Source of the DNA: a virus
IMG/VR virus record: IMGVR_UViG_3300047470_000212
Span: 43,081 to 107,080 of that record
Strand: one strand, 5' to 3'
Length of the DNA stretch: 64,000 nucleotides
Shown here: piece by piece, positions 1 through 64,000 of the stretch
Numbering within the stretch: position 1 is the first letter of the stretch
Layout: every line of letters starts with the position of its first letter
Notes under the pieces: generated by a model
The model's input: only the letters and a program-made list of their open reading frames with translations
What the model was told of the DNA's origin: nothing
The model's database searches: none
Program-made: the position numbers and the translations under genes

Positions 1-170
1 GGGATCATCTTCTCCACGTCCGAGCACGGGATGATGTCCCAGAGCAGGCGCTTGGTGAGCATCTGCGGAGTGAAGAGGTCGACCTGCGGCTCTTCTTCCT
101 CGAAGTCCTCGTAGTCCTCGTAGTCCTCGTAGTCCCCGAAGTCCCTGTTCTTACGGTTGAAGAATCCCAT
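1..170 (-). CDS. Hypothetical acidic protein (runs off window edge)
   Basis: ATG overlaps polymerase stop (TAATG); MGFFNRKNRDFGDYEDYEDYEDFEEEE, 9-bp tandem unit at 104-145. Confidence 0.6.
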   Translation of the reverse strand, partial: MGFFNRKNRDFGDYEDYEDYEDFEEEEPQVDLFTPQMLTKRLLWDIIPCSDVEKMI

Positions 171-2149
171 TACTTAGCCTCACTCCAGCGGTCAACGATT
201 TTCACGTCCGACGACAGCGGCACCTTGAGCAGTTTCTGGATGTCCTCGCCGAGCATGGCTTCCCGAACAAGGTCGGCGGCCTCTTCGGCGCGGTCCTCCG
301 GAGCGAGGACGACGAGTTCGTCGTGCACCGAAAGGATCAGGCGGATTTCGTTCGGCAGGGAGTTGTTCAGCCGGATCATCGCCAACTTGATCAGGTCGGC
401 TGCGCTTCCCTGGATCAGGCTGTTGACTGCCTGGCGCTCGGCGCCCATTCGCAGGCCGTTGTTCTGCGAGAGCATGAGCGGCAGGCGACGCTTGCGGCCG
501 AGCAGCGTGCGGATGTACGGAGGTCGCCGCGACCGGCAGACCTGGATGACCCTTTCCTTGAAGGCGTAGATCTCCGGGAACAACTTCTGGTGCATCTCCA
601 TGAAGCGCTTGGCTTCCTTGACGGAGATCTTCGCCATGCTGGCGACCTTGTCCGGGCCAGCGCCGTAGACCACGGCAAAGTTGATGCCCTTTGCGACCTG
701 CCGGAAGTCGATACACGTACGGTCGCCGCTCTTTACCCGCGCCATGAATTCCTGCGGGTCCACGCCCATAAGCGCGGCAGCGGTGGCCGAGTGAGGGTCG
801 ACGCCGTTGTGGAATCCCTTGTAGAGATCGCCTCGACCGATGAAGTGCGCGAGCACCACGAGTTCGATCTGCCCGTAGTCCGCGACGACCAGTTTGTATC
901 CGGCCGGTGCGACGAACAGGCCACGGATTCGCTTACCGAGGTCCGTGTCCGGGCGCGGGATGTTCTGGAGGTTGGGTTCCCGGCAGGAGAATCGTCCGGT
1001 CACCGTTCCGTACTGGACGAAGTCGGCGTGGATCCTGCCGTCGAAGATGCGGCACGGCTTCTTCGGGTCGTCCTCGATACCGAGGTAGGACAGCGGGTAG
1101 TCGAGCAGCTTGCTGACTTCCGCGTACTCCAGCAGTTTCTTGACGACCGCGTTGTTCTCGTGCTTCTCCAGGCTGTCGGCGTCGGTGGAGTAGTCCTTCC
1201 ACTCCAGCTCCTGCCCTGCCTCGCGCTTCTTCTTTCCGCCGTCGGTCGGCTTGGTGGGGCGCAGGCCCTGGCCGCCGTCCTTCTTGGGGGCGTACAGGAC
1301 TGCGGCCTTCTGGGCCGGGGCGTTGAGGTTGAACTGCTGTCCGGCAGCGCGGTAGATGTCGGCCTCGATCTCGACCAGGCGGGCGCTCATGTCGCGCACC
1401 AGCTCCTGCATGGCCATCTGGTCGACAGGTGCTCCGGTGATGCCCATGTCGAGCAGCACGCCGAGGACGTCCTCTTCCAGGCGCCGGACGTTGATCAGGC
1501 CCTGGTCGTGGATGCGCTTCTGGAACTTTTTCCAGAGGAGCCAGGTGTACTTGGCGTCCATGTACGCGTAGTGCGCGACCTTGCCGAAGGGGTGGGCCTC
1601 GACGCACTTGCCGACGTTCTCGGTGTCGTAGTCGACCTTGTAGTACTTCTTGACGAGTTCCTTGAGGCCCTTCTGCTTGAGGTTTTCGTCGAGGAGCCAC
1701 TGGAGGACGATCGTGTCGCTGTACTGCGGGGGTGCGATCTCGCCCCAGTACTTCGCCGTGGAGATGAGGTCGAAGGTCGCGTTGTGCGCGATCTTGATCT
1801 TGTCCTCGGCGAAGAACAGCGGCTTGAGGATGGAGAACACCTCGCTCGGGAGCATCTGCTCCGGCGGGGCGTCGTAGACAGCCGGGATGGCGTCGAACTT
1901 CCCGGTGATCTTGTTCTTCTTCTTCGTGGCCTTGCTCAGCAGGACGTCGCCGTTGGGGTGGCCGAACGGGATGGCCACAGCCATGCCGTCGGTGGCAAGG
2001 CTCATCCAGTTGGCGACGTTCTGCGTCGGGACGTTCCGGTTGGGGCCGAAGGTCTCGATGTCGAAGGAGAAGGCCGGGCGCTCCATGAAGCGCTCGACCA
2101 CGGTATGAAGTCGGTCGGGGGTGAGGATGACGCTGTTCCTGATGGTCAC
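170..2149 (-). CDS. DNA polymerase family A with 3'-5' exonuclease, no 5'-3' exonuclease
   Basis: Exo motifs DIET, HNATFD, YAYMD; pol motifs ADYGQIEL, KGINFAVVYG, VHDEL; GTG start with GGAGG RBS. Confidence 0.95.
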   Translation of the reverse strand: MTIRNSVILTPDRLHTVVERFMERPAFSFDIETFGPNRNVPTQNVANWMSLATDGMAVAIPFGHPNGDVLLSKATKKKNKITGKFDAIPAVYDAPPEQMLPSEVFSILKPLFFAEDKIKIAHNATFDLISTAKYWGEIAPPQYSDTIVLQWLLDENLKQKGLKELVKKYYKVDYDTENVGKCVEAHPFGKVAHYAYMDAKYTWLLWKKFQKRIHDQGLINVRRLEEDVLGVLLDMGITGAPVDQMAMQELVRDMSARLVEIEADIYRAAGQQFNLNAPAQKAAVLYAPKKDGGQGLRPTKPTDGGKKKREAGQELEWKDYSTDADSLEKHENNAVVKKLLEYAEVSKLLDYPLSYLGIEDDPKKPCRIFDGRIHADFVQYGTVTGRFSCREPNLQNIPRPDTDLGKRIRGLFVAPAGYKLVVADYGQIELVVLAHFIGRGDLYKGFHNGVDPHSATAAALMGVDPQEFMARVKSGDRTCIDFRQVAKGINFAVVYGAGPDKVASMAKISVKEAKRFMEMHQKLFPEIYAFKERVIQVCRSRRPPYIRTLLGRKRRLPLMLSQNNGLRMGAERQAVNSLIQGSAADLIKLAMIRLNNSLPNEIRLILSVHDELVVLAPEDRAEEAADLVREAMLGEDIQKLLKVPLSSDVKIVDRWSEAK

Positions 2150-2232
2150 GTGCGGTACCTCCTGGTGGTGTGGTGGGAAGCTGAGGGGGAGGCCCCGGCA
2201 GCTAGGTGCCAGAACCTCCCCCGGGAGGCTGA

Positions 2233-3042
2233 TCAGTCGTTCAGGATCTCGCGGGCGATCTGCTTGAGTTCGTTCCGCGTGTTGACGTGCAGGACGTCCT
2301 CGTCGTAGGCCTTGGAGTCGAACTCCTCCAGGTCCTCCTCGGTCAGCGGGTCGATGTCCCAGTCGTCGAGGAGGTCCCGCTCCTTGACCGGGGTGATGTA
2401 GTACGTGGTCTTGTTGTTCTTGCTCTGCTTGGAGACGCTGAAGTACAGGTCGTCCCGGTTGATCGGGGCGGTCTTCTTGTCCTTGGAGTAGTTCTTGAGG
2501 ATGTCGGCGACCATCGGACCGAACTGCCACACCTTGATGACCGGGTCCTCGGGGTCGGTGAAGTCGACGACGTTGAACGCAATCTGCTGGGACGGCTTGT
2601 CACCCGCGTCATCGCACAGCGGGCAGCGGCTCTCCAGGCACGTCCAGGACCGCTTGCCCTTGCGCTCGATCCAGTGCTGGAGGAAGACCAGGAACGGCTC
2701 CTCGTCCAGGATCTTCACCACCACGGCCTCGTTGGTGACCTTGAAGTTCTCCGGGAAGCCGGACGTGGCGGACTTGGTCTTCTCGTAGGAACCCCAGCCC
2801 TTGCCACCGACCTTCGGCGCAGGCTCGTTGTCCTCCTCGTCGTCCTCCTCGGAGGCGCGGCGCGAGCGGCGGGAGGCGGGGGCCTCCTCGGTATGAAGCG
2901 ACTCGCGGCGCGAGCGGCGAGAGCCCCGGGCCGGGCGCTCGGTCTCCTCCTCGGCGTAGCCGTGCTCCTCCTGCTCGTCGTCGGCGGGGGTGTAGGCCTC
3001 GGTCGCGGCAGCGGTACGGCGGCGGGTCAGAGTGCGGGGCAT
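2233..3042 (-). CDS. Probable single-stranded DNA-binding protein (gp32-like)
   Basis: H..C..CPLC zinc motif, acidic C-terminal part, next to polymerase. Confidence 0.6.
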   Translation of the reverse strand: MPRTLTRRRTAAATEAYTPADDEQEEHGYAEEETERPARGSRRSRRESLHTEEAPASRRSRRASEEDDEEDNEPAPKVGGKGWGSYEKTKSATSGFPENFKVTNEAVVVKILDEEPFLVFLQHWIERKGKRSWTCLESRCPLCDDAGDKPSQQIAFNVVDFTDPEDPVIKVWQFGPMVADILKNYSKDKKTAPINRDDLYFSVSKQSKNNKTTYYITPVKERDLLDDWDIDPLTEEDLEEFDSKAYDEDVLHVNTRNELKQIAREILND

Positions 3043-3281
3043 CAGTTGTTCTCCTGCTGGTAGAGATGGATGTACGACTTGTCCTCGGCTGTGTTCAGCC
3101 GGGCCTCTTCGATGTCAGCGGCCAGCGCGTCGTGGATGTAGTCGACGGCGATCTTGTCGAGGTCCATGGGGGTGCGTGCCTTGGGGAAGTTGTCGGAGTC
3201 GATCTCCACGGAGGCGGAGAACTCGACCCACTCGAAGTTGCCCATGGACACGTGGTGGCTGGCGCTGCGGGTGATCTTCAC
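3042..3281 (-). CDS. Hypothetical protein
   Basis: GTGA overlap with upstream gene and TGATG overlap with downstream gene. Confidence 0.65.
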   Translation of the reverse strand: MKITRSASHHVSMGNFEWVEFSASVEIDSDNFPKARTPMDLDKIAVDYIHDALAADIEEARLNTAEDKSYIHLYQQENN

Positions 3282-3742
3282 TGCTCGGCCAGCCTCTTGA
3301 AGAGGTCGATGACGCGGGCGGTGAACTGGGTGCCCTTGATGGGCTTCTGGTGCGAGACCAGAACGCCCTCCTCGTGCGCGATGCGGACGATGCCCTCGAC
3401 CTGCTCGCGGGTGTAGAGGCGGCGACGGCCGCGCGGGTCGTCGTCCTTGCCCGGGGACTGGAAGGTGGACTTGGGAATGACTCCCTCCCTCTCCCACTTG
3501 CGGATGGTCACCGGCTGACGGCTCAGTGCCTTGGCGAGTTGACCGAGGGTGAAGAACTCAGTCTCCACACCGCCCACCGTGTACTTCCGGGGCTTGTGGT
3601 CCCAGTCGGCCGCCGACGTGGCGGCCTTGGTATGAAGCCCGTTGCGGTTGTGGTGGCGGACGATCGGCTTGGTGGACCCGGGGTAGAAGGCTTCCCCGAT
3701 CTCCGCGAAGTCCTGCTCGATGCTGGCGAGTGCAGTGCTCAT
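3278..3742 (-). CDS. MerR-type HTH DNA-binding protein
   Basis: FTLGQLAKALSRQPVTIRKWEREGVIP...RRLYTREQV. Confidence 0.75.
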   Translation of the reverse strand: MSTALASIEQDFAEIGEAFYPGSTKPIVRHHNRNGLHTKAATSAADWDHKPRKYTVGGVETEFFTLGQLAKALSRQPVTIRKWEREGVIPKSTFQSPGKDDDPRGRRRLYTREQVEGIVRIAHEEGVLVSHQKPIKGTQFTARVIDLFKRLAEQ

Positions 3743-3757
3743 GTGGTGGTGCTCCGA

Positions 3758-4234
3758 TCAGCCGGTGAGCGGCTTGAAGGCGTACGAGATCTTCTCGGTG
3801 AACAGGGCGTCCAGTTCCTCGTCGGAGATGACGCCCTCCTGGTTGAGGACGTACAACTCGTCCTGGTCCAGGACGGTCGTGGTGACCTCCTTGAAGACGC
3901 GGTCGCGGATGCCCTTGGCGTTGACCAGGGTGTCGACGGCGTCCTCGTCCAGGCCGATCGAGGTGCGCTTCTCGCGCTTGATCTCGGTGAAGGTCTGGCC
4001 GTTGACCTCCATGGGGGCCGGGAGTTTCCAGAACTTCGAGCCCTTCTCGTCGACCTCGCCGTTCTCGTCCACGTAGGCGCTGATCTCGTCGCGCAGGTGG
4101 TTCTTGCGGGTCACGACCTGGGTTTCCTGGAACTTCAGGACCAGGAACTGGCGGACCTTCTCGACCGGGTTCTCGGGGTTGAGGCTGATGGGCTTCTCAA
4201 CGCGGCGGGTGGTGCGCCGGGGCACGGTAGCCAT
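3758..4234 (-). CDS. Hypothetical phage protein
   Basis: 158-aa ORF with coding-like codon usage and upstream promoter. Confidence 0.7.
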   Translation of the reverse strand: MATVPRRTTRRVEKPISLNPENPVEKVRQFLVLKFQETQVVTRKNHLRDEISAYVDENGEVDEKGSKFWKLPAPMEVNGQTFTEIKREKRTSIGLDEDAVDTLVNAKGIRDRVFKEVTTTVLDQDELYVLNQEGVISDEELDALFTEKISYAFKPLTG

Positions 4235-4281
4235 AGAGCGGGGCTCTCTTTCTTCCGGGGTAGTTGGTGGATCGAGTAGTG

Positions 4282-4310
4282 ACTCTACACTACGGATTCG
4301 ATGTTGTCGA
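4282..4310 (-). promoter_or_regulatory. Putative principal-sigma promoter
   Basis: TCGACA-17-TAGAGT. Confidence 0.55.
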
Positions 4311-4317
4311 TTCCTAA

Positions 4318-4671
4318 TTACGGCTTCTTCGGATCCATTCGAACCGTGCGCCGGGCCGCGTAGGCGCGGGCGTCGTCGTCCAACTGATCCATGCGGACTT
4401 CAGTCTCGGCCACGTCCTGGTAGACGGTGACCACGCGGTGGTCGGCCGGGTCGACGATGGCGACGATGTCCCCTCGTACGTGGCGCCACTGTCCGGGGAC
4501 GCGGGCCGAGGGGTAGGTATGAAGCGGCTTGTCGGCCGCGAGGAGAACATCCTCGCTGGTCCAGCCCTTGGCGGCGGCCTGCTTCTGCGCGTGGTAGGTC
4601 AGCCGGTACTCCGGCGACTCGGTGGCGGGAGCGGTCCAGGTGATGCCCAGAGCTTCGGCGATGGTGGCCAT
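4318..4671 (-). CDS. DUF4258-like (RelE-like fold) protein
   Basis: LTYHAQKQAAAKGWTSEDV...IVAIVD...RVVTVY pattern; own promoter and RBS. Confidence 0.55.
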   Translation of the reverse strand: MATIAEALGITWTAPATESPEYRLTYHAQKQAAAKGWTSEDVLLAADKPLHTYPSARVPGQWRHVRGDIVAIVDPADHRVVTVYQDVAETEVRMDQLDDDARAYAARRTVRMDPKKP

Positions 4672-4717
4672 CTCGGTCTCCTCTGTTCGAGCCTCTGTTC
4701 GAGGCCTTGTGAGGACG

Positions 4718-4747
4718 ACTCTAAGATCACGCACCACCTCATGTCAA
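4718..4747 (-). promoter_or_regulatory. Putative principal-sigma promoter
   Basis: TTGACA-18-TAGAGT. Confidence 0.6.
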
Positions 4748-4974
4748 CGACTTTCAGCCAATCGTTTGACAAGTTCACCAGCGGTCGGCGACAGCACCGC
4801 GCAGAGCCAGGCGGACGGGGGTCAGATCCCAGTCCTCCCGCTCCTCCGGGGGATAGATGACGTCCTCCAGCCCCTCACGGAGCAGGACATCGAGTGGTTC
4901 TTCTCGCATAGCTTGATACTGACATGCGATTACGTCTTTAGAACCACTCGACGTCCTGCGTGAGATCCTGAAAG

Positions 4975-6618
4975 TTATGCCGCTTCCAGGCACTGCGTGA
5001 GGCTCACCAGGTCGTTCTCGATGCGGCCCTTGTCGTCCGCACCACGGCCGTCAGTGATGGCCGCTCCCACCCTGCGCTTGTGCGCGAGCATGGCGTACTT
5101 ACGGGGCTCGGTCGTGGCCTGGGTGATCGCGTTCAGCACGTAGATGTTCTTGAACAGGCTGGACGCCCGGTCGTGCCTCTTGTTGATCTGGTCCTGTTTA
5201 CCGCTGCTCCAGGCCAGGTCGTAGTTGATCAGGTAGTTCGCCATCCACAGGTCCGTGCCGAACGCTCCGGCGTGGCTGGACAGGAACACCCGGCAGCCCT
5301 CCTCCGTCTCGAACCGGGAGGCCGCGTACGCCTTGGCCCCGGCACTCATCCGACCCGTGTAGGTGACGGCCACACCCTCCGGCAGCCGGTCGGCCATCAG
5401 GTCGAGCATGTCGGGGTTGACCGAGAAGACGATGGCCTTGTTGCCAGGCACCGCGAGGATGTCCTCGATCGACTGCACCACGGCATCCAACTTCGGGGTC
5501 GCAGTGACGTCGTCCAGGAGCCCGGACTGCCACACCTCGTAGCAGTACTTCGAGCCCGGCCAGGTCTGCTTCTCCGCCCCGCCCTGCCGCGCCTGCTCGC
5601 TCTCCTCATACCGCTGCCCGGACGCGATGATCAGGTCCGGGTGGTTCAGCAGCATGTCGAGCGCCTGCATGCGAGACATGATCTTGCCCTGCTGGCTGTT
5701 CTCGTTCGGTGTCTCACCGCCGTGGTAGTGGGCGAACAGGTCGAAGTCCGAGGTGTTCGGGCCGAGGGCGTGCAGCTCAGCCAGCAGGTCGGCGGAGATG
5801 TGCTTGTACGCCTTGCGGGTCTTGGCGTCCAGGTTCACCGGGATGGTGCTCTCCTGGACCTTGGGCAGGTACGGCTTGACGTCCTCGTCCATGCGGGTCT
5901 TGCGCACCATGGCGTCGGCCAGTTTGGCGTGCAGGACAGGCAGGTTCTTGTAGTGCTGGACCCCGCCGAACTTGTTCCGCACGATGTAGGTCTTGTCGTA
6001 CAGGTCGAAGCGTCCCAGCACCTCGTCGTCGACCCACTGCATGATGCTGAACAACTCCTCCGGCCGCCCGTTCTCCACCGGGGTGCCGGTCAGTGCGTAG
6101 CGGTACGGCGCCGTCAGTCGCTTGATCTTCCGGGTGCGCTGCGCCTTGAAAGTCTTGATGGCGGTCGCCTCGTCCAGGACGATGCACTCCGGCTTGATCC
6201 TCCTGACGAAGTTCCAGTCGTTGACGACGTTCTCGTAGCCCATGATCACGTAGTCCGGCCGGTACGTCTTCACCTTGACGTACTGACCGGCCCGCTTCTT
6301 GGTGTCGCCGTCGATGAGGATGCAGTACTCCTCCGTCGGCACGGTGATCTCCTGGGTCTGCCCGTCCTCGCGCACCTTGATGACCCGCGTGGGAACGTCG
6401 GTGAGTTTGGCGATCTGTTTGGCCCACTGGTACTTGAGCGAGGCCGGGACCACGATGACGGCGGTCTCGACCTCGCTCTTCTCGATCAACTCCTCAATGG
6501 CGGCCAGGGCGATCGGTGTCTTGCCCAGGCCCATCTCGTAGGCGATGAGGAGGGAACCGCGCTCGACGGCGCGGTCCACTGCGGACTCCTGGTACGTGTG
6601 CAGGTCGATGGTCAGCAC
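4975..6618 (-). CDS. SNF2-family helicase
   Basis: EMGLGKT, LDEA, LTGTPVEN, C-terminal helicase motifs. Confidence 0.9.
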   Translation of the reverse strand: MLTIDLHTYQESAVDRAVERGSLLIAYEMGLGKTPIALAAIEELIEKSEVETAVIVVPASLKYQWAKQIAKLTDVPTRVIKVREDGQTQEITVPTEEYCILIDGDTKKRAGQYVKVKTYRPDYVIMGYENVVNDWNFVRRIKPECIVLDEATAIKTFKAQRTRKIKRLTAPYRYALTGTPVENGRPEELFSIMQWVDDEVLGRFDLYDKTYIVRNKFGGVQHYKNLPVLHAKLADAMVRKTRMDEDVKPYLPKVQESTIPVNLDAKTRKAYKHISADLLAELHALGPNTSDFDLFAHYHGGETPNENSQQGKIMSRMQALDMLLNHPDLIIASGQRYEESEQARQGGAEKQTWPGSKYCYEVWQSGLLDDVTATPKLDAVVQSIEDILAVPGNKAIVFSVNPDMLDLMADRLPEGVAVTYTGRMSAGAKAYAASRFETEEGCRVFLSSHAGAFGTDLWMANYLINYDLAWSSGKQDQINKRHDRASSLFKNIYVLNAITQATTEPRKYAMLAHKRRVGAAITDGRGADDKGRIENDLVSLTQCLEAA

Positions 6619-6905
6619 TGGGAGTACTGCCGATCGAACTGCCTGCTGGTGCGCGGGCGCCGGGCGAAGGGGACGCCGGGGGTGTAGTGCCCCTCCTGGA
6701 TGTGGTCCGGGTTGGCGCACATCCGTCGCGTGCACGCGCGGTGCTTCTGGCTGCCGCCTCCGGTGATGAAGGACAGCAGGCTCTGGCCCTTGTAGGTGGG
6801 CCGGGTCGCGGTGGACTGGAAGATCAGGCAGTCGGTGTCCGGGTCCGGCTGGACGCGGTCCCAGAAGGCCTGTCCCAGGTGTTCGTAGCCATCAGGCGGA
6901 AGCAT
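6612..6905 (-). CDS. Degenerate HNH-endonuclease-like zinc protein
   Basis: FWDRV..DCLIF...HRACTRRMCANPDHI; GGAGG RBS. Confidence 0.55.
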   Translation of the reverse strand: MLPPDGYEHLGQAFWDRVQPDPDTDCLIFQSTATRPTYKGQSLLSFITGGGSQKHRACTRRMCANPDHIQEGHYTPGVPFARRPRTSRQFDRQYSQC

Positions 6906-6951
6906 TGGCGGCCTCCGCCCAGGTATGAAGCCGGTTGTTCATGGGGTGCAT
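6892..6951 (-). CDS. 19-aa mini-ORF MHPMNNRLHTWAEAANASA carrying CTT-CAT-ACC in frame
   Basis: ATG overlaps primase stop (TGATG); ORF overlaps start of next gene. Confidence 0.5.
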   Translation of the reverse strand: MHPMNNRLHTWAEAANASA

Positions 6952-7919
6952 CAGAACCTCGCTATGACGGATGAGTAGGCGTTGCGGACGGCGTTCTTGA
7001 GGGCGTCGGCCCCCATGTCGCCGGGGTCCTTGCAGGGGGTGCCGGAGTAGTCCAGGAACTTCAGGGACAGGCCTCGGCCGGTCCACTCCTCGCGCAGCCG
7101 CTTGCACGTCTCGGCTCCTGCGGTGTCGTTGTCGAGCGCGATGATCACGGAGTCGAAGTGGTCCCGGATCAGGGACATCTGGGCGTCGGAGACTCCGGCG
7201 CCGAAGGAGGCGAGACCGGCCTTGAAACCGCAGGCCCGGAGCCGGACGACGTCCAGAGGAGACTCAACCAGGATGGCCGTGTCGTCCTCGTAGGTATGAA
7301 GTCCGAAGAGGGTCTTCGACTTGGCCATGCCCGGCGGCCGGTTGCGGAAATAGCGCTCGTTCTTCTCCTGCCAGCCCCACAGCATTCCCGTGTCGGGGTC
7401 GCGGACCGGGATGATCCACATCTCCCGCTCGGTGTCCCACAGCACGCCGCAGGCTTCCGCGTCCTCCGGCATGAAGAACCGCTCGGCGCAGGGGGTCAGC
7501 GGCGGGGTGACGTACAGGGCCAGGCTGGCCTCGTTGATCTGCTTGGTCGTGTCGACCGTCTTGGGGTCAGCCTTCTTCGCCAGGAACTTCTTGACCCGCT
7601 CGATCCCGCCCCGCTGCCGGACCCAGGCGACCGCGTCCCCGTACGGGAGGTCGAGCATGTCCTTTACGAGGACCACGAAAGGGCCCTGGTAGCGGCAGGA
7701 GAAGCAGTTGAAATACCCAGCGTCGTAGTTTATGGAAAAGGATGGGTGCTTGTCTTTCTTTCCGGTCCGCGCCTCATGCATCGGGCACGGCATGTGAATC
7801 TCGTCGCCGCTGACCTTGTAATCCAGGCCAATCTCATCCAGGCAGGCGGTGACGTTGCCGGGAACCGGAGTTCCTACTGCGTCCCAGCCGCGCGCCTTAG
7901 AACGAACCCTGGTAGCCAT
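6951..7919 (-). CDS. DNA primase (CHC2 zinc finger plus TOPRIM)
   Basis: CPMH...PSFS...CFSC; VESPLD, ALDNDTAG, KDPGD. Confidence 0.9.
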   Translation of the reverse strand: MATRVRSKARGWDAVGTPVPGNVTACLDEIGLDYKVSGDEIHMPCPMHEARTGKKDKHPSFSINYDAGYFNCFSCRYQGPFVVLVKDMLDLPYGDAVAWVRQRGGIERVKKFLAKKADPKTVDTTKQINEASLALYVTPPLTPCAERFFMPEDAEACGVLWDTEREMWIIPVRDPDTGMLWGWQEKNERYFRNRPPGMAKSKTLFGLHTYEDDTAILVESPLDVVRLRACGFKAGLASFGAGVSDAQMSLIRDHFDSVIIALDNDTAGAETCKRLREEWTGRGLSLKFLDYSGTPCKDPGDMGADALKNAVRNAYSSVIARF

Positions 7920-9162
7920 CAGTGTTCTCCTCCTCCATGGCGAAAGGATCCTCGTTCAGTTCCTCGAACTTTCCCGTCTCCCAATCCCACTGGCAGTAGG
8001 TCTCCAGAGGCGGGCAGTTACGGGCCAGGACGACCTTGATCTTGTTGATGTTCGAGTCATCCGTGGACTCGACACCGAGAATGACGTCGGAGTCCTGGGC
8101 GAAGGAGGACGAATATCCGATGGAGTCGGAGGTAATGCCCTTCTTCTTGTTCATCTTCCATTCCAGGACCTGCGTGGAAATGACGATCGGGAGTTGCAGG
8201 TTCTTCGCCATGCGCTTGAATCCTCGGGTGAGGTTGGTAAGCGCCTGGCTGGATCCCTGAGCCTCGCCGAGTTCGTCCTGCATCATGTAGATGCCGTCCA
8301 CGAATACGATCGTCGGCCGAATGGCATCGATCTTCGACTGCACACCGGTAAGCGTGGTCGCATTCATGGAGTCCGAGGAAAGGAAGAACGAGGGCATAGC
8401 CTCAAGTTCCCGAAGGGCCCTTTCGAGTTTGTCCCACTCGGTCTTCTTGAGCGTTCCGTTCCGCAGCCGGGCATGGGAAATCCCCGCGCGGATTGCGTCG
8501 AAGCGTTCCTCCTGCTCCTCGTTGCTCATCTCGAAGCCGATGAACAGCGGGCGCTCACCGTGCAGGTGGGCAGCCATGGCGGCCAGCAGAAGCAGCGTCG
8601 ACTTACCAGCCTTCGGAGGGCCGACGAAGGTGACCAACTGCTCCTTCTGGAGGCCCTGGGTGGCCCTGTCGATCGTGTTGAAGCCGGTGGGGATACCCCG
8701 GAGCCCGTCGGGCAGGTCCTTGAGCGTGAGGTACCGCGCAAGGCGTTCCTGGCCCGTCTCCGTCAGGTCGGTGTCGCGGGCGTTGGGTACCGCCGAGGCG
8801 ATGTTGGCCAGCGTGCGGGCCAACGCCTCCATCGCGGCGGTGGCGTTGCCCTCTTCGTGTGCGTCGACCGAGTCGGCCAGGCCCTGCTCCAGCAGGGCCA
8901 AAGTATGAAGTTCTCGCAGCCGGTCGGTCAGCACTTCCATGCTGTCCTCGACCTTGACGAACCGGTACGTGGGGAAGTCGGTCTTGATCGTGGTGAGGCT
9001 CGGGACCTCGCCGTAGTTCCCCTTGTGCCGCAGGATCGCCTTGAAGACGGACTTGTTGTCCGGGTCTCCGAAGAAGTCGGGGGTGATGCCCGCGTCCGCG
9101 ACGACAGCCAGGTCCTTGTCCTGGATGACGCGGGACACGAGCAAGCGCTCGAAGTCCGCCAC
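7897..9162 (-). CDS. DnaB-like replicative helicase
   Basis: GIPTGF, GPPKAGKS, FEMS, IVFVDG, QDSD. Confidence 0.92.
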   Translation of the reverse strand: MADFERLLVSRVIQDKDLAVVADAGITPDFFGDPDNKSVFKAILRHKGNYGEVPSLTTIKTDFPTYRFVKVEDSMEVLTDRLRELHTLALLEQGLADSVDAHEEGNATAAMEALARTLANIASAVPNARDTDLTETGQERLARYLTLKDLPDGLRGIPTGFNTIDRATQGLQKEQLVTFVGPPKAGKSTLLLLAAMAAHLHGERPLFIGFEMSNEEQEERFDAIRAGISHARLRNGTLKKTEWDKLERALRELEAMPSFFLSSDSMNATTLTGVQSKIDAIRPTIVFVDGIYMMQDELGEAQGSSQALTNLTRGFKRMAKNLQLPIVISTQVLEWKMNKKKGITSDSIGYSSSFAQDSDVILGVESTDDSNINKIKVVLARNCPPLETYCQWDWETGKFEELNEDPFAMEEENTDGYQGSF

Positions 9163-9605
9163 TACATTGCTCCGATCAGGGTGGTGGGTACGGCCGGGAG
9201 CATGCGTCCCTTGCTGCCGTAGATCAGGTGGTTCTCGTTGTCGAAGACGGCCGCTACGTCAGGCATGTGGGCCAGGCGGCGGGCCAGCTTCTTGGGGTCC
9301 TCGCACCACACGCGGCCGATGGGCAGGCCCTCGATGTCCAGGCGCCATTCCAGGGCCTCGGCGAACTCGTCACCCAGGTACGTGATGACGTCGACCGAGT
9401 AGCGGTAGCGCCAGACCGTGTCCCAGATGACGTGGGCCAGCGGCTCGTTGATCTCGTAGGCCTTCACAGCGCGCTTCCACTGGTGCGCCCGGCGGGCCAC
9501 TGCTTCACCAGCTCGGGCTCGCGCGGTGGGCAGGTTGCCCAGCAGTCCTTCGAAGACCAGGACCATGCGCGGGGAGACCTCGTTGCTTATGTCCCCGCCC
9601 TGCAT
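9162..9605 (-). CDS. Hypothetical protein
   Basis: Start and stop overlap both neighbours. Confidence 0.65.
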   Translation of the reverse strand: MQGGDISNEVSPRMVLVFEGLLGNLPTARARAGEAVARRAHQWKRAVKAYEINEPLAHVIWDTVWRYRYSVDVITYLGDEFAEALEWRLDIEGLPIGRVWCEDPKKLARRLAHMPDVAAVFDNENHLIYGSKGRMLPAVPTTLIGAM

Positions 9606-9850
9606 CAGGCTCGCTCCGCTTCGGCGCGGAGCCAGATATGAAGTCGTCCGTGCCGGAGTTCTGTGATCACACGGTGCTCGCGCACGCGGAATCCGAGGGC
9701 GGCAGCCTTGTAGACCGCGAGGAAGAGCAGCCGCTTGGCGGTCGCACGCTGCTCGGGGAACCGTCCGGTGATCGTCGCCGGGATCTCGTCCTTGTAGAGA
9801 ACCGACAAGACCTCGTCCTCGAAGGGGAGGACCATCTGCTCATGCGGCAC
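9605..9850 (-). CDS. Hypothetical protein
   Basis: GTG start with GGAGGA RBS; TGATG overlap downstream. Confidence 0.6.
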   Translation of the reverse strand: MPHEQMVLPFEDEVLSVLYKDEIPATITGRFPEQRATAKRLLFLAVYKAAALGFRVREHRVITELRHGRLHIWLRAEAERA

Positions 9851-10499
9851 GGCGATCTCCTCCGACGACGGTGATGTGGGTGAAGGCGCCCTGGATGAAG
9901 GAGCCCATCGAGGGGTTGTATGTGTCCCCCCACTTGCTCGGCGGGACGTTGGAGGTGACGAGGGTCGGCCGGGCCTCGCGGTGTCGAAGGCGCAGCAGGT
10001 CGTCCAGCAGGCCTTCGGCGTAGCCGGACTTGGTCTTGTGCTCCTTGCCGACGTCGTCGAGGAGGAGGACGGGCGCCTTCTCGGCCGCGACGATCTTGTC
10101 CGTGATCTCCCACCAGCGGGCAACGGCCTCGGGCTCGTGCCGGTCCTGGAGACCCATCCGCTCGATGGACAACTTCACGTAGTCCGAGTAGGCCAGCCAC
10201 GCCACGGGCAGGCGGCGGCCGAAGTAGACCTCCAGCAGCGTGGACGTGGCGAGCGTGGTCTTGCCTGTGCCGGGCGGCCCTACGACCAGCAGCCCCTTGC
10301 CGATGGTGCTCCAGTCGGCCGGGTACTCGTTCAGGGGGCGCTTGTCCGTGACGTAGTGGTCCCGGAGGTTGTCCACGAACTCCTGGCAGACGGCCTTGTG
10401 CGGCGAGTCCGCCAACGTATGAAGACGCAGGTGCTTGTAGTGCGCCGGGATGCCGTACTCCTTGAGCCGCAAGGCGTGGACCCGGGGGTCAGTCGCCAT
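9840..10499 (-). CDS. DnaC/IstB-like ATPase (helicase loader)
   Basis: GPPGTGKT, LLLDDVGKE, TLVTSN; between initiator and DnaB. Confidence 0.88.
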   Translation of the reverse strand: MATDPRVHALRLKEYGIPAHYKHLRLHTLADSPHKAVCQEFVDNLRDHYVTDKRPLNEYPADWSTIGKGLLVVGPPGTGKTTLATSTLLEVYFGRRLPVAWLAYSDYVKLSIERMGLQDRHEPEAVARWWEITDKIVAAEKAPVLLLDDVGKEHKTKSGYAEGLLDDLLRLRHREARPTLVTSNVPPSKWGDTYNPSMGSFIQGAFTHITVVGGDRRAA

Positions 10500-10583
10500 G
10501 TGGATACCTCCTGGTGGTGGTGGGTTCAACGTTCAGGAGGCTACCACAGTTATCGCTTCCTGGATACGTCTTCGGAACGCGTA

Positions 10584-10613
10584 AGGGGCGGGCTGCCGAA
10601 GCAACCCGCCCCT
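10584..10613. terminator. Hairpin, likely terminator
   Basis: AGGGGCGGG...CCCGCCCCT after initiator stop. Confidence 0.55.
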
Positions 10614-10622
10614 GTGGGTCGG

Positions 10623-11690
10623 TCAGGACCAGTAGTCCTCGTTGAACCTGTTGTTCTCCACCTCGTCGACCTTGTCAGCCTTGCCCAGTCGCTGGGTCAG
10701 CAGCCCACGGGCGGCAAGGAAGTCCTTCCAGGCGACCACGTTGTCCGAGCGCTGCCAGGAGGTGGACCAGTAGGTGATGATCATCTGGCGTACCTCTTCG
10801 CGCCCAAGGCCCTGGGCCATCCACCGGCCGAAGGTCCCAGTCAGGGCTCCGAGGTTGGTGGAGCCGGGGACCGGGTGACCTACTTCCCCGGCCCGGTGGT
10901 CGAAGAATTCCGCCAGTTCCTCCGAAGGCCTCTTGGAGCGCTTCTTAGGAGTTCGCCGGGCCGGAGGGGCCAGGTCGCCATCCGAAGCCGGGAGACGGGC
11001 GGCCAGGGACTCTCCTGGATCACCGTCACCGATGGCCTGGGATACCACGTAGGCCGGATCGAGTTCCCGCTCGGCCTGCTCCTGCTCCAAGGCCTCCTGC
11101 TTCCGGGACTTCCTCTTGCCGCCAGGACCCCGGAGGGGGCGTACCGCATTCCAGCCCTTGGCTCCCGGCCTGGGAGTCTCCTCGGCATCGTAGAGATCCG
11201 ACCGCGCCGACTGGCGCGGTGGAAGAGACGTAGTCTCTTCTATTTCTCTAGTAGTACTAGTTAGGTAGTTAGGGGTTGGGTGCACTCCAGTGCAGGGTGC
11301 AATATTTGCAGGGTCCTCTGGAGTTGTTATGTCACAACTACCTTCGTCGACCCCTGCATTATTTGCAGGTGTAGTTCTTGCACCCTTCTCGGGCTCCGGA
11401 ATCCACTCTTCGATGGGGAGAATCCGGCGCACAGCGGACTTGTACCGCAGGGACTCCAGAGGCCTCTCCTCGTCGGAAACGGACTCGATGATGCGACGCT
11501 CCTCCAGGTCCCGCAGGACGTTGTAGGTCTGCCGCTCCTTGATGTTGGCCTTGCTGGCGATGGTTGGTACTGAAAGCCAGCACATCCGGAAGTCGTCATC
11601 CGCTGCGTCGGCCATGGCCAGCAGGACCAGTCGGGATGCAAGTCGGGTGTGCTTGCTCCGCATCACCTCGCCCATGATGATTACGCTCAC
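10623..11690 (-). CDS. Replication initiator with N-terminal winged HTH
   Basis: RLVLLAMADAAD...CWLSVPTIASKANIKERQTYNVLRDLEE; precedes DnaC/DnaB. Confidence 0.75.
   Translation of the reverse strand: MSVIIMGEVMRSKHTRLASRLVLLAMADAADDDFRMCWLSVPTIASKANIKERQTYNVLRDLEERRIIESVSDEERPLESLRYKSAVRRILPIEEWIPEPEKGARTTPANNAGVDEGSCDITTPEDPANIAPCTGVHPTPNYLTSTTREIEETTSLPPRQSARSDLYDAEETPRPGAKGWNAVRPLRGPGGKRKSRKQEALEQEQAERELDPAYVVSQAIGDGDPGESLAARLPASDGDLAPPARRTPKKRSKRPSEELAEFFDHRAGEVGHPVPGSTNLGALTGTFGRWMAQGLGREEVRQMIITYWSTSWQRSDNVVAWKDFLAARGLLTQRLGKADKVDEVENNRFNEDYWS
11230..11385. promoter_or_regulatory. Putative replication origin inside the initiator gene
   Basis: Repeated TGCA-based units (TGCAATATTTGCAGG, TGCATTATTTGCAGG) next to an AT-rich tract. 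Confidence 0.55.
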
Positions 11691-11734
11691 TCGGCGACTC
11701 CGAGGAAGCGATAAGTATGAAGCGATAGCGTCAT
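11687..11734 (-). CDS. 15-aa leader ORF MTLSLHTYRFLGVAE carrying CTT-CAT-ACT in frame
   Basis: Stop overlaps initiator start (GTGA). Confidence 0.55.
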   Translation of the reverse strand: MTLSLHTYRFLGVAE

Positions 11735-11787
11735 GGTAATGTGCTCTCTATCTCGGGGTTTGTGGTGGGCCTCGGGGTGTGGTGGGC

Positions 11788-11843
11788 AAAGGCCCCCGGC
11801 AGTGGCTTGAAGGTCTTGAACCTCGCCAGCGCCGGGGGCCTTT
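11788..11843. terminator. Hairpin terminator
   Basis: AAAGGCCCCCGGC...GCCGGGGGCCTTT. Confidence 0.65.
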
Positions 11844-11850
11844 GCGTTAC

Positions 11851-13080
11851 TCACTCCGAGTCGAGTTCGAGGCCCTTCTCCTCGATCTCCGCCCGGGTCA
11901 ACTGCACGACGGTCTGTCCGGCCGGGATGCGGCCACGGCCGCGACGGGTGTAGTTGCCCTCGTCGTCGACCAGGTAGGCGAACGTCTTGTTCTCGTCACG
12001 CGGGCGACCACGACGCCGACGGGGAGAGGACTGCTCCTCCTGGTCACCCTCCGGCTCCTGGTCACCCTCCGGCTCCTCGGCCGCCTCCGGCGCCTTCTGC
12101 TTCTGCTCGCCGGTCTCCGGCAGCGTATGAAGCGCCTTGCGCAGCAGTTCGGTCAGCGGTCGCTCGCGCACGTCGGCCTGGTTGATGATCGCGTTGCGCT
12201 CGTCCTCCAGACGGAAGGAGTTGTAGGCACCCTCCAAAGCGGCGCGTATCAGGAGCAGGTCGATCTCGGCGTCCGGGACCGGCTTGTCGGTCTCCTTCTG
12301 CTGCGCCTTGTGCTGCGCGCGGGCGATCGTCTCCTGCAAGGACTCCTTCTCCTCCTCGACAGGCGCCTCTTCCTCGACCGGCTCGGCGGCCTTGCGACCA
12401 CGACGGCGGGGCTCCGGCTTCGGCTCCTCCTCCGGCTTGTCCTCGGTCAGCGGCTCCTCTTCCGGCTCGGCCGTCTCCGGCTCGGCGCGACGGCCACGGC
12501 GACCGCGACGGCGGGGCTCCTCCGGCTCGGGCTCCGGCTCGGGCTCCGGCTCGGGCTCCGGCTCCGCCTCGGGCTCGGCGTGGGTCTCGGCAGCGAAGGA
12601 GATGTCGTCGAGTCCGGCCGTCAGGTCCTTGGCCGTGATCCCAGCGGCCTCGGCCGCGTCCAGGAGGAGTTCGGCCTCCTCGCTGCCCTCGGAACCCCAC
12701 AGCAGGATCACGTGGGCGTCGCCCTGACTGTCGGCGTTCTTGAGGAGTTCGACGATCCCGGCGGTGACGTTGGCAGTCTTCACGACCTCCTCGGCGTCCT
12801 TGAGGATCTTGTCGACGGCCCGGCTCTTCTCGCCGTCGGTGACCGCGACGAACGGGATGTCGGCCCACTCGGACCACTCCAGGACGGTCTCCAGTCCGTC
12901 GGACAGGTGCTTCTTGGTGATCGGGAGGATGAGCGTGATCTCGCGCTCGGAGGGCTCGGGGTAGCCGTCCTTGTCTTCCTCGCCGAGGCCCACGAAGTCG
13001 TTCAGGAGGGCCTTGACGTTGTCCAGGTCGGTGGCGGCGTCGCCAGCGAAGGCGAGTGCGATGGGCTGAGTGCTGCTCAA
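11851..13080 (-). CDS. Acidic low-complexity protein with Arg-rich/AT-hook-like motifs
   Basis: TTG start with GGAG RBS; (EP)n tract; RRRRGRPR and RRGRGRIP near C-terminus. Confidence 0.7.
   Translation of the reverse strand: MSSTQPIALAFAGDAATDLDNVKALLNDFVGLGEEDKDGYPEPSEREITLILPITKKHLSDGLETVLEWSEWADIPFVAVTDGEKSRAVDKILKDAEEVVKTANVTAGIVELLKNADSQGDAHVILLWGSEGSEEAELLLDAAEAAGITAKDLTAGLDDISFAAETHAEPEAEPEPEPEPEPEPEPEEPRRRGRRGRRAEPETAEPEEEPLTEDKPEEEPKPEPRRRGRKAAEPVEEEAPVEEEKESLQETIARAQHKAQQKETDKPVPDAEIDLLLIRAALEGAYNSFRLEDERNAIINQADVRERPLTELLRKALHTLPETGEQKQKAPEAAEEPEGDQEPEGDQEEQSSPRRRRGRPRDENKTFAYLVDDEGNYTRRGRGRIPAGQTVVQLTRAEIEEKGLELDSE
12520..12577. repeat. 12-bp tandem repeat encoding (EP)n
   Basis: CTCCGGCTCGGG units. 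Confidence 0.75.
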
Positions 13081-13201
13081 GTCTGCTCCCGATGTGGTGT
13101 GTTTGCCGCCCTTCCGGCGACAGGAGAAGACGTTACCGGTTACGGCTTCTAAAAGCAAGAAACCCCCGCTTCGCAAGCGAGGGTTTCAAAGCGTTTGACA
13201 A

Positions 13202-13486
13202 CTAGGGCAGGTCAGGAACCCTGCGACCGGTGGCCGGATGCCTACGAGGAAGCCGCAGCGCCGGGGCCACCGAACCACCCCGGACAGGGATGTGCAGCAG
13301 GGCCACCACTCCGGCCGCAGCCGCAGCAGTCAGCCAGGGGACGGGAACACGCTGCGCCTCGTAGGCCAGGCCGACAACCACGAGGGGCTGGAGCCAGGCC
13401 GGGAGGGTGAACGGGAGCACGACGACCAGCCACTCCCACGCGGTGAACGTGGCGAATGCGATCAGCAGGAGCCGGAACCAGTCCAT
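13202..13486 (-). CDS. Small membrane protein (lysis region)
   Basis: Three hydrophobic segments. Confidence 0.65.
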   Translation of the reverse strand: MDWFRLLLIAFATFTAWEWLVVVLPFTLPAWLQPLVVVGLAYEAQRVPVPWLTAAAAAGVVALLHIPVRGGSVAPALRLPRRHPATGRRVPDLP

Positions 13487-13489
13487 AGG

Positions 13490-14020
13490 TCAGACCGACC
13501 TCGGGCCGAGGGGAGACTGCGGGAGCGCCTGGGTGGTGATGGTCTCCTGGGCGACCAGGGCTGGCTTGACCGCACGCTGGAGCGCAGCGTGCAGGGCGAC
13601 GGCGATCTGCTCGATGGCCTCGGGACTCAGGGTGGCGCCGCTGACCTGCGCCGGGGGCTCGACTGCCTCCGTCTCCTCGACGTACTTGGCCAAGGTGGCG
13701 GGCGATATATGAAGCCGGTTCTCGGTCTCGGTGATCAGGGCGTTCTGGAGCCAGCCGAACCACGCGTACTTCTTGAGCAGCGAGTGGTAGAAGGCGGTGC
13801 CGGTCACCCAGGCGAGGAAGGACGCGACGACGGCCGGGGCCCAGTAGAAGTGCTGGGGGTGGGCCTGGTAGACGGCCCAGAAGCCCGTGGCGACCGCGAG
13901 GACGGCATGCGCGGCACCCTTGACCGTGGCGTTGGTCGACGGCCGGGTGAACAGCGCGACGATGGCTGGCAGGGCCAGGCCGACGACGAGGGAAGCCGCG
14001 TCGGCGTAGTTGGTGAGCAT
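13490..14020 (-). CDS. Holin-like membrane protein
   Basis: Three N-terminal TM segments, at end of tail operon. Confidence 0.6.
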   Translation of the reverse strand: MLTNYADAASLVVGLALPAIVALFTRPSTNATVKGAAHAVLAVATGFWAVYQAHPQHFYWAPAVVASFLAWVTGTAFYHSLLKKYAWFGWLQNALITETENRLHISPATLAKYVEETEAVEPPAQVSGATLSPEAIEQIAVALHAALQRAVKPALVAQETITTQALPQSPLGPRSV

Positions 14021-14043
14021 GCGTGTCCTTTACGGGTTCGTGG

Positions 14044-15258
14044 TTACTGGGTCGGGAGTACGGCATATTGGGGAACCGCTGAAGTGATTCCCAAAGGAGT
14101 ATTCTCGTCGAGCAACGTGCGGATGAGGTAACTCCGCTCGGTGTAGTTCTCGTAGTAGTAGGAGCGGGTCAGGTTCGCGGTGCCGCTGGCTTCCCAGAGG
14201 TAGTCGGCGCCCATTGAGCCGTCGAAGTACGGGCGTACCGCTGCGCCTTCTTCGACCAGGACTCCGTCGAACCAGAAGATGCTCGACTGCCCGGCGGCCA
14301 TGGTGGTCCGATCAACGAACAGCCCCAAGGTCGTCGTTGATGCGCTCACGTCGAAGGTGACCCACACTGTGCGCCAGCGCTTGTTGCTCGGGTCCGGCTT
14401 GGCGCTGCGGAAGGAGACGCGGTTGACCAGGGTTGCGTTGTTCGACGCGTACGGAATGACATCCCCGCAGCCCTGCGCGACGGCGACACGTACGCTCGCC
14501 GTGTAGCGGCGCCCCGGGATGAGCCCGTTCAGCGTCCAGTGGCTTCCGCCGTTGAGGGTTCCGGCAGATGGCACTGTGACCACGCACGAGGAGGTGCCTC
14601 GCCAACACAGGGAGTCCTGCGCCACGGTGGCGCTATTGAATCCGGTGACCCCTGTAATCCCACTCTCGAAGTTTGGGTTGGCGGCGTAGTTCAACCGTGT
14701 TGGCTTGATGACGACGCGCAGTTCCCTTGCGTTCTGGTAGGCGCTCGGTCCGGCCGAGCCCAGGGACAGCGGCTCGAACTGCACGGCGTCCAGGATCTGG
14801 TGTTTGTTCGCTGACATGCTGGCGAACTTGAAGCCGACGGAGGCGTACGTTGCCCGCTTCCAGGCGTACCCACCGCCGGATACGGGGTAGTCGACCGGGC
14901 CGGTGAACGCGGCGTACGGGCGGCTGTAGGAGCCTGCTACTCCTGACTTGAGCGTGCCGGAGGTGATGCCCATCCATGCCTGCGCCGGGTCGACACCTTG
15001 GTAGGGGTAGTGGGAGAAGTCCTTGAAGGCAGCCGCCGGGGCCTTCACTCCGGCCGAGAGCGCACCGTCCACGGAGAACTGTCCCGCCAGCGGCGCCAGT
15101 GGCTTGCCGCGTGGCACCTTGATGGCCAGGCCACCGTTGATGGTGACCAGGCCGAACAGGTCCGGGGAGTACGTGGTGAACTTCCGCGCGACGATGGTGC
15201 CGCTGACGGAGAACTGGTTGAAGTACTCCGTGGTGTTGCTGAAGGTCAGGTTCGGCAT
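14044..15258 (-). CDS. Tail/baseplate protein with carbohydrate-binding-like domain
   Basis: NYAANPNFES...FWFDGVLVEEG..PYFDG. Confidence 0.7.
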   Translation of the reverse strand: MPNLTFSNTTEYFNQFSVSGTIVARKFTTYSPDLFGLVTINGGLAIKVPRGKPLAPLAGQFSVDGALSAGVKAPAAAFKDFSHYPYQGVDPAQAWMGITSGTLKSGVAGSYSRPYAAFTGPVDYPVSGGGYAWKRATYASVGFKFASMSANKHQILDAVQFEPLSLGSAGPSAYQNARELRVVIKPTRLNYAANPNFESGITGVTGFNSATVAQDSLCWRGTSSCVVTVPSAGTLNGGSHWTLNGLIPGRRYTASVRVAVAQGCGDVIPYASNNATLVNRVSFRSAKPDPSNKRWRTVWVTFDVSASTTTLGLFVDRTTMAAGQSSIFWFDGVLVEEGAAVRPYFDGSMGADYLWEASGTANLTRSYYYENYTERSYLIRTLLDENTPLGITSAVPQYAVLPTQ

Positions 15259-17240
15259 CAGGTGACCGCCATTCCCACGCGGGTGGCAGTGCTGAGCGTC
15301 GAGTTGGTAGTCGTGAGCACCTGAGATCCGTTCCGGTAGACCGTGATGTTGCTCCCGGAGTAGGCCACCGTGATGCGGTCGCCGTCCGAGAACGCCGTGG
15401 AGTAGTTGAGGGTCGTGGTCGCCACGCCCGCCTGGATGAGGTGGAGTGCCGTCCTCCCGGCCCGCCAGTAGTTGCTGGAGTCCTGGAGCCGGAAGACCAC
15501 ACCCTGCTTGAGGGTGTTGCCGGGGTTGGTCAGGAGGGTCCCCGCCACCGTGCCGTCAGCGTGGCCCGGGATCGTGGCGATCGACGCCGTTGCACCAACT
15601 GGGTACGCGCAGCCGCCCCCGTAGCCGCCGGAGGTCCACTGCCCAAGGGTCTCGGCCCAGGACGCGGCCCCGATGTCCGAGGTGCGGGTCGTCCAGTTCA
15701 CCCATCCCTGGGTGAAGGAGTCGAGCACGTTGTACGCGGGCAGGGCGTCGCTGTACAGCGAGGTGATCAGAGTTCCGTGGTTGTCGTAGTACTCGACGAA
15801 CGGGTACACGTTCACCTGCTCGCCGGAGTACGCCTGCGCGTAGCCGGACAGGCACATCTGCACGCGCTCGTCGTATCCCAGCGGCGTCCACTGTGCGTTC
15901 GCGGTAGGTGTGTCCGGCGGGGCGACGTTGATGCTCGCGGTGAGCGCCTGGTAGACGCGGCCGTGGAAGATGACGGAGTCGCCGGGCTGGTAGTAGGTGT
16001 CGTCGTCCCAGGACTGCCAGGTGTACGGCAGCGGGACGCCGAACAGGACCGGCTGCTGCGGGTCCATCGTCGCCTGCCCGGAGACGCGGCCGACGGAGCG
16101 CACGCCCATGGTGGCGACCGACCCACCGGAGTTGGTGTTACGCACCCACAGCGCGTTGCCCGCCTTGTCATCAGGGTTGGTTGGGTTCTGCACGCCGATG
16201 CCCACCAGGACGCCGTTGGTGCCCGGGGTGACGCCTGCGGTGAAGGAGATCTCTTCCCATCCGGCGACGTGTCCGTTGGCGTCGACCAGCGTGGAGTCTG
16301 TGCCGTACTGAACCACCGTCCAGTAGGCATTGGAGGAGTTGGTACCCGTAGGGATCTGGGAGGCACCGTAGGCGCCGCTGCTGCCCGCCTGGTAGAGGTA
16401 GGAGCCGAACTCAGCCTTGTCTCCGGCCGCATAGTTCACGCTCGCGTCCCACTGCGGGAAGGACGGGTGGTCGAAGTCCGCCTGGTCGTCGGAGAGCATG
16501 AGGTTGTAGCCGATGGACAGGTCGGCGTCGTAGCCGGTCGTCTCGGAGATGATGGACCTGATCTGCTCCAGGGTGCCCTTCTGGCGGCCGAGGGTCGCAG
16601 CGTCACGCACCCGCTGCCGGAAGAGGTAGGCCGGAGTGGACGCCTCGTACTCGATACCGAACTGCGTAGCCAACTGGGAGATGTTGTCGAAGCGGGTGCG
16701 CATCGCATCGTTGGTGTACCGGTTGGAGTCGTAGTACGACCTCACCATGTCGAAGCCGAACCCGAAGATCGACAGGAACGGATGCAGGAACGGGTTCAAG
16801 GTGTTGGAGTCGTCGGTGACGTTGTTGCCCGGCGCGATGTCGACCTTGTAGTGCTCGGGAACGAGCCCGTACAGGAGGTCGGTGTACCCGTTGTCCTTCG
16901 GCATGAGGCAGGACACTGTGCCCGCGCGGGACCACTGGCCGGACGCCTTGATGAAGATCGTGTAGTACAGCCAGTGCCCCCCGACCACGCCCCTGTCGAC
17001 GAACGACGTCGACTTGGATGTCTGGTCGAGCAGGACCTCTCCGTCGTTCTCGTTGACGGCCCAGCCGAACCTGTTGCGCAGTAGGCGCAGGTTGGTCCAC
17101 GAACCGGCTGGGGACGCCCAGTCGAGCAGCACGGTGGAGTAGTCGGCGGGCGTGGCTGTGAACGGGCTGACGTCGAACTCGGCCCGGATGTCCGTGCCGT
17201 ACTTCGAGAGCCCGTATTTGGAGACGCCGTATGTACCCAA
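15258..17240 (-). CDS. Baseplate (P2 gpI-like) protein fused to small carbohydrate-binding repeats
   Basis: RQKGTLEQIR motif; two W....Y..GD.V...G..Y.A repeats. Confidence 0.7.
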   Translation of the reverse strand: MGTYGVSKYGLSKYGTDIRAEFDVSPFTATPADYSTVLLDWASPAGSWTNLRLLRNRFGWAVNENDGEVLLDQTSKSTSFVDRGVVGGHWLYYTIFIKASGQWSRAGTVSCLMPKDNGYTDLLYGLVPEHYKVDIAPGNNVTDDSNTLNPFLHPFLSIFGFGFDMVRSYYDSNRYTNDAMRTRFDNISQLATQFGIEYEASTPAYLFRQRVRDAATLGRQKGTLEQIRSIISETTGYDADLSIGYNLMLSDDQADFDHPSFPQWDASVNYAAGDKAEFGSYLYQAGSSGAYGASQIPTGTNSSNAYWTVVQYGTDSTLVDANGHVAGWEEISFTAGVTPGTNGVLVGIGVQNPTNPDDKAGNALWVRNTNSGGSVATMGVRSVGRVSGQATMDPQQPVLFGVPLPYTWQSWDDDTYYQPGDSVIFHGRVYQALTASINVAPPDTPTANAQWTPLGYDERVQMCLSGYAQAYSGEQVNVYPFVEYYDNHGTLITSLYSDALPAYNVLDSFTQGWVNWTTRTSDIGAASWAETLGQWTSGGYGGGCAYPVGATASIATIPGHADGTVAGTLLTNPGNTLKQGVVFRLQDSSNYWRAGRTALHLIQAGVATTTLNYSTAFSDGDRITVAYSGSNITVYRNGSQVLTTTNSTLSTATRVGMAVT

Positions 17241-17246
17241 GGCGGA

Positions 17247-17894
17247 TCACATCTCCCGGAGCATGGAGACGGAGAAATTGATCTCGTCCAGGGTGTAGGT
17301 CTTGCCACCGAAGGGGTTGCGCTCGATCATCTCGATCTTCTTGCCCGCGCTCACGGGGCCCTGCCAGAACGCCGTCGTGTGGCTGTAGCCGTTGAAGTTG
17401 TGCGTGACGGTGTGGCAGACGACGCGGCTACCGCCGACGGCGATGCCCAGCCAGCGCTCGGGGTCTTCGAGCAGGATCGTGCCTCGGCAGTACGCGGAGG
17501 CTAGCCACCAGCCGGTGCGGTTGGCGGTGACCGAGGAGCCGTTGAAGATGCCCTCGGGGTCGTTGGTCGCCGACGGCCTGGGGAACGGGATCGGCACGCG
17601 CTCGGCAGCGGCGGAGATGTGCGTCTTCACAGGCTTGAAGGTGTGCGAGGTCTTGGTCATGTAGCAGACGGGTATGCCCTTGCCGCGCTGGATGGAGTCG
17701 AGACGATCGGCGACCGAGGCCCACTTGTTCGTCTTCATCTTCAGCGTGGTGTCCTGGTGCGGGTTGATGCCCAGGGTCTGCTGCATGGCCAGCACTTCGT
17801 CTTGCAGGTTGTTCACGTGGGAGGCGTCGATATCCTCGACGAGGTTCTTGTGCGTCGTGAACGTCTTGTACTGGTGTGGGTAGACAGCGGCCAT
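17247..17894 (-). CDS. Tail fibre/baseplate-associated protein
   Basis: IDASHVNNLQDEV; start overlaps baseplate J stop (TAATG). Confidence 0.65.
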   Translation of the reverse strand: MAAVYPHQYKTFTTHKNLVEDIDASHVNNLQDEVLAMQQTLGINPHQDTTLKMKTNKWASVADRLDSIQRGKGIPVCYMTKTSHTFKPVKTHISAAAERVPIPFPRPSATNDPEGIFNGSSVTANRTGWWLASAYCRGTILLEDPERWLGIAVGGSRVVCHTVTHNFNGYSHTTAFWQGPVSAGKKIEMIERNPFGGKTYTLDEINFSVSMLREM

Positions 17895-19366
17895 TAGCCG
17901 ATCCCTCCGGTCATGGTGATGTTGGAGATGTTTCCGACCTTCGGGATCTCCCAGGCGCGGAAGACAACGTCGGCTGTGCCGGTCTGCGCGGCGTCCGCGC
18001 GGGCGATCATGGGGATGTCGACGTAGCGCACGCCGTCCACCGCGAGCAGGGCCTTGTAGAAGTCGCTGAGGGTCATCCGCATACCGAAGTCGACGTTGGC
18101 GAATCCGAGCATGTTCTTCAGGGCCTGCTGCACGTCGTAGAGGACCGAGGCCCTGGAGTAGCGGGGCCAGCACTCGACGGTGATGGGCTTGGTGGACGAG
18201 CCGACGTTCACGCTGACCACGGATGGGCCTGCCACGGTGACTGTGGAGCCCGCCAGGGCCTTGGCCTGGAGGGTGGCCTGCACGTTGTTCAGGGTCGTTG
18301 TGTTGGGCTGTCCGCCGTCCGCTCCGATGACGTACACGGAGACGCTGGTGTAGGTCGAGGCGACGGCGTTGGCCCGGACGATGCCGGGAAGGGTCAGTGC
18401 CAGGTCGGAGAAGTCCCGGAGGGTGACGCAGCGGTCCTGACTGCGGAAGATTCGCGGCGCGTTGGCCCTGATCTGATCGTTGGTCTCGGGGTCTGCACCG
18501 CCGGACATGGCCGAGGAGATCGCCGTGCCGCTGGAGTTCTGGGCGATGGTGACGCCGGGCAGGTTCGAGGAGGCGAGGGCGTTGACCACGCCCGCGTTGA
18601 CGTTTCCGATCGTGCCGCCACCGACGCGGTAGGTCGCGTAGATGGTCAACTGACTGTTGGGGATGGCGCCGTTGATGTTGTCGCCGAAGCGGATCCACGC
18701 TGCGCCGGAGTCGTCCAGGAACGTCGTGAACACCTTGTCTTCGGGGTCGGCGTCCACCAGGTAGTTGATGTAGGTCCACTCGGTCGCGGCGTTGACGTCG
18801 TCCACGAAGACCTGCACGGTGCCGTTGATGACGGGCACGTCCGGCAGCCGGAACTCCTGCACGGGCAGGCCCGAGCTGGTGCCAACGTTGACCTGGCTGC
18901 GGGTGACTCCCTGGGTGACCGGGACTGTGGCCTTGCCACCGTTGACCGGCACCAGGATGTCGGAGTCGGTCTCGTAGGTGACCGGGCTGTCGATGGTGTC
19001 GATGTAGTCGGTGACGACCTGAGTGCCCGCAGGCACCAGGACAGCCGGTCCGGGGTTGGACGTCTGGAAGGTGACCGTGCCAGTGGCCGGGACACCGTTG
19101 CTCGGGGTGTAGCCGAGCAGGTCCGCAATCTGGAGCAGGGACAGGCGCTGGGTCGCGGTCGGCAGGAAGGCCTCCTGCTGGAGCCGGTCACCGTAGTAGG
19201 AGAGGCTGTCCCCGAGGTAGGAGAACAGCTCGACCATGAGCACGCCGAAGTCGCCCTCCGAGCCAGGTACCCACTGCGGGAAGGCTCGGGCGGCGTAGTC
19301 CAGCAGGGAGGCCTTGAAGCCCTCGTAATCCCGACTGGTGTAGTCGATAGCCGGTACGTCAGCCAC
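17894..19366 (-). CDS. Baseplate J-like wedge protein
   Basis: IDYTSRDYE, DFGVLMVELFSY, GGADPET, RCVTLRDF. Confidence 0.92.
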   Translation of the reverse strand: MADVPAIDYTSRDYEGFKASLLDYAARAFPQWVPGSEGDFGVLMVELFSYLGDSLSYYGDRLQQEAFLPTATQRLSLLQIADLLGYTPSNGVPATGTVTFQTSNPGPAVLVPAGTQVVTDYIDTIDSPVTYETDSDILVPVNGGKATVPVTQGVTRSQVNVGTSSGLPVQEFRLPDVPVINGTVQVFVDDVNAATEWTYINYLVDADPEDKVFTTFLDDSGAAWIRFGDNINGAIPNSQLTIYATYRVGGGTIGNVNAGVVNALASSNLPGVTIAQNSSGTAISSAMSGGADPETNDQIRANAPRIFRSQDRCVTLRDFSDLALTLPGIVRANAVASTYTSVSVYVIGADGGQPNTTTLNNVQATLQAKALAGSTVTVAGPSVVSVNVGSSTKPITVECWPRYSRASVLYDVQQALKNMLGFANVDFGMRMTLSDFYKALLAVDGVRYVDIPMIARADAAQTGTADVVFRAWEIPKVGNISNITMTGGIG

Positions 19367-19778
19367 TGATGACCTCGCTTACGGTGCCGCCCACACGCAC
19401 CACAGCGGTGTTGGTCTGGAGCGACAGGCTGGATGGGGACGCCCCGGCCTCGCGGCGCATGTAGTCGACCTCGATACGGGCGAGCGACATCTGGGAGGCA
19501 TCAGGGATAGGGGTGGCCCTCTGGAGGAGCACACCGGGCTCGTACCGGTCGAATGCAGAGGTCACGGCACGGCTGATTTCCTGCGCGACAAAGGTCGCGT
19601 CAGGGTCGAAAAGCAGATCGGCCACCGGGACTCCATAGTCCGGGAGCATGACCCGCTCCCCCGGCTGCGTGCCGACGAGCGCATTGACATGCTGGGCGAT
19701 CTGCCTGTCGGGATTCGTCTCGACGGCGATTTTCCCGTCGGACGCAAGTCGAAATGGAACTGCAATCTCGGTAGGCAT
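19359..19778 (-). CDS. gp25/GPW baseplate wedge protein
   Basis: TQPGERVMLPDYG, YEP. Confidence 0.9.
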   Translation of the reverse strand: MPTEIAVPFRLASDGKIAVETNPDRQIAQHVNALVGTQPGERVMLPDYGVPVADLLFDPDATFVAQEISRAVTSAFDRYEPGVLLQRATPIPDASQMSLARIEVDYMRREAGASPSSLSLQTNTAVVRVGGTVSEVISG

Positions 19779-19819
19779 GCTTGCATTCTCCCAGGAATGC
19801 CTACCGAGATTGCAGTTCC
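19756..19819. promoter_or_regulatory. Perfect 23-bp inverted repeat covering the gp25 start codon
   Basis: 19756-19778 is the reverse complement of 19797-19819; 18-nt loop. Confidence 0.85.
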
Positions 19820-19828
19820 GTTCTCAGA

Positions 19829-20128
19829 TCAGAAGCCGGGGAACGCTACCTGCCCGTCGGCCAGCACCTGGTCGTTCTGTGCGGCGACGTCTACGTCTAT
19901 CTGGTGCCTGGCGGCGTTGTAGTCCTGGGCGGCCTGGTTGTAGAGCGGCGAGGCAGCGTTCTGGTTCACGTTCTGCTCCCACGACAGCCAGTTGTCCCTG
20001 ACGTAGGACTTGAACGCGTACTCCAGGAGTTCCTGGTCGCCCAACTGAGAGTCGACGTAGATGCCGTGGAAGGACGCTGCTACTCGGGGCCAGAATTCGT
20101 CGGGAATAGAGATCGTGATGTCGGTCAT
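19829..20128 (-). CDS. Hypothetical protein (possible fibre chaperone)
   Basis: 99-aa ORF following the spike/fibre gene. Confidence 0.6.
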   Translation of the reverse strand: MTDITISIPDEFWPRVAASFHGIYVDSQLGDQELLEYAFKSYVRDNWLSWEQNVNQNAASPLYNQAAQDYNAARHQIDVDVAAQNDQVLADGQVAFPGF

Positions 20129-20144
20129 TAAAGGGACGTCCTCA

Positions 20145-23100
20145 CTACTTTGTGTACGTGATTTTGAGTTGCGGCGGGTGGCTGTCTCCGACACCGCTGA
20201 AGATGCCGTAGTAAGTCTTGTCGGTGCTGGAGCCGAGATCTCCACCGAGCGTGATTCCACGATACGGGGTAGCGGAGTTCCAACCTGAATTCCAGGACGA
20301 CGGCAAAGTAACCCACTTGCCTGCACCAACCGGCCACGATGAAACGGTCAGGTTGTTGCTGGAGGCCATTCCGGACGCAACGCCAGTCTGGGTGTGCACA
20401 CCGATATGCGCGGTACCGCCACCGTTGTAATACCAGTGGCTGGCGTAGAGGTAGATCTCGACCTTGGAGACCTTCGCCGTGGAGCCCATGTCTGTGAACG
20501 GCTGGGTACCGAATCCGACCATCGACTTCTGGGTGCCCCAGGTTCCGGAGTAGTAGCCCTGGTACATCGTGCCGTCGGTGTTACCTGCGTTACCGAATCG
20601 CCGGGACCACACCGCGTTGTAGGTCTTGGTGTACGTCTTCGTCGCGGTGACCGCAGCGCCGCCCGTGTTGTAGACGCCGCCCTCGGGTACGGCCGGGCCG
20701 ATGTCCTCGACGTAGAAGTCCGAGGACTGCGCGGGGCTGTAGTTGCGCAGACCCCAGCCGGTGGCATTGCCCGAGTGGATGGCCCCTACCCACAGGATCC
20801 GGTGATCGCCTGGAGCCAGGGCCGTGTTCGACGCGTAGAGACCGCCTGCGTCGGACGAGCACACGATGATGCCCTCGACCACGCACGTGCCATCCGAGCC
20901 CGCGCCGTCGTAGAACATGCCCATGTTTCGAGCAATGGTCGTGTCAGTGACCTTCGGGCTTACCCCGTTTGGGTTGATGGTCGTGCATCCGTTAAGAACC
21001 GTCGTCGTGCCGGAGGCGTTCACGTACGTCTCCAACTCCTGCACACCGGTCCCGCCGTTGAGGTCGAACTGCGACCGGGCGACGATGCGGTACATCCGTC
21101 CCTCGACGGCCGTGAAGGCCAGCTCGATGATGCCCGTGTCGGTGGTGTAGTAGGTCGTGGCTGTGGGTCTTCCCGTCCACCCTCGCTCGTAGGTGACCAT
21201 TCCCCATGGCAGGTTCCACAGCAGGTCGGAGAGTTCCTTGCCCTGGTACCAAATCTGACCGATGGGGTCGTCGCTGGCCGTGCCGACAGGTCGCTGCGGG
21301 GTCCATAGGGAGTTGAAGGTGCCGACACCGTTGGAGTCGATGGCCGCCGCACCGCCTGCGAATGTCGCGTGGGCGTTGTCCGTGGTCATCTCGGTGGCCA
21401 GCGTGCCGTCCGGCCCGTACAGGCGCAGGCCGCCAGCGGAGATGTCGGTGGCGCCGTAGCCCTCGCGCATGACGATGACGTCGTCCACGCAGATGTACGA
21501 GAACGCGGTGGTCGAGAGACCGTAGGAGCCTGGGTTCAACTGCTGGAAGGAGACGCGGCCCCACACCGCACCGGTCGGGATGGTGACCTCGAAGATGTCC
21601 TCGGTGTACGAGGCGGCGTTGTACGTGATGTCGTTGACGCCCGCCATCTGGTCGGTCCAGGTGACGTTGTCCGGGCTGGTCTCAAAGGTGACGTGTAGGT
21701 GGCCGATGCCGTAGTACCAGTACCGGAGCATGTAGGTCTCGGCCGCGACGACCGGGAAGGCGTTGCTGGTGACGGTCGCGGTGCCGGTGTTCTTCACTCC
21801 CAGGGCCGCCTTGCCCTGGCCGGAGCGCGCGGGGTAACCGCCCTGGGCAATCTCAATCTTGGCCGCTGTGGTGGCCAGAGTGCTGTCGCTCTGGGTGAGG
21901 GTCCAGCCGGTGCGGGAGGTGTCCTCGAAGCCGCCGTTGGTCACCAGGTTGCCGGAGACCGCACCGAGGGAGATGTGCTGGGCGTTGACGTTGCCCAGGT
22001 TGATGTTGCTGGAGCCCACCTGCCCCGTCTCGACGACCTCGATGGTGAAGATGTCGAGTTCGGCGGTGCCTGTGCCACCCGAGTAGTTGAGGTACAGGCA
22101 GGGGCTGATGTACTTCACGTTCTGGTGAAGCCTCATGGGCGAGGTCGGGTTGGGGTTGGGACCAGCGTCTCCGGTCGCGGCCGTGCCCTTGATATATCCG
22201 GTGTACGTAATCCACCCGGAGCCTGTGGTCAGGGGTGTGGCCCTCACGGCTGCGTAGGCCTGGCTGCCGGTGCTGTTGGCGCCGGAGATGTTGACGAGGG
22301 TCACACCGTCGGCTGCGATGCCTGTGACACCTGCGTAGACGGTCTGGTTGGTGCCTGGGGTGGAGTTGTCGACGGTCTGCCGCACCCGGGCGGTAACGCG
22401 GTAGGTCACCCCCGGGTCGAAGGGTATGAGCAGGTCCGGCCGACGGGCGCCCTGGATGTATCCGACGCAACGCATGACAGTCCCGCCGGAGGCTGCGTCG
22501 CTGACGCTGACGGTGGTCATGGTGCCGGTACCGGATGGGCCGTTGACCCACTTGCTCGCCGAGTTGCCGAAGTCGTAGAACTTCTGGCCGACGGTGCCCT
22601 GGAGTCCGGCACTGAGTTTATCGACGGTCAGCGTCCCGGCCTTGATGCTTGCGGCGTCCAGGTTGGTCACGCTGACCAGGCTGGCGTCGATGGTGCCGGT
22701 CTTGATCGAGCCGCCGCTGATCGTGGTCGTGGTCGGGATGGTTCCGTTGCTCAACTGCCCGGCGGGTACGCTGACCCCCGCGCCAATGGAGCCGGTGACT
22801 GTGCCCGCGTTCGTGGCGGTGGTCGCGGAGGTAGCCGAGGTGGCGGCCGGTACGGTGCCGGTGACCTGGGTGCCTGGGACGGCGACTCCGGCGCCGAGAG
22901 ATCCCGTGACGGTCCCTGCGCTGGTTGCCGAGGTAGCCGTGCCTGCCGTGGTCGCACTGGCGACCGGGCCGCTTACGTTCCCACCACCGATGACGAGGTT
23001 GGTCGCGTCGATCTGGGTAGCCGTCAACTTACCGACGGTGATCTTGCTGGCGTCGATGCTGGCGATGACACCGCTCTGGGCCGTGATCGTTCCGGCCGCC

Positions 23101-24503
23101 ATCTGGTTGGCCGTGATCGTGTTCGCCGCGATCTGGTTGGCCGTGATGGTGTTGGCTGCCAGCCGGTCGCCCGTGATGGACCCGGCCAGGATCTGCGTGG
23201 CGGTGAGCGTCCCCGAGGTGATCTTCGAGGCGTCCAGCGATCCGGTCGCGATGCGTGCAGCGTTGAGCGTGCCAGCGTTGATCTTGCCTGCGTCAAGGTT
23301 GGCGATCTTGGCGTTGTTGATGGCGGCGTCGGCGATCTGAGCGGTGCCGACTGCGAGGTTGGCGATCTTCGCCGTGCCGATCGTGGCGTCGGCGATCTGC
23401 GCGCCGGTTACGGCGTTGTTGGCGATGTTGATCGTGCCGACGGCCAGGGCGGCCAGCTTCCCGGCTTCGATCGCACCGTTGGCAACGGCCTGCGCTGTCA
23501 CCGCGTTGGCGGCCAGCTTGGTGTCGTCGATGGCGCCGACCGCGATCTTCGCTGCGGTCAGTTGGCCGTCGAGGATGTCCTGTGCGACGGCCTGCTTGGG
23601 GGTGTCCGAGGCGTATCCGGACGGTGCCGAGGCGACGCCCACCTTGGAGTAGGCGACCAGCCGGTAGTAGTAGGCGTTGCCGTAGTTCTGTATGGAGTCG
23701 TAGGTGAAGTCAGCGCCGCGCAGTGTGGCGACGGTGACCGGGTTGGAAAACGCCGTGACGGTGTCCCGCTGCACCTGGACGCGGTCGAAGATGGCGGGCA
23801 TGGCTGTACCGGTGGTGTCCAGGCCGTTCCACGTGACGCGCAGGCCTCCGAGCACGCCGACGACAGTCGGAGTGGACGGGACCGGAGGAGGCGTCGTCGA
23901 GGATGCGGTGACGATGTTCGCGGTCGCCCAGAGAGAGGCGTTACCGCTGGTGTCGATGGCCTGGGCGCGGACGTAAAGAGTCCGCCCGGTATGAAGTCCG
24001 TCGTAGACGATGAGGGTGTCTTCGGTGGCTGACCCGCCAGCCCAGTTCGTGCCGTCGTAGGAGGTCTGCACGAGGTAGTGCGACATGTCGGTGAGGGTGG
24101 TGCCGTCCTGGTTCTCCGTCGGTGCGGTCCACATCGCCGTCACGCTGGCCGAGGTGTCGCCCTCGGCGGTGACGTGCTGAACGGTGGTCAGGGAGAGGGC
24201 GGTCGGTTCCTTGGGAGGGAGGACGTCGGTGCCGTCGGTCGGCAGTTCGTCGACCTGGTCCTGGACCTCCTTGATGCCCAGCGGTGCATAGACCGGCCTG
24301 GTGATGTCACCGCCGGAGAACTGCACCCACACCGACTGGCCGACGGGCGGCACGGTATTGGTGGGCGAGGACGGAACCGACCAGGCGCTCTCCGCATTGC
24401 CCAGAACCTGCGGGATCAGCAGAGTGACCCGGGCCTCGTTCAGAGGGTCCTGGTTATTGGCGACGCTCGCCCGGTACATGCCCAAAATGGGCTCAGCCGA
24501 CAT
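20145..24503 (-). CDS. Central spike (gp5/VgrG OB-fold) fused to FN3, repeat shaft and receptor-binding domains
   Basis: N-terminal YRASV..NQDP...PPVGQSVWVQFSGGD..RPV; ~10-aa ITANQIAANT-type repeats; CBM-like domains. Confidence 0.8.
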   Translation of the reverse strand: MSAEPILGMYRASVANNQDPLNEARVTLLIPQVLGNAESAWSVPSSPTNTVPPVGQSVWVQFSGGDITRPVYAPLGIKEVQDQVDELPTDGTDVLPPKEPTALSLTTVQHVTAEGDTSASVTAMWTAPTENQDGTTLTDMSHYLVQTSYDGTNWAGGSATEDTLIVYDGLHTGRTLYVRAQAIDTSGNASLWATANIVTASSTTPPPVPSTPTVVGVLGGLRVTWNGLDTTGTAMPAIFDRVQVQRDTVTAFSNPVTVATLRGADFTYDSIQNYGNAYYYRLVAYSKVGVASAPSGYASDTPKQAVAQDILDGQLTAAKIAVGAIDDTKLAANAVTAQAVANGAIEAGKLAALAVGTINIANNAVTGAQIADATIGTAKIANLAVGTAQIADAAINNAKIANLDAGKINAGTLNAARIATGSLDASKITSGTLTATQILAGSITGDRLAANTITANQIAANTITANQMAAGTITAQSGVIASIDASKITVGKLTATQIDATNLVIGGGNVSGPVASATTAGTATSATSAGTVTGSLGAGVAVPGTQVTGTVPAATSATSATTATNAGTVTGSIGAGVSVPAGQLSNGTIPTTTTISGGSIKTGTIDASLVSVTNLDAASIKAGTLTVDKLSAGLQGTVGQKFYDFGNSASKWVNGPSGTGTMTTVSVSDAASGGTVMRCVGYIQGARRPDLLIPFDPGVTYRVTARVRQTVDNSTPGTNQTVYAGVTGIAADGVTLVNISGANSTGSQAYAAVRATPLTTGSGWITYTGYIKGTAATGDAGPNPNPTSPMRLHQNVKYISPCLYLNYSGGTGTAELDIFTIEVVETGQVGSSNINLGNVNAQHISLGAVSGNLVTNGGFEDTSRTGWTLTQSDSTLATTAAKIEIAQGGYPARSGQGKAALGVKNTGTATVTSNAFPVVAAETYMLRYWYYGIGHLHVTFETSPDNVTWTDQMAGVNDITYNAASYTEDIFEVTIPTGAVWGRVSFQQLNPGSYGLSTTAFSYICVDDVIVMREGYGATDISAGGLRLYGPDGTLATEMTTDNAHATFAGGAAAIDSNGVGTFNSLWTPQRPVGTASDDPIGQIWYQGKELSDLLWNLPWGMVTYERGWTGRPTATTYYTTDTGIIELAFTAVEGRMYRIVARSQFDLNGGTGVQELETYVNASGTTTVLNGCTTINPNGVSPKVTDTTIARNMGMFYDGAGSDGTCVVEGIIVCSSDAGGLYASNTALAPGDHRILWVGAIHSGNATGWGLRNYSPAQSSDFYVEDIGPAVPEGGVYNTGGAAVTATKTYTKTYNAVWSRRFGNAGNTDGTMYQGYYSGTWGTQKSMVGFGTQPFTDMGSTAKVSKVEIYLYASHWYYNGGGTAHIGVHTQTGVASGMASSNNLTVSSWPVGAGKWVTLPSSWNSGWNSATPYRGITLGGDLGSSTDKTYYGIFSGVGDSHPPQLKITYTK

Positions 24504-25641
24504 TGATATCCTCCAGAAGACTCGACTCCCAGAACTGCCGATTTCTCAGGACAGCCGGGACGGTGTCGAATTTGAAACGCTTGTTCGCGTCGCTTCGAAA
24601 TGTTACCGAGTAAGGTTGGTCTCTTTCTGCATCGACGGTTGTGGTGAACACCCATCCCGAGTTGCTCTTGTCCCGGTTGATGATGTGTTTGGTGCCGGTA
24701 ACCATCCATCGACCCGTGCGATCTGAGGAAATGGAGTTCCCTGTGACAGCGACCAGAGATCCCGGGACGATCTTTGCCGTCCCATACAGCGTGGCCTGCA
24801 TGGTGATCCAGCCACGGGAAGCCAGCGTGCGGGCCTCCATAAGGGCCTGCGCGTCCGCGTAGTTGTCGACGGCCCTGGCGGTCGATATGGAATTGAGGAA
24901 TGCAGACGCCCCGGTATTCGACGAAGACGAAGCCTTGATCACCCGCCCGGTCTTCGCGTCCAGTCCGGAAATGCTGCTGGTGCCCGTCGTCCCGTTCTCG
25001 CGGGGAACCATGGTGCCCGTCAGGATCGACATCTCCCGCAAGGTGTCCATAACCCCGGGCTGCTGATTCTTGGAGAACACAGGGATGTTCTGCGCGTTCT
25101 GCCCCACAAGGAGAATGCGCGGGTCGAGGAAGTAGAGCGTCGTCCCCTCCACCCAGAAACGGAATCCGACTTCGTGCGCCAGGTCCTGGAGGAGTTTGAA
25201 ATCGCTCTGCCCGCTCTGCGCCCAGTAGGTAAGGCGCCGAGAGGACGGGGAGATGACTGTGCGCAGCCCGTTCTGTCGGCCCACCTGGCGGGCGATGGAG
25301 GTGGGGCTGACGTTCTTCCAGGACCGGGTCCGCTGGATGTTCAGCGGGAGGGTGGTGCCGATACACACGTACCGCGTGGTGACCGTCTGGGCACCGCCGC
25401 TGGCCAGGACGCTGGAGTGGTGCACGTAGCCGTACCAGCGGACCATGTCGTTGGGGCTGCGGCCGTAGTCGAGAACCACCGGAGCCAGCTCGGGGTAGGC
25501 CGAGCTGTTGGCGCTGGTCGTGACGTCCACGAGCGCCATGGAGTGCACGCCGTATCCCTCGCGGACTTCGACGCGCTTGATGAGGTTGTTGATGCGGTTG
25601 CCGGAGATGGTCAGGTTGGTTACTGGCGTCGACTCAGGCAT
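24493..25641 (-). CDS. Baseplate hub (gp27/late control D-like)
   Basis: AQSGQSDFKLLQDLAHEVGFRFWVEGTTLYF. Confidence 0.8.
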   Translation of the reverse strand: MPESTPVTNLTISGNRINNLIKRVEVREGYGVHSMALVDVTTSANSSAYPELAPVVLDYGRSPNDMVRWYGYVHHSSVLASGGAQTVTTRYVCIGTTLPLNIQRTRSWKNVSPTSIARQVGRQNGLRTVISPSSRRLTYWAQSGQSDFKLLQDLAHEVGFRFWVEGTTLYFLDPRILLVGQNAQNIPVFSKNQQPGVMDTLREMSILTGTMVPRENGTTGTSSISGLDAKTGRVIKASSSSNTGASAFLNSISTARAVDNYADAQALMEARTLASRGWITMQATLYGTAKIVPGSLVAVTGNSISSDRTGRWMVTGTKHIINRDKSNSGWVFTTTVDAERDQPYSVTFRSDANKRFKFDTVPAVLRNRQFWESSLLEDINVG

Positions 25642-25906
25642 TCGGGATCCTGACAATCTGGCCCGGCGTAAGGACCGTCCAGTCCAAGATCTCGGGATTG
25701 GCGTCGGCGATGTGCCACCACATCCGGGCGTCGCCGAAGTACTGCACGGCGAGCAGGTCGATACGGTCGGAGCCGTTCAACTGGTGGTAGGTGAAGTTGA
25801 ATGCCCACTCCCGCTGCTGGGATGGCACGAGGGTGAGGTTCGTCCCGCGTCCGGAGGCGACCAGCGTGAGCGTGGATTCTGCATACCGGGAAGTAGCGGA
25901 GATCAT
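25634..25906 (-). CDS. LysM/tail-X-like baseplate protein
   Basis: DRIDLLAVQYFGDARMWWHIADANP. Confidence 0.85.
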   Translation of the reverse strand: MISATSRYAESTLTLVASGRGTNLTLVPSQQREWAFNFTYHQLNGSDRIDLLAVQYFGDARMWWHIADANPEILDWTVLTPGQIVRIPNA

Positions 25907-26661
25907 CGTCCGGCCTTTCCGTTCGCGCCCTTGGCGAATTCGTCCGGCGTCAGTCCGGCCGGGAGCCTGCCGAAGGACACGAACTCCCCGCCGCCCTTTG
26001 GCTTCGGAAGCAACTGCATGGTGATGCCGACTTGGCAGCGGGACGGGATCATCTGCTGGGTCCAGTGGGTGTACTGGATTTCCAGGTCCTGGATGACCCC
26101 GTAGTAGTTCAGGGTGTCGCCGACGATGAGGTAGACCGGGACGTAGAGCATGGGTCCGGCCGCATCGAAACTGAACTGACCCTTTCGGAAGGACTTCGTG
26201 GAGTCGCCCTTGGCGTCCTCCCCCTCACCGGTTACCGCTACCGACGCGGAAATACCGGTGATCTTGTAGAGCAGGGAGATGTCCCAGCCCACGCCGAGAG
26301 CAGGCACGAATACGTTCTCGGCGCCGGACACCCGGGAGGAGTCCCACATCTCGTAGGTGCGGTCGAACAGCAGGTTGAACTGGACCGTCTGCTGCAACGG
26401 CATCAGGAAGTCCTTTGCCGTCACGTCGTTCGGGTTCAGTGCGTTGTCGTCTGCCTGGACCGCCGAGTTCACGGAGTGGGAAACGTTCAGGACGCTTGGG
26501 TTGTAGAGGAAGTTGCACCGGTAGCGCACTCCGTCGACCGGCTTTTCCTGGATGATGAAGCCACGGCTCAACTTCTTCCCGCCGCCCACAAGGGACTGGA
26601 GGCCGGGGAGTTTCGTTATCCGTGGGTCGAAGGAGCCGTTGTCCTGGATCCGCGTAGCCAT
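25903..26661 (-). CDS. Tail tube initiator-like protein
   Basis: FLYNP, FNLLFDRT; position after tape measure. Confidence 0.65.
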   Translation of the reverse strand: MATRIQDNGSFDPRITKLPGLQSLVGGGKKLSRGFIIQEKPVDGVRYRCNFLYNPSVLNVSHSVNSAVQADDNALNPNDVTAKDFLMPLQQTVQFNLLFDRTYEMWDSSRVSGAENVFVPALGVGWDISLLYKITGISASVAVTGEGEDAKGDSTKSFRKGQFSFDAAGPMLYVPVYLIVGDTLNYYGVIQDLEIQYTHWTQQMIPSRCQVGITMQLLPKPKGGGEFVSFGRLPAGLTPDEFAKGANGKAGR

Positions 26662-26747
26662 CAGACACCCACCGCAAAGTCGAAGCGGCGAGTGTTCCGG
26701 AGGCGGGGCCCAGGGCCCCAGGTATGAAGTCGGTCAGTGAAAGCCAT
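26661..26747 (-). CDS. 28-aa bridging mini-ORF MAFTDRLHTWGPGPRLRNTRRFDFAVGV carrying CTT-CAT-ACC in frame
   Basis: Start overlaps tape-measure stop (TAATG); stop overlaps next start (TGATG). Confidence 0.6.
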   Translation of the reverse strand: MAFTDRLHTWGPGPRLRNTRRFDFAVGV

Positions 26748-29740
26748 TAGTTACCTGCCGCGATGAGATTGATCCGGTTGTCCTCGGCGATGGCCTGCAT
26801 GAACTGCTGGGCTGCATCCCGGGCCGAGCGCTGGTCCATGACGCCCTGTACCTGCACGGTGATCGCACCGGTGTGGAAGTTCAGGGTGGGCGAGGCGCCC
26901 TTGGTATGAAGCCCGCCGACGCTGGCCATGGCGTTGTTCCCGGCCAGGACGTTACGGATGGCCTCGGCCTGGTAGGCGGGGATGATCATCTCGCCCTTGT
27001 GGATGCGTGCCGTCTGGTCGACGTCCACGTTGGTCGAGCCGACCGCGTATCCCTTGTAGCCACCGCCGTTGTTCATGCTCTTGATGCCGGGGGTATTTCC
27101 CAGCGAGCCGTAGCGGGAGTCCGCGTAACGCACACCAGCGATGATGTTGTCGACCGGGTTCCAAATGTCTTTATGGCCCTTGATCGAGTAGTGATTGAAC
27201 GTCGAATCGATGGTCTGCATAATGCCCTTGGACGGGTGACCGGCCTTGGCATTGCTGTCCGTCAGGTTGATGGCTCGGGGGTTACCACCGGACTCGTGCA
27301 TGATCATCGTGTTGACGATCCGCTCGTTGGCCTTCGAGTCCTGCTTGATGATTCCGAGCGCAGACTTGATCCACTTCGCGACGTTCCCCTTCGGCATAGG
27401 GCCGGTAGGAACGCCGTTGTCGCTCTTCTCCTTCTTGTCCCCGGCACCTCCGCTGGAGCCGACGCTCGCCGAACCGATGGCGGAGATACCGGCCGCGATG
27501 GCGTCGGCCTCCTCGGTGGACCCGTAACTGCCGACGTCCCCGCCGAAGCCCATGGTGGACAGGCGGTTGTCGGAGGAACCGGCGGTGTCGGTGCTGTCGT
27601 CGGACGGGTCGCCCATGTTGCCGACCGAGCCCAGGATCCGGCGTGCGTTGGTGAACTCGCTTGGCCGGTAGGAGCGGACGCGGACCACGGCGCCCGTGTG
27701 CGGCGCCTCGATGATCTTGCCGTTGCCTATGCACATCACGACGTGATGGGCGGGGTTCCCGTTGAAGAGAAGGTCGCCTGCACGGACCTCGGAGAGTTTC
27801 ACTGCCGAGCCGGTCTTCTGCTGCTGCGCAGCCGTGCGGGGAATCGACACACCGATCTGCCGGAACGAGTACTGAAGCAGGCCGGAGCAGTCGAAGCCCT
27901 TGGGAGTACTGCCACCCCACACGTACTTCACGCCGAGGTACTTCATGGCGACCTTGATGACCGCAGCGGCCGTCTTGCCTGCGCCCTGCGTACCGGTGGC
28001 CTTCGACCCGGACTTACCCGAGCCTCCCGTGGCGGCCGAGGCGTTGCTCTCCCCGGCGCCACCGAAGATGCCGATACCGGCGCCGATCGCACCACCGACC
28101 ACAGCACCGACACCGGTACCGATGACCGGGACGATGGAACCGATCGCAGCACCGGTCAGTGCACCCGTGGCGGTGTCCACGCCGACATGGCCCCACTTGT
28201 TGCCAGTCGAGCCCTTCTTGCTGACCTTGTCGACCAACTGACCACCGAAGTGGTGCGTGCCCAACGCGGCCAGACCGAAGCCACCTGCCGCGCCCAGGGC
28301 GGCACCGGACAGGTCCAGCGCTCCGGCCGCAGTGGCGGAACCTATTGCGCCTCGGGCGGCACCCAGGATGCCTCCCCCACTACTTCCGCCCATGCCAGCG
28401 AGACGGCCCACGCTGGCCAGGCCACGCGCAGCGCCGTAGGCGCCGATACCGCTGCCGATGCTGGAGCCCAGCAGGGAGCCAGCGCCACCACCCCAGCCCA
28501 GGAGTGTGTCCGCGCCAGACGACTTGAGAACGCTCTGGAGCGCGGTGGAGAACTTGTCCAGGTAGTCCGTAGCGGTCTTGAGACCTTCGGTGAACGCGTC
28601 GTTGGTGTTCACGTCTTGGTTTCGCAGGGTGCCCGCACGAGTCATCAGGGTGTTGGCCGACGAACCGCCGATACCCATCTTCCCGAGCGCGCTCTGAGCG
28701 GCGTTCTTCTTCTCCTGCGTGGAGCCGCTGTCGCGCTGGTTGGCGAGGCTGGTGTACGTCTGCGCGGAGCCTCCGTGGATCTGCGCGAGCATCATGCCCT
28801 TGAGTTCACCCTTGACCAGTTGCAGGGTGTTCGCGTCCAGGCCCCAGGAGTTCAACGACTGGTTCAGACCCGAGCCCGGGTCGTCGAGGGTCGCCGACAA
28901 CTGTGCGTTCGACTTGACCCGCTTGAGTTCCGGGAACCGCTGGAAGATCTGCTGGGCGATCTGGCGAGGGCTCTGCTTCTGGCCGCTCTTGATCGTCTGA
29001 ATGCCCATGCCGCGCAGCGTGTTGTACGTCGGCGCACTCCACGCGGCGACTGTGCCCTGGGCTCGCTGCGCCTCGGTCATGCCCGGGTTCATGTACCCCG
29101 AGGTGCCCTTGACGTAGTTCCAGTTCGTGTTGAAGTTCGCAGAGCCGGGCGACATGCCCACCTGCGAAATCGTGCCGTAGGCCTGCCCGGCATCCTGGGT
29201 GGACGCGGCGGTGAAGTTGTTCTTGAAGGCCTGGTCCCGCAGGGTGTGCCAGGACTGAGACGAGTACTGCGCCGCCTGGTAGGCGGTCGTCTGCATCAGG
29301 ACCTGGTCGGGCAACTGCTTCTGGCCCCAGGCGACAGCAGCGGTGAGACCACCCTTGAGGGTGTGCGGGCTCCTCCGGCCACCGTTGTTGGCTGCGCCAC
29401 CGCCCTGACGGGTAGTGCCCGAGCCACCGGATCCGCCGGAACTACCGGAGCCGCCGTTGTTGGCCGCACCGCCGCCCTGCGAGCCGTTGTTGGAGAAGCG
29501 GACGCCGCCACCGTTGCCGGTGCCACCGTTCCGCGACATGTGGTAGTTGCTGGTGCCGTTCCATACGTCACCGAGCGCCATACCGAGGCCTCGGCTGCGG
29601 GACATCTGCCCGACACCGGAACTCACACCCTGGAGACCCCTGTTGAGGTCCGTCACGGTACGCGCGAGGGCAGAGATCGCGTCCTGGGCCTTGTTCCATC
29701 CCAAGAGCGGTCCCTGCCCCGCCACAGTACTCTCAGCCAT
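26747..29740 (-). CDS. Tape measure protein with NlpC/P60 and lytic transglycosylase domains
   Basis: YVWGG..GFDCSGL...HV; HESGGNP..GIMQTI..DNI. Confidence 0.9.
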   Translation of the reverse strand: MAESTVAGQGPLLGWNKAQDAISALARTVTDLNRGLQGVSSGVGQMSRSRGLGMALGDVWNGTSNYHMSRNGGTGNGGGVRFSNNGSQGGGAANNGGSGSSGGSGGSGTTRQGGGAANNGGRRSPHTLKGGLTAAVAWGQKQLPDQVLMQTTAYQAAQYSSQSWHTLRDQAFKNNFTAASTQDAGQAYGTISQVGMSPGSANFNTNWNYVKGTSGYMNPGMTEAQRAQGTVAAWSAPTYNTLRGMGIQTIKSGQKQSPRQIAQQIFQRFPELKRVKSNAQLSATLDDPGSGLNQSLNSWGLDANTLQLVKGELKGMMLAQIHGGSAQTYTSLANQRDSGSTQEKKNAAQSALGKMGIGGSSANTLMTRAGTLRNQDVNTNDAFTEGLKTATDYLDKFSTALQSVLKSSGADTLLGWGGGAGSLLGSSIGSGIGAYGAARGLASVGRLAGMGGSSGGGILGAARGAIGSATAAGALDLSGAALGAAGGFGLAALGTHHFGGQLVDKVSKKGSTGNKWGHVGVDTATGALTGAAIGSIVPVIGTGVGAVVGGAIGAGIGIFGGAGESNASAATGGSGKSGSKATGTQGAGKTAAAVIKVAMKYLGVKYVWGGSTPKGFDCSGLLQYSFRQIGVSIPRTAAQQQKTGSAVKLSEVRAGDLLFNGNPAHHVVMCIGNGKIIEAPHTGAVVRVRSYRPSEFTNARRILGSVGNMGDPSDDSTDTAGSSDNRLSTMGFGGDVGSYGSTEEADAIAAGISAIGSASVGSSGGAGDKKEKSDNGVPTGPMPKGNVAKWIKSALGIIKQDSKANERIVNTMIMHESGGNPRAINLTDSNAKAGHPSKGIMQTIDSTFNHYSIKGHKDIWNPVDNIIAGVRYADSRYGSLGNTPGIKSMNNGGGYKGYAVGSTNVDVDQTARIHKGEMIIPAYQAEAIRNVLAGNNAMASVGGLHTKGASPTLNFHTGAITVQVQGVMDQRSARDAAQQFMQAIAEDNRINLIAAGN

Positions 29741-29910
29741 TTTCTGCCTCAGCCATTCGCCTATGTCGCTGCGCCTTGAACCACTTCACCCAGTGAAGAC
29801 GCTCGCGCACGGTCAACCGGCGAATCTCGCTGAGGCTCCATGCCGGACTTAGTTCAACTAGTTGCTCGTATTCAAAGTACGTGTCGTGGTAATTACAGGC
29901 CCTGAAACAG
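29733..29910 (-). CDS. Tail assembly chaperone C-terminal extension (DUF6760-like), probably reached by +1 frameshift
   Basis: WSLSEIRRLTVRERLHWV in the +1 frame, no good own start. Confidence 0.55.
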
Positions 29911-30756
29911 ATCCCCCGCACTGATAAAGAGGGGGACCTCCTTTCCACACACATCGTGTGTGAACTTGACATCATTGTACTGAGGGCCAGGTTGCTTTTC
30001 CTCAATCGCGTCGAGGATGCGCTTCCGGTCGATGATGCCCATGGAACGCGCGAACTCGGGATTACCGGTGACGGCATTCTCGGAGCCGTCTGCCTCCACC
30101 ACGGAAATGAGGCAGCGCGAAAGCAGGAGGGTGTTCTGCTCGGACTCGGTGGTGCGCTCGACAACGGCGAGGATCGCGTCCTGGTCGGAGCCGACGGGCA
30201 GCCGGACGAAAGCCTTCCGGCCCCGGCGGAGTTCGACTTCGAAGATGCGCTGGGACGGGTCGTCCAGGCGCCGGACGGGGATCTCGTCGAGGGTGACGGA
30301 GAGACGGAACTCCTCGCCGCAGTGCGGGCAGGAGAAGCGCTCCCACACGATCTCGTCGCCGTAGGTAGCGCGCCGGATCTCCATCAGCAGCGCGTCGCGG
30401 TCGCCGAGCAGGAGGTTGCCCAGGAGAGCGGGGCCTGCCTTCTCGTCGCCCACCGAGATGGTGCCGGAGGTGAGCAGGGTGGAGATGAACTTGGCGATGC
30501 CGCCCTGGCGGGCCTTGGTGATGGCCTCTTCGTCCGCGCCGGTCAGTTCTCGTACCTCGGCGTCGTAACGAGTGCTGGCGAAGTCGTTGCCCAGAACATA
30601 GCCGCCCGGCAGGCTGAAATTGCCACCTGCCGGGAAGGCTATGTCGGGCTTCTTGACCTCGGTACCCTCGGAGAGCAAAGCCGCAATGGCAGAGTTTGCT
30701 GCACCAGGGTTCGCAAGGGGGTTGGAGTACCCCTCGGTATGAAGGTCGTTAGCCAC
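29893..30756 (-). CDS. Tail assembly chaperone / T4 gp26-like protein
   Basis: VRELTGADEE, LLLGDRDALL, CPHCG; between tube and tape measure. Confidence 0.75.
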   Translation of the reverse strand: MANDLHTEGYSNPLANPGAANSAIAALLSEGTEVKKPDIAFPAGGNFSLPGGYVLGNDFASTRYDAEVRELTGADEEAITKARQGGIAKFISTLLTSGTISVGDEKAGPALLGNLLLGDRDALLMEIRRATYGDEIVWERFSCPHCGEEFRLSVTLDEIPVRRLDDPSQRIFEVELRRGRKAFVRLPVGSDQDAILAVVERTTESEQNTLLLSRCLISVVEADGSENAVTGNPEFARSMGIIDRKRILDAIEEKQPGPQYNDVKFTHDVCGKEVPLFISAGDLFQGL

Positions 30757-30792
30757 TGGTTGTGCTCCTAGTCGAGTTTCGGGAATCCGCTA

Positions 30793-31344
30793 TTAGAAAC
30801 TAACGGAAGAGGAGCCAGTACTGTTAGCCAACTTGAACTCGAAACCCTCATGGGCGAGGGTCATCTGCTGGACGATGATCGCGTTGGCACCCGCGTCCAG
30901 GTCGGAGAAGGCCACTGCCGTCGGCCACGCGTTGTAGACGCGGAATGCCGCCTTGGCGGGAGTGGAGCCGGAAGTCACCGGGTGGTCGAGCACCTTGATG
31001 TCGACCATGTGCCGGAATTCCGCACCGGCCTTTCCGTTGCCGGTGCCCTGGAGGACAGTGAACAACTGCCGCATCCAGTCCATCATCTGGCTGTCGCCGA
31101 CCGCGAGGCCCTTGGACAGCGTGATGGGGGCGAAGTCGCTCTGCCCTGGCATTTTCTGGGTCGTAGTGTTCATTCCGCCCTCACGGTACGGAATCACCTC
31201 AGTCGTTACGTTCAGCCCCGAAACGGACATGAAGCCCATGCGGGCGAAGCCCTTGATGCCGGGGTGCTGGATCTGCACCTGGAACTTGAAGTTCCTCAAG
31301 GGATCGGTGGCGATGTGCCCGATGGTGGGCGAAGTCGTAGCCAT
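30793..31344 (-). CDS. Tail tube protein (T4 gp19-like)
   Basis: DPLRNFKFQV, YREGG, KMPG, NAWP, LAHEG. Confidence 0.93.
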   Translation of the reverse strand: MATTSPTIGHIATDPLRNFKFQVQIQHPGIKGFARMGFMSVSGLNVTTEVIPYREGGMNTTTQKMPGQSDFAPITLSKGLAVGDSQMMDWMRQLFTVLQGTGNGKAGAEFRHMVDIKVLDHPVTSGSTPAKAAFRVYNAWPTAVAFSDLDAGANAIIVQQMTLAHEGFEFKLANSTGSSSVSF

Positions 31345-31358
31345 CAGTGGGTTACCTC

Positions 31359-32903
31359 TCAGGAAGTGGTCGTGCTGTCGTTGACGGTGGCCCCGCCGCT
31401 GGACTGACCGATCTCGATGACGATGAACTCGGCAGGGGTCTGAAGAGCGACACCGACGGAGATGTTCACCGCACCGTTCGCCACCGACGCGGGGGTGTTG
31501 TTGGTCGAGTCGCAGACGACGAAGAACGACTGGTCCGGAGTGGATCCGGCCAGCACGCCGGTCTGCATCAGCGTCAGCAGGTACTGCGAGATGACGGCGT
31601 TGACCTGGTCCCACAGGATCTGGTCGTTGGGCTCGAACACCGCGAAGCGGGTGGCGTCGAGGATGCCCTTCTTGATCAGCATCAGCGACCGGCGAACGGA
31701 GACGTAACGGTCCGGCATGCCGAGGCTCAGCGTGCGAGCCCCGTAGATGACGAAGCCGGTGCCCGGCATGGACTTGAGCACGTTGACGCCCGCCACGTTC
31801 AGCGTGTCCTGGTCGGCGTTGGAGAACCGGAACTGCACATCGAGCACGCCCTTGAGGACCGTGTCGATACCGGCCGGGGGCTTCTGCACACCGCGCGAGG
31901 CGTCGGTGCGGCTGTACTGACCGAGGACCGCGCCGCCAGGAGGCAGCAGACGGGCCGAGCCGGACGACGAGGTGGCCGGGTCGTTGACGATCAGCCACGG
32001 CCCGTAGATCGCCGCGTACGAGGACGCACGGATCGCCGAGCCGCCCGAGGACATGCCCTGGAGGCTCAGTGCGTACGAGTGCGCGTTGTCGGCGCTGGTG
32101 GCCTTCTGGCCGTCCACGACGACGAAGACCGTGCCCTGCCCTTCGGCCCACGTGATGATGGGGTTCAGGACGGTGGAGGAGGTGACACCGGGAACGTTCA
32201 GGACCAGGTTCTCCTCGACGACCTCCAGCCGCTGGGCAGCGGTGGCCAAGTCAGCCGCAGCCACGCCGTCCGAACCGCCCGCCAGTGGGACGCCCGCCTG
32301 GAGCACCGGGGCGTGGTTGGCCGCCCACGCGGTCTGAAGCAGGCTCTCGACCTGAATGAACGCGGAGCCCGTGACCGGGGAGTTGATCAGGGCCGTCGCG
32401 TTGCGGGAGTCGGCAGGGTCCAGGGAGACGTCGGTGAAGCGCTCCTTGAGGAACGCAGCCGTGGCGCCGCCCACGTAGACGTACAGGTCGAACCGACCGG
32501 CGCCGGAGGAGGCCGCCGTGACGTCGAGGTAAACGCCGTTGCCCCACCCGCCCGGGGATATCGCCTTGACCTTGAGGGTGTCCTTCGCGGTCGTCTCGGT
32601 GTCCTGAAGGGTGACGGACGCCGTGACCGCGTCGGAGGCGGCAGCGCGCACGATGTAGGCGCTGTTGCCACCGTTGTTGAAGAACTGGTAGACGGCGAAC
32701 GGGAGCATGTCCGAGGTGTCGCCGAAGCCGCCGTAGGTGGCGACGTACTGCGAGAAGGACGAGACCAGCGTCGGGGCGAGCGGGCCGCCCTGCTTGGACG
32801 TGCCGACGAAGGCCGCGACGGACTCGCCGGGAGTCGTTGCGGTCTGCGCGAGCGGGGTCAGCGTCTCGTTGATGTAGACACCAGGCCGCTTGTAGACAGT
32901 CAT
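31359..32903 (-). CDS. Tail sheath protein
   Basis: RPGVYINE, GVQKPPAG, IYGARTL, RYVSVRR, VFEPND, PAEFIVI. Confidence 0.95.
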   Translation of the reverse strand: MTVYKRPGVYINETLTPLAQTATTPGESVAAFVGTSKQGGPLAPTLVSSFSQYVATYGGFGDTSDMLPFAVYQFFNNGGNSAYIVRAAASDAVTASVTLQDTETTAKDTLKVKAISPGGWGNGVYLDVTAASSGAGRFDLYVYVGGATAAFLKERFTDVSLDPADSRNATALINSPVTGSAFIQVESLLQTAWAANHAPVLQAGVPLAGGSDGVAAADLATAAQRLEVVEENLVLNVPGVTSSTVLNPIITWAEGQGTVFVVVDGQKATSADNAHSYALSLQGMSSGGSAIRASSYAAIYGPWLIVNDPATSSSGSARLLPPGGAVLGQYSRTDASRGVQKPPAGIDTVLKGVLDVQFRFSNADQDTLNVAGVNVLKSMPGTGFVIYGARTLSLGMPDRYVSVRRSLMLIKKGILDATRFAVFEPNDQILWDQVNAVISQYLLTLMQTGVLAGSTPDQSFFVVCDSTNNTPASVANGAVNISVGVALQTPAEFIVIEIGQSSGGATVNDSTTTS

Positions 32904-32943
32904 CTGTTATCTCCTGTTAGGGGTTATTTCCTGGGGCTCCGAA

Positions 32944-33594
32944 TTACTGATCCGGTGTCTGTGGTGCGGTTACGTCTTCCAGGTAGTACTCGAAGTCCAG
33001 TGCCACGGTCTGTGCCTTCACGTACTGCAAGGCCGTTGCCGGAAGCATTTCGCTGGAAACAGAGATCAGGTATTCGCGGCGGAACAGCCGCTTTCCGTCC
33101 TCGTCTCGGGTGTCGACCAGCTCGGGCCCCCCAAGCAGATCCAGTCGGCGCACCGTTCCGTCTTCGGGAATCGCGAGGAATCCGAAGCGGGAAGGAATCC
33201 GGTCGTGCTGGGCAAGGGCCGCAGCAAGCGCCATGTCGTGCCAGTAGGTGCGGGAGAAGACGACAATCCGGTACCGCAGGTCGTACGGGATGGGGTACTC
33301 GACGATGTACGGGGACTTGGTGACGTCGTACGACGGGGAGTCCGGGTTCCACCACGGCTCGGAGCCCTCGGGTGCGTACGGGAGCCGTACCTGACCTCGG
33401 TGCTCGCGCTCGTCGGCCTTGTCGATCCCCGCGTGCTCGATGACGATCAGGGGGAACGTCTGCTTGGCCATCTCGCTTTCCGGCACGCGATAGCGCACCG
33501 GGACATCACGGCCATCCGGTGCGTTCACGTCAGTGACGGTGAGGCCCTGGAGTTTCGCCTTTACGGCGCGGTCCTCATTAATGAGCCATGGCAA
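32944..33594 (-). CDS. Tail terminator/completion protein
   Basis: Position upstream of sheath; PYDLRYRI. Confidence 0.6.
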   Translation of the reverse strand: MPWLINEDRAVKAKLQGLTVTDVNAPDGRDVPVRYRVPESEMAKQTFPLIVIEHAGIDKADEREHRGQVRLPYAPEGSEPWWNPDSPSYDVTKSPYIVEYPIPYDLRYRIVVFSRTYWHDMALAAALAQHDRIPSRFGFLAIPEDGTVRRLDLLGGPELVDTRDEDGKRLFRREYLISVSSEMLPATALQYVKAQTVALDFEYYLEDVTAPQTPDQ

Positions 33595-33670
33595 AGCGGG
33601 CCTCTTGAGATCTCGGAAAGCGGAAGTCCTCCGGCATTCAGGATCTCAAGAAGCCCGTCGAAGTTTGTAG

Positions 33671-34189
33671 TCAGGCCTTCTGGGACCAGCGCGCGAACTG
33701 CGCGTCGTTCACCAGCTCGTCCGGTTTCATCTGGACACATTCCATGCCGACGATGATGTCTCGGTTCTGGATCTGTCCCAGAACGGAAATCGACGAGACC
33801 CGAAATACCGTGTCGTCGTAGACGATCCGGTCGGTCAGGTACTTCTCGTGGTCGATGTCCTGGTCGGTGAAGCCCATTTTCCGCAGCGCGTCGAACGAGG
33901 CGGTGATGTGCAGGTTGTCCACCGTGTAGAGACCCTGGGTCGTGTCCTGCGCAGGGCCCTGGTTGTGGACGATGTGCAGCGCAGGGATCCGGTACGGGCC
34001 GACGAAGATCTTCCCCTGGCCCGTGCCCTCGTCGTACAGGTCGTCTCCGGCCGAGTCGGCGTGGGAGAAGCGGTAGTACTCCGCCCGTTCGCCGACCTCT
34101 GTCTGGCGCCCTCGAAGGACCCCCATGATGTCGGTGGTCTCGTAGGTGGCGTTGAATCTTCCGTGGGTCTTCCAGTCGAGTCGGCCCAT
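33671..34189 (-). CDS. Neck/head-closure protein
   Basis: Position; DRIVYDDTVFRV. Confidence 0.6.
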   Translation of the reverse strand: MGRLDWKTHGRFNATYETTDIMGVLRGRQTEVGERAEYYRFSHADSAGDDLYDEGTGQGKIFVGPYRIPALHIVHNQGPAQDTTQGLYTVDNLHITASFDALRKMGFTDQDIDHEKYLTDRIVYDDTVFRVSSISVLGQIQNRDIIVGMECVQMKPDELVNDAQFARWSQKA

Positions 34190-35004
34190 CAGTAGCCCCA
34201 GGATCCGAAGACGCTGGAAGGCACGCCGGACTCGTCGTCGTTCTGGTGGCCCGGCCCGATTGGCGGGAGGATCCGCTGCGGCAGGGAGTGGTCGTCGTAC
34301 TCGCGCTCACGGAAGATGGGCACCAGGCGGCCGGTCGTACGGGAGACCCGGCGCAGGTTGGTGACCTCGATCGAGTACAGGCCGACGCCCATCTTTTCGC
34401 AGAGCGTCTTGTACCTATCGGTGAGCATGCCGATCTGCGTCTGGATCTGGGCGAACCTCTGGCCACGGTCCACCGAAGTGCCGTCCGAGGTCTGCACGTT
34501 GATGTCAGTCGCCGCGTCCGTGGACAGCGCCCACATGGCCTCAATGGCGGCCAGCATGACCACCATGACGTCCTCCTCCGGCGGGAGGGTGGAGACATCG
34601 ACAGCGACCTCGTCGTACTTGATGAAGCCGTGGCTGTCCTTGTAGCGGGTCGTGATGGTGCGTCCCCGGTTGTGCTGGGCCAGCGCGTCGTTCAGGTAGT
34701 TGTCCAACTCGTCGTCGGCGAACAGTCCGTACGAGGACCCGGACACCAGCAGCAGGGCATCGAGCGCCAGCGGCTGGGTCAGGTCGAGGATGCCGTTGAG
34801 TGCGTCGAGGACGTAGTCGGCGGGGGTGCTCAGCGTGGTCTGCGAGCCCCCCGAGATATGAAGCACTTCCAGGCCGGTGACGTTGTTCGCACTCAGTTCG
34901 TACTGAGCGACGTCACCTGTGCCCCGGATGGTGTCGCGGAACGGCTGGAGCCGGTCGCCCAGCTCGGAGCGCACCCGGATACGCAGTTCATCGAGAGTTG
35001 CCAT
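34189..35004 (-). CDS. Head-tail adaptor-like protein
   Basis: LRIRVRSELGD, FADDELDNYL; position. Confidence 0.6.
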   Translation of the reverse strand: MATLDELRIRVRSELGDRLQPFRDTIRGTGDVAQYELSANNVTGLEVLHISGGSQTTLSTPADYVLDALNGILDLTQPLALDALLLVSGSSYGLFADDELDNYLNDALAQHNRGRTITTRYKDSHGFIKYDEVAVDVSTLPPEEDVMVVMLAAIEAMWALSTDAATDINVQTSDGTSVDRGQRFAQIQTQIGMLTDRYKTLCEKMGVGLYSIEVTNLRRVSRTTGRLVPIFREREYDDHSLPQRILPPIGPGHQNDDESGVPSSVFGSWGY

Positions 35005-35020
35005 TCCGCGACTCCTCCTG

Positions 35021-35443
35021 TCAGGCGTTCAGCGTCAGAGCGCCAGCGGCGATCTGGAGCGATTCGTTGGTGACGGCCAGCAGCGGGTCGTCGATGGGCC
35101 ACACGTAGATGCACGTGCCGCCCGTACCCGAGACCGTGGTGACCAGGGCCGCGAAGGAGGCCGCGTCGACCATGTCGGCAGTGAACGGGCCGTAGAACAG
35201 CAGCGCGTTGTTGGCTGTGGTCATCGGGGCTCCGGACGGCGCCGTCCACGCCACCTGCTGCCGCGCGTAGCCGGGGGTCGTGATCTCCGCCAGCGTGGTC
35301 ATGTCGACGGGGGTGCCGTCATCGTTGCTCGGGTCGGCGGTGAGCAGAGCCAGGTAGGTGTTGCGGGGAGCGGTGTAGGCCACCGCCCGGCCGGTGAGGA
35401 AGTCCAGGGCGTTGCCCGCCCAGGTGGGGACAGTACCGGCCAT
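35021..35443 (-). CDS. Virion structural protein
   Basis: YLALLTADP...GYARQ motif common in phage structural proteins. Confidence 0.65.
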   Translation of the reverse strand: MAGTVPTWAGNALDFLTGRAVAYTAPRNTYLALLTADPSNDDGTPVDMTTLAEITTPGYARQQVAWTAPSGAPMTTANNALLFYGPFTADMVDAASFAALVTTVSGTGGTCIYVWPIDDPLLAVTNESLQIAAGALTLNA

Positions 35444-35742
35444 CAGGCATCACTCTTCTTGAACAGGCGCAGGAAGTCGGACAGGTGCAGGGAGAAGTGC
35501 CGTACGGCCGTGCCCGGCGCGTGAGCGCCTGCATCGGTGATCACGTGGGTGTCGTGCTCGTAGGCGAGGAGGACTGAGTCCTCACCCGCGTGGCCAACGC
35601 CAGCGGTGCCTGCCGGGTGGACGTCGACCACGGACACCACGGAGCCGGAGGGAACGTGTCCCAGCCCGGCCCCGAAGCCCTCGGCGTTCTCCAGCACGAA
35701 CGTCTCCCCAGCAGTGGGGGTGACAGGAGCGGGAGTCTTCAT
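35443..35742 (-). CDS. Hypothetical protein
   Basis: RBS; TGATG overlap. Confidence 0.65.
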   Translation of the reverse strand: MKTPAPVTPTAGETFVLENAEGFGAGLGHVPSGSVVSVVDVHPAGTAGVGHAGEDSVLLAYEHDTHVITDAGAHAPGTAVRHFSLHLSDFLRLFKKSDA

Positions 35743-35763
35743 GGGATAGGTCTCCTTGGACCG

Positions 35764-36144
35764 TCAGTGCCAGATGTAGCCGAGGCCGTCAAGGTGGTCG
35801 TAGAGCGCCTTGGGCGCCTTGTACCGGACACCCTCTTCGAAATCGAAGTGGTTGCCGTGGCCGAAGGTCATGTTCTCCAGCGAGGTGTTCACACGGAACT
35901 CACGCATGGGGGTCTCGACCTCGACAGCCTCCGACACCTCGATCGGCGCCGGGGCCGGAGGGGCACTCATGTCCCTCGGTACGACCTCATGGACGGTGTC
36001 GTCGCGCTCGGCAGCGGCCTGGGCGTTGATGAGCGAGATCTCGTGCTCGCGAGCCTTCAACTCCTCGGCGTGCTCCTTGGCGAGAGCGGCCTTGTTGCGG
36101 CCGGTCAGATCACCGGGGCGAGCGACGTTGCGTGCAGTAGGCAT
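35764..36144 (-). CDS. Hypothetical virion-associated protein
   Basis: ORF after capsid gene, GGAG RBS. Confidence 0.65.
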   Translation of the reverse strand: MPTARNVARPGDLTGRNKAALAKEHAEELKAREHEISLINAQAAAERDDTVHEVVPRDMSAPPAPAPIEVSEAVEVETPMREFRVNTSLENMTFGHGNHFDFEEGVRYKAPKALYDHLDGLGYIWH

Positions 36145-36201
36145 TTCAATTCTCCGGGTTCGGGACTCGTTTATCGTGAAGCGGTACTACTCTAACGAGG
36201 A

Positions 36202-36238
36202 AGGGGAGCGGTCCTGGTAATCCAGAACCCGCTCCCCT
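36202..36238. terminator. Hairpin after major capsid gene
   Basis: AGGGGAGCGG...CCGCTCCCCT. Confidence 0.6.
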
Positions 36239-36303
36239 AACTTGTGGACTAGCCGGTTACCGCGAATACCAACTCAACTAGGATTCCTTGCGGAATCGCT
36301 GGC

Positions 36304-37296
36304 TCAGTTGGTCTCCGCGATGAGGACCGCCTGGTCGGTGATGAGGCCAAGACCCCAAATCGCGTACCAGGCCAGGGCGTGCTCTCGTCCGAAGTCGAGA
36401 ATGCCGCCGTCACGCAGTTCGACCGGCAGCGAGATCGCGTGGCCGAACGCGTTGTCGCCCAGGAAGATCGACTGGTAGACGGTCTTGCCACCAGCGAAGT
36501 TGTTGGTGAACTGCTTGACCTGAGTCGTCTCAATGAAAACGACATCGTTCAGGCGGCCAATCTCACCGAGCATGAAGTTGCCCGGCGCGGCATACTTCGT
36601 GACCTCGATGAATTCCGGGTCATCACGCAGACGGCGGCTCTGGTGCGGGTGGATGAAGCAGACGTAGGTCTCGCCCAAGCGGGGGACGTTCTTCGTCGCC
36701 AAGGTCTCCACGGCGTCCTTGACGAGCGCGGCGGTGAAGTTGTGGGTGCCGTCCAGAAGGTCGGTCCCAGCAGCGGCGGTACCCGGGGCGTAGACACCCA
36801 TGCCGGTCTGGGCCGACGCGGTCGCGTACTTGTTGTAACCCCAGATCTTCGAGGACGCCTGGAGCAGGGTGTCTCGGGCAGACTGGTCGAGGTAGAGAGC
36901 CATGTTGCGGCCCAGGAGACGCGAGGCCGAGGCCATGACGTCGTCGAACGAGGCGTTCAGCAGCAGTTCGGAGACCGCGACCGCGTAGCCGTGCTCCGCG
37001 ACGGTGATGGAGAACTGGCTGGCGGACAGGGCGTTGGTCTGCATGCGCACACCTTCGACCAACTGCCCGGCGGAGCCGAGGTTGTTGTACCTCATGAAGT
37101 TGATCGTGAGGCCGGGCTGAACGCCCAATTCGGTCTTCTTCACCGCGAACTGCTCGAAGCGGAGAATCGGCATGGACTGGAACAAAATCTCCTTGCTCCA
37201 GATGGTCTGAATGGCCGCACCGAGAGTGCTGTTGGCGCCCGAGTAGTTCGTCGGAGAAGCCGACAGGTTCGGGGTACCAGTGATCGCGCTTGGCAT
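36304..37296 (-). CDS. Major capsid protein (N4-gp56-like, HK97 fold)
   Basis: 330 aa after scaffold; GLTINFMRY, YVCFIHP, GEIGRL, DFGR. Confidence 0.9.
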   Translation of the reverse strand: MPSAITGTPNLSASPTNYSGANSTLGAAIQTIWSKEILFQSMPILRFEQFAVKKTELGVQPGLTINFMRYNNLGSAGQLVEGVRMQTNALSASQFSITVAEHGYAVAVSELLLNASFDDVMASASRLLGRNMALYLDQSARDTLLQASSKIWGYNKYATASAQTGMGVYAPGTAAAGTDLLDGTHNFTAALVKDAVETLATKNVPRLGETYVCFIHPHQSRRLRDDPEFIEVTKYAAPGNFMLGEIGRLNDVVFIETTQVKQFTNNFAGGKTVYQSIFLGDNAFGHAISLPVELRDGGILDFGREHALAWYAIWGLGLITDQAVLIAETN

Positions 37297-37331
37297 ACTG
37301 TGAATTCCTTAGTTACGGGTACTCGACCGAA

Positions 37332-38192
37332 TTACGAGTACAGTCCACGCTGGTTCTGGGCGGCATTACCGACGCCCAACTGGCCCCGAATCTTGGCGTA
37401 CTCGGACATAGGCATGGCCTGGAGGTCCTGGAGGGAGTACGACTTGTGCCCCGGATCAGTGTCCATAGGTCCGGTGGTGGAATAGCCCGTGGGGCTCACA
37501 CCACGCATGGTGGCTCGCTGCTGAATAGCGGCCTGCTGGACCGACTCCAGGATAGCCTGGGTCTTTGCCTTGACTGTATTGATGCTTGCCTCTACCTCGT
37601 CCGGCGAATTACCACCGACGAAGTCGAGAAGTTCCGGAGCGATGTTCTCGGACTCCTCGCCCACACGCTTCTGAATGTAGGTCTGGAGGTTGTTGAACTC
37701 CTGCTCCTTGGCGAACAGGGTGCGCTCCTGCTCACGCTCGCGCTCGAACTGCTCGAAGCGGGAAGTCCACTCCTGCTCCTTCTGCGCCAGCAAGTCCTTC
37801 GCGGACATGTCCTGCTCCGCCAGCGACTTGGCCTGAGTCTCGGCGTCCTTGCGACGCTTCTCCTCGTCGGCCTGCGCGGCCTCACGGGCCTTGCGCTGGT
37901 CCTCGATCTCCTTGAGGAACTTGTTGTTCTGCTCCTCGATCTTGGAGATCCGGCCGTACAACTTGTCCTTCTCCTCCTGCCGCGCCTTGGCGATGTCCTC
38001 GGCGGTGAAGCGAGGTTCGGCAGGCGTGGCGGCGGGCGGCTCGACGACAGCGGCCGGTACGACGATGACAGGGTCGCCACCTTCACCGGGCTGCGGAGCC
38101 CCACCCGCGATGGGGTGGATCGGACGGCCATCCTTGCGGTAGCCAAGTACGGTCTGAGCGGGCACGGAAATGCCCTGGGTATGAAGCGACAT
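37332..38192 (-). CDS. Capsid scaffolding protein
   Basis: Charged coiled coil between portal and capsid. Confidence 0.8.
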   Translation of the reverse strand: MSLHTQGISVPAQTVLGYRKDGRPIHPIAGGAPQPGEGGDPVIVVPAAVVEPPAATPAEPRFTAEDIAKARQEEKDKLYGRISKIEEQNNKFLKEIEDQRKAREAAQADEEKRRKDAETQAKSLAEQDMSAKDLLAQKEQEWTSRFEQFEREREQERTLFAKEQEFNNLQTYIQKRVGEESENIAPELLDFVGGNSPDEVEASINTVKAKTQAILESVQQAAIQQRATMRGVSPTGYSTTGPMDTDPGHKSYSLQDLQAMPMSEYAKIRGQLGVGNAAQNQRGLYS

Positions 38193-38205
38193 GCGCTCTC
38201 GACTC

Positions 38206-39924
38206 CTAGTCGGTCTGGGTGTCCGGGTCTCGGCGAAGTCCGGCCCGTGGGCCGTACGCCTGTGTCACGATTTCAGTAGTCATTTTCTGAATCTCGGGAG
38301 CCGTGATGTTGCCGAGTTCGACACCACCGGGAAGCGTCACCGGATTCGGACCCGCAGGCTGATTGATGGGGTTGCCATCCGCATCAGTTTGCGGTGCAGG
38401 CGCATCCACCCCATCAGGTGGCAATCCCGTCAGTTGCAGAATAGTCGAATCGATCTGTGCCTTTAGCATTCGCAGAGCGCCCTGTTGCTTGGCGTCCTCG
38501 ATCTGCTCCTCGAAGATCTCGCGGACCTTCTCGTCCGGGAACTCCTCGCCCAAGTCGTGGAGGGCTCCGCGCATGGACTCAAGGCCCATGGACATCTTCG
38601 CCTGGATCTCGTTCAACTTGATGAGGGTGTCGACCGGCAGAGGGGCAGGCCATTCGCACTCGGTGAAGTAGGCCATAGGGTCGAGCACATCGACCATAGG
38701 CGGCTGATCGTCCTTCATGATGCCCTCGGTTGCAGGGTCATACAGCCGGGATTCCGGCTCGAAGGTGAACAGCGTCTTGAGGATGAGTTCGTTGACCTTC
38801 TGGAGGCCGACGGAGTACTGCATCTTCTTCTGGTCGTAGCGGGACATCATGGGTCGATACATGATGGCCAATGCCACACCCGATGTATTGCTCGCGGGTT
38901 GCATCTGCCCGAGCGCCGTTTCCGGAACGCCCGTTATCTCGTGCATGGAACGCTTGATCATCTCCAGGTACTGGAGCGGTCCCGCGATGTCGACGCCATT
39001 CTCCAAGTTGAACACGTTCGCGTCTTTGGGGAGTCCGCCCCACACCTTGCGAGGACCCTTCTCAAGGTTGCTCGCTTTCGCGCCCGTGATGATCGTTACG
39101 GGGGCGGCGTGGTAATTGATGATGTCGCTGATGTCGGTGGCCTTCTCGTTGTACTCACGATTCAGGCTGATGATGTCGGCGATATCGGAGAGACCCCAGG
39201 GTGAGCCGCTGACCTGCGAGTTGGCGATGTGGACCACGGGTATGAGGCCCAGCGGGTTCGGCCGGGAGTCTATGAGTTCGTCATTCAGATACTCTTCGAT
39301 CGTCGAGTCCGTGAGCACTTCGACGTAGGTGTAGACGGATCGCGTCCCATCTTCGCCGGTAGCCCAAAAACGGTACTTGAGTTTGAAGCGGATCAGGCGG
39401 TCCCTGTCATGGGGGTGCCACTCTGGAAAGCAGAAAGCAGAGTTGAGCGGGAGGATCCTTACGCGGCCGGGCTGTTCTTGTCCCAGATCATCTACGTATG
39501 CCGGTGCGTAGGCCACCTTCACAAAGCAGTCGCCACCGACGCCGCCTTGCTGGCCCATCTCCCAGAGCAACTGCTCCTTGCGGTTGTCCACCTCCCAGGC
39601 CCTCTTGAGGAGGGAGGGGACGATGTGTTCGTACTGCTTGACGGACTTGAAGTGAACTCCGCGCCCGAAGGTGAAATTGTTGATGTAGTCGGCGAAGGCT
39701 TTCACGTAGTTGAACGTGATCTGGCTCTCTCCAGCCTCACGGCGGTACCCCCAGTGGTGTCCCAAGTAGTATGCAAAGTTCTGGGAATAACGGTTGAGGC
39801 GCGGGCCATGCACTTCGAACTCCTCGTCGGCCAATTCGACTAGGCCGAGAGGAGAGATCGACACAGTAAGGTCTGATCCCGAGGCCCGCATAGACGGGCT
39901 GGCGAATGAGATGGCACCGCTCAT
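38206..39924 (-). CDS. Portal protein (SPP1 gp6-like)
   Basis: 572 aa; NPLGLIPVVH, WGLSDI, SGVAL. Confidence 0.88.
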   Translation of the reverse strand: MSGAISFASPSMRASGSDLTVSISPLGLVELADEEFEVHGPRLNRYSQNFAYYLGHHWGYRREAGESQITFNYVKAFADYINNFTFGRGVHFKSVKQYEHIVPSLLKRAWEVDNRKEQLLWEMGQQGGVGGDCFVKVAYAPAYVDDLGQEQPGRVRILPLNSAFCFPEWHPHDRDRLIRFKLKYRFWATGEDGTRSVYTYVEVLTDSTIEEYLNDELIDSRPNPLGLIPVVHIANSQVSGSPWGLSDIADIISLNREYNEKATDISDIINYHAAPVTIITGAKASNLEKGPRKVWGGLPKDANVFNLENGVDIAGPLQYLEMIKRSMHEITGVPETALGQMQPASNTSGVALAIMYRPMMSRYDQKKMQYSVGLQKVNELILKTLFTFEPESRLYDPATEGIMKDDQPPMVDVLDPMAYFTECEWPAPLPVDTLIKLNEIQAKMSMGLESMRGALHDLGEEFPDEKVREIFEEQIEDAKQQGALRMLKAQIDSTILQLTGLPPDGVDAPAPQTDADGNPINQPAGPNPVTLPGGVELGNITAPEIQKMTTEIVTQAYGPRAGLRRDPDTQTD

Positions 39925-39940
39925 GGAAAGGTTCTCCGAC

Positions 39941-40231
39941 TCAGATTTCGATGACGCGAGTGGGCTTCATCTGCCGCGTCTCGCGCTTGGCCTTGGCACG
40001 GCTCTCGAAAGGCTCTCCGCGCTCGATAACGTCACCGCTGGGAAGCACCTCATGCAGGACGTACTGTCGCGTCTTGGCGCCTTCCTCGTCCTCTACGGGA
40101 ACTCCGCGAACGAGGTAGCGTCCCCCGATGAGGCTCTTCCCGACCGTCTCGCCCTTTTGGAGCGGGAGGCGCGGAAGAACCTCATCGAAGGAGGCTCGTG
40201 GGGACCTGCGACGGTCGTTGAAGGCGACCAC
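39941..40231 (-). CDS. Hypothetical protein
   Basis: ORF in packaging operon. Confidence 0.6.
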   Translation of the reverse strand: MVAFNDRRRSPRASFDEVLPRLPLQKGETVGKSLIGGRYLVRGVPVEDEEGAKTRQYVLHEVLPSGDVIERGEPFESRAKAKRETRQMKPTRVIEI

Positions 40232-40236
40232 GTGAA

Positions 40237-40635
40237 TCAGTCCTCGACGACAGCCGGGGACTGGCGCTCGTACCGGCTGCCGTTACGAACGACCTCCTCG
40301 TAGCGCACCGCCGCGTAGTCGGAGAAGGAGCCCTGGGCGAACTCACCGAGGTAGGTGGGAGCCTCGACCCAGGAGGCGGAACCGACGTGGACACGCTCGG
40401 CCATGGTCTCCTGCGGCGACTTCTCGTAGACGTTGGCGTTGTGGTTCGGGCGGCCCGGGGCCGTTATGTAGCCCTGGAGAGCGCCCTTGGTGAACTCGTT
40501 CGGCACGTCTGTGTCTGTGGCGACACCCTCCTCGAACCGAAGAGGACCGCGCCGTACAGCGTTGTCAGCGAGCTTGCGCTCATAGACCGTGCCGACGCGC
40601 TCCTGAAACTGCGGGTCGGGTGCGAGATTAGTCAT
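40237..40635 (-). CDS. Hypothetical protein
   Basis: RBS; coding-like codon usage. Confidence 0.7.
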   Translation of the reverse strand: MTNLAPDPQFQERVGTVYERKLADNAVRRGPLRFEEGVATDTDVPNEFTKGALQGYITAPGRPNHNANVYEKSPQETMAERVHVGSASWVEAPTYLGEFAQGSFSDYAAVRYEEVVRNGSRYERQSPAVVED

Positions 40636-40698
40636 TCCGTAATCCTCTTCTGATAGCGAGGTAGCGATACCAGGGTATGAGGAATCAGAAAGGCGTTG

Positions 40699-41109
40699 TT
40701 AACTAGCGATAGTCCGAAGCGAGAAAAGGCTCACCGGGGAAGTCGTAGCGGCGGGAACCGTGATGTCGTACTCCTCGCCCCCGGGGAAGCACTCCTTCAC
40801 GCGCCAGGTGAATGCAGGCGTCACTCCGGCGACGTCGGTGGCCAGCAGGCTGATGGTGAGCAGGCCCCTTTCGACCCGCTCGTGCACCTCGTGCAGCCAC
40901 ACCACGGTGTCCCCGTCGGTCACCCGGCGCACCGACGGCGTGAACCTGACCATGGAGCCGTTGAGCGCGTTGCCCTGGTCGTCCACGTATTTGGCCGTGA
41001 CGGTGACGGCCGTGAAGTTGGGCGGAAGAGTAAGGGGCGGAGTATCAGGGCCTGCCACGGTGGAGGGCTTCTGAGCCGTCCACCCGGGGGCATTCCATTC
41101 GTCGGCCAT
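40699..41109 (-). CDS. Hypothetical beta-rich virion-like protein
   Basis: GSMVRFTP...LLATD...FTWRVKE. Confidence 0.6.
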   Translation of the reverse strand: MADEWNAPGWTAQKPSTVAGPDTPPLTLPPNFTAVTVTAKYVDDQGNALNGSMVRFTPSVRRVTDGDTVVWLHEVHERVERGLLTISLLATDVAGVTPAFTWRVKECFPGGEEYDITVPAATTSPVSLFSLRTIAS

Positions 41110-41118
41110 CAAAGGTCC

Positions 41119-42705
41119 TTAGCGCTGGAAGGGAGAATTGGAAACTTCGACCTCGGGCATCGTGTAGTCCTTGGTCAGAACGCAGGCGAGCGCCAGGGAA
41201 TCCGCGTAGTCGTCGTGGGCGTCGGCCGCGCGAGGGGCCTCAGCCAATACGTACGGGCCCTCGAATTTCTTCTCCAGGTCTTCCATCTGCTGACGGAAAC
41301 GCTTGTAACTCTTGAGACGCCGGGTGTAAGCGTGGGCGGGCCAGGAGATGAGTCCCCGGTTCATCAATTCCATGAGGTGCTTCCACCGCTTGGACTGCTC
41401 GGGGCGCTGGGATCCCAGGGCCACGATGTCGATATCCGGCATGAGGACGCGCAGCCGGGATATGACGACGTCACCGACACCGCCCTCGTCGACCGCGATA
41501 GCCATCACGTTATAGTTCCGTGCGAATTCGACGATGCGGAAGTACTGGTTCTCCCAGTCCATTCCGCCGAGGTCCATCCAGTTGAGGATGCGGTGCTCGA
41601 AGTTGCCGAACTCGTCGGGTGCGTCCCAGCGGACCCACACGGCCGTGACGATCGTGGAGTCCTGCTTGCGAGCAGGGTCGATGCCGATGACGACGGGGCT
41701 CTTGTGGTAGGCCGGGACGACCTGCATGGAGACGTCGCCGAGTTCGTCCAGCCGCTCGGTCGTGGTGAACATACCCTTGTCGAGCAGCCACATGAGGCGG
41801 TACGACAATTTGAATTCGTCGGAGTCCTCGCCGATGCGCAGGAGTTCCTTCTTGACGAATTTCGCATAGTTCTCGTTCCACTTCGAGACTTCTTTCCAGT
41901 CCGCATCGAAATGGTTCTGCCGGGCGCCACGCTTTGTCGCGGTACGCCGGTTGATCTGGATCTGGTTGTAGAAGACGCCCTTCTCGTACGTGGGCGTTCC
42001 TGTGAAAACCATCGTTGCATTGGTCGAGGCACCCATCGGGCCGATCGACTTGTTGACCATTTTCTCGTCGGCGCCCTGGCACTCGTCGATAAGGATCAGG
42101 TGATAGGTGCGGCCTTCAATGGTGGCGCGAGGGTGACAGGTCTGCTTTCGCACGAGGCTGCCGGACCGCTTCAGGGATATCGAGCGTCCCTTGCCCGCCA
42201 CGGTGTCGTCGATTTCCGGGTCGGCCATGATTTCCAGGGCGTGGTCACTGGTAAGGCGGGCCACGATTCGGCCGTACAAGTTGTCGGCCTGCTCCTCGAC
42301 GGGAGCAAATGCGCCGACCCAAAGGCCTTCCTTGAATTTGCCCATCAGGTCGGGGAAGATTTTCGCCAGCCTGGGGAACATGATCATGCAGGCGGCGACG
42401 CAGTTGGCCACGGTCTCAGACTTGCCGGACTGCCGGGAGAAGAGCGCGGTAAGGGTGGCGCCATCATTGATGATCAGCGACTCGATCAGACGAGCCGCGA
42501 AAGGGCGCTGGTACCCGTACAGGGGGTGTCCGGAGACCTCATCGACGATGAGGAGCATCTTGGCGACGATCTGGTCGACGAATGCCTGCGAGGTCTGGTC
42601 CAGGACCACCTCGGTGTCGATCCTTGCCTGACGCTCTTCGTCAGTTTCGTCGCTGATGAACTCGTCGTACTCGACGTCCTCCGTTACAGACACAACTAAC
42701 CCCAA
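41119..42705 (-). CDS. Terminase large subunit
   Basis: SRQSGKS, LIDECQ, GIDPA, HDDYADS. Confidence 0.93.
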   Translation of the reverse strand: MGLVVSVTEDVEYDEFISDETDEERQARIDTEVVLDQTSQAFVDQIVAKMLLIVDEVSGHPLYGYQRPFAARLIESLIINDGATLTALFSRQSGKSETVANCVAACMIMFPRLAKIFPDLMGKFKEGLWVGAFAPVEEQADNLYGRIVARLTSDHALEIMADPEIDDTVAGKGRSISLKRSGSLVRKQTCHPRATIEGRTYHLILIDECQGADEKMVNKSIGPMGASTNATMVFTGTPTYEKGVFYNQIQINRRTATKRGARQNHFDADWKEVSKWNENYAKFVKKELLRIGEDSDEFKLSYRLMWLLDKGMFTTTERLDELGDVSMQVVPAYHKSPVVIGIDPARKQDSTIVTAVWVRWDAPDEFGNFEHRILNWMDLGGMDWENQYFRIVEFARNYNVMAIAVDEGGVGDVVISRLRVLMPDIDIVALGSQRPEQSKRWKHLMELMNRGLISWPAHAYTRRLKSYKRFRQQMEDLEKKFEGPYVLAEAPRAADAHDDYADSLALACVLTKDYTMPEVEVSNSPFQR

Positions 42706-42777
42706 TCCCGTTTCTTGCTACGGAATTGAGGTTAGGCGTTTTCTGCTATCGGTTTGTAATTACGGCTTCCGAAGGGT

Positions 42778-43038
42778 TCAGGCGTCCCTTCGGATGTCCC
42801 TGTTCGCGATGATCTGCTGGGCGCGCTGCCGCGTGAAGCCGAACATCCTGCCCAGGTTCTCGTAGGTGTAGCGGCCCTTTGCGTAGACCGCCTCCACCAG
42901 AGCGTCCCGGGCCTCGGTCGACACGGCCGGGTAGTCCTCGAAGCACATCTGGTCGCAGAAGATGGGGGCGTCCTTCTTGGCCACACCCAGCAGCCTGCGG
43001 CAGCCTCGGCACCGAAGATCAACCAGCATGTCAGGCAT
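42778..43038 (-). CDS. Zinc-finger plus HTH protein
   Basis: CRGC, FCDQMC; TYENLGRMFGFTRQRAQQI. Confidence 0.7.
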   Translation of the reverse strand: MPDMLVDLRCRGCRRLLGVAKKDAPIFCDQMCFEDYPAVSTEARDALVEAVYAKGRYTYENLGRMFGFTRQRAQQIIANRDIRRDA

Positions 43039-43315
43039 CGATCTTCGCCTCCCCCGTCATGCGGTCATCGGTCTCGTCGTCCACAGACCCGCCACCGTTC
43101 TCGTGCCAGGCACTCTCCACACCCTGGAGCAACTGGTCGAGCAGCCCCAGTGGAAGGGTCAGGCCGCGCCCGTAGGTCTCCAGGGACGGGATGTACTCGC
43201 GCAGGTCGACGAACAGCCCGTCGTGGGGGCTCTGAACTGTGGAGACGTGAATCTCCTTGTCGTGCACGTACGCGACCCGGGCGTGGATCGTCCGTCCCTC
43301 AGCAAGTTCGTCCAT
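43031..43315 (-). CDS. PC4/YdbC-like ssDNA-binding protein
   Basis: FVDLREY...GRGLTL. Confidence 0.6.
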   Translation of the reverse strand: MDELAEGRTIHARVAYVHDKEIHVSTVQSPHDGLFVDLREYIPSLETYGRGLTLPLGLLDQLLQGVESAWHENGGGSVDDETDDRMTGEAKIDA

Positions 43316-43425
43316 GACTCCTCCATCGCTCTATGTGTCCGAGACTACACCGCGCAAGCGGTCTCGACAACCCGCTTGACGAGCGAGTACAGTGAGTCTG
43401 TTGACAAGAGATAGAGGAGCACACG

Positions 43426-43644
43426 ATGGGCATGTACCCGATGAACGACCCGGAGAAGTGCCCGAAGTGCGGGCGGGTCCTCTCCGAGGCACCTGCACCT
43501 GAGCGGGTAAAGGTCGAAAACTTCCCCGCCGGGGTAACCTACGGACTTGATCCGGTCTGTGGGGGGCGCTGGCACGTGTGGGATCGCACCTCTCCGCTGC
43601 GGAAGAAGGCACAACCCTTCGTGGACGGAGAGAACGATGGATGA
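43426..43644 (+). CDS. Small zinc-ribbon protein
   Basis: CPKC; GAGGAG RBS. Confidence 0.6.
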   Translation: MGMYPMNDPEKCPKCGRVLSEAPAPERVKVENFPAGVTYGLDPVCGGRWHVWDRTSPLRKKAQPFVDGENDG

Positions 43645-43867
43645 CTTCAACCTCCAGAACGGCATACAGCGCGCCACAGGCTCCGAGGAGCTGGACGCCC
43701 TCCAGCAGCGCGAGCTGCGGTCCGAGCAGATGCAGTACTACAAGAACGCCAACACCGAGCCCTTCGAGGGCTTCGGCGGGTTGCAGGGACTCAAGGAGGC
43801 TGCGATCGGTGTGGCGATCTTCCTGGGCGTGGCCCTGTTCATCAAGTACGTCCTCGGCATTGGCTAG
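43637..43867 (+). CDS. Small protein with C-terminal TM helix
   Basis: GGAG RBS; hydrophobic C-terminus. Confidence 0.65.
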   Translation: MDDFNLQNGIQRATGSEELDALQQRELRSEQMQYYKNANTEPFEGFGGLQGLKEAAIGVAIFLGVALFIKYVLGIG

Positions 43868-43877
43868 CCCGCACAGC

Positions 43878-43915
43878 AGAAGGCCCCCGCTCCGGTCTGG
43901 AGTCGGGGGCCTTCT
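43878..43915. terminator. Bidirectional terminator
   Basis: AGAAGGCCCCC...GGGGGCCTTCT between convergent genes. Confidence 0.7.
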
Positions 43916-43921
43916 TCTTGC

Positions 43922-44998
43922 CTACTGCGCCCGCCGCAGTGGTACGACGTTCTCCTGGCTGACCATGGCGGTCAGGAACGGCTTGCCCTTCATGGTCTCG
44001 TCACGGCGCCTGCGCTCCGAGGACAGGCCCAGGTACCGCTCGGTGGTTGCCATGTTCGAGTGGTGCAGCAGGGCCGAGACCGTACGGAGCGCAGCGTCGT
44101 ATCCGACCTCCGTGGACAGCGCGTCGAAGTAGGCACGGGCCACCGCCCGGCGGATGGTGTGGGTGCCCTCGTAGCGGGTCGGCAGGCCCACGGCGGCCAG
44201 CGCGTGCTTGACGATCTTCTCCGTGCGCTGCACCGGCCGGTCCGGGTGCCACATGAACGGCGTGCGGACGTAGACCCGCTGGCCGGTCTCCTTGTCCAGG
44301 TAGTGCGTGGCGATGGTGTTGCCGGTACGGGCCGGGAAGAGGTAGTCGTCCGCGCGTAGGGGTCGGCCCAGCAGCTCGGCGTACTCGACCAGCCATACGC
44401 GCAGCTCGCGCTCCAGGTCGGCGGTCAGGGGCATCTCGTCCTCCTCCCTGGTCTTGATCACGGTCACGAAGACCTCGGACCGCGCGAAGTCGATGTCGCC
44501 GACGCGCATGTTCGTGATCTCCGAGGCACGGCACGCGGTGTTCACGGCCGTGGCCAAGTAGGCCCGGTGCATGGCGCACTCAGCCTGGTCCAGGAGCTGG
44601 AGCAGGATGGACGGGGCGGGCTGCTGGCGGCGCCTCTTCGGTTCCGGCAGGGGGTCGACGCCGGTCAGGTAGTTGTCCAGCGGGGTGAAGCCGCTGTTCT
44701 TGCAGAAGGAGAAGAACACCTTCAGCCGGGCGCGGTAGTTGTTGTGGGTGCCGGGGCCGACGGCCTCCCGAACCGGCTGTCCCTTGATGCGGGTGGAGTG
44801 GGTGTCCATGATCCCGCCGGGCCCGTAGAAGAAGTCCCGGACCTCCACGGCGCTCAGCTTGTCGAACTCCAGGTTGCCCAGGTGCTCGACGAACCGGGGC
44901 AGCAGAGTCTCGTCGACCCTCATCGTGTTGTCGGCCTTGCCGGAGCGCTTACGGATGTCCAGGTACTCCTCGACGGCGCTGCGCAGTGCGATGGTCAC
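43922..44998 (-). CDS. Tyrosine recombinase/integrase
   Basis: TACRASE, HTIRR, LLHHS, TERYL; AGGAGG RBS; TTGATG-17-TAGAGT promoter upstream. Confidence 0.93.
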   Translation of the reverse strand: MTIALRSAVEEYLDIRKRSGKADNTMRVDETLLPRFVEHLGNLEFDKLSAVEVRDFFYGPGGIMDTHSTRIKGQPVREAVGPGTHNNYRARLKVFFSFCKNSGFTPLDNYLTGVDPLPEPKRRRQQPAPSILLQLLDQAECAMHRAYLATAVNTACRASEITNMRVGDIDFARSEVFVTVIKTREEDEMPLTADLERELRVWLVEYAELLGRPLRADDYLFPARTGNTIATHYLDKETGQRVYVRTPFMWHPDRPVQRTEKIVKHALAAVGLPTRYEGTHTIRRAVARAYFDALSTEVGYDAALRTVSALLHHSNMATTERYLGLSSERRRRDETMKGKPFLTAMVSQENVVPLRRAQ

Positions 44999-45107
44999 GC
45001 TTCCTCCTGGTGCGGGGTTGGCTGCGTGTCCGACTCTACAGACGTCAAGCACATTCATCAAGATGATTGCGTAGCACTTCTTGAGAAGCGATAGTAGGGT
45101 GTGCGTC

Positions 45108-45266
45108 ATGGAAACCAACGCGCTTCATACCTCGGGGCTCACCGAGCCCCAGAGCAACATGACCGTCAGCCTGACGAACAACCGCATGGAGGACAGCCGC
45201 TGGAACCGACTCCTCACCATCCTCTTCACCCCGCAGGACGAGGACGCCCAGGCAGCCACCGCCTAG
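45108..45266 (+). CDS. 52-aa ORF upstream of serine recombinase, with CTT-CAT-ACC at codons 6-8
   Basis: METNALHTSG...; otherwise strongly C/G-ending codons. Confidence 0.6.
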   Translation: METNALHTSGLTEPQSNMTVSLTNNRMEDSRWNRLLTILFTPQDEDAQAATA

Positions 45267-45307
45267 AACAACTACCCTTCCCAACAGGGACGTTCCCCAT
45301 ATACTGC

Positions 45308-45369
45308 ACTGATCAACACAACGGGCCTGTCACCGCGAGTCTAGGCGCGGCGACAGGCCCTTGATCAGT
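45308..45369. promoter_or_regulatory. Imperfect palindrome (attenuator hairpin or att site)
   Basis: ACTGATCA..GGGCCTGTC...GACAGGCCC..TGATCAGT. Confidence 0.5.
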
Positions 45370-45388
45370 CTGTAAAGGAGACTGAACC

Positions 45389-47473
45389 ATGGCCAGCATA
45401 GCGGCCGAGCGGGCCCGTGTACGCGCGCAGAAGGTCAACGGCACCCGCCCCGGAACCCCCGGAACCTTCCAGTCCAGCACCGCCCTCGCACGCATCGTCA
45501 AGCGTGTCGGCGCCTACCTCCGTGTGTCCACCAAGGACCAGATCGTCGGCTACGGCCTCGACGTCCAGCTCAAGGGCATCCAGGACAACATCGACCTCAA
45601 GAACGCGACGGAAGAGCGCAACGGCACCAACATCGTCTGGGAACTCTCCGACGTCTACGAAGACGCGGGCGAGTCCGGCGCCAAGCAGGACCGGCCCGAG
45701 ATGATGCGCCTGGAGCGCGACGTCCTCGCCAAGAAGATCGACGTCGTCGCCGTCCACAAGTTCGACCGCATCGGCCGCACCGGCCGCGCCTTCTGGCACT
45801 GGGTCTGGGCCCTCGAAGATGCCGGAACCTCGATCATCTCCGTCACCCAGGAGATCGACACCACCACCACCCACGGCGTCACCGCGCTCCAGCAGCTCGC
45901 ATCCTTCTCCGAGATGGAATGGCGCACCATCCTGGAGCGCACCCAGAACGGCCTCAACATGAAGGCCGCCTCCGGAGGCTGGACCGGTGGCCCCCCGCCC
46001 TTCGGCTACTACATCGAGAACCAGGGCAAGCGCGACTCCAAGCTGGGCCTCGATACCGAAGAGTGCCGCACCCTCGAACTCGCCGCCCAGTTCATCGTCG
46101 AAGGCGGCTACACCGTCGACCGCGCCGCCCACATGCTCAACCTCATCGGCCGACTCACCCGCAAGGGCGTGGAGTGGACCGGATCCAACCTCCGGCACAA
46201 ATTCTTCAACACCGCCCTGGACGGATTCGTCGTCTACCGAAACACCGACGAAGTCGTCAACAAGCGCCGTAAGCGCGCCACCCGGATGAACCCTGACGGC
46301 ACCCCCAAGCACGGCCCCATGGTGATCATCGACACCCCGATGGTCTTCGAACTCGACCGGCTCATCTCCATCCGCCACGCCCTCAAGCGAAACGGCTGGA
46401 ACCTCACCGGCCCGTACAAGTACCACCCCCTCAGCACCCGCGTGATCGGTGAATGCGGCGCCCACTACACCGGAGTCTGGGTAAAGGCCGAGAACCGCCG
46501 CACCTACCGCTGCACCGGAAACAAGTGCGGCGACTCCGTGATCGACGCCGTGGCGCTCGAAGAAGTCGTCTGGGACAGCCTGAAGAACTTCCTCGGCGAC
46601 AAGGAGAAGCTGCGCGAGATCGCCAAGGACTGGGTGACCACCGCACCGGATCACCGCAAGATGTACGAGGCTCGTATTGAAGAACTCACGCGGGAAATCG
46701 CAGGTCTGCGTGAGCTGACCACCACCACGCTGGTCAACCTCGCGAAGGCGGGCGTCGATGCGCTGGCCATCAATTCAGCAGTGGCGAAGCTGAACGAGGA
46801 GATCAACAACAAGCAGGCGATGCTGGACGACGCCGTGTCGATGCTGGCGGAGGCGGAAGAGTCCGCTACTCGCGCCGAGGATTTCCAGCGCCTGGTCGAG
46901 ATCGCCACCTTCAACCTGGAGTTCATCACCGACCGGCAGAAGGCCGAAGTGATGGACCTGCTGGAGATTCAGGTGACGCTCATCGGGCCGGTTCCGCTGG
47001 ACGGCCGCTTCGGGCCGGACTCCGACATCGAGCAGTGGTTCGGAAAGCGCAGTGTTCAGCCGGTCGAGATGACCGATGCGCTGTGGGAGGAGATCCGTCC
47101 TCGGATCAGCTTCCGGGCCTCGAAGAAGAGCCACGATCTGCGGGGGCTGGTGGAGGGTCTGCTCTACAAGGCCCGCACGGGTTGCCCGTGGTCTGAGATG
47201 CCGGAGCACTTCCCGCCGAAGGAGGCTCTGAGGGCCCGCTGGAGGGCCTGGAAGGACGGGGCGTGGGAGAACATCGTCGAGCCTCTTCTGGAGCCCGCTC
47301 CGCCGCGTAAGCCGCCGCTGCCGCCCATGAAGGTGACGGGGAACATCGACCCCCGTCTGGTCGAGTTCACCAACGGTCAGGCGACGAGCCAGGTTCCGCA
47401 CTCTGCTGGACGAACTTCCAGGGGATTGTTCACGTACGTCATCAACCTGGAAAAATGGCGATTGGCCGCCTGA
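45389..47473 (+). CDS. Large serine recombinase with C-terminal DUF4096-like domain
   Basis: YLRVST, ESGAKQDRP, DRIGR, PFGY, zinc ribbon and coiled coil; MTDALWEEI...LLYKARTGCPWSEMP. Confidence 0.93.
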   Translation: MASIAAERARVRAQKVNGTRPGTPGTFQSSTALARIVKRVGAYLRVSTKDQIVGYGLDVQLKGIQDNIDLKNATEERNGTNIVWELSDVYEDAGESGAKQDRPEMMRLERDVLAKKIDVVAVHKFDRIGRTGRAFWHWVWALEDAGTSIISVTQEIDTTTTHGVTALQQLASFSEMEWRTILERTQNGLNMKAASGGWTGGPPPFGYYIENQGKRDSKLGLDTEECRTLELAAQFIVEGGYTVDRAAHMLNLIGRLTRKGVEWTGSNLRHKFFNTALDGFVVYRNTDEVVNKRRKRATRMNPDGTPKHGPMVIIDTPMVFELDRLISIRHALKRNGWNLTGPYKYHPLSTRVIGECGAHYTGVWVKAENRRTYRCTGNKCGDSVIDAVALEEVVWDSLKNFLGDKEKLREIAKDWVTTAPDHRKMYEARIEELTREIAGLRELTTTTLVNLAKAGVDALAINSAVAKLNEEINNKQAMLDDAVSMLAEAEESATRAEDFQRLVEIATFNLEFITDRQKAEVMDLLEIQVTLIGPVPLDGRFGPDSDIEQWFGKRSVQPVEMTDALWEEIRPRISFRASKKSHDLRGLVEGLLYKARTGCPWSEMPEHFPPKEALRARWRAWKDGAWENIVEPLLEPAPPRKPPLPPMKVTGNIDPRLVEFTNGQATSQVPHSAGRTSRGLFTYVINLEKWRLAA

Positions 47474-47488
47474 CCTGGGAAAACACCG

Positions 47489-47520
47489 AAGGCCCCTACC
47501 CGATCGGGGGTGGGGGCCTT
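47489..47520. terminator. Terminator
   Basis: AAGGCCCC...GGGGCCTT followed by T tract. Confidence 0.7.
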
Positions 47521-47522
47521 TC

Positions 47523-47783
47523 TCATGCCTCGCGCTTGGAGAGCACATCCAGGACTCCGAGGAGACTCTGCGCCCCCTGGTGGGCCTCCAGCAGACTCTC
47601 CGGCGTCGACTGCTTGCGGTAGTCGTCCAGGGCCTTGGCCAGCCCACTGCCGACCGCATCCGCCCAGTCGAGCACGTCCCCCGTGGCGAGCCGGTCCAGC
47701 CTCTTGGCCGCCTTCGCGCGGATGGGGTCGATCGTTCCTTCGCCGCCCCGAAGGGCTCGCTTCACATCAGCCCAAGAGCGCAC
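47523..47783 (-). CDS. Hypothetical protein
   Basis: 86-aa helical ORF. Confidence 0.6.
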   Translation of the reverse strand: MRSWADVKRALRGGEGTIDPIRAKAAKRLDRLATGDVLDWADAVGSGLAKALDDYRKQSTPESLLEAHQGAQSLLGVLDVLSKREA

Positions 47784-47864
47784 AGGACCTCGTGCTCCAT
47801 TTCCATGTCGTCGTTCTTCTTGGCTACGAGTCGGCGGGCCGCCGCCTTCTCTTCCTCGGTGTTC

Positions 47865-48164
47865 TCAGACGACGAGTTCATCAGGCACCTCGTCGAATCT
47901 GTGGGCGTTGTCGCGGATCGAGTCCGTGGTGAGCGCGTCCTCTGTTCCCCGGACGGCTTCCAGCAGGGCTTCTCTTTCACTGCGCCCGGTATGCCGCCAG
48001 CGGCCGAACACGAGGCCCTTTCGCCATATCCGGATAATCCAGGAGTGGGACCGGCGGTACGGCGGGTCCAGTTCATCGGTAGGCGCGGTATGAAGCAACG
48101 GTGTCTTTGGGGCCAGGTCGATGAACTGAACGAAGAAAGGCCCCACGTCATGGGTTCTAGGCAT
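47865..48164 (-). CDS. Hypothetical protein
   Basis: 99-aa ORF; carries the LHT motif in frame. Confidence 0.55.
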   Translation of the reverse strand: MPRTHDVGPFFVQFIDLAPKTPLLHTAPTDELDPPYRRSHSWIIRIWRKGLVFGRWRHTGRSEREALLEAVRGTEDALTTDSIRDNAHRFDEVPDELVV

Positions 48165-48212
48165 GACATGGAGCCTATTCTTCGGACGCTCAGGACTGGT
48201 AACTTGGCGGCT

Positions 48213-48413
48213 ATGACTGCCGATGAAGGACTGAACCTCTCCCCCGCCGAGGCTGCTGTACTCGCGTGGTTCGTTATCGACGAGCCCAGGATGACCTATG
48301 TCGACGCGGCTAAGAAACTTGGAGTCGCAGAAGACTTCGTCCGAATTATCGAGTCGCGAGCAAAGAGCAAGCTGCGCCGGTTCACCGGCGAGCGTTGGCC
48401 TTTGGACCAATGA
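48213..48413 (+). CDS. Stand-alone sigma-70 region 4-like HTH protein
   Basis: LSPAEAAVL...TYVDAAKKLGVAEDFVRIIESRAKSKLR. Confidence 0.65.
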   Translation: MTADEGLNLSPAEAAVLAWFVIDEPRMTYVDAAKKLGVAEDFVRIIESRAKSKLRRFTGERWPLDQ

Positions 48414-48414
48414 T

Positions 48415-48873
48415 TCAGTTCACTCCGGTCGGCTCGTCGAGATCGTGCTCCGGCGCATAGGCGAAGTTGTTCAGCGTTCGGTTGATAGCACGGCCCGGAG
48501 ACTTCACTCGCTTGAAGTTCCGCCACACATTCGGCGGGACGTTGTAGTAGCCGTAGACCTGACCGTTCCGGAATCGAACCCGTAGCGTCTGAGAATCCCT
48601 GTCGTAACCAGCGGCAAGAGTTCTCGGGCGCGGCGGATTGATAGAGGGGGTCGGCTGATACGGGAGAAGGTCGAAGTCGTCGCCGTCCTTGGCCAACTGG
48701 ATTGCGTCGGCCAGCTCCTGGGACATGACCCTGCGGGATCCCGCTCGGGCGGCTGGGTTGGGTATCGAGATCGGGGGCTCGGGCTTGTTCAGGTCACCGA
48801 AGTCGAAGGACAACTGCTCGTAGGCGTTCGCGCGGTTGTTCCTCCCCCCGCGCTTGGGGTTGCGTGGTGCCAC
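48415..48873 (-). CDS. KTSC domain protein
   Basis: GYDRDSQTLRVRFRNGQVYGYYNVP...SPGRAIN. Confidence 0.85.
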   Translation of the reverse strand: MAPRNPKRGGRNNRANAYEQLSFDFGDLNKPEPPISIPNPAARAGSRRVMSQELADAIQLAKDGDDFDLLPYQPTPSINPPRPRTLAAGYDRDSQTLRVRFRNGQVYGYYNVPPNVWRNFKRVKSPGRAINRTLNNFAYAPEHDLDEPTGVN

Positions 48874-48947
48874 TGTGTCTCCTTACAAAAACAGCCCCGA
48901 CCCGGGTGGGACGAGGCTGTCAGTCCAGGCGATCAACCCCGGATGGA

Positions 48948-49376
48948 TCAGGCGGGAACGTTGTCGACCGTGGAGGCGGTGGCCGGGCCCTCCGTGGCGC
49001 CTGGAGCGGTGCTGGCGCCTGCGTTGGTCGTGCCCGCGTAGACGGCGGTGCCCGCGAGCAGGTCGTGCGGCTCCGGGCCGCCCGGGTGGGCCTTGGCCTC
49101 GTCGTGAGTCAGGACGACCAGACCGGCGTTCGAGGTGGCCGGGTGGATGCCCGCAGCGGCCTGCGCCTTGGGGTCCGGCAACTGCTTGGCGACGAAGACC
49201 TGGCCGGGGATCGGGTCGGTGTTCTCGTACTTCGTGCCGTGCTGGACGGTCCAGCCCAGGTTCGGGTGGTCCCAGTCGGACGCGCGGCCGGGGACGATCT
49301 CCTGGACGGCAGCAGGGGTCTCGCCGACGGGAGCAGGTGTCTCGGCGACGGGAGCGCTCTTGGATGCAGCAGCCAC
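48948..49376 (-). CDS. Hypothetical Ala/Pro/Thr-rich protein
   Basis: Coding-like codon usage; hairpin downstream. Confidence 0.6.
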   Translation of the reverse strand: MAAASKSAPVAETPAPVGETPAAVQEIVPGRASDWDHPNLGWTVQHGTKYENTDPIPGQVFVAKQLPDPKAQAAAGIHPATSNAGLVVLTHDEAKAHPGGPEPHDLLAGTAVYAGTTNAGASTAPGATEGPATASTVDNVPA

Positions 49377-49711
49377 TGGCTTCTTCTTTCGTAAGGGTTA
49401 CCGGTTTTGCTGGACGGTCCAGCCTGGTTCTTTGACCGGGCCCTCTTCGTCCTCTGTTTGATTATGAGGGCAATCGGGGCCGGAATAGACATGCTGGCCC
49501 TCTTGGAAGATGCAACTCGTTACGTACATAGGTGTGCTCCTACAGGGAACTGCCTGCCTCGGCATTCGAGCCTACCGGCATTCCCCCGTCGGTTTCCCAT
49601 GGCTGGGATCCGGCGAATTGGTCTGCGGAAAGGAGAGCGCCGCGCAGGGGTGCCCCGTTGACGGTGAATGCGTAGCCGCCTGCGTAGGCGTCGCCGGTCG
49701 CGGGGATCGGT

Positions 49712-49918
49712 TCAGGTGTCTTCGGCATGGGAGCCCTCCCGGGCGGCCTCGAAGCCGGAGCGGAGCCGGGTCATCTTGACCTTGTAGGTGCGGAGCCGGG
49801 ACATGTGCTCGCAGGCTGACTCGACTATGGCGCCTACCTCTTCGAGGCAGCGGTCGAGCAGGTCTTCGATGTCGGCGATGTCGTCGCGCGTCTCGCGCGT
49901 CTGGGGCAGCAGTGGCAT
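49712..49918 (-). CDS. Hypothetical protein
   Basis: GGAG RBS, 68 aa. Confidence 0.55.
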   Translation of the reverse strand: MPLLPQTRETRDDIADIEDLLDRCLEEVGAIVESACEHMSRLRTYKVKMTRLRSGFEAAREGSHAEDT

Positions 49919-49919
49919 C

Positions 49920-50264
49920 TCAGGAACTCCTCCGTCGGCGCGGCCGGGGAGTCTGGTCGCTCTGGAACAGGTCCAGCACGTCTTCGAGGACGTCGGTGAC
50001 GGTGGCCTGCGCGGCGACGCTGTCCTGGGTGGCCTGCACCAGGTCTCGGGCGGCGGTGACCATCTGCTCGGCGAGGGGGACCACTTTCTCCGTAAGCGCG
50101 CGGAGCCTCTTGTTCTCTTCCACCTCGCGGCGGTAGGCCTTGCCAGAGACGACGACTTCAGTGACGAAGACCGCGAAGATGAAAGCCGCGATCGGGCCGA
50201 GGACGAGGGGGTTGTCAACGGACAAGCCTCCGCCCCCTGAGTCCGAAGCGAGAAAAACAAACAT
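49920..50264 (-). CDS. Membrane protein with coiled coil
   Basis: One TM segment; start codon inside a hairpin. Confidence 0.65.
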   Translation of the reverse strand: MFVFLASDSGGGGLSVDNPLVLGPIAAFIFAVFVTEVVVSGKAYRREVEENKRLRALTEKVVPLAEQMVTAARDLVQATQDSVAAQATVTDVLEDVLDLFQSDQTPRPRRRRSS

Positions 50265-50330
50265 CCCGGGTACCGCCCGTCGCTTAATTGTGCTTGCGAC
50301 TTAAGGATACCCGGGATGCCGTAATTGCTT

Positions 50331-50573
50331 TTAGATATGAAGACCGGCCTTCTTAAGCTGATTCTTGGCCTTGATCCAGCCAGGGGTCGCTCCGGTTAGC
50401 CCGCTGATGCAGACCGTGTTCCCCTTTGGGTCGACCCACCGGATGTGGTTTCCTCCGGTGACTGTCACCGTCCATTTGTCCTTTCGCGCCTTCTTTACGA
50501 CCTTCTCGATCTCCTTGTCGGCTCCGAGTCGGCCAGAGCTGCTGCTGGCCACTGGTGCACCCTTGCGGGCCAT
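50331..50573 (-). CDS. HicA-like RNase-fold protein, no adjacent HicB
   Basis: WTVTVTGGNHIRWVDPKG...LKKAGL; GGAGG RBS. Confidence 0.65.
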   Translation of the reverse strand: MARKGAPVASSSSGRLGADKEIEKVVKKARKDKWTVTVTGGNHIRWVDPKGNTVCISGLTGATPGWIKAKNQLKKAGLHI

Positions 50574-50813
50574 GGGTCCGCCTCCTTGTTCAATTTGGCT
50601 GTGCTGTTGTTTGTTAGCTACAGACTAGGGTGACGGATTATCAGTTAGCAAGCGGTTAGGGGGATTTACTTGACGTGACCCGGACCACAAACCACTGGTA
50701 ACCCCTTGACCTGCGGAAACTTGCCTCCCTGGCATATGCCAACCTCTGAGCGGTCCTGCACAGCACGAAGCCCCGACTGCCAGTGTGGCAGCCGGGGCTC
50801 GGCAGGGCGCGGA

Positions 50814-51332
50814 TCAGGCCTTGGTCCGGAGGGCTTCCAGGGTCTTGGCCAGCAGCGCGGAGTACTCCTCCTGGTGGGCGGCGATCAGGGCGGCCACGGC
50901 CATCTCTGTGGCCTTTTCGAACCGCTCCCTGTCCCGCTTCTCGTCTCCGCGAGCCGTGATGGCCGCGTTGCTCTCGGCGCAGGCGTAGTACAGGCCGTTA
51001 GCCGCCAGGCCTGCGGATGGCAGCCCGATCGCGTACCACTCGGGGCCGTTGTGGGCGAACACCTGGCCGTCCTTGAACATCTTCTCCAGCAGCCGCTCGG
51101 CGGCCGGGACGTCGATGACACGACGAGCCCAGGTGATCTCCGGGACGTTCCAGTCCCGGTCGGCGGTCACCGCTTGAGCGCACGCTACGAAGATGTCCTT
51201 CTTGCTCATGACGGCGTTGCCGAGGCGTTGCGGATCCCACTTGCCGAGGACGGCGAGGATGTCCTCCTTGGTGACCTCGACCTTCTCGACCACGGGGTCT
51301 CCGCCTACGGGGTAGCGACGGGGTCGGCTCAT
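50814..51332 (-). CDS. Hypothetical protein
   Basis: AGGAG RBS; co-oriented with upstream gene. Confidence 0.7.
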   Translation of the reverse strand: MSRPRRYPVGGDPVVEKVEVTKEDILAVLGKWDPQRLGNAVMSKKDIFVACAQAVTADRDWNVPEITWARRVIDVPAAERLLEKMFKDGQVFAHNGPEWYAIGLPSAGLAANGLYYACAESNAAITARGDEKRDRERFEKATEMAVAALIAAHQEEYSALLAKTLEALRTKA

Positions 51333-51345
51333 AACGCTCTCCTGC

Positions 51346-52488
51346 CTACTTTCCTATCGTCTTCCTGCGGCGCAGCGGATCCTTGCGCTGGGGGTCCACG
51401 GGGACAATCTGCGTGGGCGCGTCCGTCCCTTCCGGCAGGTCCTCCAGCTTGGTCCAGTAGGGCTCGATCCAGGTGGTGGTGGACTGCGTGCGCTGGCCGG
51501 ACTTCCCGGGCCCGATCCAGACCGTCTTGAAGTGGCCCGCTCTGTGCTGCGGCCCGTACTCGACGCCCGACGGGATGGAGATGCCGGAGCGGTTCAGTGC
51601 GGCAGCCCGCTGACGGGCGGTGTGCAGTTGAGGACCGACGTACCAACCGACACGGACCCAGAACGGGTCACGTTCCTTGGGCCTTCGCCCCTTGCCGGTC
51701 TTCTTCCTGCCCTGCGCCGTCGTCCACTCCGGGGGTTCCTTGACGTCCCGGTTGTCGGTGCACAGGTAGGTGAGGACCGCGAAGGCCTTCTGGAGGATGG
51801 GCCGGAAGGTCTTGACCGCGTCGCTGCGGTCCTTCCCGTCGGCGCTTCCGCCCTGCCACTCCTCGGCGAACCGGATGGCCTCTGCGGCCGTGAATGTCTT
51901 CCGGTCCATCGGGAGGGGGATGAGGTCTCGGTGACCTCCGGGAAGGATCTCCCCGGTGTCCTCGTCGACCACGTCGTAGCAGAAGAGGAGCGCCAGTCCG
52001 TCGCGGTCCGGGTCGTTGGAGTTGCACAGGCCCATTCCGGAGAAGCCGGTGATGAAGAAGCACCGCACGTAACCCTCTGCCAGGCCGCCACGGCCCTTGC
52101 CAGCAGGCCAAGGGTCGGGGATGACGACCATGGGGTTGATGTGCGGCAGCTTGTTGAACAGCTCGCCGGGAACCTTGTCCATCTTGGAGCGGTACAGGGC
52201 GTCGGCCAGCTCCTGGTGGAGGTCGTAGACGACCCGACCGTTGCGCTTCCACAGCTCGCTGGCGGCGATCTCCCCCATGAGGTCCCCGGTCCGCTCCAGA
52301 GTCGCCTGGTCGAACTGGACACGGTCCTGGGCGTCCCAGCCGGGAGCGATCCCGCGCATCATCGAGTCGATCCGTCGCGCGATCTTCGGGATGCTGCGTA
52401 GCTCCCGAGAAGCCTCGGTCAGCATGTCCACATGAGCCATGGCGGCCTTGTGCGCCTCGGCGGCCCTGCGGGTTCGGTCTTGTGCCAT
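51346..52488 (-). CDS. AcrVA2/FinQ-like protein
   Basis: W....VY.....L..AL; P...LP; LTYLC; VG..VG..L; HRAGHFKTVWIGP..WIEP (recalled family pattern). Confidence 0.55.
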   Translation of the reverse strand: MAQDRTRRAAEAHKAAMAHVDMLTEASRELRSIPKIARRIDSMMRGIAPGWDAQDRVQFDQATLERTGDLMGEIAASELWKRNGRVVYDLHQELADALYRSKMDKVPGELFNKLPHINPMVVIPDPWPAGKGRGGLAEGYVRCFFITGFSGMGLCNSNDPDRDGLALLFCYDVVDEDTGEILPGGHRDLIPLPMDRKTFTAAEAIRFAEEWQGGSADGKDRSDAVKTFRPILQKAFAVLTYLCTDNRDVKEPPEWTTAQGRKKTGKGRRPKERDPFWVRVGWYVGPQLHTARQRAAALNRSGISIPSGVEYGPQHRAGHFKTVWIGPGKSGQRTQSTTTWIEPYWTKLEDLPEGTDAPTQIVPVDPQRKDPLRRRKTIGK

Positions 52489-52523
52489 CGATCCCTCCCT
52501 GACGTGCAAATCCTACGGGCAGA

Positions 52524-52552
52524 AATCTACCCAGCACGCTACGCACTGTCAA
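52524..52552 (-). promoter_or_regulatory. Strong principal-sigma promoter
   Basis: TTGACA-17-TAGATT. Confidence 0.75.
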
Positions 52553-52700
52553 GCGGTCTCATTAATCAGCTTGACTAAAGATTCCGGGAAGCACGAAACC
52601 CCGGCCACTGCCACGGGGGGAGCAGTACAGACCGGGGTTTCGCTGATCCTCCTCCAGCCGCTCGACCTGTCCAAGGGTGGGGCCGACCGAAGGAGGACTC

Positions 52701-52943
52701 TTATGGGTTGGGCAGTGGCTCTTCGTGCCGCGTCACGCGGTAGTAGTTGGTGGTCTGGAGCCGGAAGCCGGTGTGCTTGGTTCGGCCGGTGTGCTTCATG
52801 GCCCAGTCGCGGGCGTCATCGAGAGAAACGCACCCGGACTGCTCGGGGCAGCTCGTGCAGAACATCTCCTCCATGTCCCGCTCGGCCGCCGGGTCCAGGT
52901 CGATCGAGTGCATCACGTACTTCCAAACAGACTTGAGGCTCAC
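52701..52943 (-). CDS. Small zinc-binding protein of the type found next to Streptomyces XRE/DUF397 loci
   Basis: CTSC...WAMKHTG..HTGF. Confidence 0.65.
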   Translation of the reverse strand: MSLKSVWKYVMHSIDLDPAAERDMEEMFCTSCPEQSGCVSLDDARDWAMKHTGRTKHTGFRLQTTNYYRVTRHEEPLPNP

Positions 52944-53167
52944 AGCTCGCCCCTACTCCTGGCGTTGGCCGCAGCCACGCCGGGGCTCAACTCCTCGGAC
53001 ACCGTCGGCTTCCGCAGGACCTCCCGGTCCGCCCACCACTCCGTACCACCACCGACCGGCCGGAGCGCGATGTTCTTGGGCCAGATCTCCATGACCAGCC
53101 CCAGACGCTGCCTTTGGGTGTCGAAGGCCAGCTTGCCTTCCTCGGGCGAGAACGCCTCCTCAGCCAC
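52940..53167 (-). CDS. Small SH3-like hypothetical protein
   Basis: LGLVM...LRPVGGGTEW. Confidence 0.65.
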   Translation of the reverse strand: MAEEAFSPEEGKLAFDTQRQRLGLVMEIWPKNIALRPVGGGTEWWADREVLRKPTVSEELSPGVAAANARSRGEL

Positions 53168-53441
53168 GGGACAGCACCCCTCTCCTGATGATCTCCGCCA
53201 GGTCCTCGATGACGTCCGGCCGGGCCCGCCCGAGGTCGACCAGCGGGCTGGTGAACCCCGGACCCCCCTGGCCGCGTGCGATCTCCACGCTCGGCAGGGT
53301 GATCTCCGCTGCCCGCAGAGCCTCCTGTAACGCCCCCATTGCCTTCCGGGCCTCCCCCTCCGTCCAATTCACCGGAGGGGCGGGACTGCTGGCCTTCGTG
53401 GAGTTCTGGTCTTCCTGCATCCGCCCACTCCTCGCATCCAC
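53160..53441 (-). CDS. Hypothetical protein
   Basis: LQEALRAAEITLPSV...PLVDLG. Confidence 0.6.
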   Translation of the reverse strand: MDARSGRMQEDQNSTKASSPAPPVNWTEGEARKAMGALQEALRAAEITLPSVEIARGQGGPGFTSPLVDLGRARPDVIEDLAEIIRRGVLSRG

Positions 53442-53649
53442 CGTGCGGCCCTAACCCAACGGCCGCCTTGGGTCACGCAGTTGTCAAGCCGAGTGACCGC
53501 TTCGCCACCCTGCGCTAGTAGCATGCTCCCCAATTCGCCATGGTGCAAGTGCATGAGCCGGGCAAGTGCACGAAGGGGTGAAGGCTGTTGCGTGATAAGA
53601 GGGGGTGGCAGACTGTGGGGCGATACCCGCAACCAGGGAGGGAGCGCAG

Positions 53650-54504
53650 GTGGACAGTCCAACCGTGCTGAGACGACGACTCGGCACCGAGCTGCGCAAC
53701 ATGCGCGTGGCCAAGGGACTGACCGGGGCGGCAGTTGCGCAGCAGTTTGGTTGGTCCGAATCCAAGGTCAGCCGGATCGAGTCCGGGAAGTCTCCGCTAT
53801 CCGACAAGGATGCCAAAGACCTGCTGGGCTTGTACGGCGTAGCTGAGCAACGGGAGGTCCAGCAGTTCGTCGGGCTGGTCCGGAGGAGTCGTCAGCCTGG
53901 CTGGTGGCACTCCTACGGTGACGCGCTTCCCGAGTGGTTCAAGGCCTACGTGGGCTTCGAGTCGGACGCCTCGGTGATCCGCACTTACCAGACCGAGCTG
54001 ATCCCTGGACTTCTCCAGTCGGAGGAGTACGCGCGGGCTGTCATCAGGGCGATGAACACTGATGACTCCGTCGAGGAGGTTGAGCGCAGGGCGTCACTGC
54101 GCATCCAGCGGCAGGAGATTTTCGATCGTCCTTCGCCGCCGAAGTTCTGGACCGTCCTCAACGAGGCGGTGCTACGACGTGTGGTGGGCTCGCCGAAGGT
54201 CATGGCTGAACAACTCGACCACCTGGCGGCCCTCGTGGACGCTCACCCGAGCGTCACTGTCCAGATCCTGCCTTTTGATGCCGGGGCCCACGCCAGCATG
54301 GGGTACAGCTTCTCGCTCATGTCCTTCGAGGACGTGCCCGGGAGCATCGCTTACTCCGAGGCGCTGACCAGTGCCACGTACATGGAGAAGCCAGCGGATG
54401 TGGACCAGCATGACGAGATCTTCCAGCGACTCCTGGCGGCATCCACTCGGCCAAACCGTTCCATCGACTGGCTAAGAGAAACAGCAAGGGAGTACAAGGC
54501 GTGA
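53650..54504 (+). CDS. XRE HTH-DUF5753 regulator (WhiJ/Scr1-like)
   Basis: RRRLGTELR..SKVSRIESG; IPGLLQSEEYARA; EAVLRR; VQILPF. Confidence 0.93.
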   Translation: MDSPTVLRRRLGTELRNMRVAKGLTGAAVAQQFGWSESKVSRIESGKSPLSDKDAKDLLGLYGVAEQREVQQFVGLVRRSRQPGWWHSYGDALPEWFKAYVGFESDASVIRTYQTELIPGLLQSEEYARAVIRAMNTDDSVEEVERRASLRIQRQEIFDRPSPPKFWTVLNEAVLRRVVGSPKVMAEQLDHLAALVDAHPSVTVQILPFDAGAHASMGYSFSLMSFEDVPGSIAYSEALTSATYMEKPADVDQHDEIFQRLLAASTRPNRSIDWLRETAREYKA

Positions 54505-54698
54505 ACACCGACGAGCTGGTCTTCCGCAAGAGCAGCTACAGCAACGGTCAGGGAGACTGCGTGGAGGTGGCGGTCACGCGTGACGGCGGCCGGGCTGTGC
54601 GTGACTCCAAGAACCCCGCCGGGGGCCTCCACTTCTTCAATCCGTCGGAGTGGGCTGCCTTCGTGGCGGGAGTGAAGGATGGCGAGTTCGACAACTGA
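54501..54698 (+). CDS. DUF397 protein (BldB/Scr2-like)
   Basis: RKSSYS...CVEVA...VRDSKNP...WAAFV. Confidence 0.95.
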   Translation: MNTDELVFRKSSYSNGQGDCVEVAVTRDGGRAVRDSKNPAGGLHFFNPSEWAAFVAGVKDGEFDN

Positions 54699-54709
54699 GT
54701 TACGACACA

Positions 54710-54749
54710 GAGAAGCCCCCGACCTCGTACTGAGGTTCGGGGGCTTCTC
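54710..54749. terminator. Bidirectional terminator
   Basis: GAGAAGCCCCCGA...TCGGGGGCTTCTC. Confidence 0.7.
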
Positions 54750-54756
54750 GTTGGAA

Positions 54757-55263
54757 CTACAGCCACTCTCCGGTCAGGGCGCCGTGGACGTCGGCTTCCC
54801 GGTAGGTATCCGGCTTGAGGATCTTGCCGTCCTCGCGGCGGATGACCTGGCCGTCGACCACCTTGCTCATGTTCGAGCGGTGGACCTCTCTGAAGACGGC
54901 CTCCAGGGGGATCTCCAGGAGGTCGGCGGTGCCGTAGACGACGTACAGGACGTCGGCCAGTTCCTTGGCCAGGGCCGCGTACCGGTACGGCGCCTCAACG
55001 GTGTGCAGGCCGGTGATGGTGGCGGCCGGGTTGGCCTCGAAGTAGTCGTCCATGATCTGCGTCTTGCGGTAGTTCAGAAGGGCCTCCAGGGCCTCCTGGA
55101 CCTCCTCGGCGATGAGGGTGGACCGCAGGGAAATCAGGTCGTCCCGGGCGGCCTCGTCACGCTCGATGAAGGGCTTCTCCCCCACCGCCTGGTGCCACTG
55201 TCTGACGGCTTCCATGGGGCGGTGGGGCTGGGTATGAAGCAGGGTGCGCGGGGTGTTCGTCAC
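54757..55263 (-). CDS. MazG-like nucleotide pyrophosphohydrolase
   Basis: LIAEEVQE, KELADVLYV, EVHRSNMSK, DGKILKP. Confidence 0.88.
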   Translation of the reverse strand: MTNTPRTLLHTQPHRPMEAVRQWHQAVGEKPFIERDEAARDDLISLRSTLIAEEVQEALEALLNYRKTQIMDDYFEANPAATITGLHTVEAPYRYAALAKELADVLYVVYGTADLLEIPLEAVFREVHRSNMSKVVDGQVIRREDGKILKPDTYREADVHGALTGEWL

Positions 55264-55274
55264 AGGTTCTCCAG

Positions 55275-55751
55275 TCACGCGGGGAGGATGAGGTCCAGGT
55301 CCACCGGCCGGACGTTCTGCGGCAGGCGGTTGTCGTCGAAGAGGTGGACTCCGGCGCGCTCGTAGGCCAGGTCGACCAACTGCGAGCAGATGAGCCGGTC
55401 CTGCCGCTGGATGCGACGGTCCACCCACCCGATGGAGATGTGGAACCGCTTGAGGGCCAGCGCCAGGATGTCCAGCCAGCCGTACGGAGTACCTACCAGG
55501 GAAACCGCGTTCGCCCAGATCTGCTCCCGGGTGGCTTCCGGGAGCGAGGTATGAAGGTTGAAGCGGGCGTTGGGGTACTGCCTGATGTCGCCGAAGGCCG
55601 CGCCCGAGGGGTTGGCCTCGACGATGAGCCCGCCGGGGCCGACGATGAAGGCGTGGTTCACGCGACCGCCGGTGAACTTGCGTATGACCCAGCCCGCGAA
55701 GCCGCCGGTCGCGGTGACGCCGAAGGAGCCGATCGGAGGAGTGTCAGGCAT
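55275..55751 (-). CDS. Permuted papain-like (YiiX/NlpC) amidase
   Basis: NHAFIV..EA; GTPYGW; ICSQLVDLAY. Confidence 0.8.
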   Translation of the reverse strand: MPDTPPIGSFGVTATGGFAGWVIRKFTGGRVNHAFIVGPGGLIVEANPSGAAFGDIRQYPNARFNLHTSLPEATREQIWANAVSLVGTPYGWLDILALALKRFHISIGWVDRRIQRQDRLICSQLVDLAYERAGVHLFDDNRLPQNVRPVDLDLILPA

Positions 55752-56010
55752 TCTGGCCGTCCTCCTTGTCCTTCTTGTCCTTCTTGGCCGACCAGGCGCT
55801 CAGTTCGTCGTACCAGGCGAGGTAGTCGCCGTAGCCGCCCTTGCGTCCGCCGAAGGAGAACGGGTTCAGGCCGTAGCGGATCGGGCCGTAGGGCCAGCCC
55901 TCGTCGTCCCGCTCGACCACGGTGGTGACGGTCTTGGAGAACTCGCTCCAGTTGCCGTCCTTGTCCTTCTCGCTGTGGACCACGGTGGTCGTTGTCGTCC
56001 TACGCGACAC
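55744..56010 (-). CDS. Hypothetical protein
   Basis: Overlapping operon gene. Confidence 0.6.
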   Translation of the reverse strand: MSRRTTTTTVVHSEKDKDGNWSEFSKTVTTVVERDDEGWPYGPIRYGLNPFSFGGRKGGYGDYLAWYDELSAWSAKKDKKDKEDGQNA

Positions 56011-56194
56011 TGTCTTCCTCCAGGTTGTACTTGCCGTAGAAGTCGATGTGCAGGGAGTCGTTGTTCTCCGCGCGGTCCAGCCAGCGTTTGGCGAAGACCT
56101 CGCGGGAGTAGAAGAGAGTCCTGGCGGCCCAGGTGCCGTCCTTGTTGATCAGCACCCGGACCTTCCAGAGGTGGTTGTCCCTAGCCGTCCGCAC
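56000..56194 (-). CDS. Hypothetical protein
   Basis: Overlapping operon gene. Confidence 0.55.
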   Translation of the reverse strand: MRTARDNHLWKVRVLINKDGTWAARTLFYSREVFAKRWLDRAENNDSLHIDFYGKYNLEEDSVA

Positions 56195-56501
56195 GCGCAG
56201 CCCCTCCGGGCAAGATATGAAGCGCGCCGGGCTGGCCGAGGTCCATGAACGGCTCGGCGATCTGGACGGCGACCTGCGTGAAGGCTTCGCCGATCTGCTC
56301 CTGCAAGCCGCCCAGTCCCTGCAACTGGTCGGCCAACTCCAGCAGGGTGCCGACGATGTCCTTGATCGCGACGTAGTACTCGCCGCTGTCGTCGTCCCGC
56401 ATGAAGCGGTAGGTGGCCTCGTGCTCGGACGTGGTCTCGGTGAGGATGCTCAAGGGGTTCTCCAGGGTGGTGGTGCCATCAGAGCCAGATGCGGTGCTCA
56501 C
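56181..56501 (-). CDS. Hypothetical protein
   Basis: Overlapping operon gene. Confidence 0.6.
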   Translation of the reverse strand: MSTASGSDGTTTLENPLSILTETTSEHEATYRFMRDDDSGEYYVAIKDIVGTLLELADQLQGLGGLQEQIGEAFTQVAVQIAEPFMDLGQPGALHILPGGAARADG

Positions 56502-57720
56502 TGGTAACGCGTCCCTTCTCGGGGTGGATGAAGTGCAGGCGCTGGGAGGGGTCTCCCGTGGCCGCGACGAACTCGTGGGCGTAGATGTTGTCCGACTCCG
56601 GCGAGCCGGTCATGAAGACCGAGCCGCCGTTGGCCATCTGCAACTGCATGGCCTGGTGGTAGTGGCCGATGTACAGGTCGCGGAAGGAAGGCAGGACGCC
56701 GGAGGCCCACTGGTTGGCCTTGCGGAGGATGCCGTAGGCCGGGATGTTGCCGCCGAAACTCTTGATCTCGTCGCCGTGGATCGCCATCGCGGAGTAGTTG
56801 CCGATGGTGAAATGCTGGTACCAGTCCCCCGACGTCTGGAACTTCGTCAGCCGGGGCTCGTGGGCCAGGCGCTGCTTCACGATGTTGTAGACCATGCGGT
56901 CCACGTTGTCCGAGGCCTTGATGCCGTCGCCCTTGCGGCCGAGCCTGCCATGGTTGCCGTACTCGGCGACAACCTCGACCGTCTCGTAGGTATGAAGCGC
57001 CTGCGTGATCGTCCAGATCATCAGGTCGGCGACGTCAAACATCTGCTCGTACAACGTGCCATCCAACTCCCAGACCTGGCCGGGGAAGATGGAGACGCCT
57101 TCGACCATGTCTCCGGTGAACAGCAGCACGCCGTGCTTGACCGGGTGGTCGGCCCGCTGGATGTCGGTGATCTCGGCGGCCTTCTCGACGTACTTCTCGA
57201 TCCGCCTGTGCATGATCTCGCGGTCGTACGTCTCGGTCCGCTTGCCGCCCTGCCAGTCGGTGAGGTGCCACAGGGCTACCTCGGTCGGCTTCATGCGGGT
57301 GTCAGCGATGGGCGGAGTGACGTCGCGCTGGCCGACGTACTGGGCGGCATCCGTGGCCGCGCGGTAGACGGCTTCGATGTACTCGTCGCCGCGCGCCTTG
57401 GCCTTCTTGTAGGCCGCGAACAGACGGCGGTTGTCAGCCTCCAGGGAAGCGATGCGCTCCTCCTGGCCGACCTCCTCCGTGTCCTCGGCCACTGCCTCCG
57501 GATCGCCCTGCTCGGGCTCGGTATGAAGCGTCTTGCGGCCGGGCTCGACCAGGATGGCCCGCTTGTACTCGTTGGCCTTGCGCCAGCGCCGGACGGCGGT
57601 CTCGGACGTCTCGACGCCGTTGAAGACGAGGTCGTCGGCAGCGGCCTGGTGGCCGACGTTCGGGTCCATGAGGATCTGCTGGACCCACTCGACGTCGATC
57701 ATGTCCTGAAGCGTGCTCAA
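56479..57720 (-). CDS. Calcineurin-like metallophosphoesterase with N-terminal extension
   Basis: TDWQ, GDMVEG, GNHG, HGD, GHYH; TTG start with GAGG RBS. Confidence 0.85.
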   Translation of the reverse strand: MSTLQDMIDVEWVQQILMDPNVGHQAAADDLVFNGVETSETAVRRWRKANEYKRAILVEPGRKTLHTEPEQGDPEAVAEDTEEVGQEERIASLEADNRRLFAAYKKAKARGDEYIEAVYRAATDAAQYVGQRDVTPPIADTRMKPTEVALWHLTDWQGGKRTETYDREIMHRRIEKYVEKAAEITDIQRADHPVKHGVLLFTGDMVEGVSIFPGQVWELDGTLYEQMFDVADLMIWTITQALHTYETVEVVAEYGNHGRLGRKGDGIKASDNVDRMVYNIVKQRLAHEPRLTKFQTSGDWYQHFTIGNYSAMAIHGDEIKSFGGNIPAYGILRKANQWASGVLPSFRDLYIGHYHQAMQLQMANGGSVFMTGSPESDNIYAHEFVAATGDPSQRLHFIHPEKGRVTSEHRIWL

Positions 57721-57922
57721 GGGTGTTCCTCTCACAGGGGATGAGGTGGTGTCAGCCCGTCTCCGGGCCAACGACGGTTACGCTATCAGGGTTATTGCTT
57801 CCTAGCAACACTTCACTTCGGGAGTGAGCCGGTTTCACCACAAGGGTGAGCAGCGACTACAACCGTCTGACCTGCACATCCTAGACTTGTTATCGGATCC
57901 AAAGCGATAACTAGGAGTCTCC

Positions 57923-58297
57923 ATGAGTGAAATCGGTGGCAATCTCTTCGTCGTAACCGCGACGGACGCTGCCCAGCCTGTCCTCCCGCTGCCGTTCGCG
58001 GCCGACCTGACCAAGGTCTACGTCAACCTGGCTACGGCTGGCTCGACCAACACCGTGGTCAACGTCAAGAAGAACGGCACCAACGTCACGGGCGCGGCCG
58101 TCACCCTCGCCAACACCGTGACGAAGGCCAACGTGGGCATCGTCAACCCATACATCGGCCAGAACATCGTGACCCCGGCCGTCAACAACGTCGCCCCGCT
58201 GGCGTCCTTCGCGGCCGGTGACACCGTCCAGGTCTCGACTGCCCTGGGTACGTCGGCTGTCGGCGCGGGCGTCGTGCTGGTCTTCGAGCAGCGCTGA
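57923..58297 (+). CDS. Hypothetical beta-rich protein
   Basis: AGGAG RBS; hairpin downstream. Confidence 0.7.
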   Translation: MSEIGGNLFVVTATDAAQPVLPLPFAADLTKVYVNLATAGSTNTVVNVKKNGTNVTGAAVTLANTVTKANVGIVNPYIGQNIVTPAVNNVAPLASFAAGDTVQVSTALGTSAVGAGVVLVFEQR

Positions 58298-58368
58298 CCC
58301 AACCACAAAGCCCCTGGACTGCCACTGTTTCGGCGGTCCGGGGGCTTTCTGCTACCCAAGGAGGGACC

Positions 58369-58662
58369 ATGTTCTGGTCCTGCGAGATCTGCAACGACTG
58401 GGGGGTCGCCGACAACGAGGTCGACCTCGTGGTGGACCGCCAACGGCACAAGGACACCCACGAGTTCCCGGGCACGACAGAGCCCCAGCAGGAGTCCGTG
58501 GAGGAGGATGAGGACACTGTCCTCGGCGCCAATTACCTGGCGTGGGGTATCACGGCCCTGCTGGGGCTACTGTCTGCTCACTGGCACGCGCTGGTGGGGG
58601 TAGTCCCCCTGGCGGGCCTGCTCGCCTTCGTCCTGACCTTCCGGCCGAACGACAAAGGGTGA
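58369..58662 (+). CDS. Small zinc-finger/membrane protein
   Basis: CEIC...H..H; two TM segments; AGGAGG RBS. Confidence 0.65.
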   Translation: MFWSCEICNDWGVADNEVDLVVDRQRHKDTHEFPGTTEPQQESVEEDEDTVLGANYLAWGITALLGLLSAHWHALVGVVPLAGLLAFVLTFRPNDKG

Positions 58663-58743
58663 ACGAAGGGGGTCGAACCCTCACGCCCCTCTCGGGACAC
58701 CGGGGTCACAGCCCGGCGCGGCTACCTTTTCGCCACGTTCACC
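58658..58743 (-). tRNA. tRNA-His(GTG) with G-1:C73 and an atypical long variable arm
   Basis: Acceptor GTGAACG/CGTTCAC, anticodon arm CCGGG-CTGTGAC-CCCGG, variable stem GTCCC-GAGA-GGGGC, T arm GAGGG-TTCGACC-CCCTT. Confidence 0.85.
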
Positions 58744-58782
58744 ATGCCCGGCCTTCAAGCGGTACCGGGAAACGCAGTTGAA

Positions 58783-59100
58783 CTAGGCGATCTTGCGCAC
58801 CGAAGCCCTGAAGATTGCGTTGACGGTACCGCCCGAGACGTGCAGCCGGATGTACCGGGCAGCCGGGTTGACCACAGCGTTGTTCTGGAGGCTGTTCATC
58901 GGAGTGATGGGACCGCTGGGGTACATCGGGGCGGCGCCGTCGAGCGACTCCTCGAAGCCGACCGAGCCACCGCCGAAGATGAAGTACGAGAGACGGGCGG
59001 ACAGCATGCTGCTGGTATCCACCCACTCCCCGATGTAGGTACCCGTGCTGTCGAGCGTGGTGTCGACCTCGATGGGGAGGTCAGGACGCTTGAATGACAT
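58783..59100 (-). CDS. Hypothetical protein within tRNA cluster
   Basis: 105-aa ORF, RBS. Confidence 0.65.
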   Translation of the reverse strand: MSFKRPDLPIEVDTTLDSTGTYIGEWVDTSSMLSARLSYFIFGGGSVGFEESLDGAAPMYPSGPITPMNSLQNNAVVNPAARYIRLHVSGGTVNAIFRASVRKIA

Positions 59101-59204
59101 TCTGTGCCCTTCTTGCTGAACGTTAACCCGGCTGGTTATCGCGGAGCCGGAAGCGCGGGCGGATGAGTTTATACGGATGGACTAAGTACGCCATTCAGTC
59201 CGCG

Positions 59205-59277
59205 CTCCCCGACCTGGACTCGAACCAGGAACCAACGGATTAACAGTCCGTTGCTCTGCCAATTGAGCTATCGGGGA
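59205..59277 (-). tRNA. tRNA-Asn(GTT)
   Basis: Canonical cloverleaf, anticodon loop CTGTTAA. Confidence 0.95.
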
Positions 59278-59282
59278 TTGCG

Positions 59283-59363
59283 TACCCAAGGTGGGACTTG
59301 AACCCACACGCCTTTCGGCGCCGCTTTTGAGGCGGCTGACTGTGCCAATTCGTCTACTCGGGC
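59283..59363 (-). tRNA. tRNA-Leu(CAA)
   Basis: Type II cloverleaf, loop CTCAAAA, A73. Confidence 0.9.
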
Positions 59364-59422
59364 TGGCGCCGGACGGCTCCCGGTCTGCCCCAGGTCACCG
59401 TCCGGCCTTTCCTACGTGAATC

Positions 59423-59914
59423 CTACTTCACGGTGTAGCGACCGTAGTAAACGGACTTCGTCCAGGGCTTGTAGTAGTTGACTCCCTTACCGGGCCGCTC
59501 GGTTTCCAGCCAGGTGTGGGAATTGACGTAGATACCGACGTGGTAGACGTAGCCGTGGGAGTCGTGCGCGAAGACGAGGTCCCCGGTCTTGGGGGTCTTG
59601 ACGTGCACGCTCTTGCGGTACTGGTCGTTGGCGACCCGGGGGATGCTCTTCCCGAGGCGCTTGAATGTGTACTGGGTGAATCCAGAGCAGTCGAAACCTC
59701 TGGACGGTGAGGAACCTCCCCACACGTACCGGACGCCTATGTATTTGGCGCCCTGCTTCACGATTTTCGTTCCGGACGACGTCGTGGTGGTGGCGTGGGC
59801 CGGGGCCGAGACGTTCGTGGAGGCGGCCGGGGTATTTGCCTGCGCGCTTGATGTAGCGAGCGGGGAAATAGCCAGGGCGCCAGCGAGCAGAAGTCCAGCG
59901 ATGCTCTTATTCAT
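59423..59914 (-). CDS. Secreted NlpC/P60 peptidoglycan endopeptidase
   Basis: Signal peptide MNKSIAGLLLAG..AQA; YVWGG, FDCSG, HVGIY. Confidence 0.92.
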   Translation of the reverse strand: MNKSIAGLLLAGALAISPLATSSAQANTPAASTNVSAPAHATTTTSSGTKIVKQGAKYIGVRYVWGGSSPSRGFDCSGFTQYTFKRLGKSIPRVANDQYRKSVHVKTPKTGDLVFAHDSHGYVYHVGIYVNSHTWLETERPGKGVNYYKPWTKSVYYGRYTVK

Positions 59915-59928
59915 GACAGCACTCCGCA

Positions 59929-60052
59929 CGCCTGCGAGATTAGGTGACGGGCTCGGGATAAGTGCCTTTCCCTACCACAAATGACTCTGCGGATTCGCCC
60001 CAAAAGATTCGGTCTCCCGCCCCTGTTCAGGGTTGAGTTCAGGATTTGTCCA
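59929..60052 (-). ncRNA. c-di-AMP (ydaO/yuaA)-like riboswitch
   Basis: AATCC..GGGAGACC..TTTGGGGCGAATC..GTAGGG..CCCGAGCCCGTCACCTAATCTCGCAGGC directly before RBS of a cell-wall hydrolase. Confidence 0.75.
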
Positions 60053-60079
60053 GGAACAGGGCTAAGCGTCTGGACAAAG

Positions 60080-60152
60080 TGGCCCCCCTTGGAATCGCAC
60101 CAAGATCTCCCGCTTTTCAGGCGGGCGCATTAACTGTCTCTGCCAAAGGGCC
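60080..60152 (-). tRNA. tRNA-Phe(GAA), atypical D and T loops
   Basis: Anticodon arm CCCGC-CTGAAAA-GCGGG; T loop TGCGATT; no GG in D loop. Confidence 0.75.
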
Positions 60153-60157
60153 GGGAG

Positions 60158-60231
60158 TCTGGACGGCAGGATTCGAACCTGCGACCCCTCGCATCCAAAG
60201 CGAGCGCGCTACCGGGCTGCGCTACGTCCAG
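60158..60231 (-). tRNA. tRNA-Pro(TGG)
   Basis: C1:G72, A73, loop TTTGGAT, GGTTCGAATCC. Confidence 0.92.
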
Positions 60232-60651
60232 AAGTTGATGTCTTCGACACTACTGTATCAGGGGTACGGCATGTCAACCCTTAACCGCAAACTGCTTGCG
60301 CCACGAGGGAGAAGGGTTCCCCGCCGGGTCTTACGCGGTCGCGCTCAGATGGCGACGGCAGCCCGGTTAGGCGGGGAACGGGAAGCGGCCGAGGCGGAAC
60401 GCCTGCGAGGCCGTGACGAACGCGGGCATGCCAGCCAGCGGGAGGTGGTTCCCCCGGCTCGGCAGTCGCTCGCTCGTCGTGTTCATAGATCCTTTGTACC
60501 GGATCCCGACTACGGCTTTGTAATCGCTTCCGGCCACTGCCTGGAAGCCTCGTGCGGGGGTGGGGGGTAGGACACTGTCCGGGAACGCCGAAGGGGCCGG
60601 GGGGATGTTATCCCTCGGCCCCTTCTCGGGTGCAGGTCAGCTCACGTCAGC

Positions 60652-61017
60652 TCACTTGTGCGCGTCCTCAAACTCGCGGAGCAGGTCCTCCGGCAGTCGG
60701 CCGGTGTGGGACACGTCGCGCCCCTGCTCCTGCAACCACTTGCGGACGTCCGCCGTGGTGAAGGCGCCCCTCTTGCCCTTGATCGCCCTGCGCACCTGCG
60801 TACCCGTGCGCTTCTGCGTGTCGCTTGCGATCGAGGTGAAGGGCTCCAGCACCTCATGCATGTGGTCGATGTGCTCCTGGCACAGGTCCATCAGGTAGCG
60901 GGTGGTCCCGACGGTGATCGGGGTGGCCTCGTTGTTCGGCACATCCTGCCCGCAAGCTACCTTTTCGCGCTTCCGAGTGACCTTGAAGTCGCACTTCTTC
61001 ATCACTACGTCTGCCAT
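60652..61017 (-). CDS. lsr2: Lsr2-like nucleoid-associated protein
   Basis: YLMDLC...L.PF; VRKWLQEQGRDVSHTGRLP; AAGGAG RBS. Confidence 0.85.
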   Translation of the reverse strand: MADVVMKKCDFKVTRKREKVACGQDVPNNEATPITVGTTRYLMDLCQEHIDHMHEVLEPFTSIASDTQKRTGTQVRRAIKGKRGAFTTADVRKWLQEQGRDVSHTGRLPEDLLREFEDAHK

Positions 61018-61138
61018 CGATAACTCCTTAACAACGCGACCCCCGTAGTGCGCCGCACAGCTTTCATTTGACGTCAACCATACTGCTAGTGCAGTACGGC
61101 ATCTGTCAAGCGATTCCAGTGTGGCGCTCGACAAGCCG

Positions 61139-62062
61139 TTACCTGAAGGTCCTACCCAGAAGAGACTCAACCGGCTGGAAAACCCCACCCAAGAGGCTCT
61201 CCGTGTCGCGTCGGCCCGCGTTCACCGGAGGACGGGTCGTAGCAGTAGGACTGGGCGTCACCATAGGGCGAGTCAGCGTCGTAACCGGGGCGGTAGAGGG
61301 GGTGGGAGGGGTGTCTTCCCTGCGGTGCCTTCCCCTGTAGTGGTGCCCCTTGTGCTCCTCCGCGAGGTGGTGGCGCTTGTGCCGGGGGTGGTCAGGCTTC
61401 TTGTGGTTCTGGGCGTCCGGAATACCGCCCCGGGCGCTGTTGGGGTTCACAGTGGGGAGCTGAGCGGGCGCTTGGACGACCGTCGGCGTGGTGACTGGGG
61501 CCGGAGTCTGAGACGGCGACTCCTCGGCGGCGAGGTCCGTCTGCTCCACCGTGGGCTTGCGATGTTCCCTGGCCTCATCGACGGCGTACGCCGCGACGCC
61601 GATGGCGAACGGAGTCGCCACAGCAGCCACCACGGTGACCATGGCCCGAGACATCACGCGCTGCCGGGCCGTGGGTGCACGACGGTGGGAGACCCTCTTC
61701 CTCTCAGGTTCCGGCGCAGGTTCCGGCGTGGGGCAGCAGGACTGCGCGTCGTCGCAGCGCCAGAAGCCCATCTCCTGCCGTTCCTCGATCCAGCCGAAGC
61801 ACAGCTCGCCTTCGTCGACCATCTTGAGGAGTACGGCTTCTATCTGTCCTTCCGCAGTGTCTTCGAAGGGATCTGCCAGGCCGTAGAAGTCGGGGATGGA
61901 CCCCTCGTGAGGCACGTCCTCCTTGTCTCGAAGGTGCGGTGCCCCCGCTTCTTCTTTGGGCTTCTCCTGGGAGGCGCCGTTGCCCCCCAGGAACTGACGA
62001 CGCAGTCCTCGGACGTCCTGATTCCCTGTGTCGTCCGCACCGTCGCGCCTGATCGTGTTCAT
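61139..62062 (-). CDS. Membrane-anchored Pro/Thr-rich protein
   Basis: Central TM segment, low-complexity C-terminus. Confidence 0.6.
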   Translation of the reverse strand: MNTIRRDGADDTGNQDVRGLRRQFLGGNGASQEKPKEEAGAPHLRDKEDVPHEGSIPDFYGLADPFEDTAEGQIEAVLLKMVDEGELCFGWIEERQEMGFWRCDDAQSCCPTPEPAPEPERKRVSHRRAPTARQRVMSRAMVTVVAAVATPFAIGVAAYAVDEAREHRKPTVEQTDLAAEESPSQTPAPVTTPTVVQAPAQLPTVNPNSARGGIPDAQNHKKPDHPRHKRHHLAEEHKGHHYRGRHRREDTPPTPSTAPVTTLTRPMVTPSPTATTRPPVNAGRRDTESLLGGVFQPVESLLGRTFR

Positions 62063-62556
62063 TGTCGTTACGTAACCCCTCCTACCGGACGCACGCAGGC
62101 CGATGTAGCTGGGGACGCGCCTGCGTGCGTGATCTTCACGTGAGGCTGGTGTTTCAGCGGATCACACAGGCGCAGATAGGCCGAAACCCGTACGAGCAGC
62201 AGGGCTGCACGGGTGTGTGATCTGTGGGGAACCAGTGAACGGAACGTATCACCGAGGGGTCGTTTCGACTACGGCTGTCCAGGCTTCCGCAACGCGGTTG
62301 CTTTACTTTTCAAGGGCCCACATGGGCATCTCTTTGCCTTACGGAGCACAACTCATGACCATTACCGCTGGTTACCGCCGGGTGGCCAGAGTGTGAAGGT
62401 TTCGTCAAGGTGGCGTAAGTCACAGCCACGTTTCTGTCGCTTGACCGAAATCTGGACGCCAGTTGTCAAGCTATCACCGTGCAGAACTTGACCCCGCCAC
62501 GGGATGCCGTAACGGGGTCGTATGTCAATTACTTTGCCTATGAGGCAAGTATGAGG

Positions 62557-63474
62557 TTAGAAGTCGCCCGGGGCAACCTGAAGGCAGGTCAGGCCGAGGT
62601 TGTTCCGCCACATATCGACGACCTGGTTGCGGTCGTCGAGCACGAAGCGGACGTTGTAGAACGGCTCGACCTTCCCTCGGTAGATCTCTTCCTTCACGAT
62701 GGCGTCCCTGCGGTTGTCACCGGCCGCCCGCATGTACAGGAACGCCTCCCGGGTCCACTTCCCCACGTGACGCTCCAGCCAGGCGCGCGTCTGCTCGTAG
62801 CAGGAGCCATCCCGGCCGGACAGGAACACGATCTCCACGCCCGAGTCGTCGAGGGTGTTTACCAGGTTCACGACATCCCTGATCGGCTCGTCCTCGCCGA
62901 CCTTGTCCCAGTCGAAGGGACCGCGCGAGACCATCTTGGCCAGCGTGCCGTCGATGTCGACCAGGACCGCGTCCTTAAGGGACGGGTCGTACTCAGGAGG
63001 CGCCACACGAGGCCGCAGGTACGTGTCGTACATCCGCTGGATGACCTTCTCTCCCACGCTCCGCTCGCGCAGCAGGTCGCGCTTGATGCAGGTCCGCAGC
63101 GGCACGTCAGTGAAGTCCTTGACGACGAACTGCACCCCGTAGTGCTCCGCGATGTCCCGCAGGTTCTTCTCGTGGACCGGGTTGAAGTTGGTGTCGTCCA
63201 CGATCACGCTGATGCCACGCACCAGCCAGGTATGAAGCAGCGCGTCCCGAGTCCGTACGACCTGCCGCTCGTTCTTTCCGTGCCAGCGCTCCGCGTGCAG
63301 CATCGCCCGCAGGTCGTCCTTGTTGATGCGGATCAGGGTGCCGGGGGCGGCCTTGAGGACCTGCTCCTTGGCCCAGGTGCTCTTGCCCGAGCCGGGCAGG
63401 CCCTTGGTCATGGTCAGGGTGGTGGTCACAGGCTTCTCCTTGGGTCCGCAGCGGTTGCACTTGAGGTAGGTCAT
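62557..63474 (-). CDS. Polynucleotide kinase/3'-phosphatase (T4 PseT-like); alternative start 63429
   Basis: GLPGSGKST, DDTN, DIDGT, SGR, DDR. Confidence 0.92.
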   Translation of the reverse strand: MTYLKCNRCGPKEKPVTTTLTMTKGLPGSGKSTWAKEQVLKAAPGTLIRINKDDLRAMLHAERWHGKNERQVVRTRDALLHTWLVRGISVIVDDTNFNPVHEKNLRDIAEHYGVQFVVKDFTDVPLRTCIKRDLLRERSVGEKVIQRMYDTYLRPRVAPPEYDPSLKDAVLVDIDGTLAKMVSRGPFDWDKVGEDEPIRDVVNLVNTLDDSGVEIVFLSGRDGSCYEQTRAWLERHVGKWTREAFLYMRAAGDNRRDAIVKEEIYRGKVEPFYNVRFVLDDRNQVVDMWRNNLGLTCLQVAPGDF

Positions 63475-63770
63475 CGACAGCACCCGTCGCAGCCGTGGAC
63501 GCTCTCCCAGGCCGCCGCCTCGTCGCCGAGGAACAGCCGCTTGTATTCGAGGTCGTCCGGGTCGGGGTGGCCGATGCCGTGGGGGCAGGTCCGCTCCATC
63601 AGCGCCCGGTCGAACCGGAAGTGCTGGGGGAAGTCCTGCATGGTGTGGGAGGAGGGGTTGTGCACGGCGCAGTGGCGGCCGATGCAGTCCTTGCGAGGGT
63701 GGGCGAGGATCTCCTCCCCGCCCACCAGCTCGGCCCGCTCGAACCACCCTCCGAAGTCGAAGGGCACCAT
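63471..63770 (-). CDS. Cys/His-rich hypothetical protein
   Basis: C..HCAVHNPS, CPHGIGHPDPD, HGCDGCC; overlaps both neighbours. Confidence 0.7.
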   Translation of the reverse strand: MVPFDFGGWFERAELVGGEEILAHPRKDCIGRHCAVHNPSSHTMQDFPQHFRFDRALMERTCPHGIGHPDPDDLEYKRLFLGDEAAAWESVHGCDGCCR

Positions 63771-64000
63771 CAGGCCACGTCCTCCGAGACCGCGTAGAAC
63801 GGCTTCTCGAACTCCGGCCGGACCCGCTTCCACAGCCGCGTCGAGACGTCCTTGCCGTCGTACAGACCGAACAGGACGTCCTTGTACGGGCTCGTCTGGG
63901 CCAGCAGGGCGAACTCCTTGCGGGCGTCCTTGTCCCACTCCGGCCGCCGCACGCGCTTCTTGATCCACTCGAACTCGTCCACGGCGTCGGCCTTGACCCG
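63770..64000 (-). CDS. Probable RNA ligase, C-terminal part (truncated by window)
   Basis: RKEFA...LFGLYDGK..LWKRVRP tail, upstream of PNK. Confidence 0.55.
   Translation of the reverse strand, partial: RVKADAVDEFEWIKKRVRRPEWDKDARKEFALLAQTSPYKDVLFGLYDGKDVSTRLWKRVRPEFEKPFYAVSEDVA

Follow-up and report, generated by a model that had tools for sequence, protein, structure and literature searches.

What does a 28-codon open reading frame do between two tail genes of a phage, and why does it contain a short motif that is met again elsewhere in the same genome? The question is raised by a 64,000-nt stretch of DNA (the window) taken from an IMG/VR phage genome of 107,080 bp with terminal repeats and a GC content of 64.6%. 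A small “bridge” ORF here occupies the gap between a tape-measure-like gene and a gene for a tail-tube-fold protein (Table 1). The tape-measure stop codon (TAA, 26749-26747) shares base 26747 with the ATG of the bridge (26747-26745), giving TAATG, and the bridge stop codon (TGA, 26663-26661) shares base 26661 with the next ATG (26661-26659), giving TGATG. Codons 6-10 of the bridge (CGA CTT CAT ACC TGG, 26732-26718, minus strand) read RLHTW in frame. A reading made from the sequence only had described this exact fit, both overlaps and the in-frame motif, together with a chain of overlapping baseplate genes downstream, and all of this is present on the minus strand. The same sequence-only reading proposed that the bridge acts as a relay, passing dependence on the motif to the genes that follow. 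A 28-codon open frame is by itself unremarkable at 64% GC; a degenerate RLHTW pattern occurs twice in the window, against 0.04 expected.

The genes around the bridge encode a sheath, a tube, a T4-baseplate-like protein, the tape measure, the tube-fold protein, a tail protein X-like protein, a gpD-like hub, a gp5-like spike and gp25. Most of them overlap by 1-11 nt, including those of the downstream chain, in which the 252-codon tube-fold gene comes first. Its product gives a weak match to CIS_tube, the tube of contractile injection systems. The tape-measure ORF matches the tape-measure genes of Gordonia and Rhodococcus phages, and comparison with cultured phages at the DNA level gave nothing beyond such short tape-measure matches. 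Among phages in culture, the Streptomyces myoviruses of the BRock group are the nearest relatives, with 47-49% identity in the sheath; the corresponding genes of BRock abut with no bridge ORF between them, and no enrichment of the motif was found in that phage.

Table 1. Positions of the bridge, its RNA elements and other features in the window (numbered from the first base of the window unless a locus is named).
Feature	Positions	Strand	Remarks
28-codon bridge ORF (P0001), with stop codon	26661-26747	minus	runs 26747 to 26661
Tape-measure-like gene, 997 codons	26747-29740	minus	NlpC/P60 and SLT domains; upstream of the bridge
Gene for 252-aa tail-tube-fold protein (tube initiator / hub-proximal)	25903-26661	minus	downstream of the bridge
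9-mer CTTCATACC	26721-26729	minus	read Leu-His-Thr; one of 40 genome copies
Hairpin 1, GGGGCC-CUG-GGCCCC	26705-26719	minus	predicted by folding; begins 2 nt past the 9-mer
Hairpin 2	26657-26704	minus	predicted by folding; 5' arm within the bridge ORF
Second RLHTW mini-ORF, 19 codons	6892-6951	minus	between a primase-like gene and a 97-codon ORF
15-codon mini-ORF with CTT CAT ACT	11687-11734	minus	stop overlaps a GTG start (GTGA); from sequence and fold
80-aa HicA-like protein (P0002)	50331-50573	minus	short-loop form, found with C-type signals
64-aa protein (P0003)	56000-56194	minus	second gene following signal type
55-codon ORF with the lone plus-strand 9-mer	45099-45266	plus	9-mer at codon 9
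Large serine recombinase with DUF4096	45389-47473	plus	
tRNA-His(GUG), 86 nt	58657-58742	minus	type II, long variable arm, C73
163-codon ORF	59423-59914		downstream of the riboswitch
c-di-AMP (ydaO-type) riboswitch	59915-60049	minus	71.9 bits; gathering score 38
RNA-repair set: PNKP (HAD_PNKP + AAA_33), T4 Rnl1-type RNA ligase, RlaP nucleotidyltransferase	62557-63483; L080:2-997; L080:1864-2517	minus	

A search with the downstream protein gave 49 viral loci, 42 of which can be compared at the bridge position. The most common arrangement (30 of 42) has no bridge at all, with a direct overlap of the tape-measure stop and the next ATG. Inserts come in two sizes: a long form in three loci (L003, L004 and L017), always of 28 codons, and a short form in nine, always of nine codons, reading MRLN[TI]W followed by three more residues. 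The ATG of the short form comes 1-2 nt past the tape-measure stop, and a TGA or TAA overlaps the next ATG. The 3' overlap of stop on start is kept in all 12 insert loci and the 5' overlap only in the long form. Length and stop-on-start are conserved across the three long and five distinct short variants, while the spacer ahead of the ATG varies, and the stop codon alternates between TGA and TAA in the insert-bearing loci and is never replaced by a sense codon. Since the long and short inserts have common ends, the two forms are taken to be homologous; their distribution is patchy.

Within the long peptide, conservation covers only the 9-mer and hairpin 1, and residues 15-24 drift through non-synonymous changes. 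The conserved parts of the insert are the 9-mer, hairpin 1 and the arm that pairs with the Shine-Dalgarno (SD) sequence. ATGGCT flanks the insert on both sides. The 86-nt insert is not a repeated sequence: it is unique among nine genomes save for its orthologue in one relative (G002), and just a core of 12-18 nt recurs elsewhere. A MITE-like mobile element was rejected on these grounds, as there are no multiple full-length copies. The bridge gene is thus real but optional. Because 30 relatives couple the two genes without it, by direct overlap of stop and ATG, it is not the obligatory relay that had been proposed; what persists in relatives, wherever an insert is present (12 loci), is the open frame, the motif in frame and the 3' overlap.

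The bridge RNA is predicted to fold into two hairpins. Hairpin 1 encodes the GPGP of the bridge peptide. The 3' arm of hairpin 2 includes an SD-like GGUGGGUG (about 26666-26675), the G of the AUG downstream and the two bases that follow it, and the predicted fold has a z of -2.4. Hairpin 2 is kept in four sequences by one-sided changes, with no double compensatory change among them, and the changes in its 5' arm mostly preserve pairing. The short-form bridge has a single predicted hairpin with the downstream AUG in the stem. Since the SD and AUG are predicted to lie within hairpin 2, opening it would take ribosomes that translate the bridge, and this model of the fold suggests that initiation of the downstream gene would depend on them. 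The geometry of a relay is therefore plausible, hairpin 2 covering the SD and AUG, but the ORF is optional and its peptide is not conserved beyond the motif and hairpin. No site resembling a sigma-70-type promoter (-35/-10 with 16-18 nt spacing) was found in 26400-27000. We consider it fairly probable that the bridge serves as a translated coupling bridge.

The motif itself is far from restricted to the bridge. CTTCATAYC is present in 40 copies in the 107-kb genome, where about 0-0.7 would be expected, and it is the most over-represented 9-mer both in this phage (G000) and in its relative G004. Thirty-nine copies are on the minus strand and one is on the plus strand, within a plus-strand ORF, and all are sense. 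Every copy lies within an ORF and is read Leu-His-Thr/Ile. Of the copies, 33 fall within called genes, whose start codons are approximate, and every one of these is in frame 0; the codon-position GC periodicity at the sites places all copies in the frame CTT CAT AYC. Upstream of the 9-mer, there is no information content except this codon periodicity. CTT-CAT makes up 39 of the 81 Leu-His pairs (about 0.5 expected), CTT and CAT being minor codons. The density is about one signal per 2.6 kb. About a quarter of the copies are no more than 70 nt upstream of a gene start, and many are deep within long genes; a further copy lies in the tape-measure gene itself (26903-26911), 54 codons ahead of its stop. 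The 55-codon ORF with the plus-strand copy is just upstream of the large serine recombinase gene. No description of the motif was found in the literature searched.

Other mini-ORFs carry the signal as well. The second RLHTW mini-ORF has an ATG that overlaps the upstream TGA, and it overlaps the start of the next gene by 14 nt. The last 12 bases, CTGATGGCTACG, are identical in the two RLHTW mini-ORFs (6880-6894 and 26651-26665, minus strand). At 6892, the frame ATG GCT ACG opens a 22-codon ORF only; the real gene downstream begins 13 nt earlier, in another frame. By sequence and folding, this mini-ORF, the 15-codon mini-ORF at 11687-11734 and a recA leader are similar in build to the bridge.

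Each copy of the 9-mer has a hairpin after it. Pairing sets in 2 nt past the 9-mer in 21 of 39 copies, and the 32 nt that follow the 9-mer have a mean minimum free energy of -11.4 kcal/mol, against -7.0 kcal/mol in random-window controls (p=2e-10). Hairpins at orthologous sites are often quite different in sequence, with the offset kept, and at one such site GGAGGC/GCCUCC is replaced by GAAGGC/GCCUUC, a double compensatory change. Such comparisons of sequence indicate that the 9-mer and the adjacent structure are both selected. The stems are nearly all Watson-Crick, and sense and antisense folds are of equal stability. G-U pairs were for this reason uninformative as a test of RNA versus DNA structure, and the equal stability means that the structure could also be formed at the DNA level.

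Eight larger related genomes were fetched for comparison with G000. Related genomes have 21-39 same-strand copies each and usually one reverse copy, and they fall into two types: the signal is CTTCATAYC (C-type) in G001-G003, G009 and G010 and CTTAATAYC (A-type) in G004-G008. G or T at the variable position never exceeds chance. At sites orthologous to those of G000, G001-G003 have 20-28 CAT each and no AAT, and G004-G008 have 14-19 AAT each and at most one CAT. This split does not follow the structural genes. The tube-fold protein of G006 is 95% identical to that of the window, and the flanks are near-identical at several sites, yet the sites read A. Such a concerted switch at conserved positions implies a trans-acting reader with two specificities. 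C-type and A-type phages are found in the same soil metagenomes; sample 3300046459, for example, contains the C-type loci L003 and L012 alongside the A-type L005.

Since all sites exchange His for Asn together, and the residues around them show no conservation, a peptide motif or arrest peptide was rejected. The RLHTW of the bridge is almost certainly one instance of a genome-wide nucleic-acid signal. A signal in the peptide or the His codon is also argued against by the fact that the switch from His to Asn is genome-wide and goes with a HicA-like gene. A dedicated tRNA was rejected as the reader, as the type II tRNA-His occurs in G000 and G001 alone; the CAT-type G002 and G003 are without tRNA-His. 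A tRNA-Asn is present in seven of the nine genomes scanned, whatever their signal type, and no tRNA of any kind was found in the fragments G007 and G008.

The strict frame of the signal can be accounted for by the codons available to the phage. TTA is absent from the 25,148 codons of the genome and ATA is rare. An A-type signal shifted by two bases would present a TAA stop codon and, shifted by one base, TTA ATA, which leaves Leu-Asn-Thr as the single viable frame for the A-type; because lineages flip types at conserved positions, C-type sites inherit the same frame. This account removes the main argument for the ribosome as an obligatory reader, although the ribosome is not thereby excluded. 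Codon cost alone was rejected as an explanation of the strict frame: away from the motif, CAT, ATA and TCA are equally rare. The phage has a tRNA-Leu(CAA) for TTG, and the lack of TTA fits a Streptomyces-like host. In Streptomyces, TTA depends on bldA.

Several features of the genome concern RNA more generally. The tRNA-His(GUG) has the long variable arm of a type II tRNA, a body that normally belongs to tRNAs for Leu, Ser, Tyr and Sec; it is conserved in G001, with compensatory changes, and absent from G002-G006. The ydaO-type riboswitch is situated among the tRNA genes, upstream of the 163-codon ORF. Combined with five tRNA genes, the RNA-repair set suggests traffic with host nucleases that act on tRNA or mRNA. 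The relative G004 has a provirus classification, and the phage group may thus be temperate.

The candidate for a trans-acting reader came from a comparison of the 151 predicted proteins of G000 with those of three CAT-type and five AAT-type genomes. P0002 showed the largest type-linked gap of all, with 68-77% identity within the CAT type and 37-39% to the AAT type. Since its neighbor shows the opposite pattern, with 93-94% identity to AAT-type genomes, the P0002 gene behaves as a swapped cassette. AAT-type copies contain a 15-residue insertion in a loop, and P0002 has an N-terminal extension. The form of the protein agrees with the type of the signal in 24 of 24 viral loci, a covariation that rests on few independent events because the protein tree is essentially one split; the evidence is mainly the contrast of G000 and G006 against deep clades. 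The last codons of the P0002 gene are themselves a copy of the 9-mer (CTT CAT ATC TAA).

P0002 belongs to a family of 341 small proteins, from which a 66-member alignment was made. The Pfam HicA_toxin model (PF07927) hits 21 of these 66 at E<=0.01, the best at 7e-7, and P0002 itself scores 17.8-18.1 bits, below the cut-off of 27. The family profile retrieves 1whz, a HicA homologue, at E 0.005 and the HicA structures 6g26 and 4c26 at E about 0.4. The only invariant column in the 66 sequences is His43, in a GGNH motif, which aligns with the His of 1whz. In an AF2 model (pLDDT 74), P0002 has the topology alpha-beta-beta-beta-alpha, with helices at 20-31 and 64-76 and strands at 35-39, 43-47 and 53-58. 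VIA-align gave Z scores of 4.7 for 5yrz_D, 4.6 for 4p78_D, 4.6 for 6g26_E and 4.3 for 1whz, tied with unrelated small folds; the HicA chains superimpose with an rmsd of 2.8-3.0 over 56-59 residues, and the Dicer dsRBDs score about 4, again low and tied with unrelated small folds. Foldseek returned no significant match to the model, and ESM Atlas look-ups of P0002 and P0003 gave no usable result. No HicB-like neighbor was found, the neighboring ORFs having no Pfam match, and P0002 is accordingly an orphan gene.

HicA toxins are described as sequence-relaxed and translation-independent. Such an enzyme would predict neither a 9-mer site nor the rule that all copies lie in ORFs, which argues against P0002 as the reader. 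The case for P0002 as the reader of the signal appears evenly balanced, and it is doubtful, though possible, that it cleaves its target rather than only binding it. A second gene, P0003, also follows the signal type, with identities of 74-89% against 51-55% across types, a weaker covariation than that of P0002. It has a 9-mer plus hairpin just upstream, and its GTG start overlaps the upstream ORF; no family could be assigned to it from the searches run. A distant phage, G011, has a HicA-like gene yet lacks the motif. The idea of a third HicA form with a third motif was rejected, as G011 has no over-represented 9-mer.

The best explanation at present, which we hold to have about an even chance of being right, is that the bridge is a translated spacer carrying a phage-wide cis signal that is read on the mRNA by the HicA-like protein. 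The 86-nt insert lies exactly between two genes that are joined stop-on-start in most relatives, and it contains one copy of the signal: CUUCAUAYC, two bases and a GC-rich hairpin on the sense strand. Being read as a small ORF, it would preserve the coupling of two genes that once overlapped, since ribosomes leaving the tape-measure gene could still reach the baseplate genes. Hairpin 2 would lock the downstream SD and AUG, and translation of the bridge would unlock them. RLHTW would be a by-product of a nucleic-acid signal that is confined to the Leu-His/Asn-Thr frame. The 80-aa HicA-like protein, with its predicted dsRBD fold and invariant His, would be the most likely reader, acting on mRNA, and binding or cutting at the 9-mer beside the hairpin would uncouple or tune downstream expression, as in the case of T4 RegB. 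Far more speculative, and in our view improbable, is that the roughly 40 mRNA tags form a barcode read by a HicA-fold protein with two exchangeable specificities, in an immunity-like relationship between related phages. The nuclease or binder of each phage would then need or spare its own code and disable the transcripts of a co-infecting relative, and bridge ORFs would put whole operon tails under control of the reader. A variant of this idea in which the factor is linked to the ribosome, and acts solely on translated copies or solely on untranslated ones, would also explain why every copy is in an ORF.

The ribosome could instead read the signal directly. The rare wobble pair CUU-CAU and the hairpin would cause a programmed pause or recoding, the hairpin reaching the mRNA entrance with CUU in the P site, and the mini-ORFs would be leader peptides that relay dependence to the coupled genes. 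The total frame lock fits such a role, and so does the position of the hairpin, which starts at +11 counted from the first base of CUU and thus 5 nt past the A-site codon. All copies are in ORFs, those between genes having a conserved ATG of their own, and the unusual type II tRNA-His(GUG) of G000 and G001 would also find a place. We nevertheless regard a ribosome-read signal as rather unlikely: His changes to Asn in concert at all sites, even between near-identical phages, the tRNA genes show no matching change, and it is a trans-acting protein that co-varies with the signal type. The TAA and TTA in the other frames explain the frame lock, and CUUCAUA is not a slippery heptamer. A programmed frameshift site was rejected for the latter reason, and because the same frame continues on both sides at all sites, although the spacing would fit.

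A signal in DNA would be either a promoter for an unrecognized phage factor, with transcripts beginning in the 5' hairpin, or a strand-specific site for nicking or priming, and the mini-ORF would be incidental. The strand specificity, a density like that of phage promoters, the quarter of copies close to gene starts and the almost wholly Watson-Crick stems of equal sense and antisense stability are all consistent with this idea. However, the bridge site has no -35/-10 consensus, and neither a sigma-70 region 2 nor a T7-type RNA polymerase was found in the genome, the T7 search being without a working control. The orientation tracks the gene even for the single plus-strand copy, and this speaks against a role in replication or packaging; many copies are buried within long genes, and the conserved ATG of the mini-ORFs would stay unexplained. 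A DNA-level signal is for us improbable. The insert might, finally, be an untranslated leftover, a scar left by recombination or by the loss of a mobile gene, with a fortuitous open frame and overlaps. It is missing from 30 relatives, the second half of its peptide drifts non-synonymously, 28 codons would by chance stay open about half the time at this GC content, and the ATGGCT on both sides would suit a scar. Yet its length, ATG and stop-on-start are kept in three long and five short variants against a variable spacer ahead of the ATG, its stop switches between TGA and TAA and never to sense, its 9-mer, hairpin 1 and SD-pairing arm are conserved, and it is not a repeated element, so that a leftover is very unlikely.

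If the reading of the bridge as a translated spacer with an mRNA-level signal is right, the phage group has a genome-wide post-transcriptional regulon made of a toxin-fold protein and a nine-base-plus-hairpin tag in coding sequence, with two specificities that can be swapped between close relatives. This would be a second, independent case, beside T4 RegB, of a toxin-like RNase directed at a phage's own messages, and a natural pair of orthogonal sets of RNA tag and reader. It also follows that a nucleic-acid signal can pose as a conserved peptide (Leu-His-Thr) and as a rare-codon pair, with the frame locked by a stop or unusable codon in the other frames. For annotation, it would account for several puzzling mini-ORFs between essential phage genes.

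T4 RegB is a small phage RNase with a toxin-like fold that targets many mRNAs of its own phage at a GGAG motif, often in translation initiation regions; the RegB transcript is among the targets, and the cut ends are processed by the phage PNK (PMC3014915). The present phage likewise encodes a PNKP, and its P0002 gene ends in the motif. RegB, however, has a RelE/YoeB-like fold, unlike the HicA/dsRBD-like topology predicted for P0002, and the resemblance would be functional rather than familial. The RegB site is 4 nt long and is blocked by structure, whereas the signal here is 9 nt with an obligatory adjacent hairpin. The sites here also differ from those of RegB in lying within ORFs, always in one frame and in both early and late genes, and in having two exchangeable specificities.

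With HicA toxins, P0002 shares its size, the alpha-beta-beta-beta-alpha topology predicted by its model and an invariant His after a Gly-rich turn. It departs from HicAB systems in its sub-cut-off Pfam score, in that no HicB-like neighbor was found, in its N-terminal extension and in the 15-aa loop insert of one form. No classical HicA is known to require a long specific site. The bridge resembles leaders of the erm/cat type and termination-reinitiation systems as a short ORF with its stop on the next start and a predicted hairpin hiding the SD and AUG. Unlike those leaders, it has no evident inducer or arrest peptide, its peptide is not conserved, and it is itself coupled to the gene upstream and carries a genome-wide signal.

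The stoperators of cluster A mycobacteriophages are DNA repressor sites, mostly intergenic and without a hairpin. As with stoperators, the signal consists of dozens of short asymmetric sites in one orientation to transcription, with specificity variants among related phages. Stoperators are read by one phage protein; the candidate reader here has, by its model, an RNA-binding fold, and the sites are in frame within ORFs and have an adjacent hairpin. There is also a likeness in layout to the nut sites of lambda (boxA plus the boxB hairpin), where a hairpin on the nascent RNA comes after a single-stranded box that is conserved. Lambda, however, has few sites with a specific boxB, whereas this phage has 40 copies with variable hairpins inside ORFs.

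Follow-up and report, generated by a model that had tools for sequence, protein, structure and literature searches.

Results and Discussion

The tRNA cluster of a Streptomyces phage

The stretch of DNA analysed here, called the window below, comprises the last 64 kb of a virus record of 107,080 bp that carries direct terminal repeats. It has a GC content of about 64% and encodes a family A DNA polymerase, an SPP1-type portal, baseplate and tail lysin genes and a large serine recombinase. The portal is about 62% identical to the portals of the Streptomyces phages BRock, pSt2308, Alone3, LuckySocke and GiJojo, and the window is part of a Streptomyces phage. The serine recombinase (45389-47473, plus strand) shows Resolvase, Recombinase and zinc-ribbon domains together with a C-terminal DUF4096, a domain known as the N-terminal part of IS4/5 transposases. 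The region is present in 24 sequencing runs, all of them DNA from rhizosphere metagenomes and none of them RNA. A near-identity search of positions 57500-61000 against deposited phages returned an unrelated tRNA-Pro as the sole match. A collinear relative is found in Streptomyces sp. NPDC002088, with 74-78% nucleotide identity across the compared stretch, the same tRNA cluster and a nearly identical tRNA-His gene of 86 nt.

Five tRNA genes were detected in the whole genome using ARAGORN, all of them on the minus strand near the right end, and the gene described below is the only tRNA-His among them. Besides tRNA-His(GUG) at 58658-58743, the cluster (59204-60231, ARAGORN and Rfam) consists of tRNA-Asn(GUU) at 59204-59277, tRNA-Leu(CAA) at 59282-59363, tRNA-Phe(GAA) at 60079-60152 and tRNA-Pro(UGG) at 60157-60231. 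It also contains a full-length c-di-AMP riboswitch of the ydaO type (59915-60049, minus strand, 71.9 bits) and, directly downstream of it, the gene of an NlpC/P60 peptidase (59423-59929, minus strand).

For comparison, relatives including G412 to G417 were fetched whole via the portal, and positions 57800-59300 were aligned to them by blastn. A presence/absence cassette of approximately 58603-58823, which holds the tRNA-His gene, is absent from G415, and a larger stretch (about 58639-59154) is absent from G412, G414 and G416, with both flanks aligning. The long tRNA-His gene is therefore accessory, being an indel among close relatives. A second indel (58824-59154) adjoins the tRNA-His gene and contains an ORF of 105 amino acids, and the spacer between the Asn and His genes measures about 460 nt in the window and in locus L027 vs 75-83 nt in L004 and L008. 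No Pfam match was obtained for the small ORFs flanking the tRNA-His gene, including the one of 105 amino acids. A scan of positions 58200-60500 gave no promoter-like site and one terminator-like site, which is located on the plus strand and scores at the level of shuffled sequences.

A tRNA-His with a long variable arm

According to textbooks, a long variable arm in bacteria is confined to tRNAs for Leu, Ser, Tyr and Sec, and synthetases use this arm to tell the tRNA classes apart. An earlier note on this DNA had described His identity elements (GUG anticodon, G-1 and C73) on a type II body, and these can be read directly in the sequence, where both ARAGORN and Rfam call a tRNA. ARAGORN called a tRNA-His(gtg) of 86 nt on the minus strand, given as 58657-58742. 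With Rfam model RF00005 the gene scored 48 bits (E 3.8e-8, gathering score 29), which places it among the tRNAs. From C73 (58658) to G-1 (58743) it covers exactly the span originally assigned to it, and its extent is also borne out by covariation within its family (see below).

The acceptor stem (GUGAACG/CGUUCAC) has 7 bp and is extended by an encoded G-1 paired to C73. The anticodon GUG (58709-58707) lies in the loop CUGUGAC (58711-58705), and the T arm reads GAGGG-UUCGACC-CCCUU. The D arm (58718-58733) is of the Leu type, with a 3-bp stem (GCG/CGC), an A13.C22 mismatch and a 10-nt loop carrying A14, A15 and G18G19. U48 (58683) is invariant and can pair with A15 as in tRNA-Leu. As had been noted before, a variable stem of 5 bp is closed by GAGA (GUCCC-GAGA-GGGGC, 58698-58685), and it includes one U.G pair. 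The complete variable region amounts to 17 nt and differs from the short variable loop of type I tRNAs. CCA is not encoded, as C73 is followed by CUU. The minimum-energy fold of the single sequence (-41.8 kcal/mol, z -2.24) recovered the acceptor, anticodon, variable and T helices, while the D helix was placed out of register.

The gene thus combines the GUG anticodon and the genome-encoded G-1 opposite C73 of a bacterial tRNA-His with the long base-paired variable arm, the 3-bp D stem and the A15 with U48 of a class II tRNA-Leu, from which it differs in having C73 and GUG and not A73 and a Leu anticodon. With canonical type I tRNA-His it shares GUG, G-1:C73, the pairs G1-C72/U2-A71/G3-C70, a 7-bp acceptor and a 5-bp T stem as well as a normal G18G19 and T loop. 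In contrast, the canonical variable region has 4-5 nt and not 17 nt with a 5-bp helix, the 3-bp D stem with its Leu-type loop is a further difference, and the anticodon loop carries C32/A37/C38 where the host tRNA-His has U32/G37/U38. Indeed, the single tRNA-His of NPDC002088 itself is an ordinary type I gene of 74 nt with the anticodon loop UUGUGGU. With class II tRNA-Leu it shares a D arm that is identical or nearly so to that of phage tRNA-Leu(CAA/UAG), A15 with U48, the geometry of the variable arm and a body identity of 0.76, and again it is the A73 and the Leu anticodon of tRNA-Leu vs the C73, G-1 and His anticodon found here that separate the two.

With tRNA-Sec the gene has the long arm in common and, if G-1:C73 is counted, a branch that is formally 8/5, but tRNA-Sec has a D stem of 6 bp, a D loop of 4 nt, UCA as its anticodon and G73, whereas a 3-bp D stem, a 10-nt loop, GUG and C at this position are found here, and it does not belong to that class. 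The nov-tRNAs of nematodes are eukaryotic and reportedly charged according to their body, that is with Leu, whereas in the tRNA described here the acceptor identity agrees with the anticodon. The nov-tRNAs (V-arm tRNAs; Hamashima et al., cited in PMC5389517) likewise join class I anticodons to class II bodies. Allo-tRNAs and (8/4) tRNA-His are also non-standard tRNAs, known from phages and from metagenomes, and some of them combine a long variable arm with an anticodon other than Ser; (8/4) tRNA-His lacks G-1 and has A73 or U73, and allo-tRNAs have Sec-like D arms (PMC5389517). Their branches are 8/4 or 9/3, and a 7/5 tRNA with G-1:C73 and a Leu-like D arm falls outside this group. No description of a 7/5 tRNA-His with G-1:C73 and a long arm was found in the literature searched, which is not proof of its absence.

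A conserved family in phages

A distant search of deposited phages led to Arthrobacter phage Talia1610, whose only tRNA-His is an annotated tRNA-His(gtg) of 86 nt with an identical D arm and with compensatory changes in the acceptor, anticodon, variable and T stems. The first scan of IMG/VR used the 20-nt D-arm word GTGGCGAAANGGTAGCCGCG alone and revealed the long tRNA-His in the same Pro-Phe-Leu-Asn-His cluster in seven contigs. The same word is present in genuine phage tRNA-Leu(UAG/CAA/UAA) genes of 80-83 nt and in two tRNA-Ser genes, so that the Leu-like character of the D arm, as claimed from the sequence of the window, stands. A second pattern (G-1/G1-U2-G3, YUGUGR loop, long gap, T loop, CAC-C73) gave 115 IMG/VR loci, of which roughly five are estimated to be chance matches, and together with the earlier loci 93 distinct long tRNA-His sequences of 82-92 nt were obtained. 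In 596 Gb of cellular species representatives this pattern matched 41 loci only. ARAGORN confirmed 27 long tRNA-His in 24 of the 41, most of them in contigs of metagenome-assembled genomes with tRNA arrays. Among 401 Streptomyces genomes searched a single one, NPDC002088, carries the long tRNA-His. The long-arm tRNA-His is a conserved family with a phage-restricted distribution and represents a new structural variant of tRNA-His that is widespread in phages.

For the analysis of covariation, 20 family members with a Leu-like D arm were aligned. The five-helix structure pairs in 98.2% of the cells, and 17 of the 26 pairs, including all five of the variable arm, show changes on both sides, so that all five helices including the extra arm covary. 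None of 500 shuffles reached the observed paired fraction or covariation score, slid controls paired in 42-53% of the cells, and RNAalifold predicted the same cloverleaf with the extra arm unaided from the 20 sequences. In the four variants of the clade the anticodon arm is identical and the other arms vary. Divergent phages show no variation in G18G19, U33, the T loop and the identity marks, the invariance of G-1/C73 being partly imposed in most of the census since the search pattern demanded GGTG...CACC. The acceptor end was left unconstrained in the scan with the D arm only and in the BLAST match, which yielded three distinct His sequences, all with G-1:C73. A further scan, in which only the D arm and U33-GUG were fixed, added L309 (A3-U70 acceptor, G-1:C73, CCA encoded) and L306 (G-1:C73), and its other new matches were not callable as tRNAs.

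Among non-His tRNAs, tRNA-Leu(CAA) comes closest in its body, and a neighbouring tRNA-Leu(CAA) that resembles the tRNA-His in both the D arm and the variable arm is present in the L004 lineage. A73 is the discriminator of the tRNA-Leu genes that share the D arm. For most of the other long-armed tRNAs in the fetched loci the discriminator base is the one that the anticodon predicts (Lys A73, Asn G73, Trp G73, Cys U73, Ile A73), and a G at position -1 is rare in those of them that are not tRNA-His. Long-armed bodies with class I anticodons occur in phages for Thr(UGU) with 84 nt, Lys(UUU) with 86-88 nt and Cys(GCA) with 83 nt (L011:3788-3871, 7252-7337 and 7482-7564; L003:517-604; L180 from BRock), and long-armed Asn, Trp, Ile and Met tRNAs are likewise present. 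The cultured relatives BRock, pSt2308, Alone3 and GiJojo encode 28-30 tRNAs including an ordinary tRNA-His of 72-74 nt. A tRNA-Met(CAU) of 81-84 nt is found in all four, and BRock also has an Ile(GAU) of 84 nt and an Arg(UCG) of 82 nt.

The CUU-CAU signal

The CUU-CAU signal to which the tRNA had been linked in the earlier note is real. CTTCATA occurs in 47 copies on the coding strand vs one on the opposite strand and CTTCATACC in 34 vs one, with a composition estimate of about 0.2 per strand for the motif. Among the 8/9-mers of the genome the in-frame CTT-CAT-ACC shows the strongest over-representation, reaching roughly 60 to 170 times the composition estimate. Examples on the minus strand across the whole window are located at 38186, 30744, 26729, 11722, 6930 and 2110. 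At every copy checked, frame 0 (Leu-His-Thr/Ile) was open or was the coding frame with high GC3. CTT precedes 31 of 77 CAT codons (about 40%), and of the His codons, some 670 in all, only about 47 belong to the motif. Frameshifting of the Ty1 +1 type at CUU-CAU-A was also considered and was dropped as a general explanation, as for most copies the coding frame with high GC3 is frame 0 both before and after the motif and nothing special was seen in the +1 frame.

Several copies of the motif are located in mini-ORFs or 10-20 codons ahead of a stop that overlaps the next start. These mini-ORFs, found at 26729, 11722 and 6930 of the window and at genome position 40217 (2863 bases before the window), have about 10-30 codons, the motif follows 2-6 codons after their start, and their stop codon overlaps with the start of the next gene or lies directly against it. 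Examples are MRLHTYGGPC ahead of a RecA-like gene and MNNRLHTW..., and they look like coupled leader peptides.

In the relative from NPDC002088 (G011 contig 18, 203 kb; L164/L186) CTTCATACC is clustered at about 89-182 kb, with 35 coding-strand copies there vs about 25 in the other 10.6 Mb, and this concentration indicates an integrated prophage. The sister phages G415, G416 and G417, whose portals are 92-94% identical, carry CTTAATAC(C), encoding Leu-Asn-Thr, at the orthologous sites in 27, 20 and 30 copies, respectively. CTTCATAC occurs at most once in these three, and CTTAATAC is absent from the CAU-type genomes. Where Leu-His-Thr is retained in the protein, its codons in AAU-type genomes are CTG CAC ACC. 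Eight further fragments are of the AAU type. As CTT-AAT-ACC stands at the orthologous sites, the two forms are mutually exclusive and CTG CAC ACC is used for the conserved peptide, the motif points to a nucleotide-level signal that is read in frame and whose specificity is switched by one base.

Origin and function of the long tRNA-His

Taking sequence, structure and distribution together, we think that the gene probably encodes a working but dispensable phage tRNA-His, presumably charged by HisRS, on a scaffold derived from tRNA-Leu. In the simplest account a class II tRNA-Leu was remoulded into a His acceptor and the arm was retained since the core needs it. The body would be derived from, or modelled on, class II tRNA-Leu with its 3-bp D stem, A15 with U48 and paired variable arm, and the anticodon and acceptor-end identity would have been switched to His. 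The marks read by HisRS (G-1 paired with C73, the acceptor end G1-C72/U2-A71/G3-C70 and the GUG anticodon) are kept, from which His charging and the reading of CAC and CAU during infection of Streptomyces would be expected. Selection maintains the arm as a helix; it may just be required for folding of the class II core, or it may bring an extra benefit, for example an escape from tRNA-cutting enzymes. G-1:C73 is the main determinant for HisRS in bacteria, hence the tRNA should accept histidine. HisRS from E. coli charges unusual tRNAs with G-1, and tRNAs of this kind proved to be good substrates of the enzyme (Mukai et al. 2017, PMC5389517). The tRNA would have to be expressed and to keep G-1 after processing, and as CCA is not encoded its maturation, with CCA addition, would rely on host enzymes. 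Since the cultured relatives have an ordinary tRNA-His and G412 and G414 have none, the selective value of the long form is probably modest or conditional.

The earlier note had proposed that the tRNA may be specialised for reading a CAU that follows CUU; genes with CUU-CAU-ACC would then be translated efficiently only in its presence. This would fit the real and frame-locked signal, in which about 40% of the CAT codons lie, and it would fit the anticodon arm that is constant within the clade. Within the clade only CAU-type genomes were found to have the long tRNA-His, namely the motif-rich G000, G001-G005, G010/G432 and the prophage G011, and none of the five AAU-type contigs that include the tRNA cluster has it. 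As these are few and related lineages that are not phylogenetically independent, the co-occurrence is a lead and not support. However, the motif is present on the coding strand in 41 copies in G414 (110,248 bp with terminal repeats, 100% complete) and in 34 copies in G412 (98,440 bp and 99% complete), and neither ARAGORN nor blastn nor Infernal found a tRNA-His in them, their tRNAs being only Asn, Leu and Pro, plus Phe in G414. In the fragments G413 and G425 the motif and the tRNA-Asn region are likewise present and His is absent. Motif-rich relatives lacking this tRNA, which the earlier note itself had named as a refutation, thus exist. Outside the clade the proposed co-occurrence of tRNA and motif also failed to appear: Talia1610 shows no clear enrichment (2 and 8 copies vs 3 and 3 in the control), and four other phages with the long tRNA-His (G006-G009) have the motif at control level. 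A sixth phage, G419, combines a long-arm Asn with an ordinary His and only 9 copies. In the BRock group the motif is at background level. Moreover, the host tRNA-His(GUG) reads CAU too, so that the tRNA is no sole-decoder switch of the bldA kind, and the motif accounts for only a small part of the His codons. A dedicated decoder of CUU-CAU is therefore not supported, the link of the tRNA to the CAU form of the motif remains weak, and we regard such specialisation as very unlikely. A broader variant, which we regard as distinctly unlikely, is a clade-specific module of codon-level control, in which about 40 genes and leader mini-ORFs would carry CUU-CAU-ACC in frame. The switch to CUU-AAU-ACC in the sister phages would match one base at anticodon position 36 of a GUN tRNA, and the long tRNA-His would tune or protect the reading of CAU, perhaps against a phage-encoded codon- or tRNA-specific RNase similar to RelE or colicin E5.

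The long arm could also be an adaptive shield, the phage copy replacing a host tRNA-His that is cut or depleted by a defence nuclease of the host or by a phage enzyme, with the class II shape and the altered anticodon loop hiding it from recognition. We consider this possible but rather unlikely. The anticodon loop CUGUGAC differs from UUGUGGU of the host at positions 32, 37 and 38, and phage tRNAs known to evade anticodon nucleases are likewise altered copies of host isoacceptors with changes in this loop (PMC10264068, PMC11555353). The escapes described there are anticodon-loop substitutions, and a redesign with a long arm was not found in the literature searched. Covariation maintains the helix of the arm, and the same phage loci have long arms also on Lys, Thr, Asn, Cys and Trp tRNAs. 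A small protein of 117 amino acids encoded by the phage (4321-4671, minus strand; AlphaFold model with pLDDT 72.8) has a predicted structure that best matches the CdiA-CT(NC101) tRNase, RelE, HigB, YafQ and colicin E5, but these fold matches are weak (best E 0.03) and Pfam DUF4258 stayed below the cut-off. The protein is confined to this phage clade and to Streptomyces prophages, with relatives in the isolates NPDC058252, BK022, NPDC059468, NBC_01393 and MI02-2A and no evident antitoxin, and PHROGs gave no match for the ORF of 139 amino acids at 4318-4737. Against a shield, no nuclease targeting tRNA-His was identified in Streptomyces in this analysis, the arm is perhaps kept only for folding of the class II core, and some defences are described to cut the variable region of the class II tRNA-Tyr (PMC13096335), so that an arm can be a liability. 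Another reading is a dual or wrong identity, in which the class II body would lead to partial charging with leucine (or serine) and to ambiguous decoding of His codons. LeuRS from Streptomyces coelicolor does not use A73, an A73C exchange keeping 68% of kcat/Km on type II tRNA-Leu, and it ignores the anticodon, recognising U8-A14, the elbow and how large the variable region is (PMC6614811). As the tRNA-His described here carries these features and A73 is not needed, its Leu-like body with C73 might also accept leucine in the host. Such a dual identity nevertheless appears highly improbable to us, as G-1:C73 was kept wherever the search left the acceptor end free, the family spans phages of several hosts and misreading of about 670 His codons would harm the phage proteins; for serine, the core is of the Leu and not of the Ser type by established identity rules. 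Finally, the gene might have no role in translation and be a decaying copy of tRNA-Leu, a decoy or another RNA element, in line with its being dispensable in close relatives and with the CCA that is not encoded. Compensatory changes keep all helices, however, G18G19, the T loop, U33 and the identity marks do not vary, and it is the sole tRNA-His in the phage studied here and in Talia1610, which makes this reading scarcely credible.

Conclusion

A conserved and covarying family of His tRNAs with a class II body shows that a class I identity was transferred to a class II scaffold in phages, apparently many times. If the tRNA is charged with His, it would be a proof from nature that such hybrids are tolerated by HisRS, EF-Tu and the ribosome and would offer ready-made scaffolds for the engineering of orthogonal tRNAs. 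It may then also uncover a structural way for phages to escape immunity directed at tRNAs. Culturable carriers are at hand with the prophage of Streptomyces sp. NPDC002088 and with Arthrobacter phage Talia1610.
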